Source: Yuukianura sp. NJ FZ-2021 (Eukaryota). Taken from it: a DNA stretch of 64,000 nucleotides. Numbering within the stretch: position 1 is the stretch's first letter; each line of letters begins with the position of its first letter. The stretch is from positions 8,122,001 through 8,186,000 of the forward strand of contig CM102289.1 in assembly GCA_046563655.1 (NCBI GenBank). Reading direction: 5' to 3'. The notes under the pieces were generated by a model that was not told the DNA's origin, did not search any database, and saw only the letters and a list, made by a program, of their open reading frames with translations. Below, in pieces: positions 1 through 64,000 of this stretch. The translations under genes and the position numbers were made by a program.

Positions 1-2975
1 TGGATGATTTCCATAAGGAAATCTAGCATCGTTTTTGTCGTATTGTGGCGTATGGCCTTAGCGTAGACGTATCGTGAGAGGAACTCGACTAGGACGACAA
101 TGTACTTATTTCTCGACTTTGTAGAGGGCAGGGGCCCGATGACATCTACACTGACTCGGTCGAAGAGGTCACCGACTGGGATGGGTGACAATAGTCCAGC
201 GGGATGTGTGTTCCGGACCCGGCGCTTCTGACAGATGGCACAGTTCCGTACGTAGTCGGTTATAAGCGCGTCGAGCTTGAACGCGAAAATGCTGTTCCGA
301 GCCCTGGCAAGGGTTCGGGCGACGCCTAAGTGACCCATGAGTACGTCGTCGTGGAAACGAGGTAGAACGGAGTGCATCATGTGCTTCGGGATGACTGGAA
401 GGTTGGTCTTCGTTAGTTTGCATTTGTATTGTAGGAGGCCGTCATCTACAGTGAAGCGTTTGTGGAGCTTGCTCCTAGCGTTTGTAGTGAGAGTAGCTAA
501 GATTTTCTGGAGCTTCTCGTCGTTTTGTTGTTGTTGTATGAGCTCGGTACGCGAATCTATCGGGGTAACAAATTGCATTGCGTACCAGTGTACTGGGAAC
601 TCATCAGTAAATGTCGCAGCGTGATCCTCCACAGGGAAACGTGAGAGGCAGTCTGCTTGAACGTGGCTTTTCCCATTGACGTGCTTTATTATGTAGTCCA
701 CGTCCTGGAGTCGTAATGCCCAACGTGCCAGGCGCGAGTTGCGCAAATTCCTGCACGTTTTGAGGTAGCAGAGGGCGTGATGATCGACCACAATCGTAAA
801 GGCTTTGAAGCCAATATACTCTCGAAATTTTTCAATTCCCCACAGAACTGCTAAGCATTCCTGTTCACTGGTGTTGTAGCGTTCCTCAGCGCCACGGTAG
901 GTGCGGCTGGCGTAAGCCACCACGCGTAAGGTGTCCTCCTCTCGCTGTTGGAGAATGGCGGCAATGCCCTTGTTCGATGCGTCTGTGTGTAACTCGAGTT
1001 CTGCATTCTCATTAAAGAATGCGAGGATGGGTGCGGAAACCAAACATTGGCGAAGGGAATCGAAGGCTCCCTGTTCCTGGTCGCCCCACTGAAAAGCTAC
1101 GGTACTTTTGGTGAGCTCAGTCAGTGGTTTTGCAATTTGGCTGTAGTTCTTGATGAAACGACGGTAGTATCCAGTACAGCCAAGGAACGTCCGAACTTCG
1201 TGAACGTTGGTGGGAGGTCGCATCTCAGTGATGGCCTTAACTTTGTCAGGGTTGACGGCAACTCCATCCCCCGTAATTATGTGACCAAGGAGTGCTAGTT
1301 TCGTCTGCCCGAAATAGCATTTCGGGGGTTGAAGAGTAAGGTTGTAAGCACGAAACTGTCGGAAGACATTTTCCAAGTTGGCCAAATGTGACTGAAAATC
1401 TTTGGCGAAGACGCATACATCGTCCAGGTATGCAGTACAAATGGAGTGGATTCGCGTTCCAAGAACTGTCTTCATAAATGCGCTAAAGGCAGCTGGAGCG
1501 CAAGTTAAGCCGAATCCCATGTAGAGGTGTTCGTAAGCGCCAGCATGAGTCACAAAGCTCGTCTTTTCTACGTCGTCCGGATGAATCGGGATTTGGAAGT
1601 AGCCGGACATCAGATCCAGGCAAGAGAAGTACTTGGCGCCATTCAGAGAAGCCAATAGTTCAGAAATTACTGGCATAGGCCAGTTGATGGTTTTGGTCAC
1701 GAAGTTGAGTTTCCTCCAGTCGATGACCATCCGGTATTTGTCGCTGTTCGGTTTCTTAACTAGAGAAACTCCAGCGGCCCAAGGGGAGCGGCTTTCTCGA
1801 ATAATTCCTGCTTGTAGAAGTTTGTCGACTTCTTCTTCAATTATTTTCTTCTCTGCTGGACTCTTCTTGTAAGGTGGGCAGCTTACTGGTAGTGCGTCGC
1901 CAGTGTCTATACGGAAAGTGACATCTTTGGCTTTACCAAGTTGGTCCAAATTCCAAGCGAAGATGTCGCCATATTCTAAAATGAGAGCACGGAGTTGCGC
2001 TTGTTCGCCGGTGCTTAAGTCTGGATTTATTTGAAGTTGGTCAATATTTTCTCGGGTTGATTCCTGTCGTTGCCGGCGGATTTCCTCTTCTGGTTCCGTT
2101 TCTCGAACCAAAACACGGTAGATATTCCCGACGTTGACTCCGCGGTACAACTTGACAGCGACTGGACGCGGATTGTCAATGGGGATCTCGAAGTCTCCTT
2201 CTGCGACATGAGCGAGTCCTGGGGCACAAAGGCCTAACTTGTCGAGAGCTTGGCTGTTTGGTTCGAAAGCGAGTATTCCTCGGAGCTGGTCAACTGGAAA
2301 GACCTTGATGAGCGTAGTCGAGAATGGTGGCAGCATCGTTTCCTCAGCTGTAAGAACTTTTGGCATCGAGGGACCATGAACCTGGGTAGCGTGAACTTGT
2401 TCGCGTTGCATTGTGTTTAGACTCAGTCCAAGGGCTGCTGGGGTACGTAGGTTGAATCCTCGCGGTACCTTCATACCTAGGAACTGGAAAGTTCCATGTT
2501 CCAGCGACTTCGAATACTTCAATTGCAGTTCATGTTCCAGTGTGAAGTCATTCCCGAGGATTACATCGTAGGATATGTCCGCCAGGACATAAAACTTATG
2601 CGTTAGCAGAGTGGTTGACTTGCGGGAAAATGTGACTTGCCGATAGACGTAACCGAGTACCGTGACCTTCGACCCGTTTGGAAGGTCGAGAGCTGATGAA
2701 GAGTCTATGGGCCTGATTTCGTCCAGAGTGACATTGTTGAGCCGAATTATGCTGACTGGGCATCCCGTGTCAAGGAGACACGAGCATCGCTTGAGTTTTG
2801 AGTTTTGTGACAGAAATATGCTAATTATGAGATTGCCGACTGGATCCATACTGCTAGGGTCTCCTGGAAAAGCTGTGTTGCGGGTCATCATAGCTAGAAT
2901 TGGTCGTGTTGGATTAGAGGGTTTAGCGTTTGAGTGGGCTTCAGACCTCTCTACTGTCGCCGCGCTGCGTTTCCC
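1..2975 (-). CDS. pol: Pol polyprotein (aspartic protease, RT, RNase H, integrase N-terminus), -1 frame relative to gag, open to the window edge
   Basis: Manual translation gives LLDTG (2763-2777) and DVILGNDF (protease); SPWAAG, DWRKLN, LDLMSGYFQI and YLDD (1419-1430) (RT); HTDAS, AYASR, ECLAVLW, VDHHAL, ADCLSR (RNase H); H-x5-H...C-x2-C and VDVIGPLP (integrase). All motifs are in one frame with no stop found. It is missing from the ORF track because it has no stop inside the window. Confidence 0.96.
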
Positions 2976-4456
2976 TGAGCCGTTACGGTTCGTCCTGCAG
3001 TCGGTGCTGATACGACAGCACGAGTTGAGTTGTCCTTGTCACAGGGTGAGGCGGGTCTCATGGCGTGATAATCGTCGCCTACCACAGGACATTGATATCC
3101 AAGGTGTGTCCCGTCACAATGTTCACAGTGGACACGTTTTCGGTTCCAGTTTGTGTCCCGTTGTTTCGACCGCTTGGGGCAGTTGGCTATGCGGTGGTCG
3201 TCCCAACCGCACTCATAGCATCCTGGGTACAGCTTTTGGCCTTGCCATGGTGGGAATTGGTGAGCCGGTTTTCGTTGTCCAAAGCCATACCGGTTTGGCT
3301 TGTGGTATAGGGGTGGCTGCTCGCGGTTGTAGCCGTGGCCTGCTTTCCCCCATGTTGGGCGTCGTCCACTCGGGCGTCGATCCGCCGGTGGCGGTCGCGC
3401 TGGTGCCTCCAGATTCATGTTGTTGAGACGTGCGGTTAGCCTGGGTAGGTCAGTGCCAGCCCGTTTCCGCTTCATCATGAAGTCATAGTTCTCCTTTTCG
3501 ATGAGGTACTGCATTACGTCCTGCGGCGTCTTCGGTTGGCGCAGAAATACCTCGTGACTGACATCAGCAGGCAACCCCTTGAGCAGGAAGTTGACTCGCT
3601 TCTCGTCCTTCATGGTGGTTCCTTGGCTTTTGTCCAGCTGGTCACATAGTCGCAGCACCTTGCCGCAGTAGTCTTCCACGCTCTCTTTTGGATTTCTCTT
3701 CCGCTGGGCCAAGCGGTGTTCCAATTCTTCCTCAGTGAGCCGTGACTTGAAGCTAGTGTGGAATCCCTCCTTCAGGGTCTTCCATGGAAGAGCGGCAACG
3801 TCGCCGTTGGCATCTCGATTGGCTGGGTCACGCTCCCAGTCAGTGCGAAAGTTCAAGAACCAAGTCTTCGCATAGCCCTTGAGGTAAAGCGGCAGATGGC
3901 GCACTTTCGCAGCCTCGTCCCATCGTTGATTAACAGCTATTGCCTTGAATGTCTCCCAGAAATTCCTGGCTGGGTAACCTCGCTTCCCCTCGAATGTTGA
4001 ATCGCCCGGTGGTGTCCAAACGGATACCACAACACTCGGTGCGGGAGTCGTCAGCACAACAGGCTGCTGAGGTCCCGGAGTAGGTGGCGTGCCTACGCCT
4101 CCTGGCGTTCCAGATGCTGGTGGCTGTCCGCCACCGGTTAGGTTCACAACTGGGACTGTTGAGCTTGGCCCACCAGCTCCTGCTGGCGGCGTCGGTGGGG
4201 TAGTCGTTGCGGGCACCGGAAGAGTGAACGCGCTCCCGGCCCCTCCGGCGGGTCCTGTTGTCCCGCCCGTTTGGCCCGTTGTGGGGCTAACGACAGGGTC
4301 GCTAGGGCTTGTCGTCGCACCGGCTCCTGCCGTGGGCGTCTTCGGCCGTTGCCGATCTCGTTCCTTTGCCTCCTTCAGTACTGCGGAGAGGTCCGCAAGT
4401 CCGTACGTTGGTGGAGTCCCGTCCTGTCGGGTGTGTCGATGAGCTGGATCCGACAT
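2951..4456 (-). CDS. gag: Gag (capsid + nucleocapsid), 501 aa
   Basis: WDEAAKVRHLPLYLKGYAKTWF and QRKRNPKESVEDY capsid-like motifs; zinc knuckles CYECGWDDHRIANC (CX2CX4HX4C) and CEHCDGTHLGYQC (CX2CX3HX4C); P/T/G/A-rich N-terminus. Confidence 0.92.
   Translation of the reverse strand: MSDPAHRHTRQDGTPPTYGLADLSAVLKEAKERDRQRPKTPTAGAGATTSPSDPVVSPTTGQTGGTTGPAGGAGSAFTLPVPATTTPPTPPAGAGGPSSTVPVVNLTGGGQPPASGTPGGVGTPPTPGPQQPVVLTTPAPSVVVSVWTPPGDSTFEGKRGYPARNFWETFKAIAVNQRWDEAAKVRHLPLYLKGYAKTWFLNFRTDWERDPANRDANGDVAALPWKTLKEGFHTSFKSRLTEEELEHRLAQRKRNPKESVEDYCGKVLRLCDQLDKSQGTTMKDEKRVNFLLKGLPADVSHEVFLRQPKTPQDVMQYLIEKENYDFMMKRKRAGTDLPRLTARLNNMNLEAPARPPPADRRPSGRRPTWGKAGHGYNREQPPLYHKPNRYGFGQRKPAHQFPPWQGQKLYPGCYECGWDDHRIANCPKRSKQRDTNWNRKRVHCEHCDGTHLGYQCPVVGDDYHAMRPASPCDKDNSTRAVVSAPTAGRTVTAQGNAARRQ
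2969..2975 (-). other. -1 programmed ribosomal frameshift slippery heptamer G GGA AAC
   Basis: X XXY YYZ heptamer phased with gag, 5 codons before the gag TAG. The -1 frame reads straight into the protease. Confidence 0.85.
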
Positions 4457-5930
4457 GGCTTACTTCGTCTTCTTCTTCTGAAAGGATCAGATGATTAGTT
4501 GTATTTGGTCCCCTAGGTCTTGGGATGATGCGGGGTCGAGGGTTGGACAACTTCCTCCCTCGGCATTTGCAGAAAAATGAAATAGCTATTGCCCCCATGC
4601 CGGCTAGTAACCCTACTATGAAACCGCGCATGAAGGTGTCGGGGTTGAATATGTCGGACATAAGGTGGGCAGTTTGACAGTCTACCCCCAGTTGAAGATA
4701 TGCGTATAGGGACTTGTCCATGAGTAGCTTGTTTTCCCGGGTTATCAGCTGGACCCGGCCTTTCTCGTAAGTGTAAACGCCTCGTTCTGTGTCCCGAATA
4801 CCGACAAGGCGTAGATCTCGTAGGTGAGGGTATGGCATGTAGATGTCGGGCTCGTCCCATAAAGTTTTGATCATGCCCTTCTCCAGGTATAGCGGCCTCC
4901 ATCCAGTGGTCAGCTTAATCCAGAGGGTGTGTTCTGACGGGAAGTATCCCAAAACTGGGTATGTAATGCCAAAGATACTTCGGTGCTTGAGTCCTGGTGT
5001 AATTAGGTGGCCATCTGATGAATATACTCCGATTTGGTCGTCAACCATAACATAGAGGTAACTCGCGACGCCGACTGTAAAGTTGATTCGGCCGTCTGGC
5101 GGGAAGTCCTCGAAGAAATCGGAATTCTGCACTGGAGTAGGAAGTAGTGTCCCAGCTCCTGTAACTCTAACGTGACCTTTCCCGTGGAACAAGAGATGTT
5201 CCCCATTGAGGTAACCAACATGATCGTACCATAGGGTACTCAGGCCTCGGATGTTTTCTCCATCCGGCCCTTCGTCGAAGAATCCTGGTGGGTACAGGAC
5301 TTTCAGTGCTTCTTCGTCGGGAACTCCTATTTCCGTAACGTGCGGCCAGAACTGGTACCATGCTGTCATCACAGATCCTATGGCACGAGTGTGTGGCAAG
5401 GCCAAGGCGTGGCCTATTTCGTGTAGGAGTACCGAAAATAGATTGACGTGTTCGTCGTCTTCTCCGAGAGACCAAGTCTCGTTTGCGTCTAGGTGGATTT
5501 GTCCGCCCATAACTGATCCTGGATAGTGGGCGTGGGCTAGTGTGCCTCCACGTCCGTCACTGGCGTCATCATGAATTTCGTGTTCGAAAGTGATGGAGAT
5601 GTCCGCACTCCCTTCTACGTAAGTAAAGGTGAAGTTGGAATAGCGTTGCCACTTCACAAACGCCAGACTGGCGTCAGCCAGTGCTTCTTCTCGGTCCATA
5701 TCATATGGAGTAGGTCCAAGGGTCCAGGTAAGGTCCTTCTTGGTCCACCGGTGAGGGTTCACCGGACTTCGTCGAGTTCGTGTCGCCAGTGCCCACGGGC
5801 ACATCATCGTTCCGGCGACCTCTGCAACAAGCGTCGTCCCGACGCAAAATACAAGGAGCATCCGTGGAGTCATACCGTCCAGGTATCCTGTAACAGGGTT
5901 GAACCGCCAAGGTTCGGTAATTTGTTTCAT
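4302..5930 (-). CDS. Membrane-type matrix metalloproteinase (M10A-like) carried by the retrotransposon. First in-frame ATG is 5930; alternatives are 5873 and 5861
   Basis: Hydrophobic leader MLLVFCVGTTLVAEVAG; RTRR (5769-5780); W-x-K-x-x-LTW; ADISITF; DGRGGTLAHAHYPG; GQIHLDANETWS; HEIGHALALPH (5391-5423); SVM Met-turn (5367-5375); degenerate hemopexin-like region; TM GFIVGLLAGMGAIAISFFC (~4569-4626); basic tail. Confidence 0.92.
   Translation of the reverse strand: MKQITEPWRFNPVTGYLDGMTPRMLLVFCVGTTLVAEVAGTMMCPWALATRTRRSPVNPHRWTKKDLTWTLGPTPYDMDREEALADASLAFVKWQRYSNFTFTYVEGSADISITFEHEIHDDASDGRGGTLAHAHYPGSVMGGQIHLDANETWSLGEDDEHVNLFSVLLHEIGHALALPHTRAIGSVMTAWYQFWPHVTEIGVPDEEALKVLYPPGFFDEGPDGENIRGLSTLWYDHVGYLNGEHLLFHGKGHVRVTGAGTLLPTPVQNSDFFEDFPPDGRINFTVGVASYLYVMVDDQIGVYSSDGHLITPGLKHRSIFGITYPVLGYFPSEHTLWIKLTTGWRPLYLEKGMIKTLWDEPDIYMPYPHLRDLRLVGIRDTERGVYTYEKGRVQLITRENKLLMDKSLYAYLQLGVDCQTAHLMSDIFNPDTFMRGFIVGLLAGMGAIAISFFCKCRGRKLSNPRPRIIPRPRGPNTTNHLILSEEEDEVSHVGSSSSTHPTGRDSTNVRTCGPLRSTEGGKGTRSATAEDAHGRSRCDDKP
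4478..4498 (-). promoter_or_regulatory. Putative splice acceptor (branch point CTAAT + TCCTTTCAG), 21 nt upstream of the gag ATG
   Basis: Minus strand reads ACTAATCATCTGATCCTTTCAG|AAGAAGAAGACGAAGTAAGCCATG. Confidence 0.55.
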
Positions 5931-6640
5931 TGCTTCGTTTGTAGCCTCGTTGTGTTTCGCTCCTCGGGGTATGCGACAGGTGTCGAAGAAAAACCTCTGT
6001 CCTACGTCATCGCCTCTCTCGAGTGGTCGCGACTCCACCCTCAAAGCGACTCCGATTGCTTGCTGAATGGGCAGCTGCAGGGTCTGGGACCTTCTGTGTC
6101 TGCAGCCCGGTCAAGTATTACACCGTTGCCAAGGGAACGCGCACCGTCCCTTAACCCGTTCCTTCACGGAAAATTTACCTATCGGTCTTCGGTTTCATCC
6201 ACGACAAAGCGCGGATAGCAAGTGAATCTTCTAATCGAGCCGTAATACCTCAGCCAGCTACCCAACTGGTGAGGGAGGAAATTAGCAGAAGAGAGAGACG
6301 TTGGAAGCTGTAGCTGCTCTACTTTAATTTCTGGTTGACTGAATTAATTACCACTACTGTAACTGTGAACCTTTGACTAGAGCCACTGCCCTATGAGGTG
6401 AGCTTTGGCCTTGGACAGAGCGTATGTGATGTCAGTAAAGGACTTTCACCTCTACGAGGGTCACCTTCTTTACTGCACCTGTTCGATGCCCTTGGCCACT
6501 CGCTCGCCAGAGGGGGGGATAGTACTAGGTCGTAGTCACTTCCGTAGAAAGTGGTTTCGTAGAAAGTAATTCAGTTTTCTCAAATGGTCCAGGTCACCCC
6601 TCATAGTACCACATTATCTCCTAACTCATTATATTATTTT

Positions 6641-6800
6641 ATTACGTTATTACGTTATTGTAATATTTACTTGGTTACGTTATTGTCCTTAAATAAATGT
6701 TCTACGTTATTGATTCGCACTCGCATTCATCCATTACGTTAATTACGTTACGTTAATAGCTGCGTTAGGTTACGTTAATTACGTTAATAATTACGTTAGG
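6641..6800. repeat. Array of ~10 TACGTTA motifs in the retroelement leader/LTR region
   Basis: Counted directly: 10 TACGTTA copies plus one TGCGTTA, in AT-rich spacers. Confidence 0.85.
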
Positions 6801-7533
6801 TTGTGGTACTGAATCAGCAATAGTCTCGCTTGAACAAAAAGCGCAAGAAAGAAAAGCAAACAGCGGCAGAGGCGGGAACCTCTTATTCTTTTAAAAGAAA
6901 TTGCCATCCCGGCAAATGCACCAAATGTTACGTTGGAAAAACGCAATGCCGTCCAGAAGGGCCCTTGGGGTTCAACCGCTGTCTAGTCCAAGGGGTCAAG
7001 GGCCTTAGAGACCCCTTCCCGGCGATGAGTCCCGTCAATAGTAAGTGTAAGGGTTGATGTTAAAATAATAAATAAATAAGTGTCTCCCATACCTTCTGCT
7101 ACTGGTGATAGTTGGGTGATTTTATTTTACAGTGAATAGGTTAAGTGCTAGTCTTCCTTCCTTCGTGCTTCTCTTAGTGCCCTTTCTTACTTCCAAACTA
7201 TGAGTGCGGGGTATTTAACATAAGTGCCTAATTGGGGCTATTGATAGTGTGGTTTCCGGGTAAGTTTTAGTACTAAACCGCATTAGCGGCGCTGGCTGTG
7301 GTTGTGTTAATTGTGCTGAATAAATTCGGCCTTGCGGTTTCTATCTTAATTTCCTTAGCCTTGCTATTTCTTCCTCTTAGTAACTAAAGTGACTTAGTAA
7401 CTAAGTGCAGTTGTTAGCCCTAACCTTGACATTGAAGTGAAAGTCTAGTGCAACAATTTACGGGTGCAACAATTGCCGCACCGGAAGCAAGATAATTTCG
7501 GGTTATGAAAGTGGGGCAATAATTTCAGCAAGA

Positions 7534-8556
7534 TTACTTATTTACATTGATGGATTCAAAGTCGATTGTAATTGTTGTCTTTACTGGAACATATTTTCTG
7601 CAAAGAAAAGAAAATCCAAAAATTAATGTATCACGGTAATTCATTAATAATTAATAAAGTTTGATTACGTGAATCGAACCCCAGCAGACTCAAACAAACG
7701 CTTCGCCGCTTTGACGCTGGGTCTGGCCTCGTATTTGTCAGAATAATAGATCACCTAAACATAACAAAAATTAACAACGTACTAAATTAAAAAATTTAGT
7801 AAGTAAAGTTAACCTGCTTAATCCCAGACTGAATTATTAGCTTAGCACATTCATTGCAAGGAAACAGAGCAACGTAGATTCGGCAATTCTTCAATTCCCC
7901 TACAATTTTATTGAGTATAGCATTCATCTCCGCATGACAAACTGAAAATTCAATAAACAAGTCGTTACGCAAAATAAGACTTAGAATTTATAAAAGTCTA
8001 CAAAACTCTCTAAGTAGCAGGACTTACCGTACATATGCTTTTGCTCCAGTACATCCGATGAAGCCTTACCCCAAGGGAAAGAGTCATCGCTACATCCAAT
8101 TGGGAATCCATTGTAGCCGATTCCAACAATTTTATTCTCGGAGTTGACTATACATGCGCCAACCTACAATCCCAGACAAAAAAAAAATAAGCGATTCTTT
8201 GTGGGTTATGAACCAAAAGACTTCGTTGACCTGAGAACACGGATCCTTTGACCTCATAGCCGATAGAAATGCCACCGACATAAAATACTCTTCCCAGGAA
8301 ATGTAATCTTCTCTTTTCTCACTTGACTTGTTTTGCGGTATCGGTTCCGTTGTCAGCGAAGATTCTGTAATACTAAAATACATGACAACGTTAGCTTTAG
8401 GCTAAAGTCAAAATTTAGCAAAATTTATTCAAAATTTAGCACATCAAGATCAAGCTAAAGGCTTTAGCTTGATCTTGAATGATGTGCTAAATTTTGACAG
8501 CAAGTCAATTAGTATTTAACTCAGCCTGATATAACAACTTACCCATTCGGGTCCAT
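7534..8556 (-). CDS. DCTD: dCMP deaminase (6 exons)
   Basis: Spliced translation: MDPNG|ITE...[36 protein letters not shown]...GIGYNGFP...|[10 protein letters not shown]...[16 protein letters not shown]...|...[14 protein letters not shown] and PCxxC zinc motifs present. Confidence 0.95.
8431..8495. repeat. Near-perfect palindrome (30-bp arms, one 4-nt bulge) in DCTD intron 1
   Basis: aaaatttagcacatcaagatcaagctaaag-g-ctttagcttgatctt(gaat)gatgtgctaaatttt. Confidence 0.8.
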
Positions 8557-9095
8557 GATTTAATTGAACTCCAAAGAAACGATTTAATTAACACTTATTA
8601 ATTAATACTTAATTACAACAAATGTGAGTAGTGGTAATTGAACCTTATTATTTTTCAAAGAGAAAATCCATGAAACAGCTGTGAATATCATCAGAATTTT
8701 TTGAACAAACGATTTCCCGCGTTTCCGTTGTTTGAATTTGGCATTTACGCATTCCATACAAGATTTATGAGACAAAGAGCAATTATAAAGAGTGGGAACT
8801 TTAAAAATAGCGTCCATCTCCTTATCCCCTCCGCTAAAAATTAAAATTTGCGGTTAATAAGCGTAGTATCAAAAATGAGCTTAATTAAGCACGCGTAAAA
8901 ATAAAATAAAAAACTGAAAATATAATTTGCAATTAGAAAGTTAACTGTGGCATTTAAAATTTCCCTCCTTGTGGTTTTATGTTTGTAATAATAATTTGGC
9001 GGCGAACTTTAAATAAATTGTGTTTTTACATCTTTACACATTAGAAGTAAAGTGTAACATAGAGTGACAAACGTAACGTTAAAATTTCGTTCATA

Positions 9096-9601
9096 ATGCG
9101 GTTGAAACTGGTGCTATGTTTAATACTTGGAACTTCTACTAGAACTTTGGAAGGTAAGATCAGTTGAAAAACTTTTTAAGTATAACTTATATTTTCGAAT
9201 AATATTATTTTATATAAACTAAATCATATGTGTTAAGCTTAGTGATACTTAAAATATTTGATTTGTTAGTGACTTCAGAGCCGATTTGCGAGTTTGGCCA
9301 AAGGGCATGTGGTGACCAATGTTACTCTCCTTTCATCCAGAAATGTCACCCGGATGGCGTTGTTTGTGACGTAAATCAAAAAGTTTGTGGAAAAACTTGC
9401 TACGGCGCATTCGAATCCAAGAAATGCCACCGTCCCAGTAATACTCTTTGTGATTTCATGCAAGATGTGAATTCAGAAGGTGTTTGCATAAACCAAAACC
9501 GATATGCACTTGGACTTGAGAAATGCCAAGCAGATTCGTGCAAAAAAGCCCTTTCAATGCTTGACCAAGCCTCACACGACAGTGATGAACGCCAATACTA
9601 A
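9096..9601 (+). CDS. Small secreted cysteine-rich protein (2 exons, ~130 aa) with two CG-x-x-CY-x6/7-C repeats
   Basis: Exon 1 (9096-9153) encodes the signal-like MRLKLVLCLILGTSTRTLE, then a phase-1 GTAAG..AG intron. Exon 2 has ACGDQCYSPFIQKC and VCGKTCYGAFESKKC. Confidence 0.75.
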
Positions 9602-10469
9602 ATAAAAATAAATTTTAAATTTTTTGGTTTGACCATTTTAAATTTTTCCTAGTTTTTTTTACATATGAAATTCTAAAGTAGTTTTAGAATTCATGCGTCT
9701 CAAAGTTTCGAGACGATGAAGACGAATATAAAAATTTTGGACTCGACTTTTCAGCAAATATAAAAACGAAGTGTGATAATTTTAACGATCCTGCTGTATC
9801 ATGGCCCATTAACATTAGGACACTAAAATTTTGGATAATCTAAATAAACTTTGGAGGTTAGACACTTCTTAGAGCTGTACATCCCCGAAGCACGAGGAAC
9901 ATTAAAAAAATTGTAATCCAAACCTCGTAATAAAACCAACCATCAATTAAACTCTTCTGTTTGAAGGCTTCCCATACAAAAGGCTTCCGTTGCATTCATA
10001 AAACTCCTTGTACTTTTCCTTATGTTTCTTCAAAAGTCTGATTCTTCAATTTGAAATTGTCAGTCAGACAGTCAAACCAGTGCGGTGTGGTGGTTGTGGG
10101 AGGACTAAAAAGTTTTTGTTTCAGCGTGGGCTGAAAGCGCTGCTGCTGCTTTAGGTTAAAAAGCGCCATCCGGGTAAAAATCGGATCTCATTGCGCAAAA
10201 GTCTATGTATAGCCAAAATCAGGACACTCTTAACACATAAAAAGTTTTAGGATCCGGCACGTGGTGTATAGAGTTTAGCTGTAGATCAGAATTTGGAATT
10301 TCCAACCGGTGAAGAGAAAGTTCCTAGAAAGGAATTACCGTCCAGCAGTTCCCGTCCTGCTGTGTTCAAGCAAACATATTTTCTGGAAGTGTTTTTCGAA
10401 AACTGAAAACCGAAAGCCATACGGTTCAAATTTTGAAATTTTGTGAAACAGGAAACGACCAATACCAAA

Positions 10470-13400
10470 ATGGATACGGACCCACTTTTGGAAGATCTTA
10501 TGTCACATCTAGGTAAACAATTTTGTTTCAAACTTCGTCCAAAAAGAATTCTTTTTGTGAAATACTACTATTTTAATGCTAGCTGTACTAGGATTTTTCC
10601 AGAGCAAAGATTTTGAATCTATTTTCTCAATTTGTAGTTTATGGAAACGAATTTCGGTTTCTTTCTCAGACTTTTTTTTTTGCAACTTTTTTGTGGTGTT
10701 AGCGTTTCCGTTATAAAACATTATTGCATCACTTCTTATCTGATGATTGCATCATATTGCGAAAGCTTCAAACAAAGACTTTGATATTGCTTGCTCTTCA
10801 TAAATGTAAATTGATAGGCAATTGTTTCACATTGCTCTTTGTATAAAAAGAAATTTGGAGGCGTTTGAATTCGTATAATTTTCTCTACGACTTGAAAATG
10901 ATGCTAGGAAATTTTGTTCAGCAGAGAAATTTTTAAACTGATGCCGCCGCTCCGGGCGGGCCAAGAGTTTTCGGAAATAAAAAGTGCAAAACTTTTAAAG
11001 TCAATGGCCTTTACTAGTTTAATTATTTTGTCTGATGTGCTAATTATGGACTGCGTTCGTGTTGAGAATTGCAAATAAAACCCCTGGTTGCTAAAATTCA
11101 GAAAGAATCTAATGGAGTCTTTCATTTAAAATTGAAATTTTTTAATTTTTGTAGGTGACTTTGGGAAGTACCAGTTCCGTCAGCACATCTTGCATATACT
11201 GAGCGCCTTCTTAGCAGGGATGCACATGCTCAGTTTAGTCACTGTTGCACCAACGCCCAAACATCGGTAGGCCAATAATTTCACACAATTTCGAAAATGC
11301 TGATGAAAATGTGCTGATGGAATGTGCTGATTCTAAAAATGTTCAATTTAGATGCTACATTAGTGCACTGGATGATGGAGTCAATGACAACAAGTACATA
11401 TTTTCTGGCCCAGAACTGGAACCCTACTTGATTAAAAACAAAAACGGAGAGTTCAACTACTGTCGTGTCAACTACACAGATGCTGGTGGACAATCAGTCA
11501 TTCCGGACTGTAACGGAAAATATGTCTACGACAAAACTTACTACGAGACTTCGCGTGTCATTGAGGTACGTAGTGCAACAATCACAGTCGAATTAACTAA
11601 AATACTACTCCACATTTATGTAATTGAGTTTTCCAAATAGTATCTGGCGTCACAAGTGTTCAAAATGAATCTGCCAAACTTTTATGCAATTTGAAACTGA
11701 AATATAACATAACTTGAAGTTATTTACTTACTTTTGATTGTTTAGTGGGACTTGGTTTGCTCTGACCGCTGGGAACGCGCCATAATTCAAACAATTTACA
11801 TGTTTGGCGTGCTAATTGGAGCCATCGTTCTGGGATCCTTAGCTGACAAGTAAGCCAGAAATATACCACACAAACTTAGGTTTTGCACCACTTGAAGTTC
11901 AAGGCTGAAATTTTTGAAAATGGCGCAATTTAATTTAAAATTTTCAGATATGGTCGCAAAACAATCTTCTACATATCAGGAATATTTCAACTACTTGCTG
12001 GCCTTGCTGTTGCCTTTGTGCCAAACTTTATTTTGTATTGCGGATTTCTCTTCTTTTACGGCATGTTTGGCTCCGGTGGAGCCTACGTTACTGGATTCGT
12101 TTTGAGTAAGTATTGAAATTATAAAAGTTTTAGTAAATTACATATTTTTTTAAAAATTTATTGCAATTTGCAAACATTTTTTTTTGAAGCAATGGAGTTG
12201 GTCGGTCCAAAACGCAGAACTATTTGCGGAACGGCGTTTAGTGCTGCATTTGCAGTTGGCGTTATGGTCGTGGCGTTCTGGGGTTATCTAATTCCAAATA
12301 TCAGAATTCTGCAGACAGTCTATGCTCTGCATAGTCTCATTCTCATTGGTCACTGGTGGTAAGGCCAAAGTTCAACTTCATTAATTTATTGCACTTTTGA
12401 ATTAGAACATCAACACTTAAGATTACAAGTTGTAATCTTACTAGTTACAAAAGTTCTAATAATTTCTTAATTTTTTGAATTGAATGTTAGGTTAGTGGAT
12501 GAGTCAATTCGATGGCTCTGGGGACAAGGTCGAATCAAGGAGGCAGTCAAAATTGTAGCAAATGGCGTCAGGGTCAATGGCACCAAAGAATTTGATAGCG
12601 CCAAATTTCAAAATCCAAATGCAGCTAATGGTTCTGCTGCACATGGCGGTAGCAAAGCTGACGTTGAAGTGAAACCTGAACGGTCATACGGAGCTGCTGA
12701 CCTGTTCAAAACCCCGACAATTCGGAAACGAGCTTTGAACGTAGCTTTCAATTGGTTTGCTAACAGTTTGGTATACTACGGTCTGTCACTAAATACTGGA
12801 AATCTGGAGGGAAATCCGTTCATGCTCTTGTTCTTGATTGGATTGGCTGAAATTCCTGGATACTTCCTGGTCATCTTCCTTGTGGACAGAACTGGACGAA
12901 GGTGTCTGCTCACGGCACTGCTCATGCTCGGTGGATTCGCTTGTATTACTTGTGCCTTTATTCCCCAAGGTAAGCGGGAAAAAAAACTTTTTAAAACAAG
13001 GTCGCTTCATAACAAAATTTGGAAAATTTTAAAACGTTTTTGATTTTGCGAAGGCCTGGAAGTGACGATTTTGGTGCTGATTGGTAAAATGGGAATTGCT
13101 GGCTCGTTTGCAATTATTTACAACTACACAGCCGAACTGTTCCCAACAGTCATTCGGAATTCGGCAGTTGGATTTGGCGCATGCTCAGCACGATTTAGTG
13201 GAATGCTGACACCACTCATTGGGCTTTTGGTAAGAACAAAATTGACACTGCGCATAACCAACCAATCAGAGCTTGTTTCGTAATGACGGGTTTTACTGTA
13301 TTTTTTATTCAACTTTAAATTGGCAGGATTCCATTGACAAGCAGTTGCCAACATTAGTTTTCGGCGGAGTCGCAATTGTAGCAGCACTTCTTGCGTTATT

Positions 13401-13593
13401 CCTTCCAGAGACATTGCATAAAGAAATGCCACAAACTATTCAAGATGGCGAGTACTTTGGCCGCGGAGACACTGGCTACAGGACAATTGTGGCTTGTGCC
13501 AAAGGGAGCAAGGAAGATGACCTTGAAGCACGTCCAGAAGAAACTACGGAGTGCCTTAATGTCAAAGGGTCCCCTGATTCAGCAGACGCTTAA
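10470..13593 (+). CDS. SLC22-family organic cation transporter (MFS), multi-exon
   Basis: LG|DFGKYQ N-terminus; WDLVC; LADK|YGRK; MELVGPKRR; ESIRWL; YYGLSLN; YTAELFPTVIRN; LPET. Confidence 0.93.
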
Positions 13594-14002
13594 AAAGCTA
13601 AATACGGCTTTAATTATTCATGTTAATTAAGTTAATTATTAATTTGCGAAAATGCAACGGCAAAGTTGAAACCCGGTGAAGTGATTGTAAATCCAGTCAT
13701 TCTACGCCAAAGAAAGTTGCCATAAACTAGGCATATTTGTAACTACATATATTACACTGTTCAAGTCTTCGATTAGAATTGGAAATTATTAAATTTATAT
13801 TATGTAATATGTTTAATGATTCTTTTTAAAAACTTTTCATGCGTCGCACGTTTCTACGTTTGCGATTTCCTGGAAGTCTGAGCGTTTCGTGGATTAGGAT
13901 AGCCATGTCCTTTGGCGTTTGGGTTGAATTGAGGCTCGCCAATCGATGTTGTGTTCGCAAAGTGCAGCCAACCTGCAGCTTCAATCCCTGGTTACTGAGT
14001 AC

Positions 14003-14083
14003 TGGCAACTCATGTTGTCACTTTAAGTTAGGTGTTGTTCAGCTCAGGTACGTGAACACTTAAAGTGGCTACATTAGTTGCCA
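14003..14083. repeat. Imperfect ~26-bp inverted repeat upstream of CDK11 (possible MITE remnant)
   Basis: tggcaactcatgttgtcactttaagt ... acttaaagtggctacattagttgcca. Confidence 0.55.
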
Positions 14084-14344
14084 CTGTAACCTAACCGCAG
14101 ACGGCAGCCAAAGTGGCTTCACCGTAGGATCACAATAACTGTCAGTAATCCTTACATCAACCATTTCTCCTTTGAGAACACATGTTTTGAATTTGATTTT
14201 TCGTTGTTTCTCTGTTGATCGTTGGTTTTCGTTCTTCAACGGTTATGTAACAAGGTATTTTTCGTAATAGCAGTTACAGCTTACCAGTTACGTGCAAACG
14301 ATTACTAAACCTTACGGATCGAAGAAGCATCACTTGCTATAAAA

Positions 14345-17300
14345 ATGAGGTAACCAAACATAAGCAAAATAATATAAAAACCGCTTTGATTTATAGGTTT
14401 GCCTACGTTTACTTATCATATCAAGTAATATGATTTTTGTATTTGCAGTGGATCGTCGGAGGAGGACATTGGCGACGATGGATTGCAAATCAAACCGCCT
14501 CAACACCACAGACACCGAAATCGCGACGACAGACAAAGACGATGGCCTGCAGACGATCAGCACAAGTCTCAGTCTCATAGAATGGAAGGAGATGCACGAG
14601 GAGGATTCGGTGATTTACGACGACGGGAGTACTATGATCGGGACAGAGGGTACCCTAGCAGGTAAGGTCTAGTGCAATCTAAGAACACGGGTTTACAATA
14701 TTCCATTTTGTGAAAACTTAACTCTTGCTTGCTTGAAACTAACCTTAAAAATTCATTATTGTTTGACAGGAACCAAAGGCAGCCTGATACTCTTGAAGGC
14801 AGCAGGGAAAGGAGACCTCCAGTTCAGGAAAGACATCGAAAAAGAAGACACGAAGAATTTGGTGAGGGAAGTCAGAGGCGTGGGAATCCTGGTGAATCCA
14901 GTGCTCACCGAACTCAGGCCACTGATATGACGAGACGTTCAGATTCGGACCAACTTCGAGGCGGACGTGGTAAGCGTTTCTTTTTGTTTAGTAATTATCT
15001 CTTATTATGGTTATTCATAGTAATCAATTACATTTATCGTAATTTCTATTTGTGTCACTTACAGACCCTGATCCAGATGATCGTCGTTCAAGACAACTTC
15101 ATAAGTCAGTGAAACAGAAGCGAAAACATCTAGAGCAAGAAGAGGAACGGGCTATGCGAGAAATTGAGAAACGGAACCGGAGAGAACAGAGGAATGAACG
15201 AGAAAAGGCTTCTGGAAGTGACAAGCGTCGGAGAAAGCACGATTCGAGTCCAAGTCACCAATCACCTTCAGTTTCACCTTCTCACAGAGACTCGGATCAC
15301 GAATTGGAAGATAACAACAAGGCAGTTGGTCATCCTTCGAAAGATTCTGAAGAGTTAGCTGATGCTTTCGTCGTGGAGGAAATCATACACAGTTCTCCTG
15401 AAATGGAAGATGAAGACTCGAATAAGCGATACGAAGAGCAACGTCCGTATCATTCTGACGTCTCGTCTGGTGATGAAGATCGACGATCTGGTGATGAGGA
15501 CGACCACAAGAATTCGAGTCCAAAATCGGCAAACGAGGGGAGTCACTCTTCCAAATCAAAGTCTGGTAAGATAATTTTCAAAAAAGAAATTTAAAAAAAA
15601 ACATTTGCAATTAGTTTGCCTGTTCCCATGAAGTACAATTTTTCTTCACTTTTCAGGATCCGGTTCAGATGATTCCAGTGATTCTTCAAAATCTTCAGAT
15701 GATGAATCTGATAATGACGGGGACGATGGTGACGAGAAGAAGAATGGAGTGAATCCGAGTTCCGCTTTAGCTAAAGAGGATGAGAAGACAGGAACAAAAG
15801 CATCAGCTGACATTGAAGTTCTGGATGTCGAAAAAAGTTCCTCAACTCCTCAAGTGGATGAGTCCTTGTAAGTCTCCAGAGTATTCAGTCACCTTACTTT
15901 TAAAATCAGTATTTCAATCGGTGATGCAAATACTAAAGGTATCTTTACTTTATCTCAGATTAACCGACGTGGATCGAGCCATAAGGGAAGTGAACTTGCT
16001 GCCGCCTTACTTCCCTGCCGTTCAAGGATGTCGTCGCGTTGAAGAGTTTTCGCTTCTGAACAGGTTGGTATTAACAGCTAATTACGGAATTATTAAACTT
16101 AAGCAGTGTTTAAGTACTAAGTAATTAAATGATTTGATTTGTATTCAGGATAGAAGAAGGTACTTACGGTGTCGTGTACCGAGCCAAGGATCGACGAACC
16201 AACGAAGTCGTTGCTCTCAAGCGACTCAAGATGGAGAAAGAGAAAGATGGATTTCCTATTACATCTCTTAGAGAAATCAATACACTGCTAAAAGTAAGTG
16301 CTATAAAATACTTCGTTCCTACTAAAGCTGCATTGTTCACTTACGAAGTCGATTACTTATGAGTTTGCCCTTGTTTAACTTCAGGCCCAGCATGAAAACA
16401 TTGTTACAGTTCGTGAAATCGTGGTCGGGAGTAACACGGACAAAATCTTTCTTGTGATGGATTATGTTGAGCACGATTTGAAAGCCCTCATGGAGACACT
16501 GAAACAGAAATCCCAGAAGTTTTTGGTCGAAGAAGTCAAGTGTCTTATGATTCAACTTCTGCGAGCAGTGGCTCATCTGCATGATAACTGGATTCTGCAT
16601 AGAGATCTCAAGACATCAAACCTCCTTCTGAGTCACAAAGTAAGTAATATACATATTAACTTTTAAAACTAAAATCCATTACTAATTGTGAATTGCATAA
16701 GGAATGTTAAATTATGGATTCTGTTTTGTAGGGGATTCTGAAGGTTGGAGACTTTGGCCTAGCAAGAGAGTACGGTTCACCACTAAAAGCTTACACACCG
16801 ATTGTAGTGACTTTATGGTATCGAGCTCCAGAACTGCTGCTTGGGATGAAGGTTCGAAGTCAATAGTATTGGTATCTTCCTTTACTGCAAATGTAAATGA
16901 TTAATTTGGATTCAGTAATTGAATTTGTGTTTCGTTTGTCAGGAGTATTCAATACCAATTGATGTCTGGAGCGTTGGGTGTATTTTCGGCGAGCTTGTTA
17001 AAATGGAACCAACGTTTCCCGGGAAGAGTGAAGCCAATCAGCTGAATTTGATTTTTCAAGTAAGCAAGTCAGCACTTCGCGTTATACCAAGTTCCCTGAT
17101 TTATAAATATTTCAATCAAGGCTAAACGCTTCTTTACTCTGTCTAAAAGTCAATGTGTTGTTTTATATAGACACTGGGGACACCGAATGATCGCATTTGG
17201 CCAGGCTACTCCCAGTTGCCATTATTGCAAAAGATGACTTTTGTTGAGCAACCGATGAATAAGCTGAAGACTCGGTTTGGAATTATTGGAGATAAGGGGA

Positions 17301-17786
17301 TCGATTTGATGAACAAGTAAGTTTTAAAGACTCAGTCTGAATATAGATACTTGTACTTTCTATATTAATGCTAACTTTCGTGGCAGTATCAGCTGTAATT
17401 TTATGTTTATGTTTTGGTAGGTTACTGACGTATAATCCTGCCAAGAGAATATCAGCTGAAGATGCTCTGAACCATTCCTTTTTCAAGGAGTCTCCGCTAC
17501 CAATTGATCCTTCCGTATTTCCAACATGGCCAGCTAAATCTGAACTTGGCCATCGTAAGGCCCCTTCGTCACCCAAACCTCCGTCGGGAGGAAGACAGTT
17601 CAAGGATTTGGTATGAATCCAAGCATTTGCTTAGTTATACTCATCCAGTGTGTCGTTTGTTAGTTAATCCAACCTACTTTTCTTTAGAGGGACGACGACG
17701 ATTCTTCTGCTGGCTTTTTCTTGGGCACATCCGCTGGAGACAGACGAGGGTTGCCAATGGGGGCTGGATTTAGTTTAAAATTCTAA
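14345..17786 (+). CDS. CDK11: Cyclin-dependent kinase 11 (PITSLRE), multi-exon
   Basis: ATGAG|gt micro first coding exon; LQIKPPQ; R/E/S-rich N-terminus; [52 protein letters not shown]; ends GFSLKF*. Confidence 0.95.
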
Positions 17787-18106
17787 GAACCGCAAGTAAG
17801 ACTTAACGATTGTACTAATGTATTAAATTAACGTATGAATTAGGTTAATATAATAAGATTAATATACATACAGATTTTAACTATAAATCGTTTTCCAGAT
17901 ATAAAAATAACGAACTTTCGTCAATTTGGTTCCAGTAAACCAAGAATTACATTTAATTAGCTACTGTTTGGAATTTTAGGACGCGAAGCTTGTATGTTCA
18001 GAAAATTTTTCTCGAATTTTAGCAAAATGGAGCTTAATGTGTTCAGAAATTTTTGTCGAATTTTAGGAAATGGATCTTGTGTTGTGTCCAAAAAATGTTG
18101 GTGAGT

Positions 18107-18740
18107 TCAAGGTGTAGAGGTTGGGACGTCATGCATCATGCATTTGTTCATGTACTGCTTGATTCCCCAAGTGGCCAATCCAGTTGTTCGTCCAGTGCTG
18201 TGGAAAGTGAATCCAGGAACATGTCCAGAGTAAGAGCACGGAAGGTGCTCACAGCAACGGTAGACCTCAGTGTCTGGCTCTCCTCGGCTGGAAATTAAAA
18301 GTTTTGAGTCAAATTAGTTAATCAATGAATCTTAATTAACTTAATCTTGTGTAGTTTTACCAGGGGCAGCAGTAAGGACCACGATTGAGATGATGTGCTC
18401 TGGGATCACAACATGGAAGACACGGTGGCAGCGGAATGGGGCAAGTCTTCTTCTCTGCTGGCTTTGACTGGATAGGTGGACATGGACAGGCTGGAGCACG
18501 CAGGACAGGTTTTGGAGCCAAAGCGACACACGGATCCTCCAAAACGTCGTGGCTGATGCGCCCAAAACTTCCTCCAATGCGGTGTCTCATGGTTGGAACA
18601 TGTCCGCCGTACCTAAAAACGAAAGTAAATTGGGTTAATTACTCAATTACTAATTGAATAACCTCAACCATCACTTACCCAGGCAAGTGGTAGGGCTCGG
18701 TGATGTAACCAGGAGGAGCAATTGGTGGACAGCAGTACAT
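18107..18740 (-). CDS. FAM166/CIMIP2-like ciliary microtubule inner protein, Cys/Pro-rich (3 exons)
   Basis: MYCCPP...HLPG|YGGHVPTMRHRIGGSFG and a second repeat YSGHVPGFTFHSTGRTTG resemble PGYxGxVP...GxxxG repeats; X-box upstream. Confidence 0.7.
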
Positions 18741-18904
18741 CTTTGGAATTTGAGGAGAATTTAAACAATTTTGTCAAAAAATGGCGGAGCAGAGTGCATA
18801 CACGTCCGAGCTGTTCGAGTGCTAAACGAAGACTGAAGAAGTCAAACGAGAGGAAACGCAGGCGAGTTACAGCTAAAACAAACACTAAAAGTCACATGGG
18901 TTTG

Positions 18905-18918
18905 GTTGCCATGACAAC
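18905..18918. promoter_or_regulatory. RFX X-box GTTGCCATGACAAC upstream of the FAM166-like gene
   Basis: Near-canonical X-box ~165 nt upstream of the ATG; forkhead-like AAACAAACA at ~18876-18884. Confidence 0.75.
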
Positions 18919-18960
18919 ACAGATTCGTCCTAACTTTAAATGAAAAATGAAAATGGTGTT

Positions 18961-20121
18961 TTAATCATTGTACCAATCCAAAAACAGAAGTGACAGTGAC
19001 ATTACAATTATGAAAAATAGAACCCATGCCCTGAAATCAGCGCTATTTTGTATAGCTTGTCGTAACTGTTCGTTTCCACCTTTGATGTTCTCCGTAGTTC
19101 CAACCACAACGTTAGCAATTTGACTAATTTCCTTATCCTGTAACAGAACTTTTTCTGTAAAGATTTCTTGCAGTTGAGCAATTTGTACTACGCTGGATTC
19201 AATTTGCTCTACTTCATCTGATGTCGTGCGTAACGATTGGAGTAGAAGTGAATTCTCTTCTTCGAAGATTTGGAGTTCTTCGGCAGTATATTCGTATTCG
19301 CCGTACATTGACCCCAGATGATCAGCGTCTTCTGGAAACAACGGGCTGGGTGTTGGGGTTACAGCTTGATCGACTTGGTCCGCACTGTTATTGGGATCAG
19401 CATCGCCGTACAGCTTCTTCGGTTTCGGCATTGGTTTTGCTTTCGACTCGGGTGTAGTATTGGAATGGTGTGGAGTGAGATTGAGCTTTGCAATTTTTTG
19501 AAGATCCACAGATCGCTTGACTCGGATTGCCTTCATCTCAGTATAGACACCGCACACTTCCTTCAAGTATTCCGATATGGAGTTTATCACATTTCCCAAA
19601 TGAATGTATAGTTGCGGATGGTCGTCTTCAAGTCCCTTTGAATCAATTAGTTTCTGGAATTCAAATATTCGCTTCTGACTGTTCTGAATAATTTTTTGAA
19701 CGCTCATGTCAATTTGGTCTTTTTCTGATTCTGTCATCATGTCCGGTGGTGTTAGAGTACGACGTAACCGGGACCAAGAGCTTGACCTTGACAATGGATT
19801 CGGATGACCTTCGGCAGAGGGACTCAGGACTTCAGACTTCAAATTCATGCTTCCTTGGTCAACGTTCAGATAAGCCGCTCTCGTTTCGACGAGAAATTCA
19901 CGAAGGCTGCTGATGTTGCCAATCAACTCTCGGGCTTTTCCGTAGTACTCTGTCTTCTTCCCAGGAAAAAGCTTCGATTTGGCTTTGACGACTCCATTAC
20001 TACTGTGCTGAGCTGCAGAAGGATTTGATTCCGGTCCTGGACTAGTGACGACAGTTCCAAGCGCTTTGCTTCTGTTCTTTACCACGTCCAGCTTTGCCTT
20101 AAAAATCATTGTGATATCCAT
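18961..20121 (-). CDS. STX18: Syntaxin-18 (single coding exon, 386 aa)
   Basis: MDITMIFK start; LREFLVETRAAYL; SNARE helix EVEQIESSVVQIAQLQEIF; C-terminal TM ending FLDWYND. Confidence 0.93.
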   Translation of the reverse strand: MDITMIFKAKLDVVKNRSKALGTVVTSPGPESNPSAAQHSSNGVVKAKSKLFPGKKTEYYGKARELIGNISSLREFLVETRAAYLNVDQGSMNLKSEVLSPSAEGHPNPLSRSSSWSRLRRTLTPPDMMTESEKDQIDMSVQKIIQNSQKRIFEFQKLIDSKGLEDDHPQLYIHLGNVINSISEYLKEVCGVYTEMKAIRVKRSVDLQKIAKLNLTPHHSNTTPESKAKPMPKPKKLYGDADPNNSADQVDQAVTPTPSPLFPEDADHLGSMYGEYEYTAEELQIFEEENSLLLQSLRTTSDEVEQIESSVVQIAQLQEIFTEKVLLQDKEISQIANVVVGTTENIKGGNEQLRQAIQNSADFRAWVLFFIIVMSLSLLFLDWYND

Positions 20122-21135
20122 AGTAATTGTCCACCGCTACGAAGCAGCTTGCAGGTAACGCGGTCTGAAAGTTAAAGAAAAGTTTTATACGTACCTTTCA
20201 TGAAAGAATGGCATACGTTTACAAAAATATCGATGATACAAAAACAATCCTTGAGATGTTTCAATAGATTACCGTTTAAACGATTGTCTGTATGATCCAA
20301 CTAATTAAATTATCTCTTCAATAATTGGTCCGGGTTCAGCATTCGAAATATCCACTGGTTACTGGTTAGTGCTGCTACTGACTCTTCATCGGTTGGTGTT
20401 GGTATGTTTCGTAAAAATGAAAAAAAAAATTAAATCAATCAGCTGTGATTCTTTGGGTTCTTCGTGTTTGTGGAGTAACTTTTTGTAAGACCACTGATGA
20501 CATATTTTTAGATTTGAATTGAGTTTGGCGCCATTTATTTTGTTGCAAAATAATCAAATGCGAATTGCAAAAGCAAAATTGAGTTTTCTAATTAACTTTT
20601 CTGTTTACTCGTATTCTATAATTTCTATCTGTTAATCTATTATATTCTATTAATATACTATTTTTCCATTTCTTATATCATCATGAAAAAATAAATGTAG
20701 CCACTTGATCATAATGAAAATTATAATTGAGCTTTTCTAAACCCTATCGACAGGATTGGTCTGTCCTTCCTGATCTCCATTTCCTGGCGAAGTTGATTAG
20801 CATTTGCAATTGCACAGCAACGAAGTTTTTGGATCAATCGCAATTTGCTTTTTCACATAGTTTTGAACTTTGGAAAGCACATGTTTTCAATTTTGATAAA
20901 TCGTTAATTTTACAGTAACTACTAGTTTGCTTGCGGTGCATTGTCATAATAAGGGGAATTCATCTGGTTTGGTAAGAAAGAGGAACTGTTAAGTTTGTAT
21001 ATTACTTTGATCAAATAACTGAAAATTCCTTAACTATAACATTACTTATTTTCTAGATCGAGGGAGGAGAACGCATCACCGTTTACTACATACATAGTGA
21101 AAAGCGAACATTGTTTCAGATCAAGTCGACGAATC

Positions 21136-23179
21136 ATGGAAACAAAGGCGAAGGGTAAATCCAAACGGAAACTGAGAGACGAGGGCGCCGTTTCGGCATC
21201 AGATTCTGACGATGAAATTGCAGCAGCGATTGTGACAGATGAAGATGTAGTCGACGAAAAGTCGGAAGTTGAAGATGAAGCGGAGGAAGAAGAAGATACT
21301 AGGACTTTCAAAGATCTGGTAATTGATAATTAAACTTTAATACCTGATTGATTGATAGTGTGGTCTAATTTTATGTGTTGCTTGACATTCAGGGACTTGT
21401 TGATGTTCTCTGTGAAGCTTGCGACAGCCTAAAATGGAAGAAACCTTCAAAAATTCAAAGGGAATCTATTCCGTTAGCCCTCACAGGTAGAATTTCTAAA
21501 CTAAAAGTAAAATTGAATCAAATTTTTTCAAGACTTAATTTTGAGTATTTGTATCCAATTAGGCAAAGACATAATTGGATTAGCTGAAACAGGATCTGGT
21601 AAAACTGGAGCCTTCGCTCTACCTATTCTTCAAAGTCTCTTGGAACATCCACAACGTTTATTCGCTCTTGTTCTCACACCGACAAGAGAGTTGGCCTTCC
21701 AGATTTCTGAACAATTTGAAGCATTGGGAGCTCGTATTGGTGTGAAATGTTCCGTTATCGTCGGCGGGATAGATATGATGACGCAGGCACTTTCTCTTGC
21801 AAAGAAGCCTCATATTATTATAGCAACGCCTGGACGACTGATTGATCATTTGGAGAATACAAAGGGATTCCACCTGAAAAGCCTGAAGTACCTTGTAAGT
21901 TACGTTCATGTTTATCATCACAACATCCAGCTCCAGTATAATTTTCCTAATTGTTAAATTGTTTAGGTAATGGACGAAGCCGATCGTATTCTCAACATGG
22001 ACTTTGAGGTTGAATTGGACAAGATTTTGAGAGTGATTCCTCAGGAAAGAAGGACGTACATGTTTTCAGCAACAATGACCAAAAAAGTAGAGAAATTGCA
22101 ACGTGCTTCGCTAAAAGATCCAGTCAAAGTGGAAGTATCTACTAAATACACAACCGTGGAAAAGTTACAACAATATTATCTCTTCATTCCTCTCAAGTTT
22201 AAGGTAATGTTTAAACTGAGTTGGTACAAAATGAAGTTAATCGTTAATCAGAAATGTTTTGGCTCACAGGACGTTTATCTTGTTCATATTCTAAATGAAC
22301 TGGCGGGAAACTCCTTTATGGTATTCTGTGCAACTTGTGCAAATGCAATGAGGACTGCGCTGTTACTGAGGAACTTGGGTTTCCACGCGATTCCGCTCCA
22401 CGGTCAAATGTCTCAGAATAAGCGACTTGCCTCACTCAACAAATTCCGGGCAAAGAATCGTTCAATTTTAATTTCCACTGATGTCGCCAGCAGGTATTTA
22501 CTAGTACATCCTTTTGAAGTTCTTTTAGCTTGGCTACAATAATTGTTATGTTTCTTGCAGAGGTTTGGATATTCCTCACGTGGACATTGTTATCAACTTT
22601 GATATACCAACACATTCAAAAGATTACATTCATCGTGTTGGGCGAACAGCTCGAGCTGGAAGAGCCGGCAGAGCCATCACATTTGTGACACAGGTTTGGC
22701 AATTACACTCAAGATTTTTGTAGTTGAAGTTAAAGTGCTAGCGAATCTTTTTGATACATTTAGTACGATGTCGAGCTGTACCAGCGGATTGAGCATCTTA
22801 TTGAAAAGAAATTACCACTTTACAAAACAGAAGAAGAGGAGGTCATGGTTCTCACTGAACGAGTATCAGAAGCACAGCGATTTGCCAAGATGGTATATAA
22901 CAACTTAAGTACAAGTAGAAATTACTCCGGTCAGCTGACGATTTACATTGATTTTTGTAGGAAATGAAAGAAATGGATGACAAAAGACGTGGAGCCGGTA
23001 AGCGCAAGAATGGCGACGACGAGGCTGATGATACCGAACAATCTTCAGGTATCCGGAAACGAATTAAAAACGGAGGAGGAGGTGGCGGCCATGGAGGAGG
23101 AGGAGGCGGTCGCGGAGGAGGACGAAATAATTCTCGAGGAGGAAGGGGTGGTGGAGGAAAGAAGAAATTTAAAAAATAA
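21136..23179 (+). CDS. DDX47: DEAD-box RNA helicase DDX47/Rrp3, multi-exon
   Basis: [61 protein letters not shown]-rich tail. Confidence 0.95.
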
Positions 23180-23514
23180 TTAATTCTTTTTATAGTTTAA
23201 CTAAAGTTTAATTTAATTTAATTAATAAATCAAATTATGTTATTTTACTTGTTCTGAATTGAATATTTTTTTAGTATTTAATATTTATATTAAAATTGGA
23301 CTTTTGATTTTCCCATCTCTGCGTCTGCGGAGGTTGGGTTTGGAGAAGTGGCTGTTTGTGAGACCGGACGTAAACATGACGTGTACTTATCTCCTGTGCT
23401 AAATTGATTGTCAGCTGTCATTCTCTTTGTTTCATTGACTTTAATCGGTGTTCGTAGTTTCTGATTAATTAGTTGTCAATTACTTTGGTTGAATTAACGG
23501 TAATAATCTCCAGA

Positions 23515-24879
23515 ATGGCAAGTGCGGAAGGTGACGTTTTGATTGATGTGAAGAATGCATACTACATGGGGAATTTTCAACAGTGTATCAACGAATCCCA
23601 AAAGCTCAGGGTGAGTAATCAAATCAAAATCCAAGTTGAGTCATGGATAAACCGAAACCGGGTATAAATCATATTTAACATGTCAGTATGGTAATGAATA
23701 GGTGTACCGGTTAACTCTTAAGTGAATGTCTGTTAAGCGTAGACTTCAAAATGTCTTAACATGATTCGAAATTTCAGGGATTGTCACCGGAACAGACCCT
23801 ACTGCGAGATCTCTATCTCTATCGAGCATACATTGCCCAGAAAAAGTTTACAGTTGTAATGGACGAAATTCGTCCCAATTCACCGCCAGAACTTTTGTCG
23901 CTGCGATTACTCGTGGAATTCCTGTCAGCTCCAAGCAAGCGGTAAGTCGGTAGCTTGAAATACCTTATGCTAGGAACATGTTCCTAACATGGGACTGAAC
24001 GATGGTCATTGTTCTACTATTACAGAGATACAATCGTTGAGAAGTTAGAGAAAGAGTTGTCATCTGGATTTGATGCTTCAAACTTCATGAAAGTGCTAGT
24101 TGCTGGTATGATTTACCACCATGTTGGAAATTATGAGTCTGCGCTTCGTGTCCTTCACCAAGCAGACAACTTGGAATGGTAAGGACATGAATAACATTAG
24201 TTTTATTTTACTGATCCAAGTGTAATGTGTTTGATTGATTCTGTTCATGTCCAGTTCTGCATTGACTGTTCAGACTTTGCTTGCTATTGATCGAGTCGAC
24301 TTGGCCCAAAAGGAATTACATAGCATGCATGAGCGAGATGAAGATGCGACATTGACGCAACTGGCCACGACATGGGTCAATCTTCGAATCGTAAGGCAAA
24401 CGTTTTCATTACCTTACCTTGTCTTTCTACTATCTATCTTGTACACCGTACGTAAATTTCAATTTGATCAAAGGGAGGTGAAAAGTACCAAGAGGCGTTT
24501 TACATTGTCCAAGAAATGGTGGATAAGTACGGAAGTACTCCAGTCCTACTGAATCTACTTGCTTCCTGCCAGATTGGTATGAAAATATAGTTAGTTACTT
24601 ACTTAGTAGTTTGAGTATTAATGATGTGAAATATTAGCGCAAGGAAAAAATGCCGAAGCCGAAGCTGTTTTGCAAGAGGCACTTGATAAGGATCCGAACA
24701 ACGCTTCGACCTTGATCAATCTCTTTATGAATTCCAATTTCGTTGGGAAAACTCCAGAGGTTGCTAGTCGGTATTTATCGCAGTTGAAGGATGCACATCC
24801 AAATCACGAATTCGTCCAGCAGTACCAAAAGAAAGAGGCCGATTTCGATCGTGCAGCAAAGTTGCCAACTCGGGGATAG
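23515..24879 (+). CDS. COPE: Coatomer subunit epsilon, multi-exon
   Basis: [70 protein letters not shown]. Confidence 0.94.
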
Positions 24880-25011
24880 AACTCAGTGCTACGAAGCCGG
24901 AAGTTACATCTTTTTCAATAAATTCCAATTCAATTTAGGTAAAAATACGCCCTACTTTATTGGTCGTCGATAGCTCCGCTCTTAATTGACAAAAAATTCA
25001 ACTCAGTCTGT

Positions 25012-25047
25012 TATTATAATAGCGAAGCTATTATGATAAAAGTGGTT

Positions 25048-25078
<31 letters not shown>

Positions 25079-26168
25079 CTGTCTGTCTGTCCAGATTAAT
25101 TATCTCAGAAACTACTGTCCCGATTTGATTCCGGTTTTCACCTATCAACACCCCATGACCCGGACTAGGTCGCTATTGAATATGACCCCAGGCTGTCAAC
25201 TCCTTCCGGGTCAAAGGTCAAGGTCAACCGGTTTCATCCCCGGTAACATGGAAAATGACCTCTACAAAAGTTGTTCATCTCATCGAGGGGAACAACTTTT
25301 GTGTGTAATGTGTGACCCTAGGTCACCTGCTTCCGGGTCAAAATCGCTTTTAAAGGTCATTTGTAATGCAAGTGTGGATAAAAAAACTCTGCTTGTGAGA
25401 CTGGAAAGGCAATTGGCATGGGCCTTGGTTCTCTGCTTAGCAAAAAATCCATTACGCAGTTGACTAACACACTCAACTGTCACCTGTCACACTTCATCTG
25501 TCACTTCACCTGTCACGCGCCGGGTGTCACCTGTCATGGCTGTCACGGCTGTCACTTGCCGGGTGTCAGCTGTCACCTGTCACTTTCCGGGTGTCACCTC
25601 TCACCTGTGACTTTCCGGGTGTCACCTGTCACTTGCCGGGTGTCAGCTGTCACCTGTCACTTGCCGGGTGTCACCTCTCACCTGTCACTTTCCGGGTGTC
25701 ACTTGTCACTTGCCGGGTGTCAGCTGTCACCTGTCACTTTCCGGGTGTCACCTCTCACCTGTCACGTGCCGGGTGTCACCTGTCACTTGTCACTTGCCGG
25801 GTGTCACCTGCCACGTGCCGCGTGTCACCTGTCACCCTCAAGTGTCACTTGCCGGGTGTCACCTGTCACGCCTCAGCTGTCACGTCTCACCTGTCAAAAC
25901 CCCCTGGGGGGGCGGGAAAGTGGGGGAACACACCCCCACTACCCCGGGGGGGCTGGAAAGTGGGGGAACACACCCCTACGCTTCCTGGGGTGCGGAGCAA
26001 AAAGCGGGAAAACACACCCCTACTCCCCGGGGGGGGGGGGCGGTAAAGTGAGGAAAACACACCCCCCACTTCCCCCGGGGGGGAGGCAGGAAAGTGGGGG
26101 GAACAAACCCCCTTCGGGGGGCCTATTGCTTCGCTATTATCAGTATGGGCGGTTTACAACCGGTTTAT
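25012..26168 (+). mobile_element. Non-autonomous Helentron-type element (HINE/DINE-1-like)
   Basis: 13-bp subterminal IR ataatagcgaagc (25016-25028) / gcttcgctattat (26128-26140); (GTCT/GTCC)n microsatellite near the 5' end; central tandem repeats; 3' hairpin cggtt-tac-aaccg (26150-26162); T-rich ends. Confidence 0.8.
25477..25896. repeat. Complex minisatellite of TGTCAC(C/T) and GCCGGGTGTCA units
   Basis: Directly visible; it produces spurious C/H/V/T-rich ORFs in all three plus frames. Confidence 0.9.
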
Positions 26169-26316
26169 TCTGATTCCATTTATTTCGGTTATCTCGGTGC
26201 GCAGTAAGGCTTTTCGGTTCTCGGAGTTTGTTTTAACTATACTGACGTAAAGATAGGCTGGTTGTTGTATTGGCAGCACCTGATTAGCCAATCGTAAATT
26301 GCTCAATGCTCACTTC

Positions 26317-27685
26317 TCAAAGCCGCGGTCTAAAGAATCCGCCGATAACTGGACTCCGTCCAGGTGAGTTTGAGTTAGGAAGATCTAGAAAGTGAAGAGA
26401 TTTGTAATTCCTTTTGTGTGTTGTTATTTTAGCAGTTTCTATATAGCTGGATAGATTTTAAAATCAGTACTATTCTTACTACCTTCACGTTTGATAAACT
26501 CTCTAGTTTCCTCAGTGACTCCATTCTTGTTCGTTTTGTACGTTATGATCTCTCTTCCCTCAGGAGTTTCTCGGATTTTGGTAGCGGTGATAGACACATT
26601 TGACTAATATTTAACATATTTCAGTAATTGTTCTGAATTAGCAATGTAGATTGAGATTCAGATTTTTATGATTTAGTATTTGTTTCGTTTGTATTGTTCT
26701 GTCTCACCCCATCTGACTGCAATGTGCTCTCCTGACTGGAGAAGCTGAAATAGCTACCGCCCTGGAAATCTCCATTTGGGAAGAGGTTTCCAAAAACCGA
26801 TTCAGAATCACGGTCAGTACCATTGGTGTCCCAGATCGAATCCAGAATTCTTCCAAGAAATGAGTGAGAGTGACCAGGAACTCTGTAAAAAAATAACTTA
26901 GGTGACGTGACGTATACATGTTGGTTACATTGGCCAATTGGCGTGTTTTCGTATTTCGAACTTACAGGTCATGCTCGGCAAAACGCCCCTGGTCTTTTTG
27001 GTCAGGTTTCAACATTAGATCTCTCAAGTTCTTGTCAGGAGAAGGACCTGTTTCTGGATTATCGGCTGCATTAGGCTGCTCAATAATAGTAGTAGCATTT
27101 GGATGTCCTCGTCCGAAGAATTTGAAGTAGCGTTGATCCTGATCATCGTCGATTTCCTCAATAGTTGGTCCGGAATCTCGTCCCGGTCCTATCTTTGGTA
27201 TTGCAGCAGTATCTGTACCATGTCCCAAATTAGCTTGGCGTAATACTGCGGTTTAAGCAAACAAAGTTCTTACTGAAGGCAAAGTCATCAAATATCTTCA
27301 TCGTTCGTTCAAACTCTTCGAAAAAGCTTTTCGTATTGCTAAAGAAGTCGAAGGGGTCAGTTCTTGTTGAAGAATTTCTCGATTCCCTAGAAATAGGCAG
27401 TTTTTAAGTGGGATTCTAAAGTATCTAAGTATTTCATGGAAACTTGGCATACAGTGGTTCTGAACTCCATTGTCCATGATGCGGATGTGATCGTGGTGCG
27501 TTGTTCGGGAACTCCAAAATGCGTTTATTCCCATAATTTCCAGTGTCATCATAAACTCCTTGGTCAGCACGAACGTTTGGTTCCGTTGAGCGGTCTGATT
27601 GTCCGCTGTGTAGAAACCCTTTGAAGAACTGGCCAAACAAGTGGAATCTTTGCTTCAGTCTATCAGAAATGTTGCTATCCTCCAT
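26317..27685 (-). CDS. HAX1: HAX1-like protein (HCLS1-associated X-1), multi-exon
   Basis: F-rich segment DPFDFFSNTKSFFEEFERTMKIFDDF; NLRDLMLKPD; SNVSITATKIRETPEG...GVTEETR; ends GGFFRPRL*. Family assignment is from memory of HAX1 motifs only. Confidence 0.55.
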
Positions 27686-28288
27686 TGTTGACTTGACTTC
27701 GTAACTTCGTTTGATAATTCGATTTGGATATTCCTGAACTTCCGAAAGTCCTATAAAACAATATAATAAAGATAGGCTAAGTACTGCAGTAATAGCAATT
27801 CCAGCACAAAATCTAAAATCAGGAATACTTGTACTTCGTACACAACATACGTTTGTTGGTCGTTTTCCCGATGAAACGGTACCGCAAAGTTGTCGCTAGA
27901 GAAATTCCGAGCTTTAGGCTGTCCAGATACCGGTATGTGATGCAAACAATTAAACTAATTGTTTAAAATTAAAAGTTTAACAAGTATTTGTGTTGAAATT
28001 TAAGTTTACCGAATCAATTAACTAAATTAATTAAGGGAAAGGGAAATCAGATGTTCGATGTCAGATGTGGAATTTGATTTTGGTTATTGGCATTTGTAAT
28101 GTGTGTTTAAAATTCCCGCCACTGGGGAATATTCCATTTTGATGCAATGCAATTGCAATGACGCCTATTCCTGTTGTAGTATGAATATTTATAATTCTTT
28201 TTCTTATTATATTAAGTACGAGTGCAGATGCCCGTTAATTAAACTAACTGTTCAACTATGAATTAAATTAACTTTTAAACATCAATGT

Positions 28289-30623
28289 TTACTCAAGTTC
28301 TAGGCGGTCAACGCCATTTTCATGTATTCCGGCATCTTCTCTCATTAGTCCAGAATTGTCCTTTTTGCGTTTCCCGCTCGTTCCTCCACCTATTGCGTAG
28401 TTTCCAAAACTCTTATGAGCTAGGAAAAGTGAAGCCAAGACATGAAGTGACTGGATCCGTGACTTGTAGACGGGTATGTCCAAAATATCTAGGAAAATGT
28501 CAAAGGTCAACTTGAAGGGTAGAATGTTGTGTGACTCGAAAGTACTTACTGCAGACAATGTCGATGTACGTCTTGAGGTCACAGTCGATGTCAGGAGGCG
28601 GGAGTTTCGTCGTGGCTAATAAATTTTCGAATCCTGGAGGCCATTCCTGGAGAAGAAGGTCAATGTCTGGCATTGGTCTGGAATTCCAAACGCAACGTGA
28701 AAATTTGTAAATTTGTGTTAGTAGTGCAAGTGATTGTTAGAATTTTCGTTTCAGTTTTGCTAGTACTTGGAATAGTGGATAGATGGACTTGGTTTGGAGC
28801 GATGGAGGTCACTGATGTCCTTGATCCAGTTGTCAATGACTTTGGAATTCTTGCCAACATTTTCTACTTTCTTGACAACAACGGCTTTGGCCGAAGATTG
28901 TTTCGCCATAGCTCTTAGACGCAAGTCCAAGACTGAGGGATCACTTTGAAATGCGCATGGTTCATCCAGGACTTTGATTCCAAGGTTGTCGTTACTGATT
29001 TCGGGGTGGATGACCTGAATATAAGGCACAAAATTTGAAATTTTTGGAAATATTTGTGGAATTAAGTTTATGTTTGAATTGTACCTTGAGAAAAGCATCA
29101 ATGTCGCCAACACTCGGGTAGAACTCGGGAATGAATGGCTTCAATTTGACATCCACTTGAGATGAAGTTGGTGGAGGTGAATACCTAAAGAAATTCAAAC
29201 TTTTGAAAAATCGGTTTCACGATTTTAGTGGGGTTTGTACGCACATTGTTATGTATTCAAAGAGTTCCTTGATTTCGGAAGTTGTGTTAAGGTGTTCGTA
29301 GTCGTCTGCGTTGTACATCCTGGAATTCATAGGAAATTTTCATCCTTCAGTTAACAAAGTTTTAAAGTTTTAGAAAAGTTGGTAAAGCGGTGCTAGAAAG
29401 CTTTGCAAAGCTACCAGTAGCCTTTCTGGTGAACGCCAGGTTTGGAAGTAAATTTTGCAACCAATCGGATTTCATCTCTTTTTACTTCCAGGTCAGATTC
29501 GTGCAGTTTTTGCCGCATTTGTTCTAATTCCTGAACGAATTACAAGGAATCATAAAGTTTCGAAATATTTCAAAAACAGATTTTTTTAAACAAGTTTTAG
29601 GTTTTGTTGGTTTCATGCGAAAATTTGTTAGGACGGACCTCGTCTGTGGGTACTCCAATCACTGCAAAACACAAAATTTATGTTAAAGCGGCGTTGCAAG
29701 TTAGGACAAAAACAAAACGCGCCAAAAAATTTCGTTCAATGGAAAATTTGAACGCAAACGTTAGTTTTTCTGCAGACAGCAAGCGATTTTTTGGTTTTTG
29801 TAGCCGTTTATGTTTTGGGCAGTTTTGGTTTGGGTGGTATTACATGGGGTGGCGATTGTTGGGCTAAAGCAGGGATGGGTGACAGGAATTGGGGTGACCA
29901 GGCCGAGTCCACGGTCAGCAGAGTTTTGGACAAGCGTCTTAAGGGCCATGTAGTGCTTAAATTCTTCGTAAGACAATTTGGCAAGTTCCTCTTCGTCCAA
30001 ATCCGAGTTTATGCTTTCGTCGTTGTAGTCTTCTTCGTCACGGAATTCCTTGCCAAAATTGGCTCGAAAAGCGTCAACTTTCCTTCTTCTGAAGCAAATA
30101 AGCGTGGAATTGGCAAAAACTTGTGACTTTGGGAAATTGTATTCAGTTACCCCTCGATTTGAGCCAATCGACTGTTGCGTTGATACTCTGACTCTTCATC
30201 TTCGTCATCCTCTTCGTCGTCACTCTGGTCTTGACCCGGACGATCCGATTTCTTGGATTGACCGGTCTTGTTTTCCAGTGGTTTCGTTTTGAGTGAGTCC
30301 ATTGGTTCGAGAGATCCACTGCTAAGTTCCTTCTTGATGTTCTAAAAAATGGAAATGGAAGGCAAGAAATTGCAAGAATTTTGGTAGAAATTTGAAAATT
30401 TTGGAATTTTTGTGAATTGACTTGCCGATTTCGGTTCTGGATCTTCCTTCATAGTGACGTGTCCACTTGACGGTTTCCTTGTGGGTGTCAAGGAGCTGGT
30501 GACATGGATAATGGAGTCACTACTTTTAGGTTTGGTTGTTGACTCAGTCGGAGGGGTTGTCCGATGGTCAGGCTCGTCCTCTTGACTTTCACTTTCCACT
30601 TCTTCGGCTGACTCGTCATACAT
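28289..30623 (-). CDS. IFT46: Intraflagellar transport protein 46, multi-exon, with a long acidic N-terminus
   Basis: YNADDYEHLNTTSEIKELFEYI; LKPFIPEFYPSVGDIDAFLKV; LGIKVLDEPCAFQSDPSVLDLRL; IDNWIKDISDLH; MPDIDLLLQEWP; IQSLHVL. The start (MYDESAEEV) is less certain. Confidence 0.9.
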
Positions 30624-30783
30624 GTCGGATTTATGCAAAATGAAATGCAAAATCAATCCAGAACGTAAGCGCTTGCTTGATACAAAACAAACGTCAAATG
30701 GAAAGATTTTTTAAGAAAACACATATGGAATTTCACACTGTTGATGTGTTTGTAAATTCTGATACTTTATGGAGCACGTACTC

Positions 30784-30797
30784 GTTGTCAAGGTTAC
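30784..30797. promoter_or_regulatory. X-box-like GTTGTCAAGGTTAC upstream of IFT46
   Basis: Degenerate X-box ~160 nt upstream of the inferred ATG; forkhead-like TGTTTGT nearby. Confidence 0.5.
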
Positions 30798-30949
30798 AAA
30801 AGTCAAAATATAGGCTCTGCTATGATATGTTTCAAAAGTTGGAAAAATGATATGCGCAGTGGAAGCGGTTTACAATCTTTGCTTTTTTTTTGTGAAAAAT
30901 TAAGTTTTTGAAAATTATTTAAGTTTTAGATTCTCTGTTCGTTGAGAAC

Positions 30950-33900
30950 TTAAACGCAGGCTTTGGTTTTTGTCGGAGGCGCAAGCGCTGTTGTCGTGAG
31001 TTCTTCCAGTTTGTACAGTTGATGATGTGGAACAGGTCGAAGGTCAAGGGTCTGTGACTTTTCTGGCTCGAATTTACCATCCAGTTCGGCCAACAAGTTG
31101 AACAAAACTTCTTTGAGTACTTCGTGAGATCCGAACAATGGGAAGCGTAGGTTTGCTGCAGCATCGGCTGAATGCTTCTGGCGTTTTTCTTTGTTGGTAA
31201 CGCCTTGAGCCTGGACGTTTTCTTTTTCTGAAAGTTCGTAGTCTTCAAACTTCGGAGCCTTCCAGTGTCCTTGCAGTTTTTCAAAATTTTCGAAACTTTC
31301 GGAGTGGACAATGTCCCTGATGAGAAAGAGAGAGATCGAAATTGAAAAAGTTCAATCTCGTGGAATTTCAATTGAAAATTGGAGATGAAAATTTTCGTTT
31401 TTGAGTTACCAGAGGACGGAACGCAAGATTTCGCGACTGAGGAGCTGTGCAAATGGCGGAAGTGTCAACTCCGGTAGATTTTGAATGTCCGATGTAGTCT
31501 TGGCGGGAAGAGGTTTACATGGTGGAATCGGAGGCCGCAATGTTTGAACACTACAAAATTCAAACAAAAGTTACTTAGACCAAAGAAAAAAATATTCCAA
31601 TTTTCTTTTTTACGGGAAAACGTTGGAAATAGATAAAACGTCGTAAACGTGAAATGGGAAAAAAAGTACAGTGCATTCTGTAAATAAGCAACTAAAAACC
31701 TCAAACCTTCCCCCATTTCTTATAAAGCCACACTGAGGCCCACGACAAGAAATGGAGACATGGCTGATGTTTTTAGTTGCTTATTTAGAGAGTGAGGTGT
31801 AATTCTTTTTTTTTTTGAAAAATTCTCAAGAAGAAAGTTTACTATCGGGATCCAAAAAATTGGTTTACTTTTACTTACTACTTTTTTGGACTTTTTTTTT
31901 TTATACTTTTTCGTGTTGAAAACCTACCTTCCACTGCTGCAATCTAACATTCCAAATGCAGAGGTGACATAGAGCGTGATCGAGATGACCTTGCTGCAAG
32001 GTTCGTATGGTTCAGGTCGTTGTCCATACTTTTTCTGAAAAAATCAAAAAGTTGTCTTTTTAAAGGATAGGTACAAAATTTTGTGAAATCTTAAATGTTT
32101 CATGAGTTTGTAACCAATAGTCTTGTGTTGGCTTCTGCTTCGCTGATTCTGTTACAAAGCAAAAACGATTTGCAGGCCTCCCATTTTTTGATCAGACTGC
32201 TACAGAGAGCTTCTTCTGTAAGATCCGTGAAAGTACAACGAGTCAAGGTTGTGCACATGATCGCTGCACTACCGCCGTAAATTGTTATTTGACAAGCAAC
32301 TTTATCCTGTTGATAACCAAATTAATTATAATTATAATAGTAATAATTTTGATGGAGTATTTTTTAGTCTGAATTTAGCAAAAACTTGTGTTTCTTTTTC
32401 ACTTTTGGTTGAATGATTCCTTCACATGGTCGAAAAGTTATTGACCCGCCTCCATCAATTTCAGTTTTTTCTGGCCATGAAAATGAGACTTCGTGATCCT
32501 CTGACAAGTTTGTCAGAAACACAACACTGAAAAAATGTCAAAAGTCAAAGGTTATACGAATTGGTAGGAAATTTGTGGTTGTTGAGCCAGTTGTGTTTAC
32601 CTTGTGTCCTGTTGTCCAGTTGGTACGAACTGCTTGACCGTGACATGAATTGGCGAAACTGATACTGGGGCAACTGGATCCGTCAGTAGGGAATAACGTT
32701 CGGCAAATAGCGCTCCGAGTTCAGATGGAGAAAGCAATGTTGTTTTTTGAATCAGCGGTGGTCCATGGACTTTGATCAAAGTCTCTCCGCCATCCCACTT
32801 GGCAACAAATTGAATCTAAAAAGTTTAAAAAAGTTGTAAAATAAGTTGTAATTTGTTAAAAAGTAGGATTTACGTAGTAGTCTTTCATTTCAATTGGGCA
32901 AAATCTGATTTTAATTGAGCCCCATGACCTCGGTGGGATTATGCCTCGTTTGTCCACGAGGTCAAACGCACTGTGTCCGAAATTTTCGTTTTTGCATATC
33001 CGAAATGGATCCGAGTTGATTTTGAATTTGGCTGGAACAGTTCCACCGTTGTATAACCAAATGAGCTAAAACAAGAAAATTGAAAAAAAAAATTGAGAAT
33101 TTTAATTTTGATTTTAAAAGTTAAGCAAAATTAAAATTTTGAAAAAAACTGCAGCGTTTTACTTGGATTGGTGGATCCATGTCAGACAGCGACACTGGCA
33201 CGAGTTGAACTTCTTTGTCATAGAAGTGTTGGACATAGGGTTTGTCCGGTTCCAACGTTCGACCTTTGACATGCAACCAGACGAAGATGGACGGATTCAC
33301 TCGCAGTAGGTAGTAGATATCATGCGCTCCAAGGACCTTGTAGGTGTATCGAAACGTTACTTGAACGTTTTCGTGCGGTTCCAACTTCCCCGATTGTGGT
33401 ATCACTTTGAAGTAACTAGCATCTCGAAATGGCTTGACACTGAAGCAAATGTTCTTCTCTCGGGTCAAGTTGAGGTCAAGGTCAGCAGCAGACTTTCTGT
33501 ATTTGTCGATGATTCGACGGCTCCAGAGGCTGCTGAGGAACTTCGGATCGCTTGGATTGTTGCCGTCAAAGACAGCTGGAGATCCGTCGTCCATGATAAA
33601 CTGCGGAAGTATTTTGGGCGGCTCTTTATGAATTTCCCAATTGGCTGAAATTCTTCCTTTGTTGGACAGCAGGAGTGTAAAGATGGCTGATTCTGAACCA
33701 AGCGGTGCTGGCGGAAAGTTGAATGAAACTGTTGGAGGGATTCTCATTTGTCCTTCGAAAGCTAGGGAGTGGGTCACATCGCCAACCACTTTGTTCAATC
33801 TAGAGGAAAAAATTGTTCAAAAATCAAAATTTTTCAAAATTTTGAAATCGTTAGAGAAAATGTTATTTTGAATTTTGTTCAAAGTACTTGTCTAGGGAAA

Positions 33901-36900
33901 ACATTGACCAGGCAAAGGTTCCGTCGCAAATGGGATGTAGCGATGCGTGGTTGATGTCATTTACCTGCGAATATGAAAAAATTGAGGTTGAGTAAGAATT
34001 TCAAGTTTTTTTTTGTTTTTTTTTAAAGTGGTTTAAATTTTTTTCGCAACCTTCAAAAGCGGATGGTCGCCGATGAATCTGACGGAGCAAAGGTGAATGC
34101 TGTCGTCAAGGTCATGAGAATCTTTATCCATGAAACAGTTGATATTGAATCGCTCCATGGTCATCAAGTAAGGTCGAATTGTGACCTGGATGTCAACGGA
34201 CTCTTGACCTTGAATCGTCACTGACGATGGAGAGACAATAATTGATCTTGGATCGTAGTTTTCCAGCCATTGTTCATGAATGGCCTTTAAATAAAGAGGA
34301 ACGACAGCGTTTCCTTTGTTTGTGACGGTGAAAGTCTTTGTTTGACTTGAAAATAGCTCCACCAAATCGTAGTCCAGAACTGCTGGAGAAGCCTGTAAAA
34401 AAACAATTTCCATCAAAAAAAGAAAAGTTTTGAAATTTTAAAGGTGTGATAATTTGCGAAGTTTGTTTACCAGAAGTTGGCAAGTATCTGAGAATCCATA
34501 TACTGGAAACTGGAGCTCAAAATGTGGAAGTCGTTCTCTGGGTTCAACATGACCACGCTGGACATTGAAAATGCATTTCCAGAACTGCTTATACTGGACA
34601 AGTTCCAGTGGTCGAAAAGTCCACGTGACCTCGACAAATTCATAAGGCTGGACTGTACCCTCGGAAGGCTTGGCGCCAAAAATGTCTTTGTCAGCGATTG
34701 ACGTTTCACCATCGTCGACTAACGCAAACGCGTAGCTACCGAGATGAAATTCAAAATTTTGAATTCAGGTATTTGAAATTAAAGTTTGGGAAATTTTTGA
34801 GTTGTTAAAAATCTAAACTTACTTGCAGTAGTATCTAGTGGGATTGACCAGTTGGATGACAATAGACGATTCATAGTAGGGAACAGTCATGGGAAACGAA
34901 AGTCCATCACTTGTTCCGTCCATGCCCGGGTCTTGGTAACATCGAATGATGTCAATCCGTGGTAGTTCAGCCAATCCGCACAGTGAGATCTAAATTTTCA
35001 AAATTTTGAAACATTTTTGGCAAAATATGAGTTTGAATTTGGAGTTTTTCAGCTGTTACCTTGTTTCTGTCGGTGACATTCAGAAGGACGTTGGAATTTT
35101 GAACGTAAACGAGTGAGTGTGGCGACGTTGGCAGCATCGTGACGAGGGCCAACTGATGAAAATGTCCAGGAATTACGCCTTTGTTTGGCTTCATACGGAA
35201 CACTCCATGCCTGAAAATGGAAAAAGTGTAAGTTTTTTGAAAAATTTTGAAATATGAATTCTGAATTTCAAGAAGTTTTTTGGCTGACTCCTCAATTGAA
35301 GTAGAATCAAACTGGACAGGAAAATCGCTGTCGTTTTTCAGGTAGATTGTACGACAGATTCGGTTCAGAGGCCAAGTAACGTCCATGAGGACGCGACGCG
35401 GGAGATTGAAATTGGTCACCGGCGGAGGTTTCTGGAAAGTGTGACCTGTAAACACAATAACCGCGGACATGTTAAAATTCTACTGTTTTTGGTCACAATG
35501 CTCTGGATGTTGAAGTTTACCCAAAACACGAAGAGTAAGACACAAAGGAAGTCCAAGTTGTTGTGGAATTTGACAATTTTGATCTTCTAGGGCTGTGGCA
35601 TCCTCAGTTCCATCTTGGGTATTGGCAGCATCCTGGTCTTGGAATGTCGGAATTTCTTCGACGAATGGAATCGGCTCGAGCTGGGTCATCTGACTATCGT
35701 CGGAGTGCAGAAACGCCAGATTGACGATGAACTTGAAATAGGATTCGACTGGTGCTTCAGTTGCAGCGTTTTCAACGACTTCCGGAACTGGTTCAGGAGC
35801 GACAGTTTCAGGTTCAATAGCAATTACTGCTGGTGGTTCAGTTTTTTCTTCAGGAACTGCTTCTTGTTCAGTGATTCGCGGAAGAAGTGTTCTTGACTTC
35901 TTTGTACTTCCAGAACGCGATTTGCGGGAAGCTCTGCCTGGTACGGAGTGCTTCTTGCGTGACGGTCTACTTTTGATTGGGTGATTGTTCAAACCAATTG
36001 AATTTGGAAGTATTTGTTCAGCATCGACTTGAATATGCTGAGATTCTTCTTCAGCTTCCTCCGCTTCTTCTTCTTCTTCCTCCTCTGAAACTGCTGACGA
36101 TGGAGCCGAAACAGTAGTGACATGGACAGAGGCTGGAGCAGGCTGGACAAGAGCCCAAGGTGGACCAAATTCTGGAGGCCAGTTGTATTCAATGGGATGA
36201 ATGAAGAATTCCAAAAGACCGCTGTAAAAAACGTTTGGAAAATTCGGACAGAAGGAGACTTTGAACAAAGTCGAGCGATGTGCTGGAAGAATTGCACTTT
36301 GTGGACTGACGACAAAGACTTCAGAGGCATCTACCATAAATGACAAGCAAAAATAAAATTCGGTTTTGGCATTTTGAAATTTTGAAGAATTTAAACTGGC
36401 CTTGAGTCCATTCCACAATTACGTCGTAAGGTAAGCTACTACTCAAGCTAAGTGGTTCGTAGTCCCCAAGCACATTTCGATCAGGTTCGTGATATCCAAA
36501 GTCAATTTGATCTGAACTGAGAGTGATTCCCCAAAAGTGAGAACTTTCCAAATACTCGTCATTTCTAAATCAAAAATTTCAACAAAGTTCAGAATTTTGG
36601 AATTTTACAAAATCAGGAAACTGAGGAATTTTTCCAATTTTGCTACGTGAGTGAAGGTAGTGGCAAAAACTGTGTTTTGAATGACGAAACTTCAAAGCCA
36701 ATTCCAGTCACTGGAGCAAGAAATGGCCGCGGTACACAAACACCAAACAGGTCAAGGTGTTGTGGTTGCTAAAATTTAAAAAAATTAAAAAAAAAAATCA
36801 AAAGTCAAAAATTTCTAAACAGTTAATATTTTTGTTTGAAGAGTGCTGTACTATACCTGATGTAAAACTAGGCAAATGATACGTTTGTAATAAGCTTGAG

Positions 36901-37846
36901 GCTTTGGCGCTCGAAAAGTCAGTTCCAGTTTCAGTGTCGTTTGTGGTGGAATCACTCCAGCAGTAGGACAAACCTGGAATTAAGCAAATAACAATTTTGA
37001 AAATTGAACATGAATTTGAAATTTTTGAAAAATTTGTACTCGAAATGTGCTTTTGTTGTTGTCAACGTCGAACTGAAACTTGGCTTCACAATCCGACAGA
37101 TTGATGAGCTTAACTCCGCGTTTCGTTTCATCTCGGTAGTATTGTCCGCCAAAGTTGATTTGATTTTCACTAAAGCAAACTGCTGGACCTGAAACAACAT
37201 ATTTTCCAAAATTATGTTTCGTTTAGCCTTCAAATGTTTTTGATTTTTTAGGAATCAAAGCGGAACTAAGCTCACCGAAAGTGTCACCGCGGCAGTTCAT
37301 CCGAAGACGAGCTCCGGCAATTCCACCAATACAGAGGTCAAGCGACTGCGCATAATGCATTCCAGGCAGCTCAGGTTCAAAATAAACCCGAAAACTTCTT
37401 GAATTCCTTTGATTTCTGTCTTTGCCACCACCAGTTCCGCCTGCGCATGACGGAAGAGAAGCAGGCACTGCAAAGCGAAATGCAGAGTCGATCGGGACAA
37501 CATTTTCTGGATCCTCCGTCACTTCAGCAGGAACGTTCTGTAAAGTGACAAACATTATTTTCAAAAAAGTTAAAAGTTTCATTTCAAAATTTCAATTTTT
37601 TGACAGGTTCCTTACCCCACTTTTTGAAACCAGAATGACTTCACGGAATTTAATGGAGTCAACTGGGACACTTCCGAAATCAATTGCAGCTCGAGTTGGC
37701 TCACCATCATCGGTAAGCTCAATTACGATTTTCTCAAGAGACTTGTTTGACTGAACTGCACGAGCATTTCGGCGACAGTAACAGAAACCACTGTCGTCTC
37801 GAAATTCGTCAGAAGCTGTGGAACTAAACACTAGTTTTACGCTCAT
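30950..37846 (-). CDS. CFAP65: Cilia- and flagella-associated protein 65 (multiple ASH/Ig-like domains), many exons
   Basis: Repeated DFG...N motifs (IDFGSVPV, FNFPPAPLGSE...LSNKG, WLYNGGTVP); YYKRIICLVLHQ..PQHLDLFG; F-x-V-x-F-x-P; C-terminal EVLFNLLAE. Exon boundaries and start are approximate. Confidence 0.8.
31669..31799. mobile_element. Short Tc1/mariner-like MITE in a CFAP65 intron
   Basis: TA-flanked; left end CAGTG; perfect 19-bp IR taaataagcaactaaaaac / gtttttagttgcttattta. Confidence 0.6.
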
Positions 37847-38023
37847 TTCAAACCGGTATTGCCGAAAAGAAAAACTTTCCAGAAAAGTGATGAATTTTCA
37901 GAGCTGAAACTTTTCTGGAACGTTTTCGGTCAAAACGAACTTCTCCTTCTCTGCTTTTTCTCAAAAAAGTTGGTTCTTTACGAAACAACAAACATCGCGT
38001 CAGTTTTCTAACATTGTTTTGAA

Positions 38024-38037
38024 GTTCCCGTGGTAAC
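38024..38037. promoter_or_regulatory. RFX X-box GTTCCCGTGGTAAC upstream of CFAP65
   Basis: Good X-box match ~180 nt upstream of the inferred ATG; forkhead-like ACAAACA at ~37988-37994. Confidence 0.7.
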
Positions 38038-38119
38038 AGAAATGTCGTAATGGTGGGAAACAAAAAACTATGGTCACTGATTTTATTATGGCGAAATTCG
38101 AAATTATCCATTGCTGGCT

Positions 38120-39441
38120 TCATGATCTAAACATTGCGATGAATTTTTGGTGAAAAACTTCCGTCCTTTCCCAAGATGTAGTCAGTTTTAAATTTCCCTC
38201 CTTAGCCAGGTCCAGCAAAAACTAATGAAAAAGTTACAAAATTGTTTTAGTTGCTGGCAAAATGGTGTAGGTATTGCAAATTTTGAAATTTTCAGTCAGT
38301 TACGGAATTTGAGAATGTAGCTTCCGGATCAAGGTGCCATTTCAACGGGACTTCCATTCCTATGGCACTTCGCACTGCTACTGTCATCTTGTTGTCCTTG
38401 CCAATAACCATTCCGGAATTTCTAAATCCAGATTCGGTCGCAATGTTGACCTGAAAGACGTTGAAATGTTTCATGTTTAGTCAAAATATAATCCGATGAT
38501 TATTTATTTGTTGCCTACCAACGTCTTGGCTCCCTGCAGCGTTCGACATTGTATATGAAAAATGCTAGGTTCAATTTTGAAAGTGACATTTGTTCCCACC
38601 GGAACTTGAGTCCAAGCTGTCAGGAAGTCGGTCGGTACGACTTCATCGTGCGTGACAAATAACCACCGACATCCCTTCTTCCTCGTCTTTGTTCCGGATG
38701 TTTCCGCTGTTGCAGCATTTTCCGGTAAGGCATGTGTATCTCCCAAGGCCTCTTCTGTTTGTTCTGGATCCTTAAAAGCAGATATGACAGTCAGAAATTT
38801 TTAGAATGGTGTCAAAAGATTCGTTTTTGTTAAAATTATGGAACGATTTTCGAACGATTTTTCTCCGGGGCGGCACCATCTAGCGGAATAGGGGTTAGTA
38901 AAAAAAAGGAGAACTAATTATTGTACTAAAGTTATAAAAATATGCTTTAAAATATTTTTAGAACTTATAAAAAATACAATAATTAATTTGACATATTTAG
39001 TTAGTTAATTAGTGGTGTGTTAAAATTGTTCATTTTTTTTTGACAAGTGATGCCCAGCTCTGCCTTGGACGAGAGGGTGCAGTGCGGAGCTTTTAGAACA
39101 ACCGGATCTCCGCTCTTTCATAAAAAATGGGTCTTTTTTTTGTTTACTTCACTTTTCCTCCTACCTGCGAAAGTTTTCGCTCAATTCCCGTTAATTTTAA
39201 CTATCAATTAAGTTTTAATTGTTACTTAACTTACGTGTGTGAATAGTATAGCTCGTCCAGAACAAGAACTGGTTGTGAAGAAGTCTGAGTTCCGGTTAAT
39301 CTCTTCAACAAGACTCAATATCCTGATGTCGACGGATCCTTTCCGGCTTTTGTCACCCACTTGTTGCTCATCTTCATGAAAGGTAAGTCCTTGTCTTTTA
39401 CGATTATCTTCAAAGTGAACGTTGATAAGATCGTGACTCAT
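38120..39441 (-). CDS. TYW3: tRNA wybutosine-synthesizing protein 3 (4 exons)
   Basis: DKSRKGSVD; FFTTSSCSGR; KGCRWLFVTH; FKIEPSIFHIQCRTL; SGFRNSG; VAVRS..MEVPL; ends FIAMFRS*. Confidence 0.93.
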
Positions 39442-39982
39442 TGATTACCGGTACACTTGTTCGCACCACTAGTTTAGTATGACGATTATCGTCAGTTGAT
39501 TACTAGATCTTTTGATCTTGGAAACTTTAGCAAAAGGTGTTCTTGATCTTGTGTTTCTGTTTTGGGGTGTTTGTTGTGAAATTGACATAAAGCTCGGAGA
39601 ACTGACATTTGAATCATGCGCTACTCTACTTAAAGTAGACTCTTCTTTTGAGAATTACTATGCTTATCTGTTGACAAATCCAGTATCCAGTGTCTTTTGT
39701 TATGTCAAACATCATAACCTTTGTTAACTTAACGCAAGGACACCGCAAATGTCGGATTGGGATTATTGTAAAGAGAAAGGTAAAACTGGAGAAAAAACGG
39801 ATTTCATTTGCTTTATGATATTTAAAATAGAAGTTGACTTTTGGCAATTACATGTCTAAGCACAATGGCAGCATCAGAGTAATTAAGTGTCAAAAATGAT
39901 GTAAGCCTCTCTTTTAATTGAACTTTATATGCAATTGCAACAAGGGAACATCAAAGGCGCTCAATTTCTAGTGAATCATTTG

Positions 39983-40825
39983 CAGAGGGGCAAAAAATAT
40001 GTTGTTACAACCGGTGAAATATGTATTTAAATATGTACTAAAAAACAGTGAAATATTTATTAAAATATTTTTTTTCACGAAATATTTTTTTTATTTTCGG
40101 GTCTTAAAATACCATATTTCTCGGAAAAGTACAAAATATACGTATTTTATGGATTATGCGGGTGTACTGCACGTGTAATCCAGCTGTAGTGCTAAAAAAA
40201 ACAGCCGACTTTTTGCGTTTTACACAATTTTTTTTCCAATTTTGATCCAATTTCTTTGAAAAAATTGGACAATTTTTAGATCACCCTAGAGCAGTGTTGC
40301 TGGACGTCCACTTTTATGACATTTCGTCCAGTGGATAATATATTTCATCCGGTTTTACCCGGATGAAATGGCTGAATAAAATGGATAGAAATGGATACAT
40401 CCGGATACTTCCACCTAATTTGTTAATTTGGGCGGAAGAAATATTTTGTCCATCAAGCAATATTGCCTAGACTAGGTTTTCCAACGTATGCGATTTTGTT
40501 GGAAAAAATTAAAGTTGTATAAAATATTTAAAGTGAAAAATTGCATTTCCTGGGGTACATTTCACAATTCGAAAATAATTCATTTTTAGTCAAGATGTCG
40601 CTTGCGGAACTTGCGGAAAACATAACGTAAACTAAATACCTCCACTCACACTCTTGGCAAAATTTGCCTAAAATGTCCAAAATTGTTAAAATTTTGCCGA
40701 AAATGCCTCCTTTTTGGCAAATTCTACGAATATTTTCCTAAATATTTTTTATATTTTTTTTCGAGAAATATTTTTTTAAAATATAAAAATATGTAATATG
40801 TAAGAAAATATGTTTTGCCCCTCTG
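39983..40825. mobile_element. Non-autonomous hAT-type DNA transposon (MITE)
   Basis: TIR cagaggggcaaaa / ttttgcccctctg (17/18 when extended); perfect 8-bp TSD atcatttg at 39975-39982 and 40826-40833. Confidence 0.9.
40292..40465. mobile_element. Probable small hAT-like MITE nested in the previous element
   Basis: Ends cagtgttgc / gcaatattg; both flanks contain cctaga (imperfect TSD); internal ATCC/GGAT repeats. Confidence 0.5.
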
Positions 40826-42885
40826 ATCATTTGTTTTCTTATCGCTCTTCCGCAAACGCAGATTGTGGAATTGTACTTAATTCGATTTCCTGCAATGCAT
40901 CACGTTTGTTCTCATGAAGCTACCCTAACACTAATAAAAGTATAATAACGTTAACGTTTGATATTGAATAAGAACAAGTTCTTATTCCAAATGACTTTGT
41001 TGTTGATCTTCAAAGTGTTACATAAGAAAAGCAAAGGAAGAGTTCTGTTTTGCTTACTGAGAATGATAATGAGTGTGTAGTTGTGTATATTTGGCATGTA
41101 ATACTTGCCAAGTACCCTAGTCCTATCTTCCCATTAAGAACCAAAGATCATTATTACTATCCTCTAGATTATTACAACTATACTTTCCGATTCCAAATGA
41201 TGAAGGTGATGTGTCTTAAGTCTTTGTGAAGTTCATCTTGGCGTAGTAAATGCCAAAAGCTTAAAGTGTATCTATTCTCTCCTACTTAACTTATCTTGTG
41301 CGAGGCTCTTCTTACCCCTAAAACCTCTGAAGATGAGCTTCTAAACATCTTACATCTCTGAATAGGTTTTTAAAGTTGCTTGCCTTGGAGCCAACCTGCA
41401 CAGAATTGAAGTCTGGGGAGGGTGGGTGAAAATGTTTTAGTACAAGTGAAGTGCGAAGCTCCTCGATTGTAACACACAGACTTTTAAAAGTTTCCTTTTC
41501 CCTTTAGTTCTATTCTGGCCCTCTTCCCGTAACGTTTACAGTAACAAGTTTACGTTTCTTGAATAATTCAGGAAGGTCTGTACTTGGAGGAAGGAGGAGG
41601 AATTATTAGTGCTTTTGCGGCATTTTTACGTTGTACCTAGTGAATTGTGTGCAAACAAATTTTTGTGCTAGTGTGAATCAATATCCGGAATTCTTTTTCC
41701 TTTGCATCATTTTTTTCGGAAATTTTGGAGTTTTGCATAAAAGCAAAAAAGTGGAATTTGCTTTTTGCTGGAAGTTTGGTCTCACTTTGCCCTGGGAGTG
41801 AACTTGAGGCTTACAAAATTGACTAAAAAGTCAAACGGTATTAAGTTATACACTGCCAAGAATTTTTTGATTCTGGTGGGCCAAGATTCGGTACCAGAAA
41901 AAAATTTTATTGGTCGTTGGAAGTTTACAGTAACAGCAGCAAATGTAAAAAAGTGAAGTAAAGTGCAAATGGACATTTTAACTCTTTTGTGTGTTGGACT
42001 ATAAAAGTACTTATTGAACTTTTTCATTCATGGAAAACGCCTCTTCTTTTACGGAGGACACTATAATGGATAATGTCAAGTTCAAGAGTTATTAGGTACG
42101 TACAGTGTACAGTATGATTCATAAATTTAAGTTGTAGTGGAAGTAGAAGAGCCCATAACTTTAAAAATTCACAATTTCAAGTTTCTGCGTTTTGGCACTG
42201 CTATTCAGAAATTTCAATTTTCACCAAGCCTTTGCCAACGACGTGAAAAATTTTATGAGGACTTGGAATGCAATAGCGCAAAAGTGGAAGAACGCGGTTT
42301 ATAGCCGATTTGACCTAACTTACTTAATCTGCTGCTGGCGATTTTGTTGTGCGCAAGTTCAATTGGAATGTTGGTTTGAATGTGTTTGATTAAATTAAAG
42401 TTTACCGGGATGTTTGTTGTGTTTCAGTTTGACTACGTGAATCAAAGGGCTTAATCTCGTTCGTTTTTATGAGATCACTCGAAAACATGGTCCATTTAAT
42501 GTTGTATGAAATCATAAAAGTTGATGTAGAAGCAGGATTTAAGATTAGAGGAGGATGAGATGTCGTTTTTTGTGTGATGATGCATCTTTGAAATTACAGG
42601 AATTGACCATCACCATGCCTTGTCTGGTGTGTTTTAGATTGGTCACTCTTTTTGCATGTTTTTTACGTGCTTCGTAACTGAATTTTTGCCAAAAATGGTT
42701 TTGAGGTAAGAGAGACCGGGGATTAGGGAAGGAAATTTTGAGTTTCCAAAAACTCGTCGTTTTCCCGTTGCAAATTGCAATGTAGCCTTTTATAGTGTCC
42801 ACTGCCGCTTGATTTTAGTTTTACGACGATTTTAGTAAATATGTAGTAAAGTAAAAACATGGTTCAACATTTAGGTTGTTGGACA

Positions 42886-43587
42886 TAGGGATGTTCAAGT
42901 TCCATCCGGTTTCGTTTCCTCAGAGAAACGGAAACGGAACCGGAACCGACCTTCCCAAATTGGAAACGGAACCGGGAAAATCATGTAGAAACCGAAACGA
43001 AACCGGAACGGAACCGAAACGAAACCGGAACCGAGTTTTTTTTAAGATTATTATTTCTTACTTTTATTAATTCGCGTAATACTTCGCAACAGCCTTATCA
43101 ACAACTGTCTCTTGTGAAAGCAATCCCAAGAAACATTTTTCGCCGCGATAATAGCCTAATTCAGACTAATGCACTCAGTAAGTACACTGTCGCTGTCACT
43201 GTCTGAAGTGTGAACTGAAAAAATTGACGGAGTTGGTTCCATTATCTTATTAATTACTGAAAACTAACTAGAAAAATCGGAGGAAAGTCATAGCCAGTAT
43301 AGTTGTGATAATACTAGATACTCAATTGGTCTACGAATAACTGTAGCGGTTGAGTTGGAGCTTGTTTTGATTTTACAAACATTTAAAATTCCCGCAAGGC
43401 GTGAAAATTTTTGACTCACGGGTTCCGGTTCCAATCCGTCAGGAAACCGGACAATTCAACAATGGAACTGGAACCGAAACCGAAACGGAACCGGGTGTTC
43501 GGTTCCAAAAAATCATGGAACCGAAACCGAAACGAAACCGGAACTTAGAAAAGTTCCAGTTCCGAAACCGAAACTTGAACATCCCTA
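42886..43587. mobile_element. Non-autonomous hAT (Ac/Ds-like) MITE, 702 bp
   Basis: Perfect 16-bp TIR tagggatgttcaagtt; perfect 8-bp TSD gttggaca (42878-42885, 43588-43595); subterminal AACCG/AAACGG arrays. Confidence 0.93.
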
Positions 43588-46500
43588 GTTGGACATTAGA
43601 CATTTTTGAAAATTTGCCTCAACAAATTTAGAAATGCACAATTTCAAATTTAACATTGAAAAATTTGTTGAGAGTTGAAGTTTTTTGGATGCGGTAATTT
43701 TCAAATGTGTTATTATTTGTGTTGAGAAACGTGACCCCGCCCTTCTGTCAATTCATCAAGTTGATCATGTGACTTTTTTTTGACGTTTTCATAGTAATTT
43801 TTTATCATGTTACCGTAAAAAGACAACGGTGAGATCTCAAGTGCCATTTGATATTTCTGTTTCGTCACTTTTGTGTGTTTTCGGACAACATTTTTTGGCA
43901 AGAGTCAACTGACTGGTTGGTTATTAAATTTTGATGCCGCTGGTTTGGTCATGTTACTTAACAAGTATAAAATTTATACTTATAAAAGACAGGGTGGAGA
44001 TACTTTTTGGATGCTTGGGCAGTATTCTTGTGTGCTCTCAATTTTTTCGACCGAATCCTATTACTTTCTTTATGGCTTTGACTTTACATGTACAGTAACA
44101 ACTTTTGCCAAGTTGTTTTTCTGTTCTTTTGTATATCAAGTTTCAGATTAATTTCTTTTTCTATTCTGTTTATGACTGAAAAGCTCTTTCTGATTAGACT
44201 TGTATTCTCACCTTCTTAACAAAACGAGAAATACTGGATTGTAAGAGGACTGTCGCTACTTGCCTATTGCCTAGCTACTAATGTGGCATAAGGACTTGAT
44301 GAAATGGAAAACATTTTATTGACTGAAAATTTCTCTGTCTCAAATTTCAATTTTTCAGGTGAAAAAGTTAGTGTCATGCTCAGAATTTCGCGTCAAACTT
44401 TGTTCTGCGAACCACCAATTTCAATTTCGCCGAAATGAAATTCAATCCGAAATTACATATTTATTATGCATGTATATAATTTCGGATTGAATTTCATTTT
44501 TTGAATTACACTGTGCGTATTGTTTAATGAATGGAGTGTTGCTAGTGAAAGATGGAAAAGACTTATGCCTTTTGCGGCGACTTTCTGACTTTTGACATGT
44601 TTATGGCAACATACTTCCTTCAACTGCATATTGTTCATATTATAATATGAAGTTTTTATATTCAGTGTATTTTATATTATTATGTAGTACATATTTTATT
44701 TTGGTGAAATAGTCATAACTTGTGGCCATTTTCACACAATATAAGTTAACGACATGTGAAAATTGAATCATGGTTTCCCATGACGTAAATTTACCAAGTG
44801 TTGAAACTGGTTCTGGGTTTCTTTTCGCAGGCGCAGTACATACATGGTTTTAGTATATTGTAGAAACGAAGTAGTGGACAAAAGAAGTTATAAAAAAAAT
44901 TGTAGAACATTGAATTGAATGTGTAGGAGGGTGGATTTATATTTTTATTTGCTAGTAGTAGCATGTTATGTGGTTTTACTTTACTTTGTGAGGACATTTT
45001 GTTGTTGATTCAAGTCCAAATACAGGGCACAGGGGAATTATAGGAGTGTTGGAAACTGCAAATAACAGGGCAGCAGTGGCAGTGGTCAGCCAGCCATGTT
45101 GTAAGCTTCCTTGACTTCCCATTTCCTCTTAACTGACTTTTCAATTGTACAAGTTCCACAGTAGTTGCACTTTTTTTGTACGGAAAAATCAGTGAGTGGT
45201 AAGTGCATGTAGAAAACAGTTACTGCATTAGTTTCACCAGTTTCAGTGTTTTTTGGTGATTTTTATTTGGGCCATTTGGAGGGTTTTGTGTTGCGGTACT
45301 TGAGTGTATACTTGGTATGTGATAAAGTATTCACAGATTTTGAATTCAAAGGTTGCCGCGCTCTGTGACTCGACCTGGGGTCAGGAAATCAGTGGGGGCA
45401 ATGTCTCTTTTGACTAATTGTTGAGTCGTTTCGGGTAAAAACAAAAAAATGTGAATGTGAGCTAAAAGTTCAGTTTTTGGTGACACTTTTGGGTTGTTTT
45501 GCGGTAAAAGTTTTGATTTGTTTGATCATTCATTTGACCTAATTTTGGAAATTTTTGAGTGGATTAGGATTAATTTGCGTCGTACAAGTTTCAAGTACTT
45601 GTGAGTTTTTGGTACAACGTAGGATTATGAACGGAATGGAAAAATTATTCAATGAGGATTCAAAAAAAGACGTTCGTAATTTTGAATTGAAATTTTGAAT
45701 GAGGGTTAAAATGTTTTTAGTGTTTAGCCAATTCATGAGTTTGGATTTGGGCCAAGAAAATTTAAAATATTCCGCCTTTTGGTTGTTTCCAAAGTGGGAG
45801 TTTCAAAAGCGGGACTAAAACAAAGAAAAATGGGGTTGTTCTACTAACGTTTAGTTTTTAGTCAATTGTCCGATGTCCACTACATAGTAATTAATTGTGT
45901 CGGTAGTTGTTCAGGTTACAAAGTGACTTTTTTTGGAAGATGAAGATGAGCATGAGATTAGGTTACAGATTTGAAGTTTGTTTCTAAAAGTAGTTACGGA
46001 CGGAGTTGGAATTACAAAGGAGGGAATTGACGGACGATTTGTCACTGTGATTCCCGCCTCCATCCACTCCCGTGTAATTGTGTACTTTTAGTAGGAAGCA
46101 AGTTTAGGTTTTTGGTAAATGACGGATGTCCGAATGTTACAAAGCTTGATGTGATTTCAAATTCTATTGTTAGAGAGAGAGAAAAAATGTAATGTTTTTA
46201 AAGTTCATTTTTGAAAGATTAGGTTTCCAAAGCGTAGATTAAGCATGAGACTGAACCTACAATGTGTTTGATTGATTAGTCTGTAGCCGAAACTGTCTAT
46301 TACAAATGTACATTAATCTACTATGTAATGTTATGTTAACGTTAGATTTGATTTCAAAGCGGGAATGATTTTTTTCAAGTTCAATTCCCATGTGGATGTT
46401 CATCTGACCGCCAAAGAAGAACTTTAATTTAAAGTTCCTTCCTGCTTTATACTTACAATTTTAACTCACTTATGAATCCTACGGTGCGTCAATTAGATGC

Positions 46501-49120
46501 CGTTGAGAGTGTAAAAGTTGAAATTTAGTGTAGCGAAGAGAAATTTAACGTTTAAGTATAAGGGTGAACGGATTCTTGTAAGGCTAAAATACTTGGGACT
46601 ACTGGTGATGATGCTGATGCTTGCAAGTATCATCATCATCATTCATTGATCATTAGTGAGAAAATGGAAGTCTTGGGCCAAAATGGTGGCTACTGTTCTC
46701 CTTAATACTTGGGAAATATTTCCAAAAATTGGTGGTTTTTGGGAAAGTAGTGTCACGCTATTTGGCAATCAATAAAGTTAAAGTTGGTTACTGTGTGATA
46801 AACGCCGCTGCTGCTTCTAGGAGGAGTGAAATTGTTAGCGTTTGAACTTTGAAATAATTTTGGGGTTTGTTTGTTTCCCGTATTGATTGGTTATCTGTCA
46901 TTTTCATTGAGGTTTTTAGTTAAAGTCCACTTTTGTTTGTGTGCGAAATGTCAATAGGTGCGAATTTAGTTCAGGTCGAAAGTAAAGTGATGCCTGTCAT
47001 TTAATTTTGGGTGAGAAGTGAACGGTAAATGAAATTGGTGTAGAAGTTTTTGTTACTTTTTTGCATGACGTCATGCGAATGTGGTGTAAGAAGGAATGTT
47101 AGTGCTGCAACACTTTGACTTTCTGCTTCATTTCCTGTTCGTATCAAAAGCCTTGGTTCATAAATGATCAAAGAAGCACGGGATTTTGTTGATGCGGCGC
47201 ATGCGATTCAATAATTTACGATGTCAAGGTATTTCCTTTTCGTGCGTTTTTCGTTTGAGGAATTGATGGACGTGGTTCTATGAATGATTGTGATTGGTAC
47301 GAATGTTACGCGGGAAAAATTCAAATTGGTGTAGGAAATGAAGTGATTAAAAATTAAAAGAAATTTAAGTTGAGAATTTGAGTTTTGGTGTAATTTTTTA
47401 TTTTTTATTTGGGATGGAGTGGGAGTGCTGTTGAATTTTGAGAAAAGTTAAAATCAAGCTGCGATTTTAATTAATGAGTTTTTAATTGCAAATTTTGGAT
47501 TGGAGAAAAAAAAAGAATTTGAGTGAAAGATGAATTTGGAGGAGAAATTTTTGAGTTTTTGGAGAAGAATCTTTTGACTGTTTCTGGGCGGAGGATTGTA
47601 TGTTTTCAAAGTTTTAATTTTGTGACATGTAATTACAAAAGGAAATCGCTGCTGAGTTGCTGGGTGCTGAAAGGAAATGGCGTCACCTTGCAATTGACTC
47701 TTGTAATAAGTTTTTGCCGAAAAGTAATTTTGTATGAGGCGGTGTTGTTATGTGTGTATGCGTTGTCACTCGTTGTATTAAAGTTGCTCAGGACTATAAT
47801 TTTCTCCTTTTGTCTATTGTAATTCTATTACGCAATCCGCAATTTGATGAAGAGTGCAGAAACAAGTCTTAAAGGTTGCGCTCATACGTTTGTGAATTTA
47901 GTTTTCAATTTCTCATGAAAGTGATCTACGCAATACTTAAAACGTTACCATGATATCACTTTTTTCAGCAGCAATTTGACAATTCAATTTAAACTGGGTT
48001 AGACACGGATTTGGAGAGAGAGTGATTCCATGGTCACTTTTTGCTAAAAACTGCGTTTTCGCAAAAACTGGTCGTAAAGGCGTATATTTTTGAAGGATTA
48101 GCAAATTGCAAATTGCAATATTCGATGAGCTGACGAATCTGAAAAGAGTGAATATGGTTTAAGCACTTAATTGCATGAGTGTTGGCAAAGCTAAAGTCGC
48201 TGAAAGTTACGCATTTGGTGTAAAGTGGAGCTTATTATTTGCAAATCAGTTGTGGAGACACGTACTAAGTTTAGTACTTTTTGCCAAAAGGGGAATTGGG
48301 ATCAATGTTTACAATCAAAATTGGTCTTTATAGCACGTTTCACTAAATTTTGGTTTGAAATTTTCGCGAAATTTGCGTGATTTCGTGTTTGGTTTGTTGT
48401 GTCTTTGGGATTTACTGACTCGGAATTTGGAGTAAGTCAAGGGAATGCTATTTTTTAAAGGAATTTAAAAAAATTATTGCGCACATCCTTCACTCCACTT
48501 ATACATTTGATGATCTTGTTCTTACGTACTGGAACGAATGCGTGCAAACGTCTTACGCTGTTTCGCTGCTGCCTGCCGGATTGGCGCCGTTGGTGGGCAA
48601 GATTTTGGCGCGTGGTATGAAAAATAGTTAACGAGAGCATGAAGGAGTTTGTTTGTTTGAAGCCTGAAATTTCTTTATGGTTGTCTTAAATGAGTGGGTT
48701 GGACTTTAATAGTAGAAAAAGCAGAGGTGAAATGAAAAAAGAAAAACAAGAAACAAAAGAGGCTTTGTTTGAATTTCCCCGAGAATTTTAGAAATGAAAA
48801 CATTTTCGACATTTTCTAACATGTATTTTTCTAATGTATTTGAAGCGATTCTGGCTGTTAAGTTGAGTTATTTCTAGAAATGTGGCGACATTGACATTGT
48901 CGTCATGTTTGAATTGCTAAAAATTCTGTTTTGAAATTTCTATTTTTTTATGTTTGCATTTCTGGATTAGAAAGTGAAATGTGTTTAGAAATTGATTTTT
49001 TGACAGTTTTTTAATTGTAGTTTTTGTTTCTGTTGCAGACTTTGCTGATACTCGGAACGACGGAGGTGAGGAGAGCGGGAAGAATTTTGAAAATTTGAAC
49101 AGGAGCGGCATTTTGAAAAG

Positions 49121-52100
49121 ATGGATGAAAATCGTCATATTGTGAGAGTTTATGTTGGATCGTTGTCACAAGAATATGAAGCACTGTCGGTTGAAGCGAG
49201 TAAGCACACGGCAGCAGACGAAATCGTGTCATGTATTGTCCAGAAACTCGGATTTCGTAATCCTCATGACTACGAGTTGGCCGAAGTAATTGGAAATTCA
49301 GTTGGACAGGAATGTAAAGAGAGAAGACTGAGCCCTTTTGAGTCTCCAGTTGCTCTAAAACTACTTTGGCCAAAATGTTCCGAAGCCGCAGACTCCGATT
49401 TGAACACCTCCGGAGTGACTCCACCGCTCCAGAACTCTTGTTCCAGCAGAAGAAGAGCCACGACGTCGCCGTGTTCAACTTCCAACTCTCCGCAAATTGA
49501 GCAGGATCAGTACCGGTTCTGTCTCCGAGAAAAGCTGACTGACTCTCTCTGGTCTGAGAGTTTTGCAATGGATCCACAGGTTATCAAAGACTACTTCTAC
49601 AGGTTCCTGTACCAACCTGCAGATAAAGAGTACCCTGACCTGTGTCAACTCCCTGACCTCAATGAAGAAACACTCCTGGAGAATCTGAGGTCACGCTTTG
49701 TTGGGGGCCATATTTATACTTATGTAGGATCAATACTCATTGCTGTCAATCCATTTAAATTCCATCCGATCTACAATCCCAAATATGTCAAACTCTATCA
49801 AAATCGACGTAGAGAGGAACTGCCGCCGCATATTTTTGCAATTGCGGACTCAGCTTACCATGCTATGCTCAAAGAAAAAAGGAATCAGTGTATTGTGATT
49901 TCTGGAGAAAGTGGAAGTGGAAAAACTGAAAGTACAAACTTTTTATTGCACCATTTGACGGCGTTAAGTCAAAAGGGATCCCATGGAAGTGGAGTGGAGC
50001 AGACGATCTTGAGTGCTGGACCAGTTTTGGAGGTGAGTGAATCTGATATTTTCAAAATTTCATTAAAAATTAGTTTTTGATTAAATTTTGAATCGTGGCA
50101 ATTAGATTAGTGGTAGACTTCAACACAATCCTCGTATCAAGTCTGAAGATCAGGATTTTTTGTTGTACACTAGAAATGATGGGCAGCATGCCCTGAAGTC
50201 TTTTGTGATTTTGAGTTACTCACTTGACTTCTTTGAGCATCCAAAATCCAGTATTATGCTGGCAGTATATACTGATCCAATATCCAGTATATACTGCCAG
50301 TATAATACTGGATGTTGGGTGTTACAACTTAATGTTTAACATTCACTTTCAATTTAATTATCAATTGTAGCTCACCAAGAGAGTTTGGAAATTTGCGCAA
50401 TGGTGGAGCAAGTCTTTTCAAATTTTTAAGCGCGGATTAAGCAAGGTTCATTTTAAATGCTCTGTTAATTATTTGCAACTCAAAGTAATAAAAAAGAGTT
50501 GCTTTATTCTATTACTTTTTGGCAGTTGAAGAGCTAAAAACGAGTTTGAAGTTGAAGAAATGCAATTTTCTTTGTATAAAGTAAGTACGTACATGGTGAT
50601 TTGCGTTTATAGTTTTTTTTCTTTTTGAATTTGGTACGTAAAGGATTGCCAAATGGGTATTTGTTTAGTATTGGACTGGTGTTGGGAATATGCAAAATCT
50701 TGGTTTTCATTTTCATTTTCATGACATTGATAAAATTGAGTTTAGAAAAGTTTTGAAAGATCAGAAGCGTGTTGAGAATATTGGATGATTTTTTTTCAAG
50801 ATTTGGGTAGAGTGGAGTCTGGTGCGATTTGCAAAAAATCGAAGATTCAAGTCTTGATACTGAATCTCTTCATTGCCAAAATTGCTAACTCAGACAACGA
50901 GAGTTAATCATGAGGAGTGACCGATGAAAACGCAGGGTGTGGCTAAATAGCTTCCGTATGAGTTCTCACGTAGAAAGCCAATTTTTTTTTACATCGCCTT
51001 TTGCTACTTTGCTGCCTAACATTTCGATTTTTGTTAATTTCCTGGCTCTGCTCGAACTTTAACTTCAACTTTCCATGATGGTTTGAATGTTGCTTGTTTG
51101 CTTGCTCTGCATGGTAGTTAAATTTTACACGCCTTGTTTGCAATTTTTTGTTGTTGTCGATTTCTGAGTAAGACTAATTAAGCAATTTATTAAACTTAAT
51201 TAATGACTACCTTCCGCAAATTTAGAGCCGAGATTGACGAAATTTAAAGTTCATGTTATAAATTTTAGCAAGGGAATTAAACAGACGGCTCTTTAGAGTC
51301 AAGAACTCGTTTTGTACGCCTGTGCAAACAAATATTTTGACTATTGCGCATTCGCATTGCCTTTCTCTTTCTTTTTGCGTCAGTCACAAGTTGCAACTTG
51401 CTACTTTATGGCAAAAATGTCATATATTTTTTCAAAGTGTCACCAGGAACAAGAGAAACGTCAAAGTTTCAAGTAGTGTTTTTGAATTAAAACAACAGAA
51501 AGGACATCAAAGGAAAAAGAGGGAAGTCGTGGGTGCAGCAAAGCACTTCAGACGTGATTGAAATTTTGACGTTTTGACGTGGATTTATTTTTGACGTTGT
51601 ACTTTATTTGATGTTTGTTTTTCAAATTTCCATAAACAGAAAGGCGGTGAGATTAAAGTTGTGGGTTGAGTCAAAATCAAAATTGAGAATCAACAATTTT
51701 TTTTTTGAAAAAGAAATAGAAAGTGGGTTGGAGTTTGGATTGAGGAAATGAAATGTCTGGTAAAGTGAAGCACCCACTCGTGTTTTAATTACACAAGACA
51801 ATTGAAGTACATAGTAGAATGAAAAAGTGGCATGAGGGCTAGACTAATCGTCAGATACAAAGCAGAGGGAAAGTATTTTTTTTCGCTTCGAAGTGTCTGT
51901 CTGTCTCTGTGTCTGCGAAGTATGAAAGAAGATCAAGTCCATTAAGATGAGAGTTAAGGATTCTGTGTACAGATTGTAGCAAGATCAACTATGTGGCAGG
52001 CATGTACATAGTATGTGGCATGCATCCACATACTATGTAGCTGATCTGTAAGTAGATGACTTAAGGTGTTAAGGGGGGAGATGCAGGGGAGAAGGCGTGT

Positions 52101-55100
52101 CCAATGGTCTAATTCTTAAAGAAAATGAGCATCTTTTGACTTTTATTGAGGTCTGGGCTAGACTAAAAGGCAGAATTCAGTACTTAAGGGGGAGAGTTAG
52201 CTTCTTGGTTAGAGGATTTATTAATATGGTCGTAAAACAATGGGATGAAGAACACAAAAGATGGACATTATTACAAAGACAAAAGATGCGGATTTTGGCC
52301 GCTAGAAATTCGAGAGGGAATTAGTCAGTTGTGTGACTTTTTTGCGAATTTTTTCCCCTCATAGTTCTCCTTTGACAGATTGGGCAAGCCACGCCAGAGA
52401 ACCGCCCAAAACTTACTAATTGTTTGTGAAACAAAACAGAATGGCGGTCATTCGCCTTTTTTGAATTTTGAATGCAAGGGAGTTTTAGCGCCAAAGGAAT
52501 ACGAAAGATAAATTTATGGTTGACACTTTACTTTTAGCTTTTAATGTTTGTATTTGTTGTAAGTGTTAGAACAGGGGTGACAATGACGGATCCTTGGAAG
52601 ATGAAGATGTTAGCTGTTTTGTTGTTGAACTAGTTTGTGAACTCTTCAATTTTGGGGTAAAACGATAAAGTTGTCGTTTCGAATGGGATTTGACAAGTTT
52701 CAATCCGATAATCATCACGATATGTACACAACAAAAAGCAGAATGATGTTGCGATTATTTTGAACTTGCTGAAAGTTGATTGGTTTAGTCAATGAAGACT
52801 TTCCGGTTGTTTCGAAAGAAGAGACGAAAAAAAATTGAACGTCTGGTTTCTTTCTGGCTTTGTCATTTCTAATTGACGGTGTAGTTCAATATTTTGATTG
52901 TGTGTAAAAACAGTTTTTTTAAGCAATATTTTCGAAAATGAATGAATCAAGAAAGTGTGGAAGGAAATGAATCATCAGCAGAAAAAAAAAACGGAGGGTT
53001 AGTCAGAGATTAAAAAAAAATTAATAAAGTCTTTTTTTGGCGTTAGGATTTTCAATTTGTAGAAAATTTTGAGAAATCATGAGGGGGAAAGTGTAACGAG
53101 GTGAAAGCGGAAAATGTTACAAATGAAATTGAGCTTTACAAAGTACAAAGGTTGTAAAGGTTGATGGTTAATTTTAGTTCTTTTGTGCGAATTTTGAAGA
53201 GGGTGTTGTTGAATTAATGAATTTTGGATTTTCTAATGTTCTTTTAATATGAAAATGATGAGAAAATGAAAGGTAATTTTGGACTTGTTGAAAATTGGGA
53301 ATTGCTTTTGAGAGTATTTGAATAAGAAATTTTGAAAAGTTTAGTCTTGCGAGGAAGGCAAAAAAGGCCCATTGTGTTCCAAATTGTAATTTGTAATGAG
53401 TAAGCCGACGGAGCAAGATGATGATGATGGTTTTTCATGTTGAAAATGAAAATTTGCAAGGAATTAACTAACCTTGAGCGCCTTCTTCATTAAATTGCGC
53501 AAACGAAGGAGAAAAGGAAGTTTTTGCATATTTTTCACGTAAAGATTTAAAGGACGAGGTGACCAAGGCACCATATGTTGAACAAGTTTTGGTTGGTTAT
53601 GCGCAGACTGCGCACTACTCTGAAATGACTTTTTCGTTATGTGTTTAAAGAAACTGTAAAATTTCCTCATAAGGAATGGTGAATGAAATTGAAAGTTTTG
53701 TGCATTTTTACAGTTATACAGTTAGATTTTTTCGACTTTCATTTCTTCTGGTAGGGAAATTGTTTTTTTTTCTTTTTGGAATTTGGTAATGAGAATTGAT
53801 AATGAGAATGATTTTTAGGTGATAAATTAAGTGTTTTATGACACCTTGGGTTTTTGCAAATTTTAGTGGTCAACTTTTACAGACGACCACACAAAAAGGA
53901 AAGTTTTTGTTTACAATGTACATATGAAATTGAAATTAGACACATTTTATGCAGAATTGACATATTTTTTGTTCTGGTAATTTGTAACAAAGTTATGTTT
54001 CAGAGTTTTGTTTGTTTTTTTAAATATTTGGGTTTTGTTTTTTAGCTTTTAACGCATTTTTTTAGTTTTGGTTTTAACGTTTTTTGGGTTTTTGGGTGTA
54101 ACGTGTTTTAGGTCGTGTTGCTCTTGTTTCTAATTGATTTTTTTTAGATGTGCAGAATTTTTTGTTTTTTGTCTTGTCGATTTGTTTCTTTCAAGTTTCT
54201 CAATGCCAAATTCAAAATTTCCCACTTTTTATGAGGAAATAGATAGCAAGTTGTTTTCAATTTCAATCAAATGGAACTTTTTGTTACACTGATTGAAATT
54301 GTGTGGTAAAGAAGAATTGAAAGTTTAAGAATAGAAGATTATAAAAGATCTGTTTATGAGGAAGTTTTAAAGAAGAATGAGAATTGGATGAAACAAAGAC
54401 GAGCATGATTTGGCGATATTTTTGTATCGTTTTTGTTGAAAAATTTCCAATAGAAATTGGAAACTTTTGACATGGTAAGAAATTGGCCTCAAAATTTGAC
54501 GCCTAATTTAGTTTTTATGCGATTTTGCACTTTTGTGTGATTTTTTTTTACTTTGTTTCATGGTGATTTTTTGAAATAATTTGGAACTTGGGTTTACTGT
54601 GAAGGATTTTGAAACCTTGAAAAGGAAATGAAGAGGCTCAACATTTGCCTCGCGTTGCGGTTTATGGTGGTGGGTGGACATTGGACATGAGCTTGTGAAT
54701 TGTGATTGTGACAGTGAGGTTGTTTGCAAAAATTCTTTGTATTTTATGTACTTTTATGTTTAAGGGGCAACGTCATGTGACAATGGCAAGGTTAACGAGT
54801 CAGATTCCGGACAACTTTTTTTGGTTTTGGTGAAAATGGAAGTTATAAGTGGTAAATCCAGCTAGGTTATTGTGGCTAAAGAATAAAAAACAACGGAAAG
54901 TTTTAAAAGTTGATTTTTATTAGTAATTTTTTAAGATTAAGTTTTTTTCCTGTGATTTTTTTCGATTTCTTTTGCAAAAGTTATAATTAAGAGGAGTCAG
55001 GATTTAAATTAAACCTGCAGGATTTGTTTGCACAAAAAAAGTAACGTGAGTGAAACGCAGTTTTTTTTGTACGAATTAATTTTAATTTGATTTTTTTTTC

Positions 55101-58100
55101 GTATCCTATTTGGAAAATTCAGTTTTAAAAGTATATACATTTCTGTGCTGGAGTTAATTCTAATTCTAGGTTTGAAATGACTTTGACCTCACTCTGCAGA
55201 GATACTTTTTTGTGTAGTGAAATTACACACTTGAAGGACATTGGTGCAATTATGAATAAATTGCAGGTTGCTTACTTAATTTTGTTCTTTGTCAACAATT
55301 GCGCATTTTTGACTTGGAATATTCATTGAACGAACGCAACTCAGGAATCAATGACCAATCATGGCCAAAGAATTATTGTGCGAAAGTGAAACATGGCGTT
55401 TGATTTTGATTATATTGATGTCTATGTGTTTGTATGTATTTGTTGGGTACTCGTTGAGCGGAGAATCATGTTTTGTTTTTTGTGTCTTTGAATTAATTTG
55501 ACCTTTTGTTATTTACTTTTTTGCAAACCTTGTTTAAAACCTGGAAACTGGAATCGTGTATTCAGATTTTCGCAGGCGTGTGCATTTTGCAAGGACAAAA
55601 GTTGCAGATTTAAAAAAAAGTGTGATTTTTTCCCTGAAGAAGGTTGGGGTTTCTGGGAATGTTTGTGATTTGAATAAAATAGAATTCGTGTTGTTCTTCT
55701 GCAGCGGGAGTTTTAACGCTTTTGCTGTAAGTCGGTTGTTGTTGAGTGTGAGCAGCACATCCATTTGCATTTTCATACCCAAAGGCAAGTCAAGAAATAT
55801 CGTGGAGAGATGAGGCTTTTTTTCGCATTGTGTCTAATTGTTAGCGAAGTTTCCAACTGAGCAGTAAAAATTAAGATTGAATTGGTGATGAGAGAGAGAA
55901 AGAAGACGAGTCGTGATGCAGAGGTAGCCACTTCAAACATGGTTTGGATTTAGACGTGGGGCAAAAATGTCAAATGCAAAACTGTCAAAAACAAAATGGT
56001 TGAAACAAAGGTTGTCGAGGAAAATAAATTCGACTATTTCTGTAATTTTTGTAACTTGGACCATGTCATTTTTCGACAGTGGTGGTTGTAGAGGTAAAAA
56101 AATGTTAAAGTTTTCTATGTAGTGTGATTTAGAGTTTTGATTGTTGGAATTTTTCTCTAGTTTTGAGTTTTTGGCAATGTTGTTTTCAATTTTTCAATTG
56201 TTCGTTGCCCACCTATGCGCAGAATTTGAAAAATTTGAAGGTTGGGCGAATTTGAATTTGAACTTGGGAATTTGGAAGAATGAGTACCGTTGATTGCGTG
56301 GTTTTAAAAAGTTTAGAACTTGGAAAGAGAAATGTGAAATCGACTAATTGCCAAATCTGTTTTTTGAAAAGTGAATGGAAGTGCGCATGTGAGTTGGCAG
56401 AGTTGGGCCTTGCCAAAAGGTTATAGCCCTGTTTCCGATTTTATTTGGGATTAGTAATTTATGACCTGTCGAATCTAAAGAAATGTTTAGAATTTATGGT
56501 TAGGAGTATTAAAATATGATGTTTAAAAAGTTGTTTTGATCAAGATCTCTTCTTGACCTGTGCATAAGCGTAGTTAAGACGGAGGAGTCGCAGGAATTGG
56601 CAGGCGAGAAGGCGTGGTTGGATTCAATTGTAATTAATATTATTGATTGGTTCTTGGTTAATATCGAGTTGAAGTGAGGCTGACGTTGGAATGGAAAAAA
56701 GTGGTTGATCTTGGGTGCTCCTGCCATGATGTAACATAGGATTGAGTCAATTTTGATTTTAATCGGAATTAGGAGCTCATTGAGACAATCGCATTGATGA
56801 GCGTCCTCTTGAGGATAAAACACAAGCAGAAACGTTTTGCAATGTTAAAAACATATTTTCCATATAAAATATTTAGGCCGATTTGACACTTCTTAACTCT
56901 ATTTTTGTCTGTTTCACAAAAAATTAAAGTGAAAAAAGTGTCAATTCGGCATAAAAATTTTCATCTTCCGGAAAAAAGGTGGATAGTTTTTTAAACTCAA
57001 GTCTTTGAATAATTTTTTTCAATGTTGATTATGAAACGATTTGCGACTCGGAATTTTTCCACCATTGTCGAATTTTTTTTTTGCCTGGCCTTGGAGATTT
57101 TTTGTTTTACAATTTCACGGGGGAAATTTGGATGTTAAAAATTGAACTTTCGTGCGTGCTATTTTGCTATTAAACAGTTGTCGTCTGCTCAGACGTCAGA
57201 TTGCTAGTTAAGTCAATTTGAGGAAATCATCTTTGTGAGTGTTCATCTATGGTAATTTGTGAGTCCAGTCTGCAGATTTGTTGTGTGATCACGATTTTGG
57301 GTGAGTCAGGGAGTTTTTGCCAGGATTTGTTGATTGAGTTTAAATCTTTTGAGCATGGAGCGGGTGGCGTTGACGTCAGAGTAAGCAGAAATGAGCGAAT
57401 GTTGCAAATTACTTAAGACTTAATTTGAAGTTTACTGCTAAAACGCAAAAGATGCGGGAGAAGGATTAAATGATCTTCGTGGAGGTGAATTTTTGCCTAG
57501 GAATCAGCAAGTTTGTAAACAAAAAGTACAGAAGCGAGGGAGTTTATTTTAAAAAAAAATTAAGTGGACGTTTTCGGATGTCCAAAAAAAAACTTTTTAT
57601 TTGTAAAAATTTTTGCGTTGTGTTCGATCCAACCAAGGGAATTCTCCATTTAGAACATTTTCAGTATCGCGAGCGGAAAATTTTACCATAAAGAAAGTTT
57701 TTACATTGCGAAACTTGAGTATCTACTACTATATAATTTTTGACGAAAAAAGAAGCGCGACGATATTTCTTTTGAAAAAGTTCACAAAGTTTTCCAGGTT
57801 GTTGGGTCTCTCTGTTCGTTGGAAACTCGTTTCCTCTTCTGTAGAAATCCAAAGATGAAGTTGTCGAAATTCAGCTAACATGGATCAAAACTTTCAAAGT
57901 TGACGTCTTTTTTCCCATTTTTTTTAATACAAAAAGAAGATTTGAGTCTGTGAAATGTTGACGTTTACTGTGGGAGTATTTTCTATCAAAGCGTTTTTTT
58001 AAACTTTTATTCTGTCAATTGTGCCATTCAGTTTTATGCGAATTTTGAACCAGTTTTTCCTTCCAAATTTTGAGCTGTTGCGAAAATCGAAGTTGGGAGT

Positions 58101-61100
58101 GGGACAAAAAAAAAAGTTTTTTTTCGCTTTCTGATTCTGATTTATGGAAAAACTGTTTGGAGTTTGATTTTGAAATGATGAGCGTGAGAAGACTTCCGTT
58201 TTCATTATGAATTGAGGTGACTTGTTCGACAAAAACTCAAAAGGTTTTGTTACTTTCTCTCTTCGTCTTCCTCTGATGTGACTGAATTTGTGAATTTAAG
58301 GTTGATTGATTTGTGGTCCTAATTTTTGCATGTGATCTATCCTAAATTTTGACATTTTTGGTTGCATCTCACTGAATGTTAGTCTTTTTCCCCAAGTTTC
58401 AAAGAATTGCGCCAAATTTTGGTTTCCTAGTTTCTGCTTATGGCTTAGGGATATTCGTTTTTGAACTTTCCCACTTGTTGAGTGTTGTCATTTTGCCTTC
58501 ATTGCCAAAGTTTGAAAGTAAGTATTTACTTTCCTTGTAAATCCTACATTTTGAACTTACAAGTTTCTTATTGGTTCATTTTGTCAGCCGGTGACCACTC
58601 TTGTTCTCCAGTAACACCCCAAATCAACGTCAGCTTCCTTCATAAGTTTTTCACTTTTTGCAAGCTTAGTTTCTATTTTTGAAACTATTTTTTTTTTCTA
58701 TTTGCAGTTTTTATTAGATTTCTGAAAGATCTAAAAAAATAAAGATAGAAATAATCCAACCCAGATTTCACGATTGTGTTCCCATTTATAAACAAACTTA
58801 AATTTATAAATGGAAATTTGGGTTATGTGAAAACGAATTTGCCAATTTGACGTTTTTTCGGAGTTGGATACTTTTTTTTTTGAATTTTTGTGGTTATTTT
58901 TGAAATGGTGACGGTCGCATATGCTAGGTTTTGTGAGAGTCATGCCCCGCGTAGTATCGATTTCAATTTTAATTATGCCTGGAGAAATCTGTGTTTGATA
59001 TTTCCATCCAGCTTGAGAGGAAAAGGAGAAGATAACTTTCTCTTTTAGCTGAACTTTCTCTCCTCTCCAGTTCTTGGAAGGATTCGTCCATGCTGAGGCA
59101 GCTACATTTATCATCTTTTCTCCTAATGATGAAACTGGAGGAGTCTTCGCTTTTGCCTACGCTTTATTACACGCTTCCCTGCACTACACTTAAATAAACT
59201 GGTTTGTAAAACGGAATTTAAAAAAGTAGCGAAAGCAGAGTAAAGTAGCGTAGGCTAGGTTGAGACAGAAAGGCGAACAGACAGACAGACATAGTCAATG
59301 CATACAGGAGCTTTCGCTACTTAATAAAATATAACGATATTTATACCATTTCAAAGCAGGACTTTCAACAGCTGCTGCGCCTCTTTCTCTCGGAAATGAC
59401 TCTGCTAATAGAATTTCCGGACTCACCTTTGACTTTTAAAAAATATGAAGAAAGGAAAGTGAAAGTCTCCTTTCTCTCTGCCTTCAAACTTAAGACTAAC
59501 TGCCCGCGTTCGGTTTTTTGAAGCAGCAGGACTCCTTTCCTACTTAAATTTCAAAGAAAATAGTCCTTCCTTTCACTTTGCCCTTTTGTATAGTAACATT
59601 TTGGCGTAAATCTCAAGAGAAAAACAATTTAATATGGAAACATACTTGGACAGAACAAAGTATTTTTTTTTTAGAAGAAAGTTGGAATTTATATTGAGGT
59701 TTTACGGAAAAAGGGAATGAAAATTCTTTAAAGAAGGTTGGATTTTGGGTGAGTGAGTTTTCTGTTGAATTTGAAATTGAAAAACGCAGAATACGCATTT
59801 CGAAAACGAAAACGTGGAAATGTTGTGTGCCTTTGAAGTGTGGAATTTTGAAATTTTGAGATGCTGGGAAGTGGTGTTTCTGTTTCTGACTTTGGGTTTT
59901 TCTGGTTTATAAGGGAAATTGTAATTTGTTTTGGTTCTTGGGTTTCATTTTGAAAATTTAAACAGTTTTTGGGTTGATGTGTCTTGTTGAAAGTTTTAAT
60001 GAAGAAATGGAAGAGATGCGGTAGCTTGAGTGGCTCCTTTCATCAAGATCGTAACTTAACTTTAAGATTTTGGTAAAGTTTTTGATGAAATTTCGAAAGA
60101 TGTTTTCCTTTTAAGTGAAGAATGGGAATGAAGATGTTGGTGACCGACAAGGAGTGGCAGCCAAGCAAGTTGTAGGAAACGGTCACCAGGTTTTTTTTTT
60201 TGTTGCATGTGAGCAATGTTGCTTTTGCGCTGTGGGATGTTTTTAGTTTGTCGTGCTCTACATGTTGTGTCGAGTGGAAATTCGTGCAGTCCAGTTCAAG
60301 TTCATAATTAGGACAATTTTGAACCTTTTTATTTTTAAGAGTTTGGTACTCCACTGCTTTTTGAGACTTTAATACAGTTTAGTTTAACAACGGAAATGTC
60401 TACCATTTTTTAAAATGGTATTCTTTTGTGTTTTTTTAAGCTTTGAGTGATCCTCGGTGTGTTATGTTAGGCTCAGAAAAGAAATCGTGTGAGGAAGACA
60501 TAACTTAAGCGGAGAATTGAAAACATTTCAAAAACTTTGGAGAGCTTTTGGTTGTTGAGGACTTAAATGTTGAACGAATTTTTGAAGTTGAACAGATTCA
60601 GCAATTCAAACATTCTCCGCCTACTTCAACTTGACTAAAGCTACTTGACTCAATTTTGAACACTATTTTGAATGAATGAGTTTCAAATTAAATGTTTGCT
60701 TGGATGGCTTCTGACATGTGATGTGACCTCGTAATTTCCCGCTAGTGACTTAATTTGTTCAAATAAACTTTGGCATATTTCAGTTGAAATGGGGTGATTT
60801 TGAAGTTTGAAATCACATGAGTTGTGGTGATTCTGAATGAATTTGGTACGGTTCGGTATAGGAATCAGGAAGAAGAAGTACTTTGCTAGTTACTTCATCA
60901 TTGCAAATGGAGTTTACACTAATAAATGATGAGGTTAACGGGAAAAGTTGTAAAATTTGTCAAAAGTAAACGGAAGTCATGTCACAAAGAATGGATTTGA
61001 AATTTTGAAAAAATAAATTGCAAGGGATGCAAAATCTAGCGTAGCGAATGGTGTGAATGTGTGGGTTTTTTGGCTAACCTCTTAAGAAAGAAAAGTTTTG

Positions 61101-63006
61101 TGATGGATTGGAAGCAATAGGCGAATCGAATTGTAGAAACAGCATTGCTTTTTAGAAATATTTCAAAACGGACAGTTAAATAATTTCGAAATGTGAAAAA
61201 AAAACTTTTTTTTGGGTGTTAGTAAGTAGCTGGCACGAGTTTCGAAATGGGCGTCGCTTTGTTTGTACTTAAGATTCTCAATTTAAAAAAAAACGACCAG
61301 TGTTTACGGTTGATTTGTCTTTTTTTAGTTTTGCTACAAGTCTAGTATTTGATGGAATTTTTTTTTGTAGGTTAGGGTTTTGCAAGGGTACGGGATTTAA
61401 AAAAACTCGTGATTTTGGCAAAGTACAGTTTAAAAAGTTGAGTCGCAATATTTTTGTTGCAAGTGACACCATTTTCGCATTGAATTGAAAAACAACTTTT
61501 TGGATTCTTTCTTTTGCTTAAATGGCGACACACGACAAGCTTATTCTATTGTTGTTGGAGCAGGTGAAGAGGGGATAATAATTGCAAATTGCGAACAAGC
61601 AAAGTAACCCACTTCAGAGAAAGACGTAAAAACATTTCATTGTTTGGAACCACCCGCTCTTTTGAGTTAGTGGACAGTTAAACAGCGTTTTATTGATGTG
61701 GGGCGTTTTGAAACTTTTTTTTGAGGTAGAACAGAAGTAATGAATCTTTAGTCGTTTGTAGCATGTCCAACTCAAGTTCAATTTTTTTCACTTAAAAAAT
61801 TAAACTGCAGCACAAGCTTAAAAAAATTAAGTGCATTGTACTTTTTTTTGAAAAAAAATTAGAGCAACTGTGAGGAGTTAAACTTGATTGCTTTCGAGCG
61901 AAATGAAAGTGCATTTGTTTGATACTTTACAAGAAAAAGTTGATTTTTGTTTAGTTGTTGAGTATTTTGGAATGTAAGTGAATTTAAAATGTTATTTTTG
62001 CAGGCTTTTGGAAATGCGAAAACAGCCCACAACAACAACTCCAGTCGCTTTGGAAAGTTTATCCAAGTTAGTTATCGTGAAAATGGAATGGTTCATGGGT
62101 AAGTGACTTTTTCATCAATTCCGTTTTATTGAATTATTTTCCGCTTCATGAAATTTTGGTAAAGGAGAAGATGAATTAAAATTCAATTGTGTTTCAAGTA
62201 TTTGAAGTTTGGCTTTTGATTGAAAAAGAGAAATTTTTAAATTTTCTACTTTTTTGGTTTCACTCAGATGCTTAGAGCGAAGCTGATTAACTTTTACTGT
62301 GCTTCCTGATTGATGAATTGTTTTTTAAAATTAATTTGACGAAAGAAATTTTTACTAAAAGCAAAAAAGTGCCCACAGCTATGAAGTTTTTTCAGTTTAA
62401 AAAAAAAGGATTTTTTGCGTTGTGCTTTTGAACCTGAGCATTAGTTGGGGAAGACGGGGATGCCCTTGGCTGGTTCCCAACTTCTTTTTTTTTAAGTGTG
62501 TGAAGATGTGCAATTTTCTTTTATTGTTTTCTTTCCTTTGCCCTAATATTTTTCCTGTGGTGAGGTCAACTTAAAATCTGTGACGACTAACTCCGATTTG
62601 ATCCGCACTGTGAAAAGTATGATAAAAAAAATGAGGTTGTTTTCACTTTGAAAAACAAAATGCAGTTTGGAGGATAATGCATTTTTAACAATGGGGGTGA
62701 CTCGTTGCAAATTGCACACTGTGGTTCCGAATTGATTGAGGAAATATTAATTAACCGAACCTACCATACTATGGATTTATATAAGTTCTTTGTTTTTATA
62801 TGAAATTGTAATTGGCTTGTTTTGTTTTTGGTGTAACTTGTAGAGCTATCGTCCAGAAGTACCTGTTGGAGAAGTCACGTATTTGTTGCCAAGCAAAGAA
62901 TGAGCGGAACTATCATGTGTTCTACTATTTGCTGGCAGGAGCAAACGAGTCTGAAAGGAATTCCTTGGCACTCCTCCCTCCCAGCAGTTACCATTACCTC
63001 AATCAG
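49121..63006 (+). CDS. MYO9: Class IX myosin, 5' part (RA domain + start of motor). Exons 49121-50032, 62004-62098, 62844-63006; continues beyond the window
   Basis: RA domain (YELAEV...KERRL...P); [94 protein letters not shown]. Confidence 0.93.
50238..50321. repeat. 37-bp-arm hairpin with a 10-nt loop in the Myo9 intron
   Basis: catccaaaatccagtattatgctggcagtatatactg / cagtatatactgccagtataatactggatgttgggtg; three non-Watson-Crick positions. Confidence 0.8.
52005..52039. repeat. Perfect 14-bp inverted repeat
   Basis: tacatagtatgtgg-catgcat-ccacatactatgta. Confidence 0.7.
56845..56994. repeat. Degenerate inverted-repeat element (old MITE?)
   Basis: gccgatttgacactt ... aagtgtcaattcggc, with ttaa at both outer ends. 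Confidence 0.4.
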
Positions 63007-64000
63007 GTCAGTCAACTAACCTAAACCATTGCATTGTTCGTCAATAAGGCAAATTTTAGGCTGCGCCGACTCTGTTGGTGTATATGAGTTGCCACGAGTT
63101 GGAAGTGTCAAGTTAGTAACATACTTTGCCAGTTGGCAGTGGGGGGAAGGTGGTACAAGGAACAGATCGCCTGGTAAATGTGCCACCATTGACGAAAAAG
63201 TGAATTTTCATGAATGGAGAGGTATGTGGTACAGATGAAATCAAAAATGACAATTGAGTTGTGGTGACGTTTTGTAAAGTTGATGCATGATGCAGCGGAT
63301 ACATACATTAGGATTGGTTCATTTTCATTCATTGTCAGTCAACCAAAACACAAGTAGACAACGAGTTAAGTTGGAAATGGAAGCACAAGGGGACATACAT
63401 GACTTTGTTGTCAAATTAATTGTGATGTCAATGACCATCGGAGGAGATGAGGGTGTGGTCCAGGGATGCTTGCGGCTGCTCATCTTCGTCCAAAATGAAA
63501 GTGAAGTGGAATGGCACTTGACTCCTTGTCAAATTCCTTTATCTGCAGTTGTACAGTGTTGTCTACACTAAATAGATAAAAGACACAAACAAAATCAAAT
63601 AATTTTGTGTTTGTTTGCTTTTTGTTTCCCCCCATATTTCACAACTCTTGTGAGGTAATGGGGAAATCGATTAAATAAAGATCGAGAATTATTTTTTTTT
63701 TATGTTTTTGTTTAATTGGTTTATTTGATTTGGTAGCAATTTCCCCCCATATTCATACGATTTTTTTCAAAGAAATGTCATCCCCATAAGAATTTAGTGG
63801 TGTCTACTTTTTAGGTGAACTACACTGTACATGCGATGTTTACTTCCCTGTTTATTTGGTATTGTTAAAGTGGATAATTAAATGAATTGTTTTGAAATTG
63901 GGCTTGGCCTTAGCCTGTTAACACTTTCTAAGGTGCTGAGGAAGAAGTTTCCTTGAGATGAGAATGTAAGTGTGTATTTATGTGTGTAAACGCACTTTCC

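Follow-up and report, generated by a model that had tools for sequence, protein, structure and literature searches.

The window, a 64,000-nucleotide stretch of DNA from a springtail (Collembola), carries on the minus strand of positions 1-7313 what appears to be a Ty3/gypsy LTR retrotransposon, cut off by the window edge after its first (5') three-quarters. Between its primer-binding site (PBS) and gag it would harbour an accessory gene that descends from a cellular, membrane-anchored matrix metalloproteinase (MMP), a reading to which a probability of about 0.6 can be given. The elements follow one another on that strand in the order LTR-like repeat, PBS-like site, leader of about 1 kb, MMP ORF, gag (overlapping the MMP ORF) and pol:

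6926..7313, minus strand: candidate 5' LTR, about 388 bp, with terminus ...AACGTAACA and a non-canonical upstream end lacking TG
6904..6923, minus strand: PBS-like site TGGTGCATTTGCCGGGATGG, 2 nt past the LTR-like ...ACA
5931..6903, minus strand: 5' leader, about 970 nt, with nine TTACGTTA motifs clustered at 6642-6798
4302..5930, minus strand: accessory ORF, 542 aa, membrane-anchored and matrixin-like, uninterrupted from ATG to stop
5766..5930, minus strand: its residues 1-55, a compressed MMP propeptide remnant (profile and relatives alignment)
5286..5765, minus strand: its residues 56-215, the catalytic domain (Pfam, PDB sequence search, model)
4686..5234, minus strand: its residues 233-415, a divergent hemopexin-like (beta-propeller-like) region (profile comparison and models)
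4569..4625, minus strand: its residues 436-454, a putative hydrophobic membrane anchor (Kyte-Doolittle 19-residue mean up to 2.16)
4305..4568, minus strand: its residues 455-542, a basic-then-acidic tail of 88 residues whose final 51 codons are shared with gag in a different frame
2951..4456, minus strand: gag, 501 aa, with two zinc-knuckle-like motifs (Pfam Retrotrans_gag and Ty3_capsid)
3..3038, minus strand: pol, with protease DTG, RT, RNase H and integrase zinc finger (Pfam RVT_1, RT_RNaseH, Integrase_H2C2)

An earlier sequence-only reading had described an uninterrupted ORF of about 540 aa starting at ATG 5930, on the same strand as gag-pol and overlapping gag by 155 nt, and the ORF coordinates confirm this description (542 aa, 5930..4302; overlap 4456..4302, with the MMP stop 155 nt within gag). 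Because the two ORFs overlap, an LTR between them, which that reading had considered, is impossible; the LTR-like repeat and the PBS-like site lie upstream of the MMP ORF, and its position internal to the element is thus supported. The element-like base composition noted earlier was also found, with a GC content of 0.47-0.63 across 1-6500 against 0.30-0.45 in the flank (window composition scan). The codon composition of the MMP ORF is that of the element and not that of host exons, GC3 being 0.54 in the MMP ORF, 0.54 in pol and 0.58 in gag versus 0.41-0.43 in four host ORFs or exons. That this ORF belongs to the element as an accessory gene is very likely. The host neighbours had been portrayed as almost all intron-rich, which does not apply to the syntaxin-18 neighbour (18964-20121), a single uninterrupted ORF, so that the intronless state is not unique to the element. 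The similarity of that syntaxin-18 is also what identifies the host as a springtail.

Other copies were followed through contig tables from four public runs of two organisms; the runs X1-X3 represent one sample, perhaps the source of the assembly, and only X5 is independent. The element end was placed at 7313, where four X1 and three X2 contigs depart from the window into sequences that also differ from one another (agreement 0.67-0.69), and contig joints (7024->7209, 7032->7275 and 6935->7274) link 7209-7313 with the LTR body in other copies. An LTR start at 7220, with TGTTA there and its inverse TAACA at 6930-6926, is a possible alternative but agrees less well with the joints. The window holds no second LTR copy, the LTR being read from one end only; the 3' part of the element, with the 3' LTR, the target-site duplication and any env, lies beyond the window edge. 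In the second organism, organism B, depth reached 117 in the 6901-7200 bin versus 2-3 in host bins. The 26 nt at 6935..6910, comprising the LTR end and the start of the PBS-like site, are the sole island retained in a divergent subfamily contig (joints 6517->6910 and 6935->7274), which occurs in every one of the four runs, among them that of organism B. The PBS-like site may resemble the 3' end of tRNA-Gly; no tRNA genes were found in the window. As for the leader, variants of which occur in both organisms, nine of the ten window matches to the TTACGTTA motif fall inside 6642-6798 (about 2 expected window-wide; none of 100 shuffles reached 10), and short tandem arrays were also seen at this cluster.

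The gag frame opens just one codon ahead of the gag ATG. The pol frame begins at 3038, -1 relative to gag, with an ATG at 2891 and 963 aa still open at the window edge; its closest database relative shares 35% identity. Since 27 ATG triplets lie in between, gag-pol is unreachable by scanning, and it would probably be made from a message that is spliced or initiated internally. A site resembling a splice acceptor is found 22 nt upstream of the gag ATG, such splice-site-like matches being pattern matches only.

The best-defined part of the MMP ORF product is the catalytic domain, which Pfam assigned to Peptidase_M10/matrixin, as expected from the earlier reading (PF00413, 127 bits, E 6.4e-37, residues 61-213), and for which the PDB sequence search gave a match to MMP-1 (1fbl; E 2.3e-25). 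The catalytic model, with pLDDT of 89-98 outside residues 121-130, a block at 60, matches MMP-8/12 (Z 22.6), the comparison with MMP-8 (VIA) yielding an rmsd of 2.0 A over 155 residues. The zinc motif HEIGHALALPH (residues 170-180; 5391-5423) has the arrangement H170-E171-xx-H174-xxxxx-H180 and M188 corresponds to the Met-turn. The catalytic motifs, previously called complete, are so with regard to the zinc ligands and the Met-turn, but the Gly of HExxHxxGxxH, which all 51 aligned MMPs have, is replaced by Ala177. Among the columns conserved in at least 85% of those 51 MMPs, 32 of 39 are kept, the changes being the Cys-switch, L100F, F124S, G177A, P190A, L201I and G214P. The chances that the protein is catalytically active seem evenly balanced.

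Upstream of this domain, residues 1-55 were modelled with pLDDT below 50. The profile alignment begins at residue 12, with PVTGYLDGMTPRM matched to the propeptide consensus, and the propeptide remnant is also seen in the alignment with the three nearest relatives. No PRCGxPD cysteine switch is present in the MMP ORF when it is aligned with MMPs. The predicted furin site was recovered as RTRR at residues 51-54 (5769-5780). Kyte-Doolittle analysis revealed two hydrophobic segments, residues 24-42 and 436-454; the signal peptide claimed earlier corresponds to the first, a possible signal sequence by hydrophobicity alone.

The hemopexin-like region had likewise been proposed from sequence. Pfam returned no hemopexin match in the MMP ORF, and profile comparison and models are what point to a divergent domain of this type at residues 233-415. 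The single sequence compared with an MMP profile gave for this region a probability of 2.6 (E 0.017), while a four-sequence profile of the ORF and its nearest relatives, compared with the hemopexin part of 25 MMPs, gave 97.9 (E 4e-13, 121 columns). The full model has pLDDT of 61-87 at residues 233-360 and aligns with full-length MMP-1, -13 and -12 across 377-435 columns (E about 1e-19). A model built without canonical MMPs was weak (pLDDT 51.7), its best Foldseek match being the MMP-2 hemopexin domain (E 3e-4), tied with WD40/DDB1 propellers. The transmembrane helix and tail of the sequence-only reading find their counterparts in the likely anchor at 436-454, where a helix was predicted at residues 438-456 with low pLDDT, and in the 88-residue tail. 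In the three nearest relatives a hydrophobic tail likewise closes the protein at the anchor position, but they stop 1-12 residues from the anchor, so the long tail is peculiar to the element. A language-model search pointed to an MMP-16 cluster (Hemopexin plus DUF3377; score 0.77), a lead only.

A HMMER search against 1.84 billion representatives produced 4319 matches, all via the catalytic domain. The nearest catalytic domains belong to three unnamed proteins that each have a complete propeptide and a hydrophobic C-terminus (SH-aLRT 87), and springtail MMPs share 41-44% identity with the MMP ORF. As stated earlier, MMPs occur in large insect DNA viruses (granulo-, asco-, nudi-, entomopox- and iridovirus entries), but identity to viral MMPs was 15-18% over whole models and at most 32% for one catalytic domain, and the protein is no closer to them than to cellular MMPs (42% at best). 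The protein libraries, metagenome scans and literature searched yielded neither a protein nor an arrangement closely related to the one described here; a matrixin was combined with gag/RT in none of 35 Pfam-scanned MMP matches and none of 82 pol matches, and the two metagenome loci scanned among the four returned were ordinary cellular genes.

The ORF could have been a simple passenger, that is, a host MMP cDNA that one gypsy lineage acquired in its leader by transduction, of no service to the element and still open due to a young capture or young copies. The loss of the signal peptide, the cysteine switch and most of the propeptide would agree with this view, as would Gly177Ala together with the 7 of 39 altered conserved columns, a long tail arising by read-through into gag, subfamily contigs with the first 41 codons swapped out (joint 5808->6387) and, as far as the accessible part of the source goes, the few copies in which plant transduced ORFs occur (PMC7264820). 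However, identity does not exceed 45% to any representative searched, so capture was not recent, and the GC3 of the ORF, 0.12 above host exons, sits at the element value, a shift needing long residence. Moreover, the leader-MMP-gag order recurs in diverged copies from two related organisms and in subfamilies at least 5% apart, which the sequence-only reading had proposed to check for the MMP-gag junction. For example, a 1941-nt X3 contig spans 3792-5742 (MMP and gag start) with 99 differences and 12 gap letters, and organism B, from a separate study, carries 4968-5629 (662 nt, 6% divergence) with 42 differences and no gaps, as well as 5605-6490, leader included; the divergence of its host-flank contigs is about 5-9%.

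Selection can be read from the differences listed as best supported (40 of 830 differences, 12 of 81 indels). In the MMP ORF, 8 of 11 listed differences are synonymous and 3 non-synonymous, a small, possibly unrepresentative sample from codons 216-306 only, the excess over an expected synonymous share of 0.24-0.30 having P = 0.0009-0.004. Listed indels are in-frame or upstream: two X1 contigs share an in-frame 6-nt insertion behind 4467 (tail), those of an X1 contig covering the MMP start and leader (5867-6286, depth 525) all lie upstream of the ATG, and the only frameshifting ones listed fall before the ATG (6061-6242). The MMP ORF has probably been kept by selection, and the passenger explanation is improbable. 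In pol, 23 of 24 listed between-copy differences are synonymous and some contigs are only 1-2.4% from the window, which fits the recent activity proposed earlier.

No more probable is that the ectodomain persists as a membrane-anchored binding or scaffolding module, catalysis being lost or irrelevant; the tail might dock capsids at the plasma membrane, or the ectodomain might bind a surface or matrix ligand like the receptor-binding part of Env. This would suit the replacement of an invariant motif Gly, the element-specific tail with its basic juxtamembrane stretch and acidic cluster overlapping gag, and the hemopexin-like region, a binding module in MMPs; in the accessible part of a preprint, the MDG1-element protein sORF2 works with no enzymatic activity (bioRxiv 10.1101/2025.03.14.642691). 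Conservation of the catalytic site would nevertheless be unexpected if catalysis were dispensable, and the protein retains Glu171 and the three catalytic His residues, the Met-turn, and the ligands of the structural zinc and of calcium, within a confidently modelled, MMP-8-like fold. A host MMP gene or retrogene beside a 5'-truncated gypsy copy, or a misjoined assembly, is close to refuted in spite of the single element end and non-canonical LTR start, since independent, diverged contigs of four runs cross both the leader-MMP and MMP-gag junctions, the ORFs overlap, MMP, gag and pol share a composition unlike that of the host, and the MMP ORF is preceded by the PBS-like site and the repeated LTR-like block.

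Under the preferred reading of an MMP serving the element, a host-type, membrane-anchored MMP would have been captured as an intronless copy and would then have shed the signal peptide along with most of the propeptide, the hydrophobic N-terminal stretch now serving as export signal. The LTR-driven transcript would yield a type I membrane protein whose protease part faces outward and, lacking the cysteine switch, would be active after RTRR cleavage or even without it. Most speculatively, this surface protease might cut basal lamina or surface proteins around element-expressing cells, and so open a way for capsids into other cells, chiefly those of the germline; such a role in cell-to-cell or tissue spread is tentative and rather doubtful. 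An MMP as cargo, unreported for Ty3/gypsy elements in the literature searched, would offer a possible tool for moving between cells or tissues. Extra ORFs had been described earlier as usually lying 3' of pol, but there is an upstream precedent: the accessible part of the same preprint describes accessory ORFs upstream of gag in the MDG1 group (sORF1 and sORF2), functional, translated from the unspliced transcript and acting at invasive protrusions (bioRxiv 10.1101/2025.03.14.642691), and the surface role proposed here would parallel that of the membrane protein sORF2.

A Ty3/gypsy LTR retrotransposon lies on the minus strand over positions 1-7313 of the window, where three consecutive long ORFs correspond to a matrix metalloproteinase (the MMP ORF), gag and pol. 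An element with a surface MMP as cargo is real and unusual, and the structural claim, namely that the element carries the MMP ORF, is well supported within one window and the contig tables described below.

Features of the element (window coordinates, strand, nature and basis)
7313..6926, minus strand: repeated LTR-like block; contig ends and joints
6923..6904, minus strand: PBS-like site; sequence reading
5930 (ATG)..4302 (stop), minus strand: MMP ORF, 542 codons, Peptidase_M10 (Pfam)
4456 (ATG)..2951, minus strand: gag, 501 aa, Retrotrans_gag and Ty3_capsid (Pfam)
3038 (frame opens; first ATG 2891) to the window's left edge, exited after 963 codons, minus strand: pol

The MMP ORF stops 155 nt within gag, and the pol frame, which is -1 relative to gag, overlaps the latter by 87 nt, no ORF being found between the two in the ORF scan of the window. 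The pol domains recognized by Pfam (RVT_1, RT_RNaseH and Integrase_H2C2) follow the Ty3/gypsy order, with the integrase core falling beyond the window, and a DTG motif is present at the pol N-terminus. GC content is 0.47-0.63 over 1-6500 against 0.30-0.45 beyond, and GC3 amounts to 0.54 in the MMP ORF, 0.54 in pol and 0.58 in gag, compared to 0.41-0.43 in four host ORFs or exons. ORF calls, Pfam and the GC profile thus confirm the three-ORF layout described in an earlier, sequence-only reading of this DNA, and the element-like rather than host-like base composition that it attributed to the MMP ORF agrees with the GC and GC3 values of gag and pol. Synthesis of an MMP-gag fusion by frameshifting was considered and rejected: the gag frame is closed up to one codon before its own ATG, and a shift within the 155-nt overlap, although possible, found no support.

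The limits of the element were approached with Logan contigs of four public sequencing runs placed on window 1-9000. Three runs (X1-X3) derive from one sample, possibly the source of the assembly, and the fourth (X5) comes from another organism (organism B) and another study. At 7313, four X1 and three X2 contigs diverge from the window and from each other, and this position is therefore taken as the end of a repeat. Joints, that is, contigs skipping from one window position to another (7024->7209, 7032->7275 and 6935->7274), show 7209-7313 connected with the LTR body of other copies; an LTR start at TGTTA 7220 fitted the joints more poorly than 7313. On the element strand, 6936..6904 reads ...CCAACGTAACA tt TGGTGCATTTGCCGGGATGG, corresponding to an LTR-like ...ACA end, 2 nt and a TGG-initiated PBS-like site, located about 970 nt upstream of the MMP ORF start codon. 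The window contains only the 5' side of the element, the 3' LTR lying beyond its edge; self-comparison of 1-8000 with the window revealed no second LTR or copy within it, and the tRNA and Rfam scans gave no match. The sequence-only reading had regarded a 5' LTR between the MMP ORF and gag as the main observation that would speak against an MMP ORF internal to the element; no LTR occurs there, because the two ORFs overlap.

One contig of a divergent subfamily, recovered from each of the four runs, has 6935..6910 as the sole piece of this region, continues with 6517..6387 and then enters the MMP ORF from 5808, meaning that the LTR-PBS-leader-MMP order holds in a second subfamily. In this leader variant, 5809-6386, which includes the MMP start codon and the first 41 codons, is swapped for 5 letters. 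Another variant, observed in X3 and organism B, has 38 and 108 other letters in place of 6049-6141 and 6287-6368, respectively, and retains the MMP start. The leader therefore exists in two or more variants.

Some further features of the leader (6903..5931) can be mentioned. Nine copies of an 8-mer (TTACGTTA on the plus strand, TAACGTAA on the element strand) occur in 157 nt, at 6642-6798, where about 2 would be expected in the whole 64-kb window; the array looks like a set of candidate transcription-factor binding sites, and joints 6517->6910 and 6490->6798 indicate that some copies are without this stretch. A 38-codon ORF (6907..6791, minus strand), with its ATG inside the PBS-like site, encodes KRIRGSR followed by a 20-residue hydrophobic run, and it could be due to chance or, by analogy, specify a small membrane peptide like those of the MDG1 short ORFs upstream of gag. 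A 35-nt piece, 6437-6471, far exceeds the remainder of the element in abundance in each of the four runs (depth of about 1100-1800 in X1 and 390-510 in organism B), and since contigs diverge from the window on both of its sides, it seems to be a short module common to another, more numerous repeat.

The protein encoded by the MMP ORF is a clear matrixin in its catalytic portion. Residues 61-213 match Peptidase_M10 (PF00413, MEROPS M10A) along positions 1-158 of the 159 in the profile, scoring 127.3 bits where 24 is the cut-off (E 6.4e-37), and phmmer aligns the protein with MMP-1 (E 2.3e-25). The AlphaFold model of the catalytic domain, with pLDDT of 89-98 save for one block at 60, superposes on MMP-8/12 (Z 22.6, rmsd 2.0 A, 155 residues). 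Of 39 columns with a conservation of 85% or more among 51 other MMPs, the domain retains 32, including the positions H120, D122, H133, H146, D125, G126, G128 and E151 of the conserved structural-zinc and calcium columns, which we take to be metal-site ligands as in MMP structures. The complete M10A motifs claimed from sequence alone proved correct as regards the zinc histidines H170, H174 and H180, the catalytic-motif E171 and the Met-turn M188, but not the glycine of HExxHxxGxxH, which is present in 51/51 aligned MMPs and is replaced here by Ala177. That such a product would serve as a non-catalytic membrane scaffold, a role for which this substitution might be invoked, seems unlikely in view of the retained zinc ligands and glutamate, and a putatively active protease is the reading followed below.

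The region preceding the catalytic domain departs from that of typical matrixins, in which a propeptide with a cysteine switch is the rule, though not a universal one. Profile comparison aligned residues 12-326 with 25 full-length MMPs at probability 100, with the alignment starting in the propeptide, and PVTGYLDGMTPRM of the MMP ORF falls on the conserved propeptide stretch xTGxLDxxTxxxMxxPRCG. Pfam found no PG_binding_1 in the MMP ORF, the PRCGxPD cysteine switch is absent and the Cys column is lost in the 52-sequence alignment, the corresponding area reading PVTGYLD...PR-MLLVF-C-V-G or MMCPW depending on the alignment. Residues 1-55 are, as judged from these alignments, a compressed remnant of an MMP propeptide, within which the hydrophobic run 24-42 could be a candidate export signal. 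Directly before the catalytic domain, R51-T-R-R54 has the RX[K/R]R form of membrane-type MMPs (MT-MMPs), aligns with RHKR of a springtail MMP and is a predicted processing site. As the cysteine switch is missing, the product would presumably not be held latent.

The C-terminal half is more divergent. Neither Pfam Hemopexin nor DUF3377 matches the MMP ORF, and region 233-415 as a single sequence gave only a weak match to the MMP profile (probability 2.6), whereas a four-sequence profile built from the MMP ORF and its three nearest relatives matched the hemopexin part of canonical MMPs with probability 97.9 (E 4e-13). For the full model, 377-435 columns could be aligned to MMP-1, -13 and -12 at full length. 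An Atlas lead (score 0.77) points to an MMP-16 cluster. A model built without canonical MMPs in the alignment is propeller-like but of low confidence (pLDDT 51.7), and Foldseek placed the MMP-2 hemopexin domain first among its matches, tied with other propellers. Region 233-415 is thus considered hemopexin-like with moderate confidence, so that the hemopexin-like region noticed earlier is recovered through the profile with relatives and not through Pfam. A hydrophobic segment (436-454) follows, and then an 88-residue tail, basic at first, with the stretch KCRGRK just after the segment, and acidic thereafter. This tail is an extension peculiar to the element, since the three nearest relatives stop 1-12 residues past their hydrophobic C-terminus.

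With respect to the host, the window contains a syntaxin-18 gene as one uninterrupted 386-codon ORF (18964-20121, minus strand). Its nearest matches are unnamed proteins (67% and 63%) and the nearest named ones are those of the springtails Allacma fusca (49%), Orchesella (41-42%) and Folsomia (41%), which indicates that the host belongs to Collembola. A HMMER search of 1.84 billion representatives with the MMP ORF retrieved 4319 matrixins, none above 45% identity and none having the C-terminal half of the MMP ORF in common with it; a word-based protein search gave three matches with 31-36% identity, the best named being MMP-24 and MMP-14-like. A phylogeny was built from 152 catalytic domains, after exclusion of two of the 153 retrieved proteins because their alignment was short. 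In it, the MMP ORF clusters with three unnamed short-contig proteins (SH-aLRT 87), which combine a signal peptide with a complete PRCG propeptide, and in which the C-terminal region is similarly degenerate and the end hydrophobic. Identity to the MMP ORF amounts to 41-44% for named springtail MMPs, and the MMPs of granulo-, asco-, nudi-, entomopox- and iridoviruses are no closer to it than cellular ones; comparison with these insect-virus proteins indicated no viral donor. The simplest reading of these sequence relationships would be that a cellular membrane-bound MMP was captured by the element.

The contig tables also informed on other copies and on selection, considering the best-supported 40 of 830 differences and 12 of 81 indels. 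An X3 contig of 1941 nt covers 3792-5742, that is, the start of gag and most of the MMP ORF, and shows 99 differences (5%) from the window as well as 12 gap letters, and two X1 contigs carry an in-frame 6-nt insertion behind 4467. The X1 contig at 5867-6286 has a depth of 525 against 35-38 for window-identical contigs, and its indels, among those listed, all lie upstream of the MMP ATG. In X5, 4968-5629 is found with 42 differences and no gaps, and 5605-6490 is also present; as the host-flank contigs of X5 (7871-8362) differ by about 5-9% from the window, this organism is a related species. Diverged copies sharing the MMP-gag layout, which the sequence-only reading had proposed to look for, are therefore found both in the X1-X3 sample and in X5. 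In addition, one X1 contig joins pol 637 to MMP 4606 via 12 other letters, and is an internally deleted copy in which the 5' part of the MMP ORF and the 3' part of pol stand in line.

Among the differences listed, 11 fall in the MMP ORF (codons 216-306), 8 being synonymous and 3 non-synonymous, and 23/24 of those in pol are synonymous. With 0.24-0.30 of changes expected to be synonymous, the 8:3 ratio has P = 0.0009-0.004, contrary to the neutral decay of the ORF that had been named as an observation against a retained function. The MMP ORF could in principle be a neutral passenger of the element, but this is improbable: the synonymous excess and the element-like GC3 speak against a fresh capture and indicate a long residence in the element under constraint. 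A pairing of MMP and gag by chance juxtaposition or artefact is very hard to reconcile with the diverged copies in two organisms and can practically be set aside. The MMP ORF is intact and constrained and comes first on the element's sense strand, and its matrixin-like product has two hydrophobic segments, one towards each terminus.

Searches for the same arrangement elsewhere returned no counterpart. The combination of a matrixin with gag or RT was seen in 0/35 Pfam-scanned proteins drawn from the best 150 of the 4319 HMMER matches, in which the multi-stretch top matches were tandem-MMP gene models and many matches to the N-terminal domain were bacterial (TSP3_bac). The pol search gave 82 matches, none with PF00413, and as the best identity was 35% the element is left without clade assignment. 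A viral-contig scan yielded no locus, and a first metagenome scan yielded 43 pattern matches with no relative among them. A second one yielded four loci; the two whose ORFs were scanned are ordinary MMP genes (PG_binding_1, Hemopexin) without gag or RT, adjoining a transporter and a kinase. A retrotransposon with an MMP was not found in the literature covered (open-access papers and bioRxiv), in agreement with the earlier statement that no such LTR retrotransposon was known. What is already known is that LTR retrotransposons may carry accessory ORFs; surface matrix metalloproteinase cargo is absent from the libraries and papers searched.

The nearest working analogy is provided by Drosophila Ty3/gypsy elements of the MDG1 group (412, mdg1, Stalker, blood), which have sORF1 and sORF2 upstream of gag, and specifically by sORF2 (bioRxiv 10.1101/2025.03.14.642691). 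In that study, sORF2 is described as having low dN/dS, being translated from unspliced full-length RNA and marking invasive somatic protrusions, with a proposed function in capsid delivery from soma to oocyte (bioRxiv 10.1101/2025.03.14.642691). As in the element, the accessory ORFs of MDG1 read in the sense direction and are located after the 5' LTR and ahead of gag, and elements of both kinds are env-less in appearance, the region 3' of pol lying beyond the window; sORF2 is also a single-pass N-out/C-in membrane protein with a basic juxtamembrane stretch, a topology that is predicted for the MMP ORF. However, sORF2 has 63-107 aa and is N-myristoylated, FAST-like and non-enzymatic, and the screen of the same study sought ORFs of 60-210 aa with a single TM, a polybasic stretch after it, an N-terminal ectodomain of 10-50 aa and the myristoylation motif MGxxxS/T (bioRxiv 10.1101/2025.03.14.642691). 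The MMP ORF falls outside these limits, with 542 aa, a matrixin ectodomain of about 400 aa, clear cellular ancestry, an MKQI instead of an MG start and an overlap with gag. What it has in common with sORF2 is limited to its location upstream of gag, a single C-terminal TM and a basic stretch. It may work similarly to sORF2, yet it is not a family member, and with a pol at most 35% identical to anything found, the likeness of the element to the MDG1 clade is one of layout and not of demonstrated kinship.

Other systems resemble the element in part. Errantiviruses, the env-carrying Ty3/gypsy elements found across Metazoa, also gained a membrane glycoprotein gene and retained it over many copies, but the genes in question encode fusogens of class I (F-type) or class III (gB-type) and are located either downstream of pol or between gag and pol, and the word "metalloproteinase" is absent from the paper describing them (eLife 2026, PMC13524379); the element has a protease placed before gag, and its region 3' of pol lies beyond the window. 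Cellular MT-MMPs (MMP-14/16/24 and arthropod membrane-bound MMPs) have in common with the MMP ORF the RX[K/R]R site, catalytic domain, hemopexin-like region and C-terminal hydrophobic anchor. The MMP ORF differs from them in its lack of a usual signal peptide, PG_binding_1 propeptide, cysteine switch and Pfam Hemopexin or DUF3377 match, and in its Ala177, 88-residue tail, intronless structure and location within a transposon. Granuloviruses, ascoviruses, a nudivirus, entomopoxviruses and iridoviruses are, like the element, arthropod mobile or viral genomes with a matrixin, although they are large DNA viruses and not retroelements. Several of their MMPs also lack the cysteine switch and are tied to basal-lamina and tissue breakdown. 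Structural matches to granulovirus, nudivirus and ascovirus MMPs had E values of 2e-18 to 1e-15. Identity to the viral proteins amounted to 15-18% across the models as aligned, and one iridovirus catalytic domain reached 32%. Finally, cellular-origin enzymatic genes have been fixed and kept across copies in LTR elements of bdelloid rotifers, where ORF3 is a GDSL esterase or a DEDDy exonuclease (PMC5408684), and in an orchid Ty3/gypsy carrying an m6A demethylase domain (PMC9289625); these enzymes are mostly encoded 3' of pol and none is a secreted or surface protease.

In the proposed mechanism, the MMP ORF would be translated from the LTR transcript and its product exported and anchored, acting as a protease outside the cell, where it might loosen the basal lamina or shed surface proteins. 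As 27 ATG triplets intervene between the MMP and gag start codons, gag-pol would need another translation route. Pattern matching revealed an acceptor-like site, cctttcag, that stops at 4478, 22 nt short of the gag ATG, and a second one at 6075, as well as donor-like GTAAGC at 4464-4459 and GTAAGA at 7190 in the LTR candidate. That the MMP activity assists capsid passage between cells, by analogy with sORF2, is given a probability of roughly 0.3. A more specific version, rather doubtful at present, is that a constitutively active membrane-anchored MMP is a spreading factor replacing or supplementing a viral fusogen. Somatic cells would produce the protease from full-length RNA, and capsids would be tethered beneath the same membrane patch. 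The basal lamina would then be opened, or barriers shed, as done by MT-MMPs, which work at invasive protrusions in animal cells, and the tethered capsids would reach the germline. On released particles, the protease might breach gut or cuticular matrices, leading to transfer between animals. If true, retroelements would have, in addition to Env fusogens and FAST-like sORF2, a third way of being infectious, which depends on a protease.

For LTR retrotransposons, gag and pol are thought to be sufficient, and the few known accessory genes (env fusogens, FAST-like sORF2 and nucleic-acid enzymes) have each revealed something about cell exit or life-cycle control. A conserved surface matrix protease would be a new class of cargo for these elements, suggesting the testable idea of an element that crosses the extracellular matrix between soma and germline. 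It would also clearly exemplify how a transposon can capture a cellular gene, remove the regulatory propeptide and remodel the rest, in parallel with the independent MMP uptake by large insect DNA viruses. To our knowledge, springtail transposons have hardly been studied, and related elements may emerge as more assemblies get searched.

As to the surroundings, host-gene exons at 7545-8383 (minus strand), which by eye from the translation look dCMP deaminase-like, end about 230 nt upstream of 7313; the gene has the same orientation as the element, which lies just beyond its 3' end. Further along, at 25023-26173 (plus strand), three overlapping long frames with a Cys/His/Pro/Val-rich repeat (CHLSPVTCRVSPVT...) form a tandem-repeat block.

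Follow-up and report, generated by a model that had tools for sequence, protein, structure and literature searches.

The window analysed here comprises 64,000 nucleotides of the springtail Yuukianura sp. NJ FZ-2021 (CM102289.1), and its positions serve as coordinates throughout. On its minus strand lies a young, env-carrying Ty3/gypsy element of 12.8 kb (L011) with the order LTR-MMP-gag-pol-env-exonuclease-like ORF-LTR. Its family is termed F1, and F2-F5 denote four further, diverged families of elements bearing a matrix metalloproteinase (MMP). Assignment to Ty3/gypsy (Metaviridae) follows from two TG...CA LTRs, a target-site duplication and a tRNA primer-binding site (PBS), together with gag followed by Pfam matches to reverse transcriptase (RT), RNase H and integrase in that order; a protease domain yielded no Pfam match in the element. 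As in errantiviruses, an F-type env ORF is located 3' of pol, its PF12259 score just missing the cut-off of 24.1 bits in the window element (22.2 bits) and reaching 29.4 bits in F2 and 33.1 bits in F5. The canonical plan, in which unspliced RNA has gag as its first large ORF, is not found, since the MMP ORF and 10 more ATGs lie upstream. The following features are referred to below:

6926..7471, minus strand: 5' LTR, 546 bp, TG...CA, identical to the 3' LTR beyond the window; 4-bp target duplication CAAT
7211..7218, minus strand: TATA-like box, TATAAATA in 3/3 sister LTRs
7184..7193, minus strand: alternative donor-like GAA/GTAAGA, GT at 7190; 8.4 bits, in 4/4 F1 LTRs
7121..7126, minus strand: AATAAA poly(A) signal within the LTR
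7086..7095, minus strand: major donor candidate AAG/GTATGG, GT at 7092; 7.1 bits, 3' of AATAAA and 5' of the PBS
6906..6923, minus strand: PBS, complementary to the 3' end of host tRNA-Trp
5931..6905, minus strand: leader holding 9 ATGs; copies share a conserved block, 6268-5930, predicted to form stems
5888..5912, minus strand: very weak acceptor-like site, AG ending at 5888; 1.1 bits, 14 nt 5' of ATG 5873
4302..5930, minus strand: MMP ORF, membrane-type (PF00413); ATG at 5930, signal-peptide ATG at 5873
4478..4498, minus strand: predicted gag-pol acceptor candidate (branch-like CTAAT, short pyrimidine tract, CAG)
4457..4477, minus strand: GAA-rich stretch opening the predicted gag exon; its repeat changes length in multiples of 3
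2951..4456, minus strand: gag ORF (PF03732, PF19259), start homologous across five families
2975-2969, minus strand: slippery site G GGA AAC within the gag ORF
1..3038, minus strand: pol ORF (RT, RNase H, integrase), running past the window edge to env, the exonuclease-like ORF and the 3' LTR

All five close gag copies in the genome have MMP upstream. Relatives elsewhere comprise two short metagenome contigs, both beginning within gag. None were found among the viral contigs searched, 18 viral MMP loci gave no gag, pol or env match, and 10 gag-like proteins offered no useful names or context. Pol-less elements sharing LTRs (L186-L189) gave no homologous gag and thus could not inform on gag-first relatives.

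An earlier note on this DNA had proposed an inverted retroviral logic, with MMP translated from unspliced and gag-pol from spliced RNA. The signals it named ahead of gag, i.e., CTAAT (4498-4494), CATCTGATCCTTTCAG ending at 4478, a GAA-rich stretch and the gag ATG at 4456, are all present at these minus-strand positions. With an unsupervised, host-trained splice model (250 inferred host introns), the 4478 acceptor scores 5.4 bits, corresponding to the 14th percentile of the inferred host acceptors, and exceeds dinucleotide shuffles of its own 120 nt (p=0.009-0.010). It ranks fourth of 785 AGs across the element and first of 242 in the F1 coding core. The site is unchanged in 4/4 sister copies, where it ranks 1-2 of about 410, and a similarly placed AG precedes gag in the four diverged families. 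Its pyrimidine tract is short, and it is located inside the MMP reading frame, the MMP tail overlapping gag in F1 only; the site falls within one of several invariant runs. The second donor-like motif noted before gag, GTAAGC, is indeed found at 4463, its GT being retained in three of four sisters and lost in one intact-looking copy.

In F3/F4, MMP and gag are separated by a non-coding spacer, in which AG/G at 21-25 nt 5' of gag is invariant in 7/7 aligned copies with variable flanks; one copy has the canonical TTCAG. The gag acceptors are mostly weak, at the 8th-40th host percentile, and read AAG in F2, F3 and F4, a form represented by 4/250 training acceptors, partly by construction. Taken singly, those of F2-F4 are not significant (p=0.08-0.24); the F3/F4 site ranks only 20 of 400-436 in the coding core and reads as a donor, too (5.5-5.9 bits). 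Additional ATGs between the MMP stop and gag, 5' of the acceptor, are present in F2, F4 and F5 and argue against simple reinitiation. A TATA shared ahead of gag was not found, one being present in 1/8 spacers.

Acceptor-like sites also precede the other main ORFs. The four best of the 785 element AGs all lie within 30 nt of ATGs, namely those of the exonuclease (two sites), env and gag, and the env and exonuclease acceptors rank 1-2 of 362-393 in sister copies. The proposed reversal of retroviral logic probably does not extend to env, which has its own predicted acceptor directly 5' of the ATG in 4/4 F1 copies. When each family group was represented once and 30-nt windows were compared with shuffles, combination yielded Fisher p-values of 0.0009 for gag (0.009 without F1), 0.0006 for MMP, 0.001 for env and 0.0005 for the exonuclease, which are optimistic, since the families are related and the model is unsupervised. 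Sites of at least 4 bits precede 12/15 ORF starts vs 9/150 control ATGs, and only 5/11 starts of other accessory ORFs; dUTPase ORFs showed no acceptor before their start. A value of P=1e-8 for the acceptor ranking was set aside as post hoc, the AGs being non-independent.

In case of MMP, an acceptor precedes the ATG in three of five families (F2, F3, F4), with TTCCAG invariant in 7/7 F3/F4 copies and YTAG/AATG in 5/5 F2 copies. It is very weak in F1 (1.1 bits) and F5 (0.3 bits). The F1 AG at 5888 is kept in 6/6 copies, and sites of 2-3.5 bits lie further up, followed by short uORFs. Counted from the predicted start site, the window element has 10 ATGs ahead of the first one of the MMP frame; from LTR donor to MMP ATG, other families have 28-46. 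Because of these acceptors and upstream ATGs, the MMP RNA is probably spliced as well, which renders the suggested translation of MMP from unspliced RNA doubtful.

A common donor may be provided by the LTR. Transcription is predicted to start near 7188, judging from TATA spacing. The candidate at 7092 matches the LTR donors of F2-F5 in its place within the LTR architecture; on its own it is not significant (p=0.12-0.19). The succession of TATA, poly(A) hexamer and donor (6.5 bits or more, preceded by no ATG) recurs in 14/14 LTRs of the five families, and the donor forms a conserved island in F3/F4 (5/5) and F2 (4/4; here conservation stops at +6). The remaining U5 is likewise ATG-poor in F4/F5, so that the ATG-free exon is in part an R-U5 property, and a Poisson test (0 vs 12 ATGs expected) is partly circular. 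The alternative GT at 7190 lies 28 nt past the TATA box and may hence coincide with or precede the start site; its placement 14 nt downstream of an initiator was dropped, 28 nt from the TATA box being the real spacing. The LTR donors could also act solely in U1-mediated poly(A) suppression.

Reverse-transcribed spliced RNA, which the earlier note had suggested searching for, was not found: matches to the 40 nt following eight predicted acceptors all keep intronic upstream sequence in the fetched loci. Two MMP-to-exonuclease deletion derivatives revealed no sign of a splice junction, their junction bases being unscored; in one (L021) the far side lacks a nucleotide match, and the other (L116) has two breaks. 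Such searches for intron-less copies, and likewise the deletion derivatives, are uninformative if the donor lies 5' of the PBS.

Given the conserved donor-like LTR site and the acceptor-like sites just 5' of the main ORFs, we marginally favour alternatively spliced RNAs with one common short first exon as the source of MMP, gag-pol, env and the exonuclease-like gene product. As read from the DNA, transcription would begin near 7188, and the donor at 7092 (alternatively 7190) would be joined to 4477, forming an ATG-free first exon. This splice would remove 2,615 nt, i.e., PBS, leader and MMP as far as 4478, so that the gag ATG at 4456 comes first, and a -1 frameshift at 2975-2969 on the spliced gag RNA may yield Gag-Pol. 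The same donor would also serve the env, exonuclease-like and MMP acceptors (the latter clear in F2-F4, weak here). Unspliced RNA, retaining PBS and structured leader, would be translated poorly and act as genome, with packaging in trans; its build-up would be permitted by the weak acceptors of gag and MMP. The best reading is thus one LTR donor with a ladder of acceptors rather than a simple inversion, the unspliced RNA being mainly genome.

The 1.7-kb intron originally put forward for gag would run from 6178 to 4478. Its donor AG/GTAAAT exists at 6178 (minus strand), 1701 nt separate the two positions, and at 8.2 bits (76th percentile) it is strong in the window copy, only 2/332 GTs in 7471..1 scoring that high. 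However, it is private to this copy, the GT being absent in 5/5 sister copies, and nine ATGs (7090-6198) would stay in the first exon, so that gag would not become the first ORF. This exact intron is therefore a very improbable source of gag mRNA, at most minor and copy-specific. What stands of the earlier interpretation is that gag(-pol) is likely translated from RNA spliced to 4477, as argued by the comparative evidence. A splice joining the LTR donor to 4477 could serve gag-pol while F1 MMP is translated from unspliced RNA through ribosome shunting or a leader IRES. This is rather unlikely, even though no F1 site close to the MMP ATG makes a good acceptor (1.1 bits at most, at -14) and the conserved leader block 6268-5930 folds, with compensatory changes in 4/101 predicted pairs. 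The covariation is slight (term -0.6 kcal/mol), a packaging signal explains the structure equally well, and the upstream ATGs and the clear MMP acceptors of F2-F4 stand against it.

Alternatively, Gag might need no splicing: full-length RNA could be translated by way of an IRES or by reinitiation, or an internal promoter could supply the message, with the gag AG incidental and only env and accessory genes spliced. Gag shows cis-preference for its own mRNA, which would favour translation of the genome RNA, and the weak gag acceptors, AAG in three families, fit this possibility. Precedents are unspliced MDG1-group RNAs with small ORFs 5' of gag, described in the accessible part of bioRxiv 2025.03.14.642691, and Gag of MLV and HIV made from IRES, as far as covered by the available portion of PMC12789967. 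Here, however, the upstream ORF of 460-540 codons is not small, ATGs intervene in F2, F4 and F5, the AG position is conserved within non-coding spacers and ranks first in the F1 coding core, and a shared TATA is missing; we consider unspliced Gag unlikely. Spliced-leader trans-splicing, by which nematodes process their operon transcripts, could resolve a polycistronic RNA here and would account for an acceptor near the ATG of each main ORF. It appears the least probable explanation, as the LTRs carry conserved cis donors, and springtails are not known to have an SL system.

In usual retroviruses and LTR elements, one unspliced RNA is both genome and gag-pol mRNA. If LTR-donor splicing is needed to reach gag-pol, the two roles would be uncoupled, which would explain how elements of 12-20 kb cope with dozens of ATGs, long leaders and an entire gene 5' of gag, and why the mobilisation of deleted derivatives could be easy. 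The model predicts exactly a 7093/4477 junction in the window element, and such an element would offer a natural system for studying how Gag selects its genome without cis-preference. More tentatively, and with somewhat less than even confidence, the full-length RNA may be a non-coding genome across an animal element clade, with subgenomic RNAs, all spliced at the LTR donor, as the source of every protein; since these would lack the PBS, packaging would be wholly in trans and 5' cargo such as MMP freely addable.

Our literature searches retrieved neither an LTR element carrying MMP nor a case in which splicing skips an upstream ORF to reach gag. Errantiviruses, including the non-insect 'ancient' ones (Chary & Hayashi, PMC13524379), share LTR-gag-pol-env, F-type env, tRNA PBS and young copies, and env splicing, predicted here, would be a further likeness; the springtail element differs in the large MMP ORF 5' of gag and in the predicted need to splice gag-pol itself. 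Collembola elements appear in the supplement of that study, whose main text does not contain 'splice' or 'metalloprot'; in the text available, mite ENV-GAG-POL elements are reported without an expression mechanism. As in complex retroviruses, a single 5' donor would serve many ORFs, whereas retroviral Gag is generally made from unspliced RNA (PMC10309623). Foamy viruses (PMC3694450) likewise have the major donor inside the LTR beside the 5' poly(A) signal, where it could suppress the signal via U1; their donor lies 5' of the signal, the shared donor of the springtail elements 3' of it, in predicted U5. The Drosophila MDG1 group (412, mdg1, Stalker), according to the accessible part of bioRxiv 2025.03.14.642691, also has accessory membrane ORFs (sORF1/sORF2) 5' of gag and, following the first ORF, an internal poly(A) site comparable to a hexamer after the MMP stop in F2-F5. 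The MDG1 ORFs have 70-110 aa and long reads without splicing, in contrast to a full MMP with acceptors before MMP and gag. Bdelloid Juno/Vesta elements, as described in the portion of PMC5408684 available, resemble the springtail elements in a 3'-5' exonuclease-like extra ORF (DEDDy, ORF3) and dUTPase cargo, with ORF3s typically expressed via spliced messages, and differ in having neither MMP nor an ORF 5' of gag. BARE/copia elements (PMC3735527) provide the likeness of Gag made via splicing, with distinct translated and packaged RNA pools. Their splice removes pol, gag still being first in the genome, whereas the springtail splice would cut out a gene lying upstream along with PBS and leader, and would yield Gag-Pol as well.

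The element in the window is a minus-strand LTR element of 12.8 kb in total, which extends past the window edge and comprises the following features.

Features of the element within the window
7471-6926, minus strand: 5' LTR
7190, minus strand: stronger donor-like GAA/GTAAG, present in 4/4 LTRs of the element's family, only 28 nt past the TATA box
7092, minus strand: predicted LTR donor AAG/GTATGG (AG/GTATG in 4/4 LTRs of the family)
Between 5' LTR and MMP ORF, minus strand: leader, 1 kb
ATG 5930/5873, stop 4302, minus strand: matrix metalloproteinase (MMP) ORF, PF00413
4456-2951, minus strand: gag
Most of the ORF within the window, minus strand: pol, its integrase end lying outside

Beyond the window, the integrase end is followed by two ORFs, one F-type env-like and one 3'-5' exonuclease-like, and then by a 3' LTR identical to the 5' LTR. 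The target duplication is CAAT and the primer-binding site (PBS, 6923) is of the tRNA-Trp type. The element is inserted ~60 nt past the stop codon of a host gene of the same orientation (window 7475-7535, minus strand), which we take from its sequence motif to be dCMP deaminase-like, and thus probably sits in its 3' UTR. For a neighbouring host gene, springtail proteins are the top named homologues. Elsewhere, the window carries TGTCAC-rich tandem repeats of 7/21/28 nt and, after them, G-rich repeats of 40-47 nt (25522-26115), with a similar stretch at locus L114.

The family, F1, is represented in the genome by five further copies or fragments, and four diverged families (F2-F5) are present too, each with MMP ahead of gag (identity 26-30 % for MMP, 33-47 % for Gag). 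The Gag start is homologous across the five families, and F1 and F2 have a slippery site (G GGA AAC) at the end of gag. Cargo differs among the diverged families and includes dUTPases, exonuclease-like ORFs and several unknown ORFs of 250-310 aa (loci L112 1093-10000, L099, L107, L105), three of which lie between pol and env in F2 (length ~19 kb). The F5 leader contains a 181-aa ORF upstream of MMP (L104 7674-8216, minus strand), which has no Pfam match but, judged by eye, resembles a macrodomain. Pol-less elements (L186, L187, L188-L189) have LTR motifs and the exonuclease-like ORF in common with F1 and carry GAA/GTAAG donors 29 and 54 nt past the TATA box. Several F2/F4 copies (L091/L163, L111/L162, L096/L097) are inserted in tandem satellite arrays (unit ~500-540 bp).

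The earlier note had proposed an inversion of retroviral logic, with MMP translated from unspliced RNA and gag-pol from RNA spliced from 6178 to 4478. The motifs it described (branch-like CTAAT, tract, CAG at 4478, GAA stretch, gag ATG, donor-like 6178) are all in place, and acceptor 4478 is probably genuine. Splice sites were scored with matrices trained unsupervised on ~256 kb of flanking host DNA, from which 250 introns were inferred (median length 79 nt, consensus GTAAGT donor and T-rich YAG acceptor). This rough model recovered three introns within the neighbouring dCMP deaminase gene; owing to the way it was built, AAG acceptors are under-represented in it. With 5.4 bits, site 4478 stands at the 14th percentile of host acceptors (p about 0.01 against shuffles) and belongs to the best four of 785 sense-strand AGs in the element, together with two before the exonuclease ORF and one directly before the env ATG, a ranking repeated in sister copies. 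It is kept in 4/4 sister copies, lies in the MMP reading frame and is adjoined by equally invariant stretches; the MMP tail shows no synonymous excess in three pairwise comparisons (4 synonymous vs 9 non-synonymous codon differences), the MMP body having 164 and 46, respectively.

In the other families, a non-coding spacer of about 110-180 nt separates the MMP stop from gag. In F3/F4 it contains an AG 21-25 nt ahead of the gag ATG, present in all 7 copies that could be aligned (AAG in six, CAG in one; an eighth, L110, gave no alignment); this site also scores as a donor. F5 has a TAG 24 nt ahead of the gag ATG (8.1 bits) and F2 an AAG 10 nt ahead. Tested family by family, the gag acceptors of F2, F3 and F4 are not significant. 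Combined p-values were computed with one representative per family group, the families themselves being related: gag 0.0009 (0.009 without F1), MMP 0.0006, env 0.001, exonuclease ORF 0.0005. Acceptors of at least 4 bits precede 12 of 15 ORF starts vs 9 of 150 control ATGs; among further accessory ORF starts only 5/11 have such a site, and the dUTPases none.

Donor 6178 scores 8.2 bits in the window copy, but cannot be the mechanism of F1, since its GT is absent in 5/5 sister copies and nine ATGs would remain ahead of gag; the exact 6178-4478 intron is accordingly very improbable. A better candidate lies in the LTR: TATA box, poly(A) hexamer and a donor scoring 6.5 bits or more occur in this order in all 14 LTRs examined from the five families (hexamer 62-140 nt and donor 96-274 nt after the predicted start), with no ATG ahead of the donor. 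Within the F3/F4 and F2 LTRs, which are otherwise divergent, the donor stands out as a conserved island. Taken alone, it is not significant in F1 (p 0.12-0.19; other families 0.01-0.13), and the remaining U5 is also ATG-poor in F4/F5. These donors may be involved in poly(A) suppression, as is described for foamy virus (PMC3694450) and HIV-1 (PMC12789967). Since 7092 and 7190 are both located upstream of the PBS, RNAs spliced there could not prime reverse transcription.

Scanning of unspliced RNA to MMP would cross 10 ATGs in the window element and 28-46 in F2-F5. In F2, a strong acceptor (10.2 bits, motif in 5/5 copies) lies one base upstream of the MMP ATG; in F3/F4, an invariant TTCCAG precedes this ATG by 23 nt (7/7). 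The MMP acceptors of F1 (5888, 1.1 bits) and F5 (0.3 bits) are weak. AATAAA or ATTAAA past the MMP stop in 7/7 intact F2-F5 spacers (shuffle chance 0.04-0.24 each) hints at MMP being an alternative last exon; the hexamer is absent in F1 and not evident in two degenerate copies. The second donor proposed earlier, at 4463, could fill this role in F1, but lacks its GT in one intact-looking copy. A GATGACGT motif is found ~140-220 nt ahead of the MMP ATG in F1 and F3/F4.

Somewhat favoured by this sequence evidence is a single LTR donor serving a ladder of acceptors: removal of a 2,615-nt intron (7092-4478) would yield the gag-pol mRNA, with a -1 frameshift at the gag end, while unspliced RNA would act mainly as genome, packaged in trans. 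That MMP of F1 is translated from unspliced RNA, gag still using the spliced acceptor, appears unlikely. Considering these two readings and the 6178-4478 intron jointly, splicing to the gag acceptor is quite probable, and an "everything spliced" logic is more likely than the inverted one. Production of gag without any splicing is rather doubtful, and trans-splicing is hardly to be expected.

The leader carries a conserved motif (6158-6149, minus strand) complementary to one conserved in U5 (window 7003-6994, minus strand), and the predicted intron includes both; the duplex, with raw energies between -19 and -26 kcal/mol in 3 copies, might serve in packaging or dimerisation. The leader also contains many TAACGTAA repeats (6800-6640, minus strand), which resemble bZIP-factor sites.

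Among known systems, foamy virus pol is expressed from spliced RNA, copia employs gag splicing, and WDSV has orf C. A literature search, with most subscription literature outside its range, retrieved no MMP-bearing LTR element and no gag-pol expression via splicing past an upstream gene. Gag and Pol of retroviruses and LTR elements derive from unspliced RNA (PMC10309623), and MDG1-group elements are reported to carry small ORFs ahead of gag without splicing (bioRxiv 2025.03.14.642691). Gypsy elements with env are widespread, Collembola included (PMC13524379), and extra ORFs are described for Ogre and Burro (PMC6431247) and, as DEDDy ORF3s, for bdelloid elements (PMC5408684). BARE combines a spliced gag RNA with separate RNA pools (PMC3735527).
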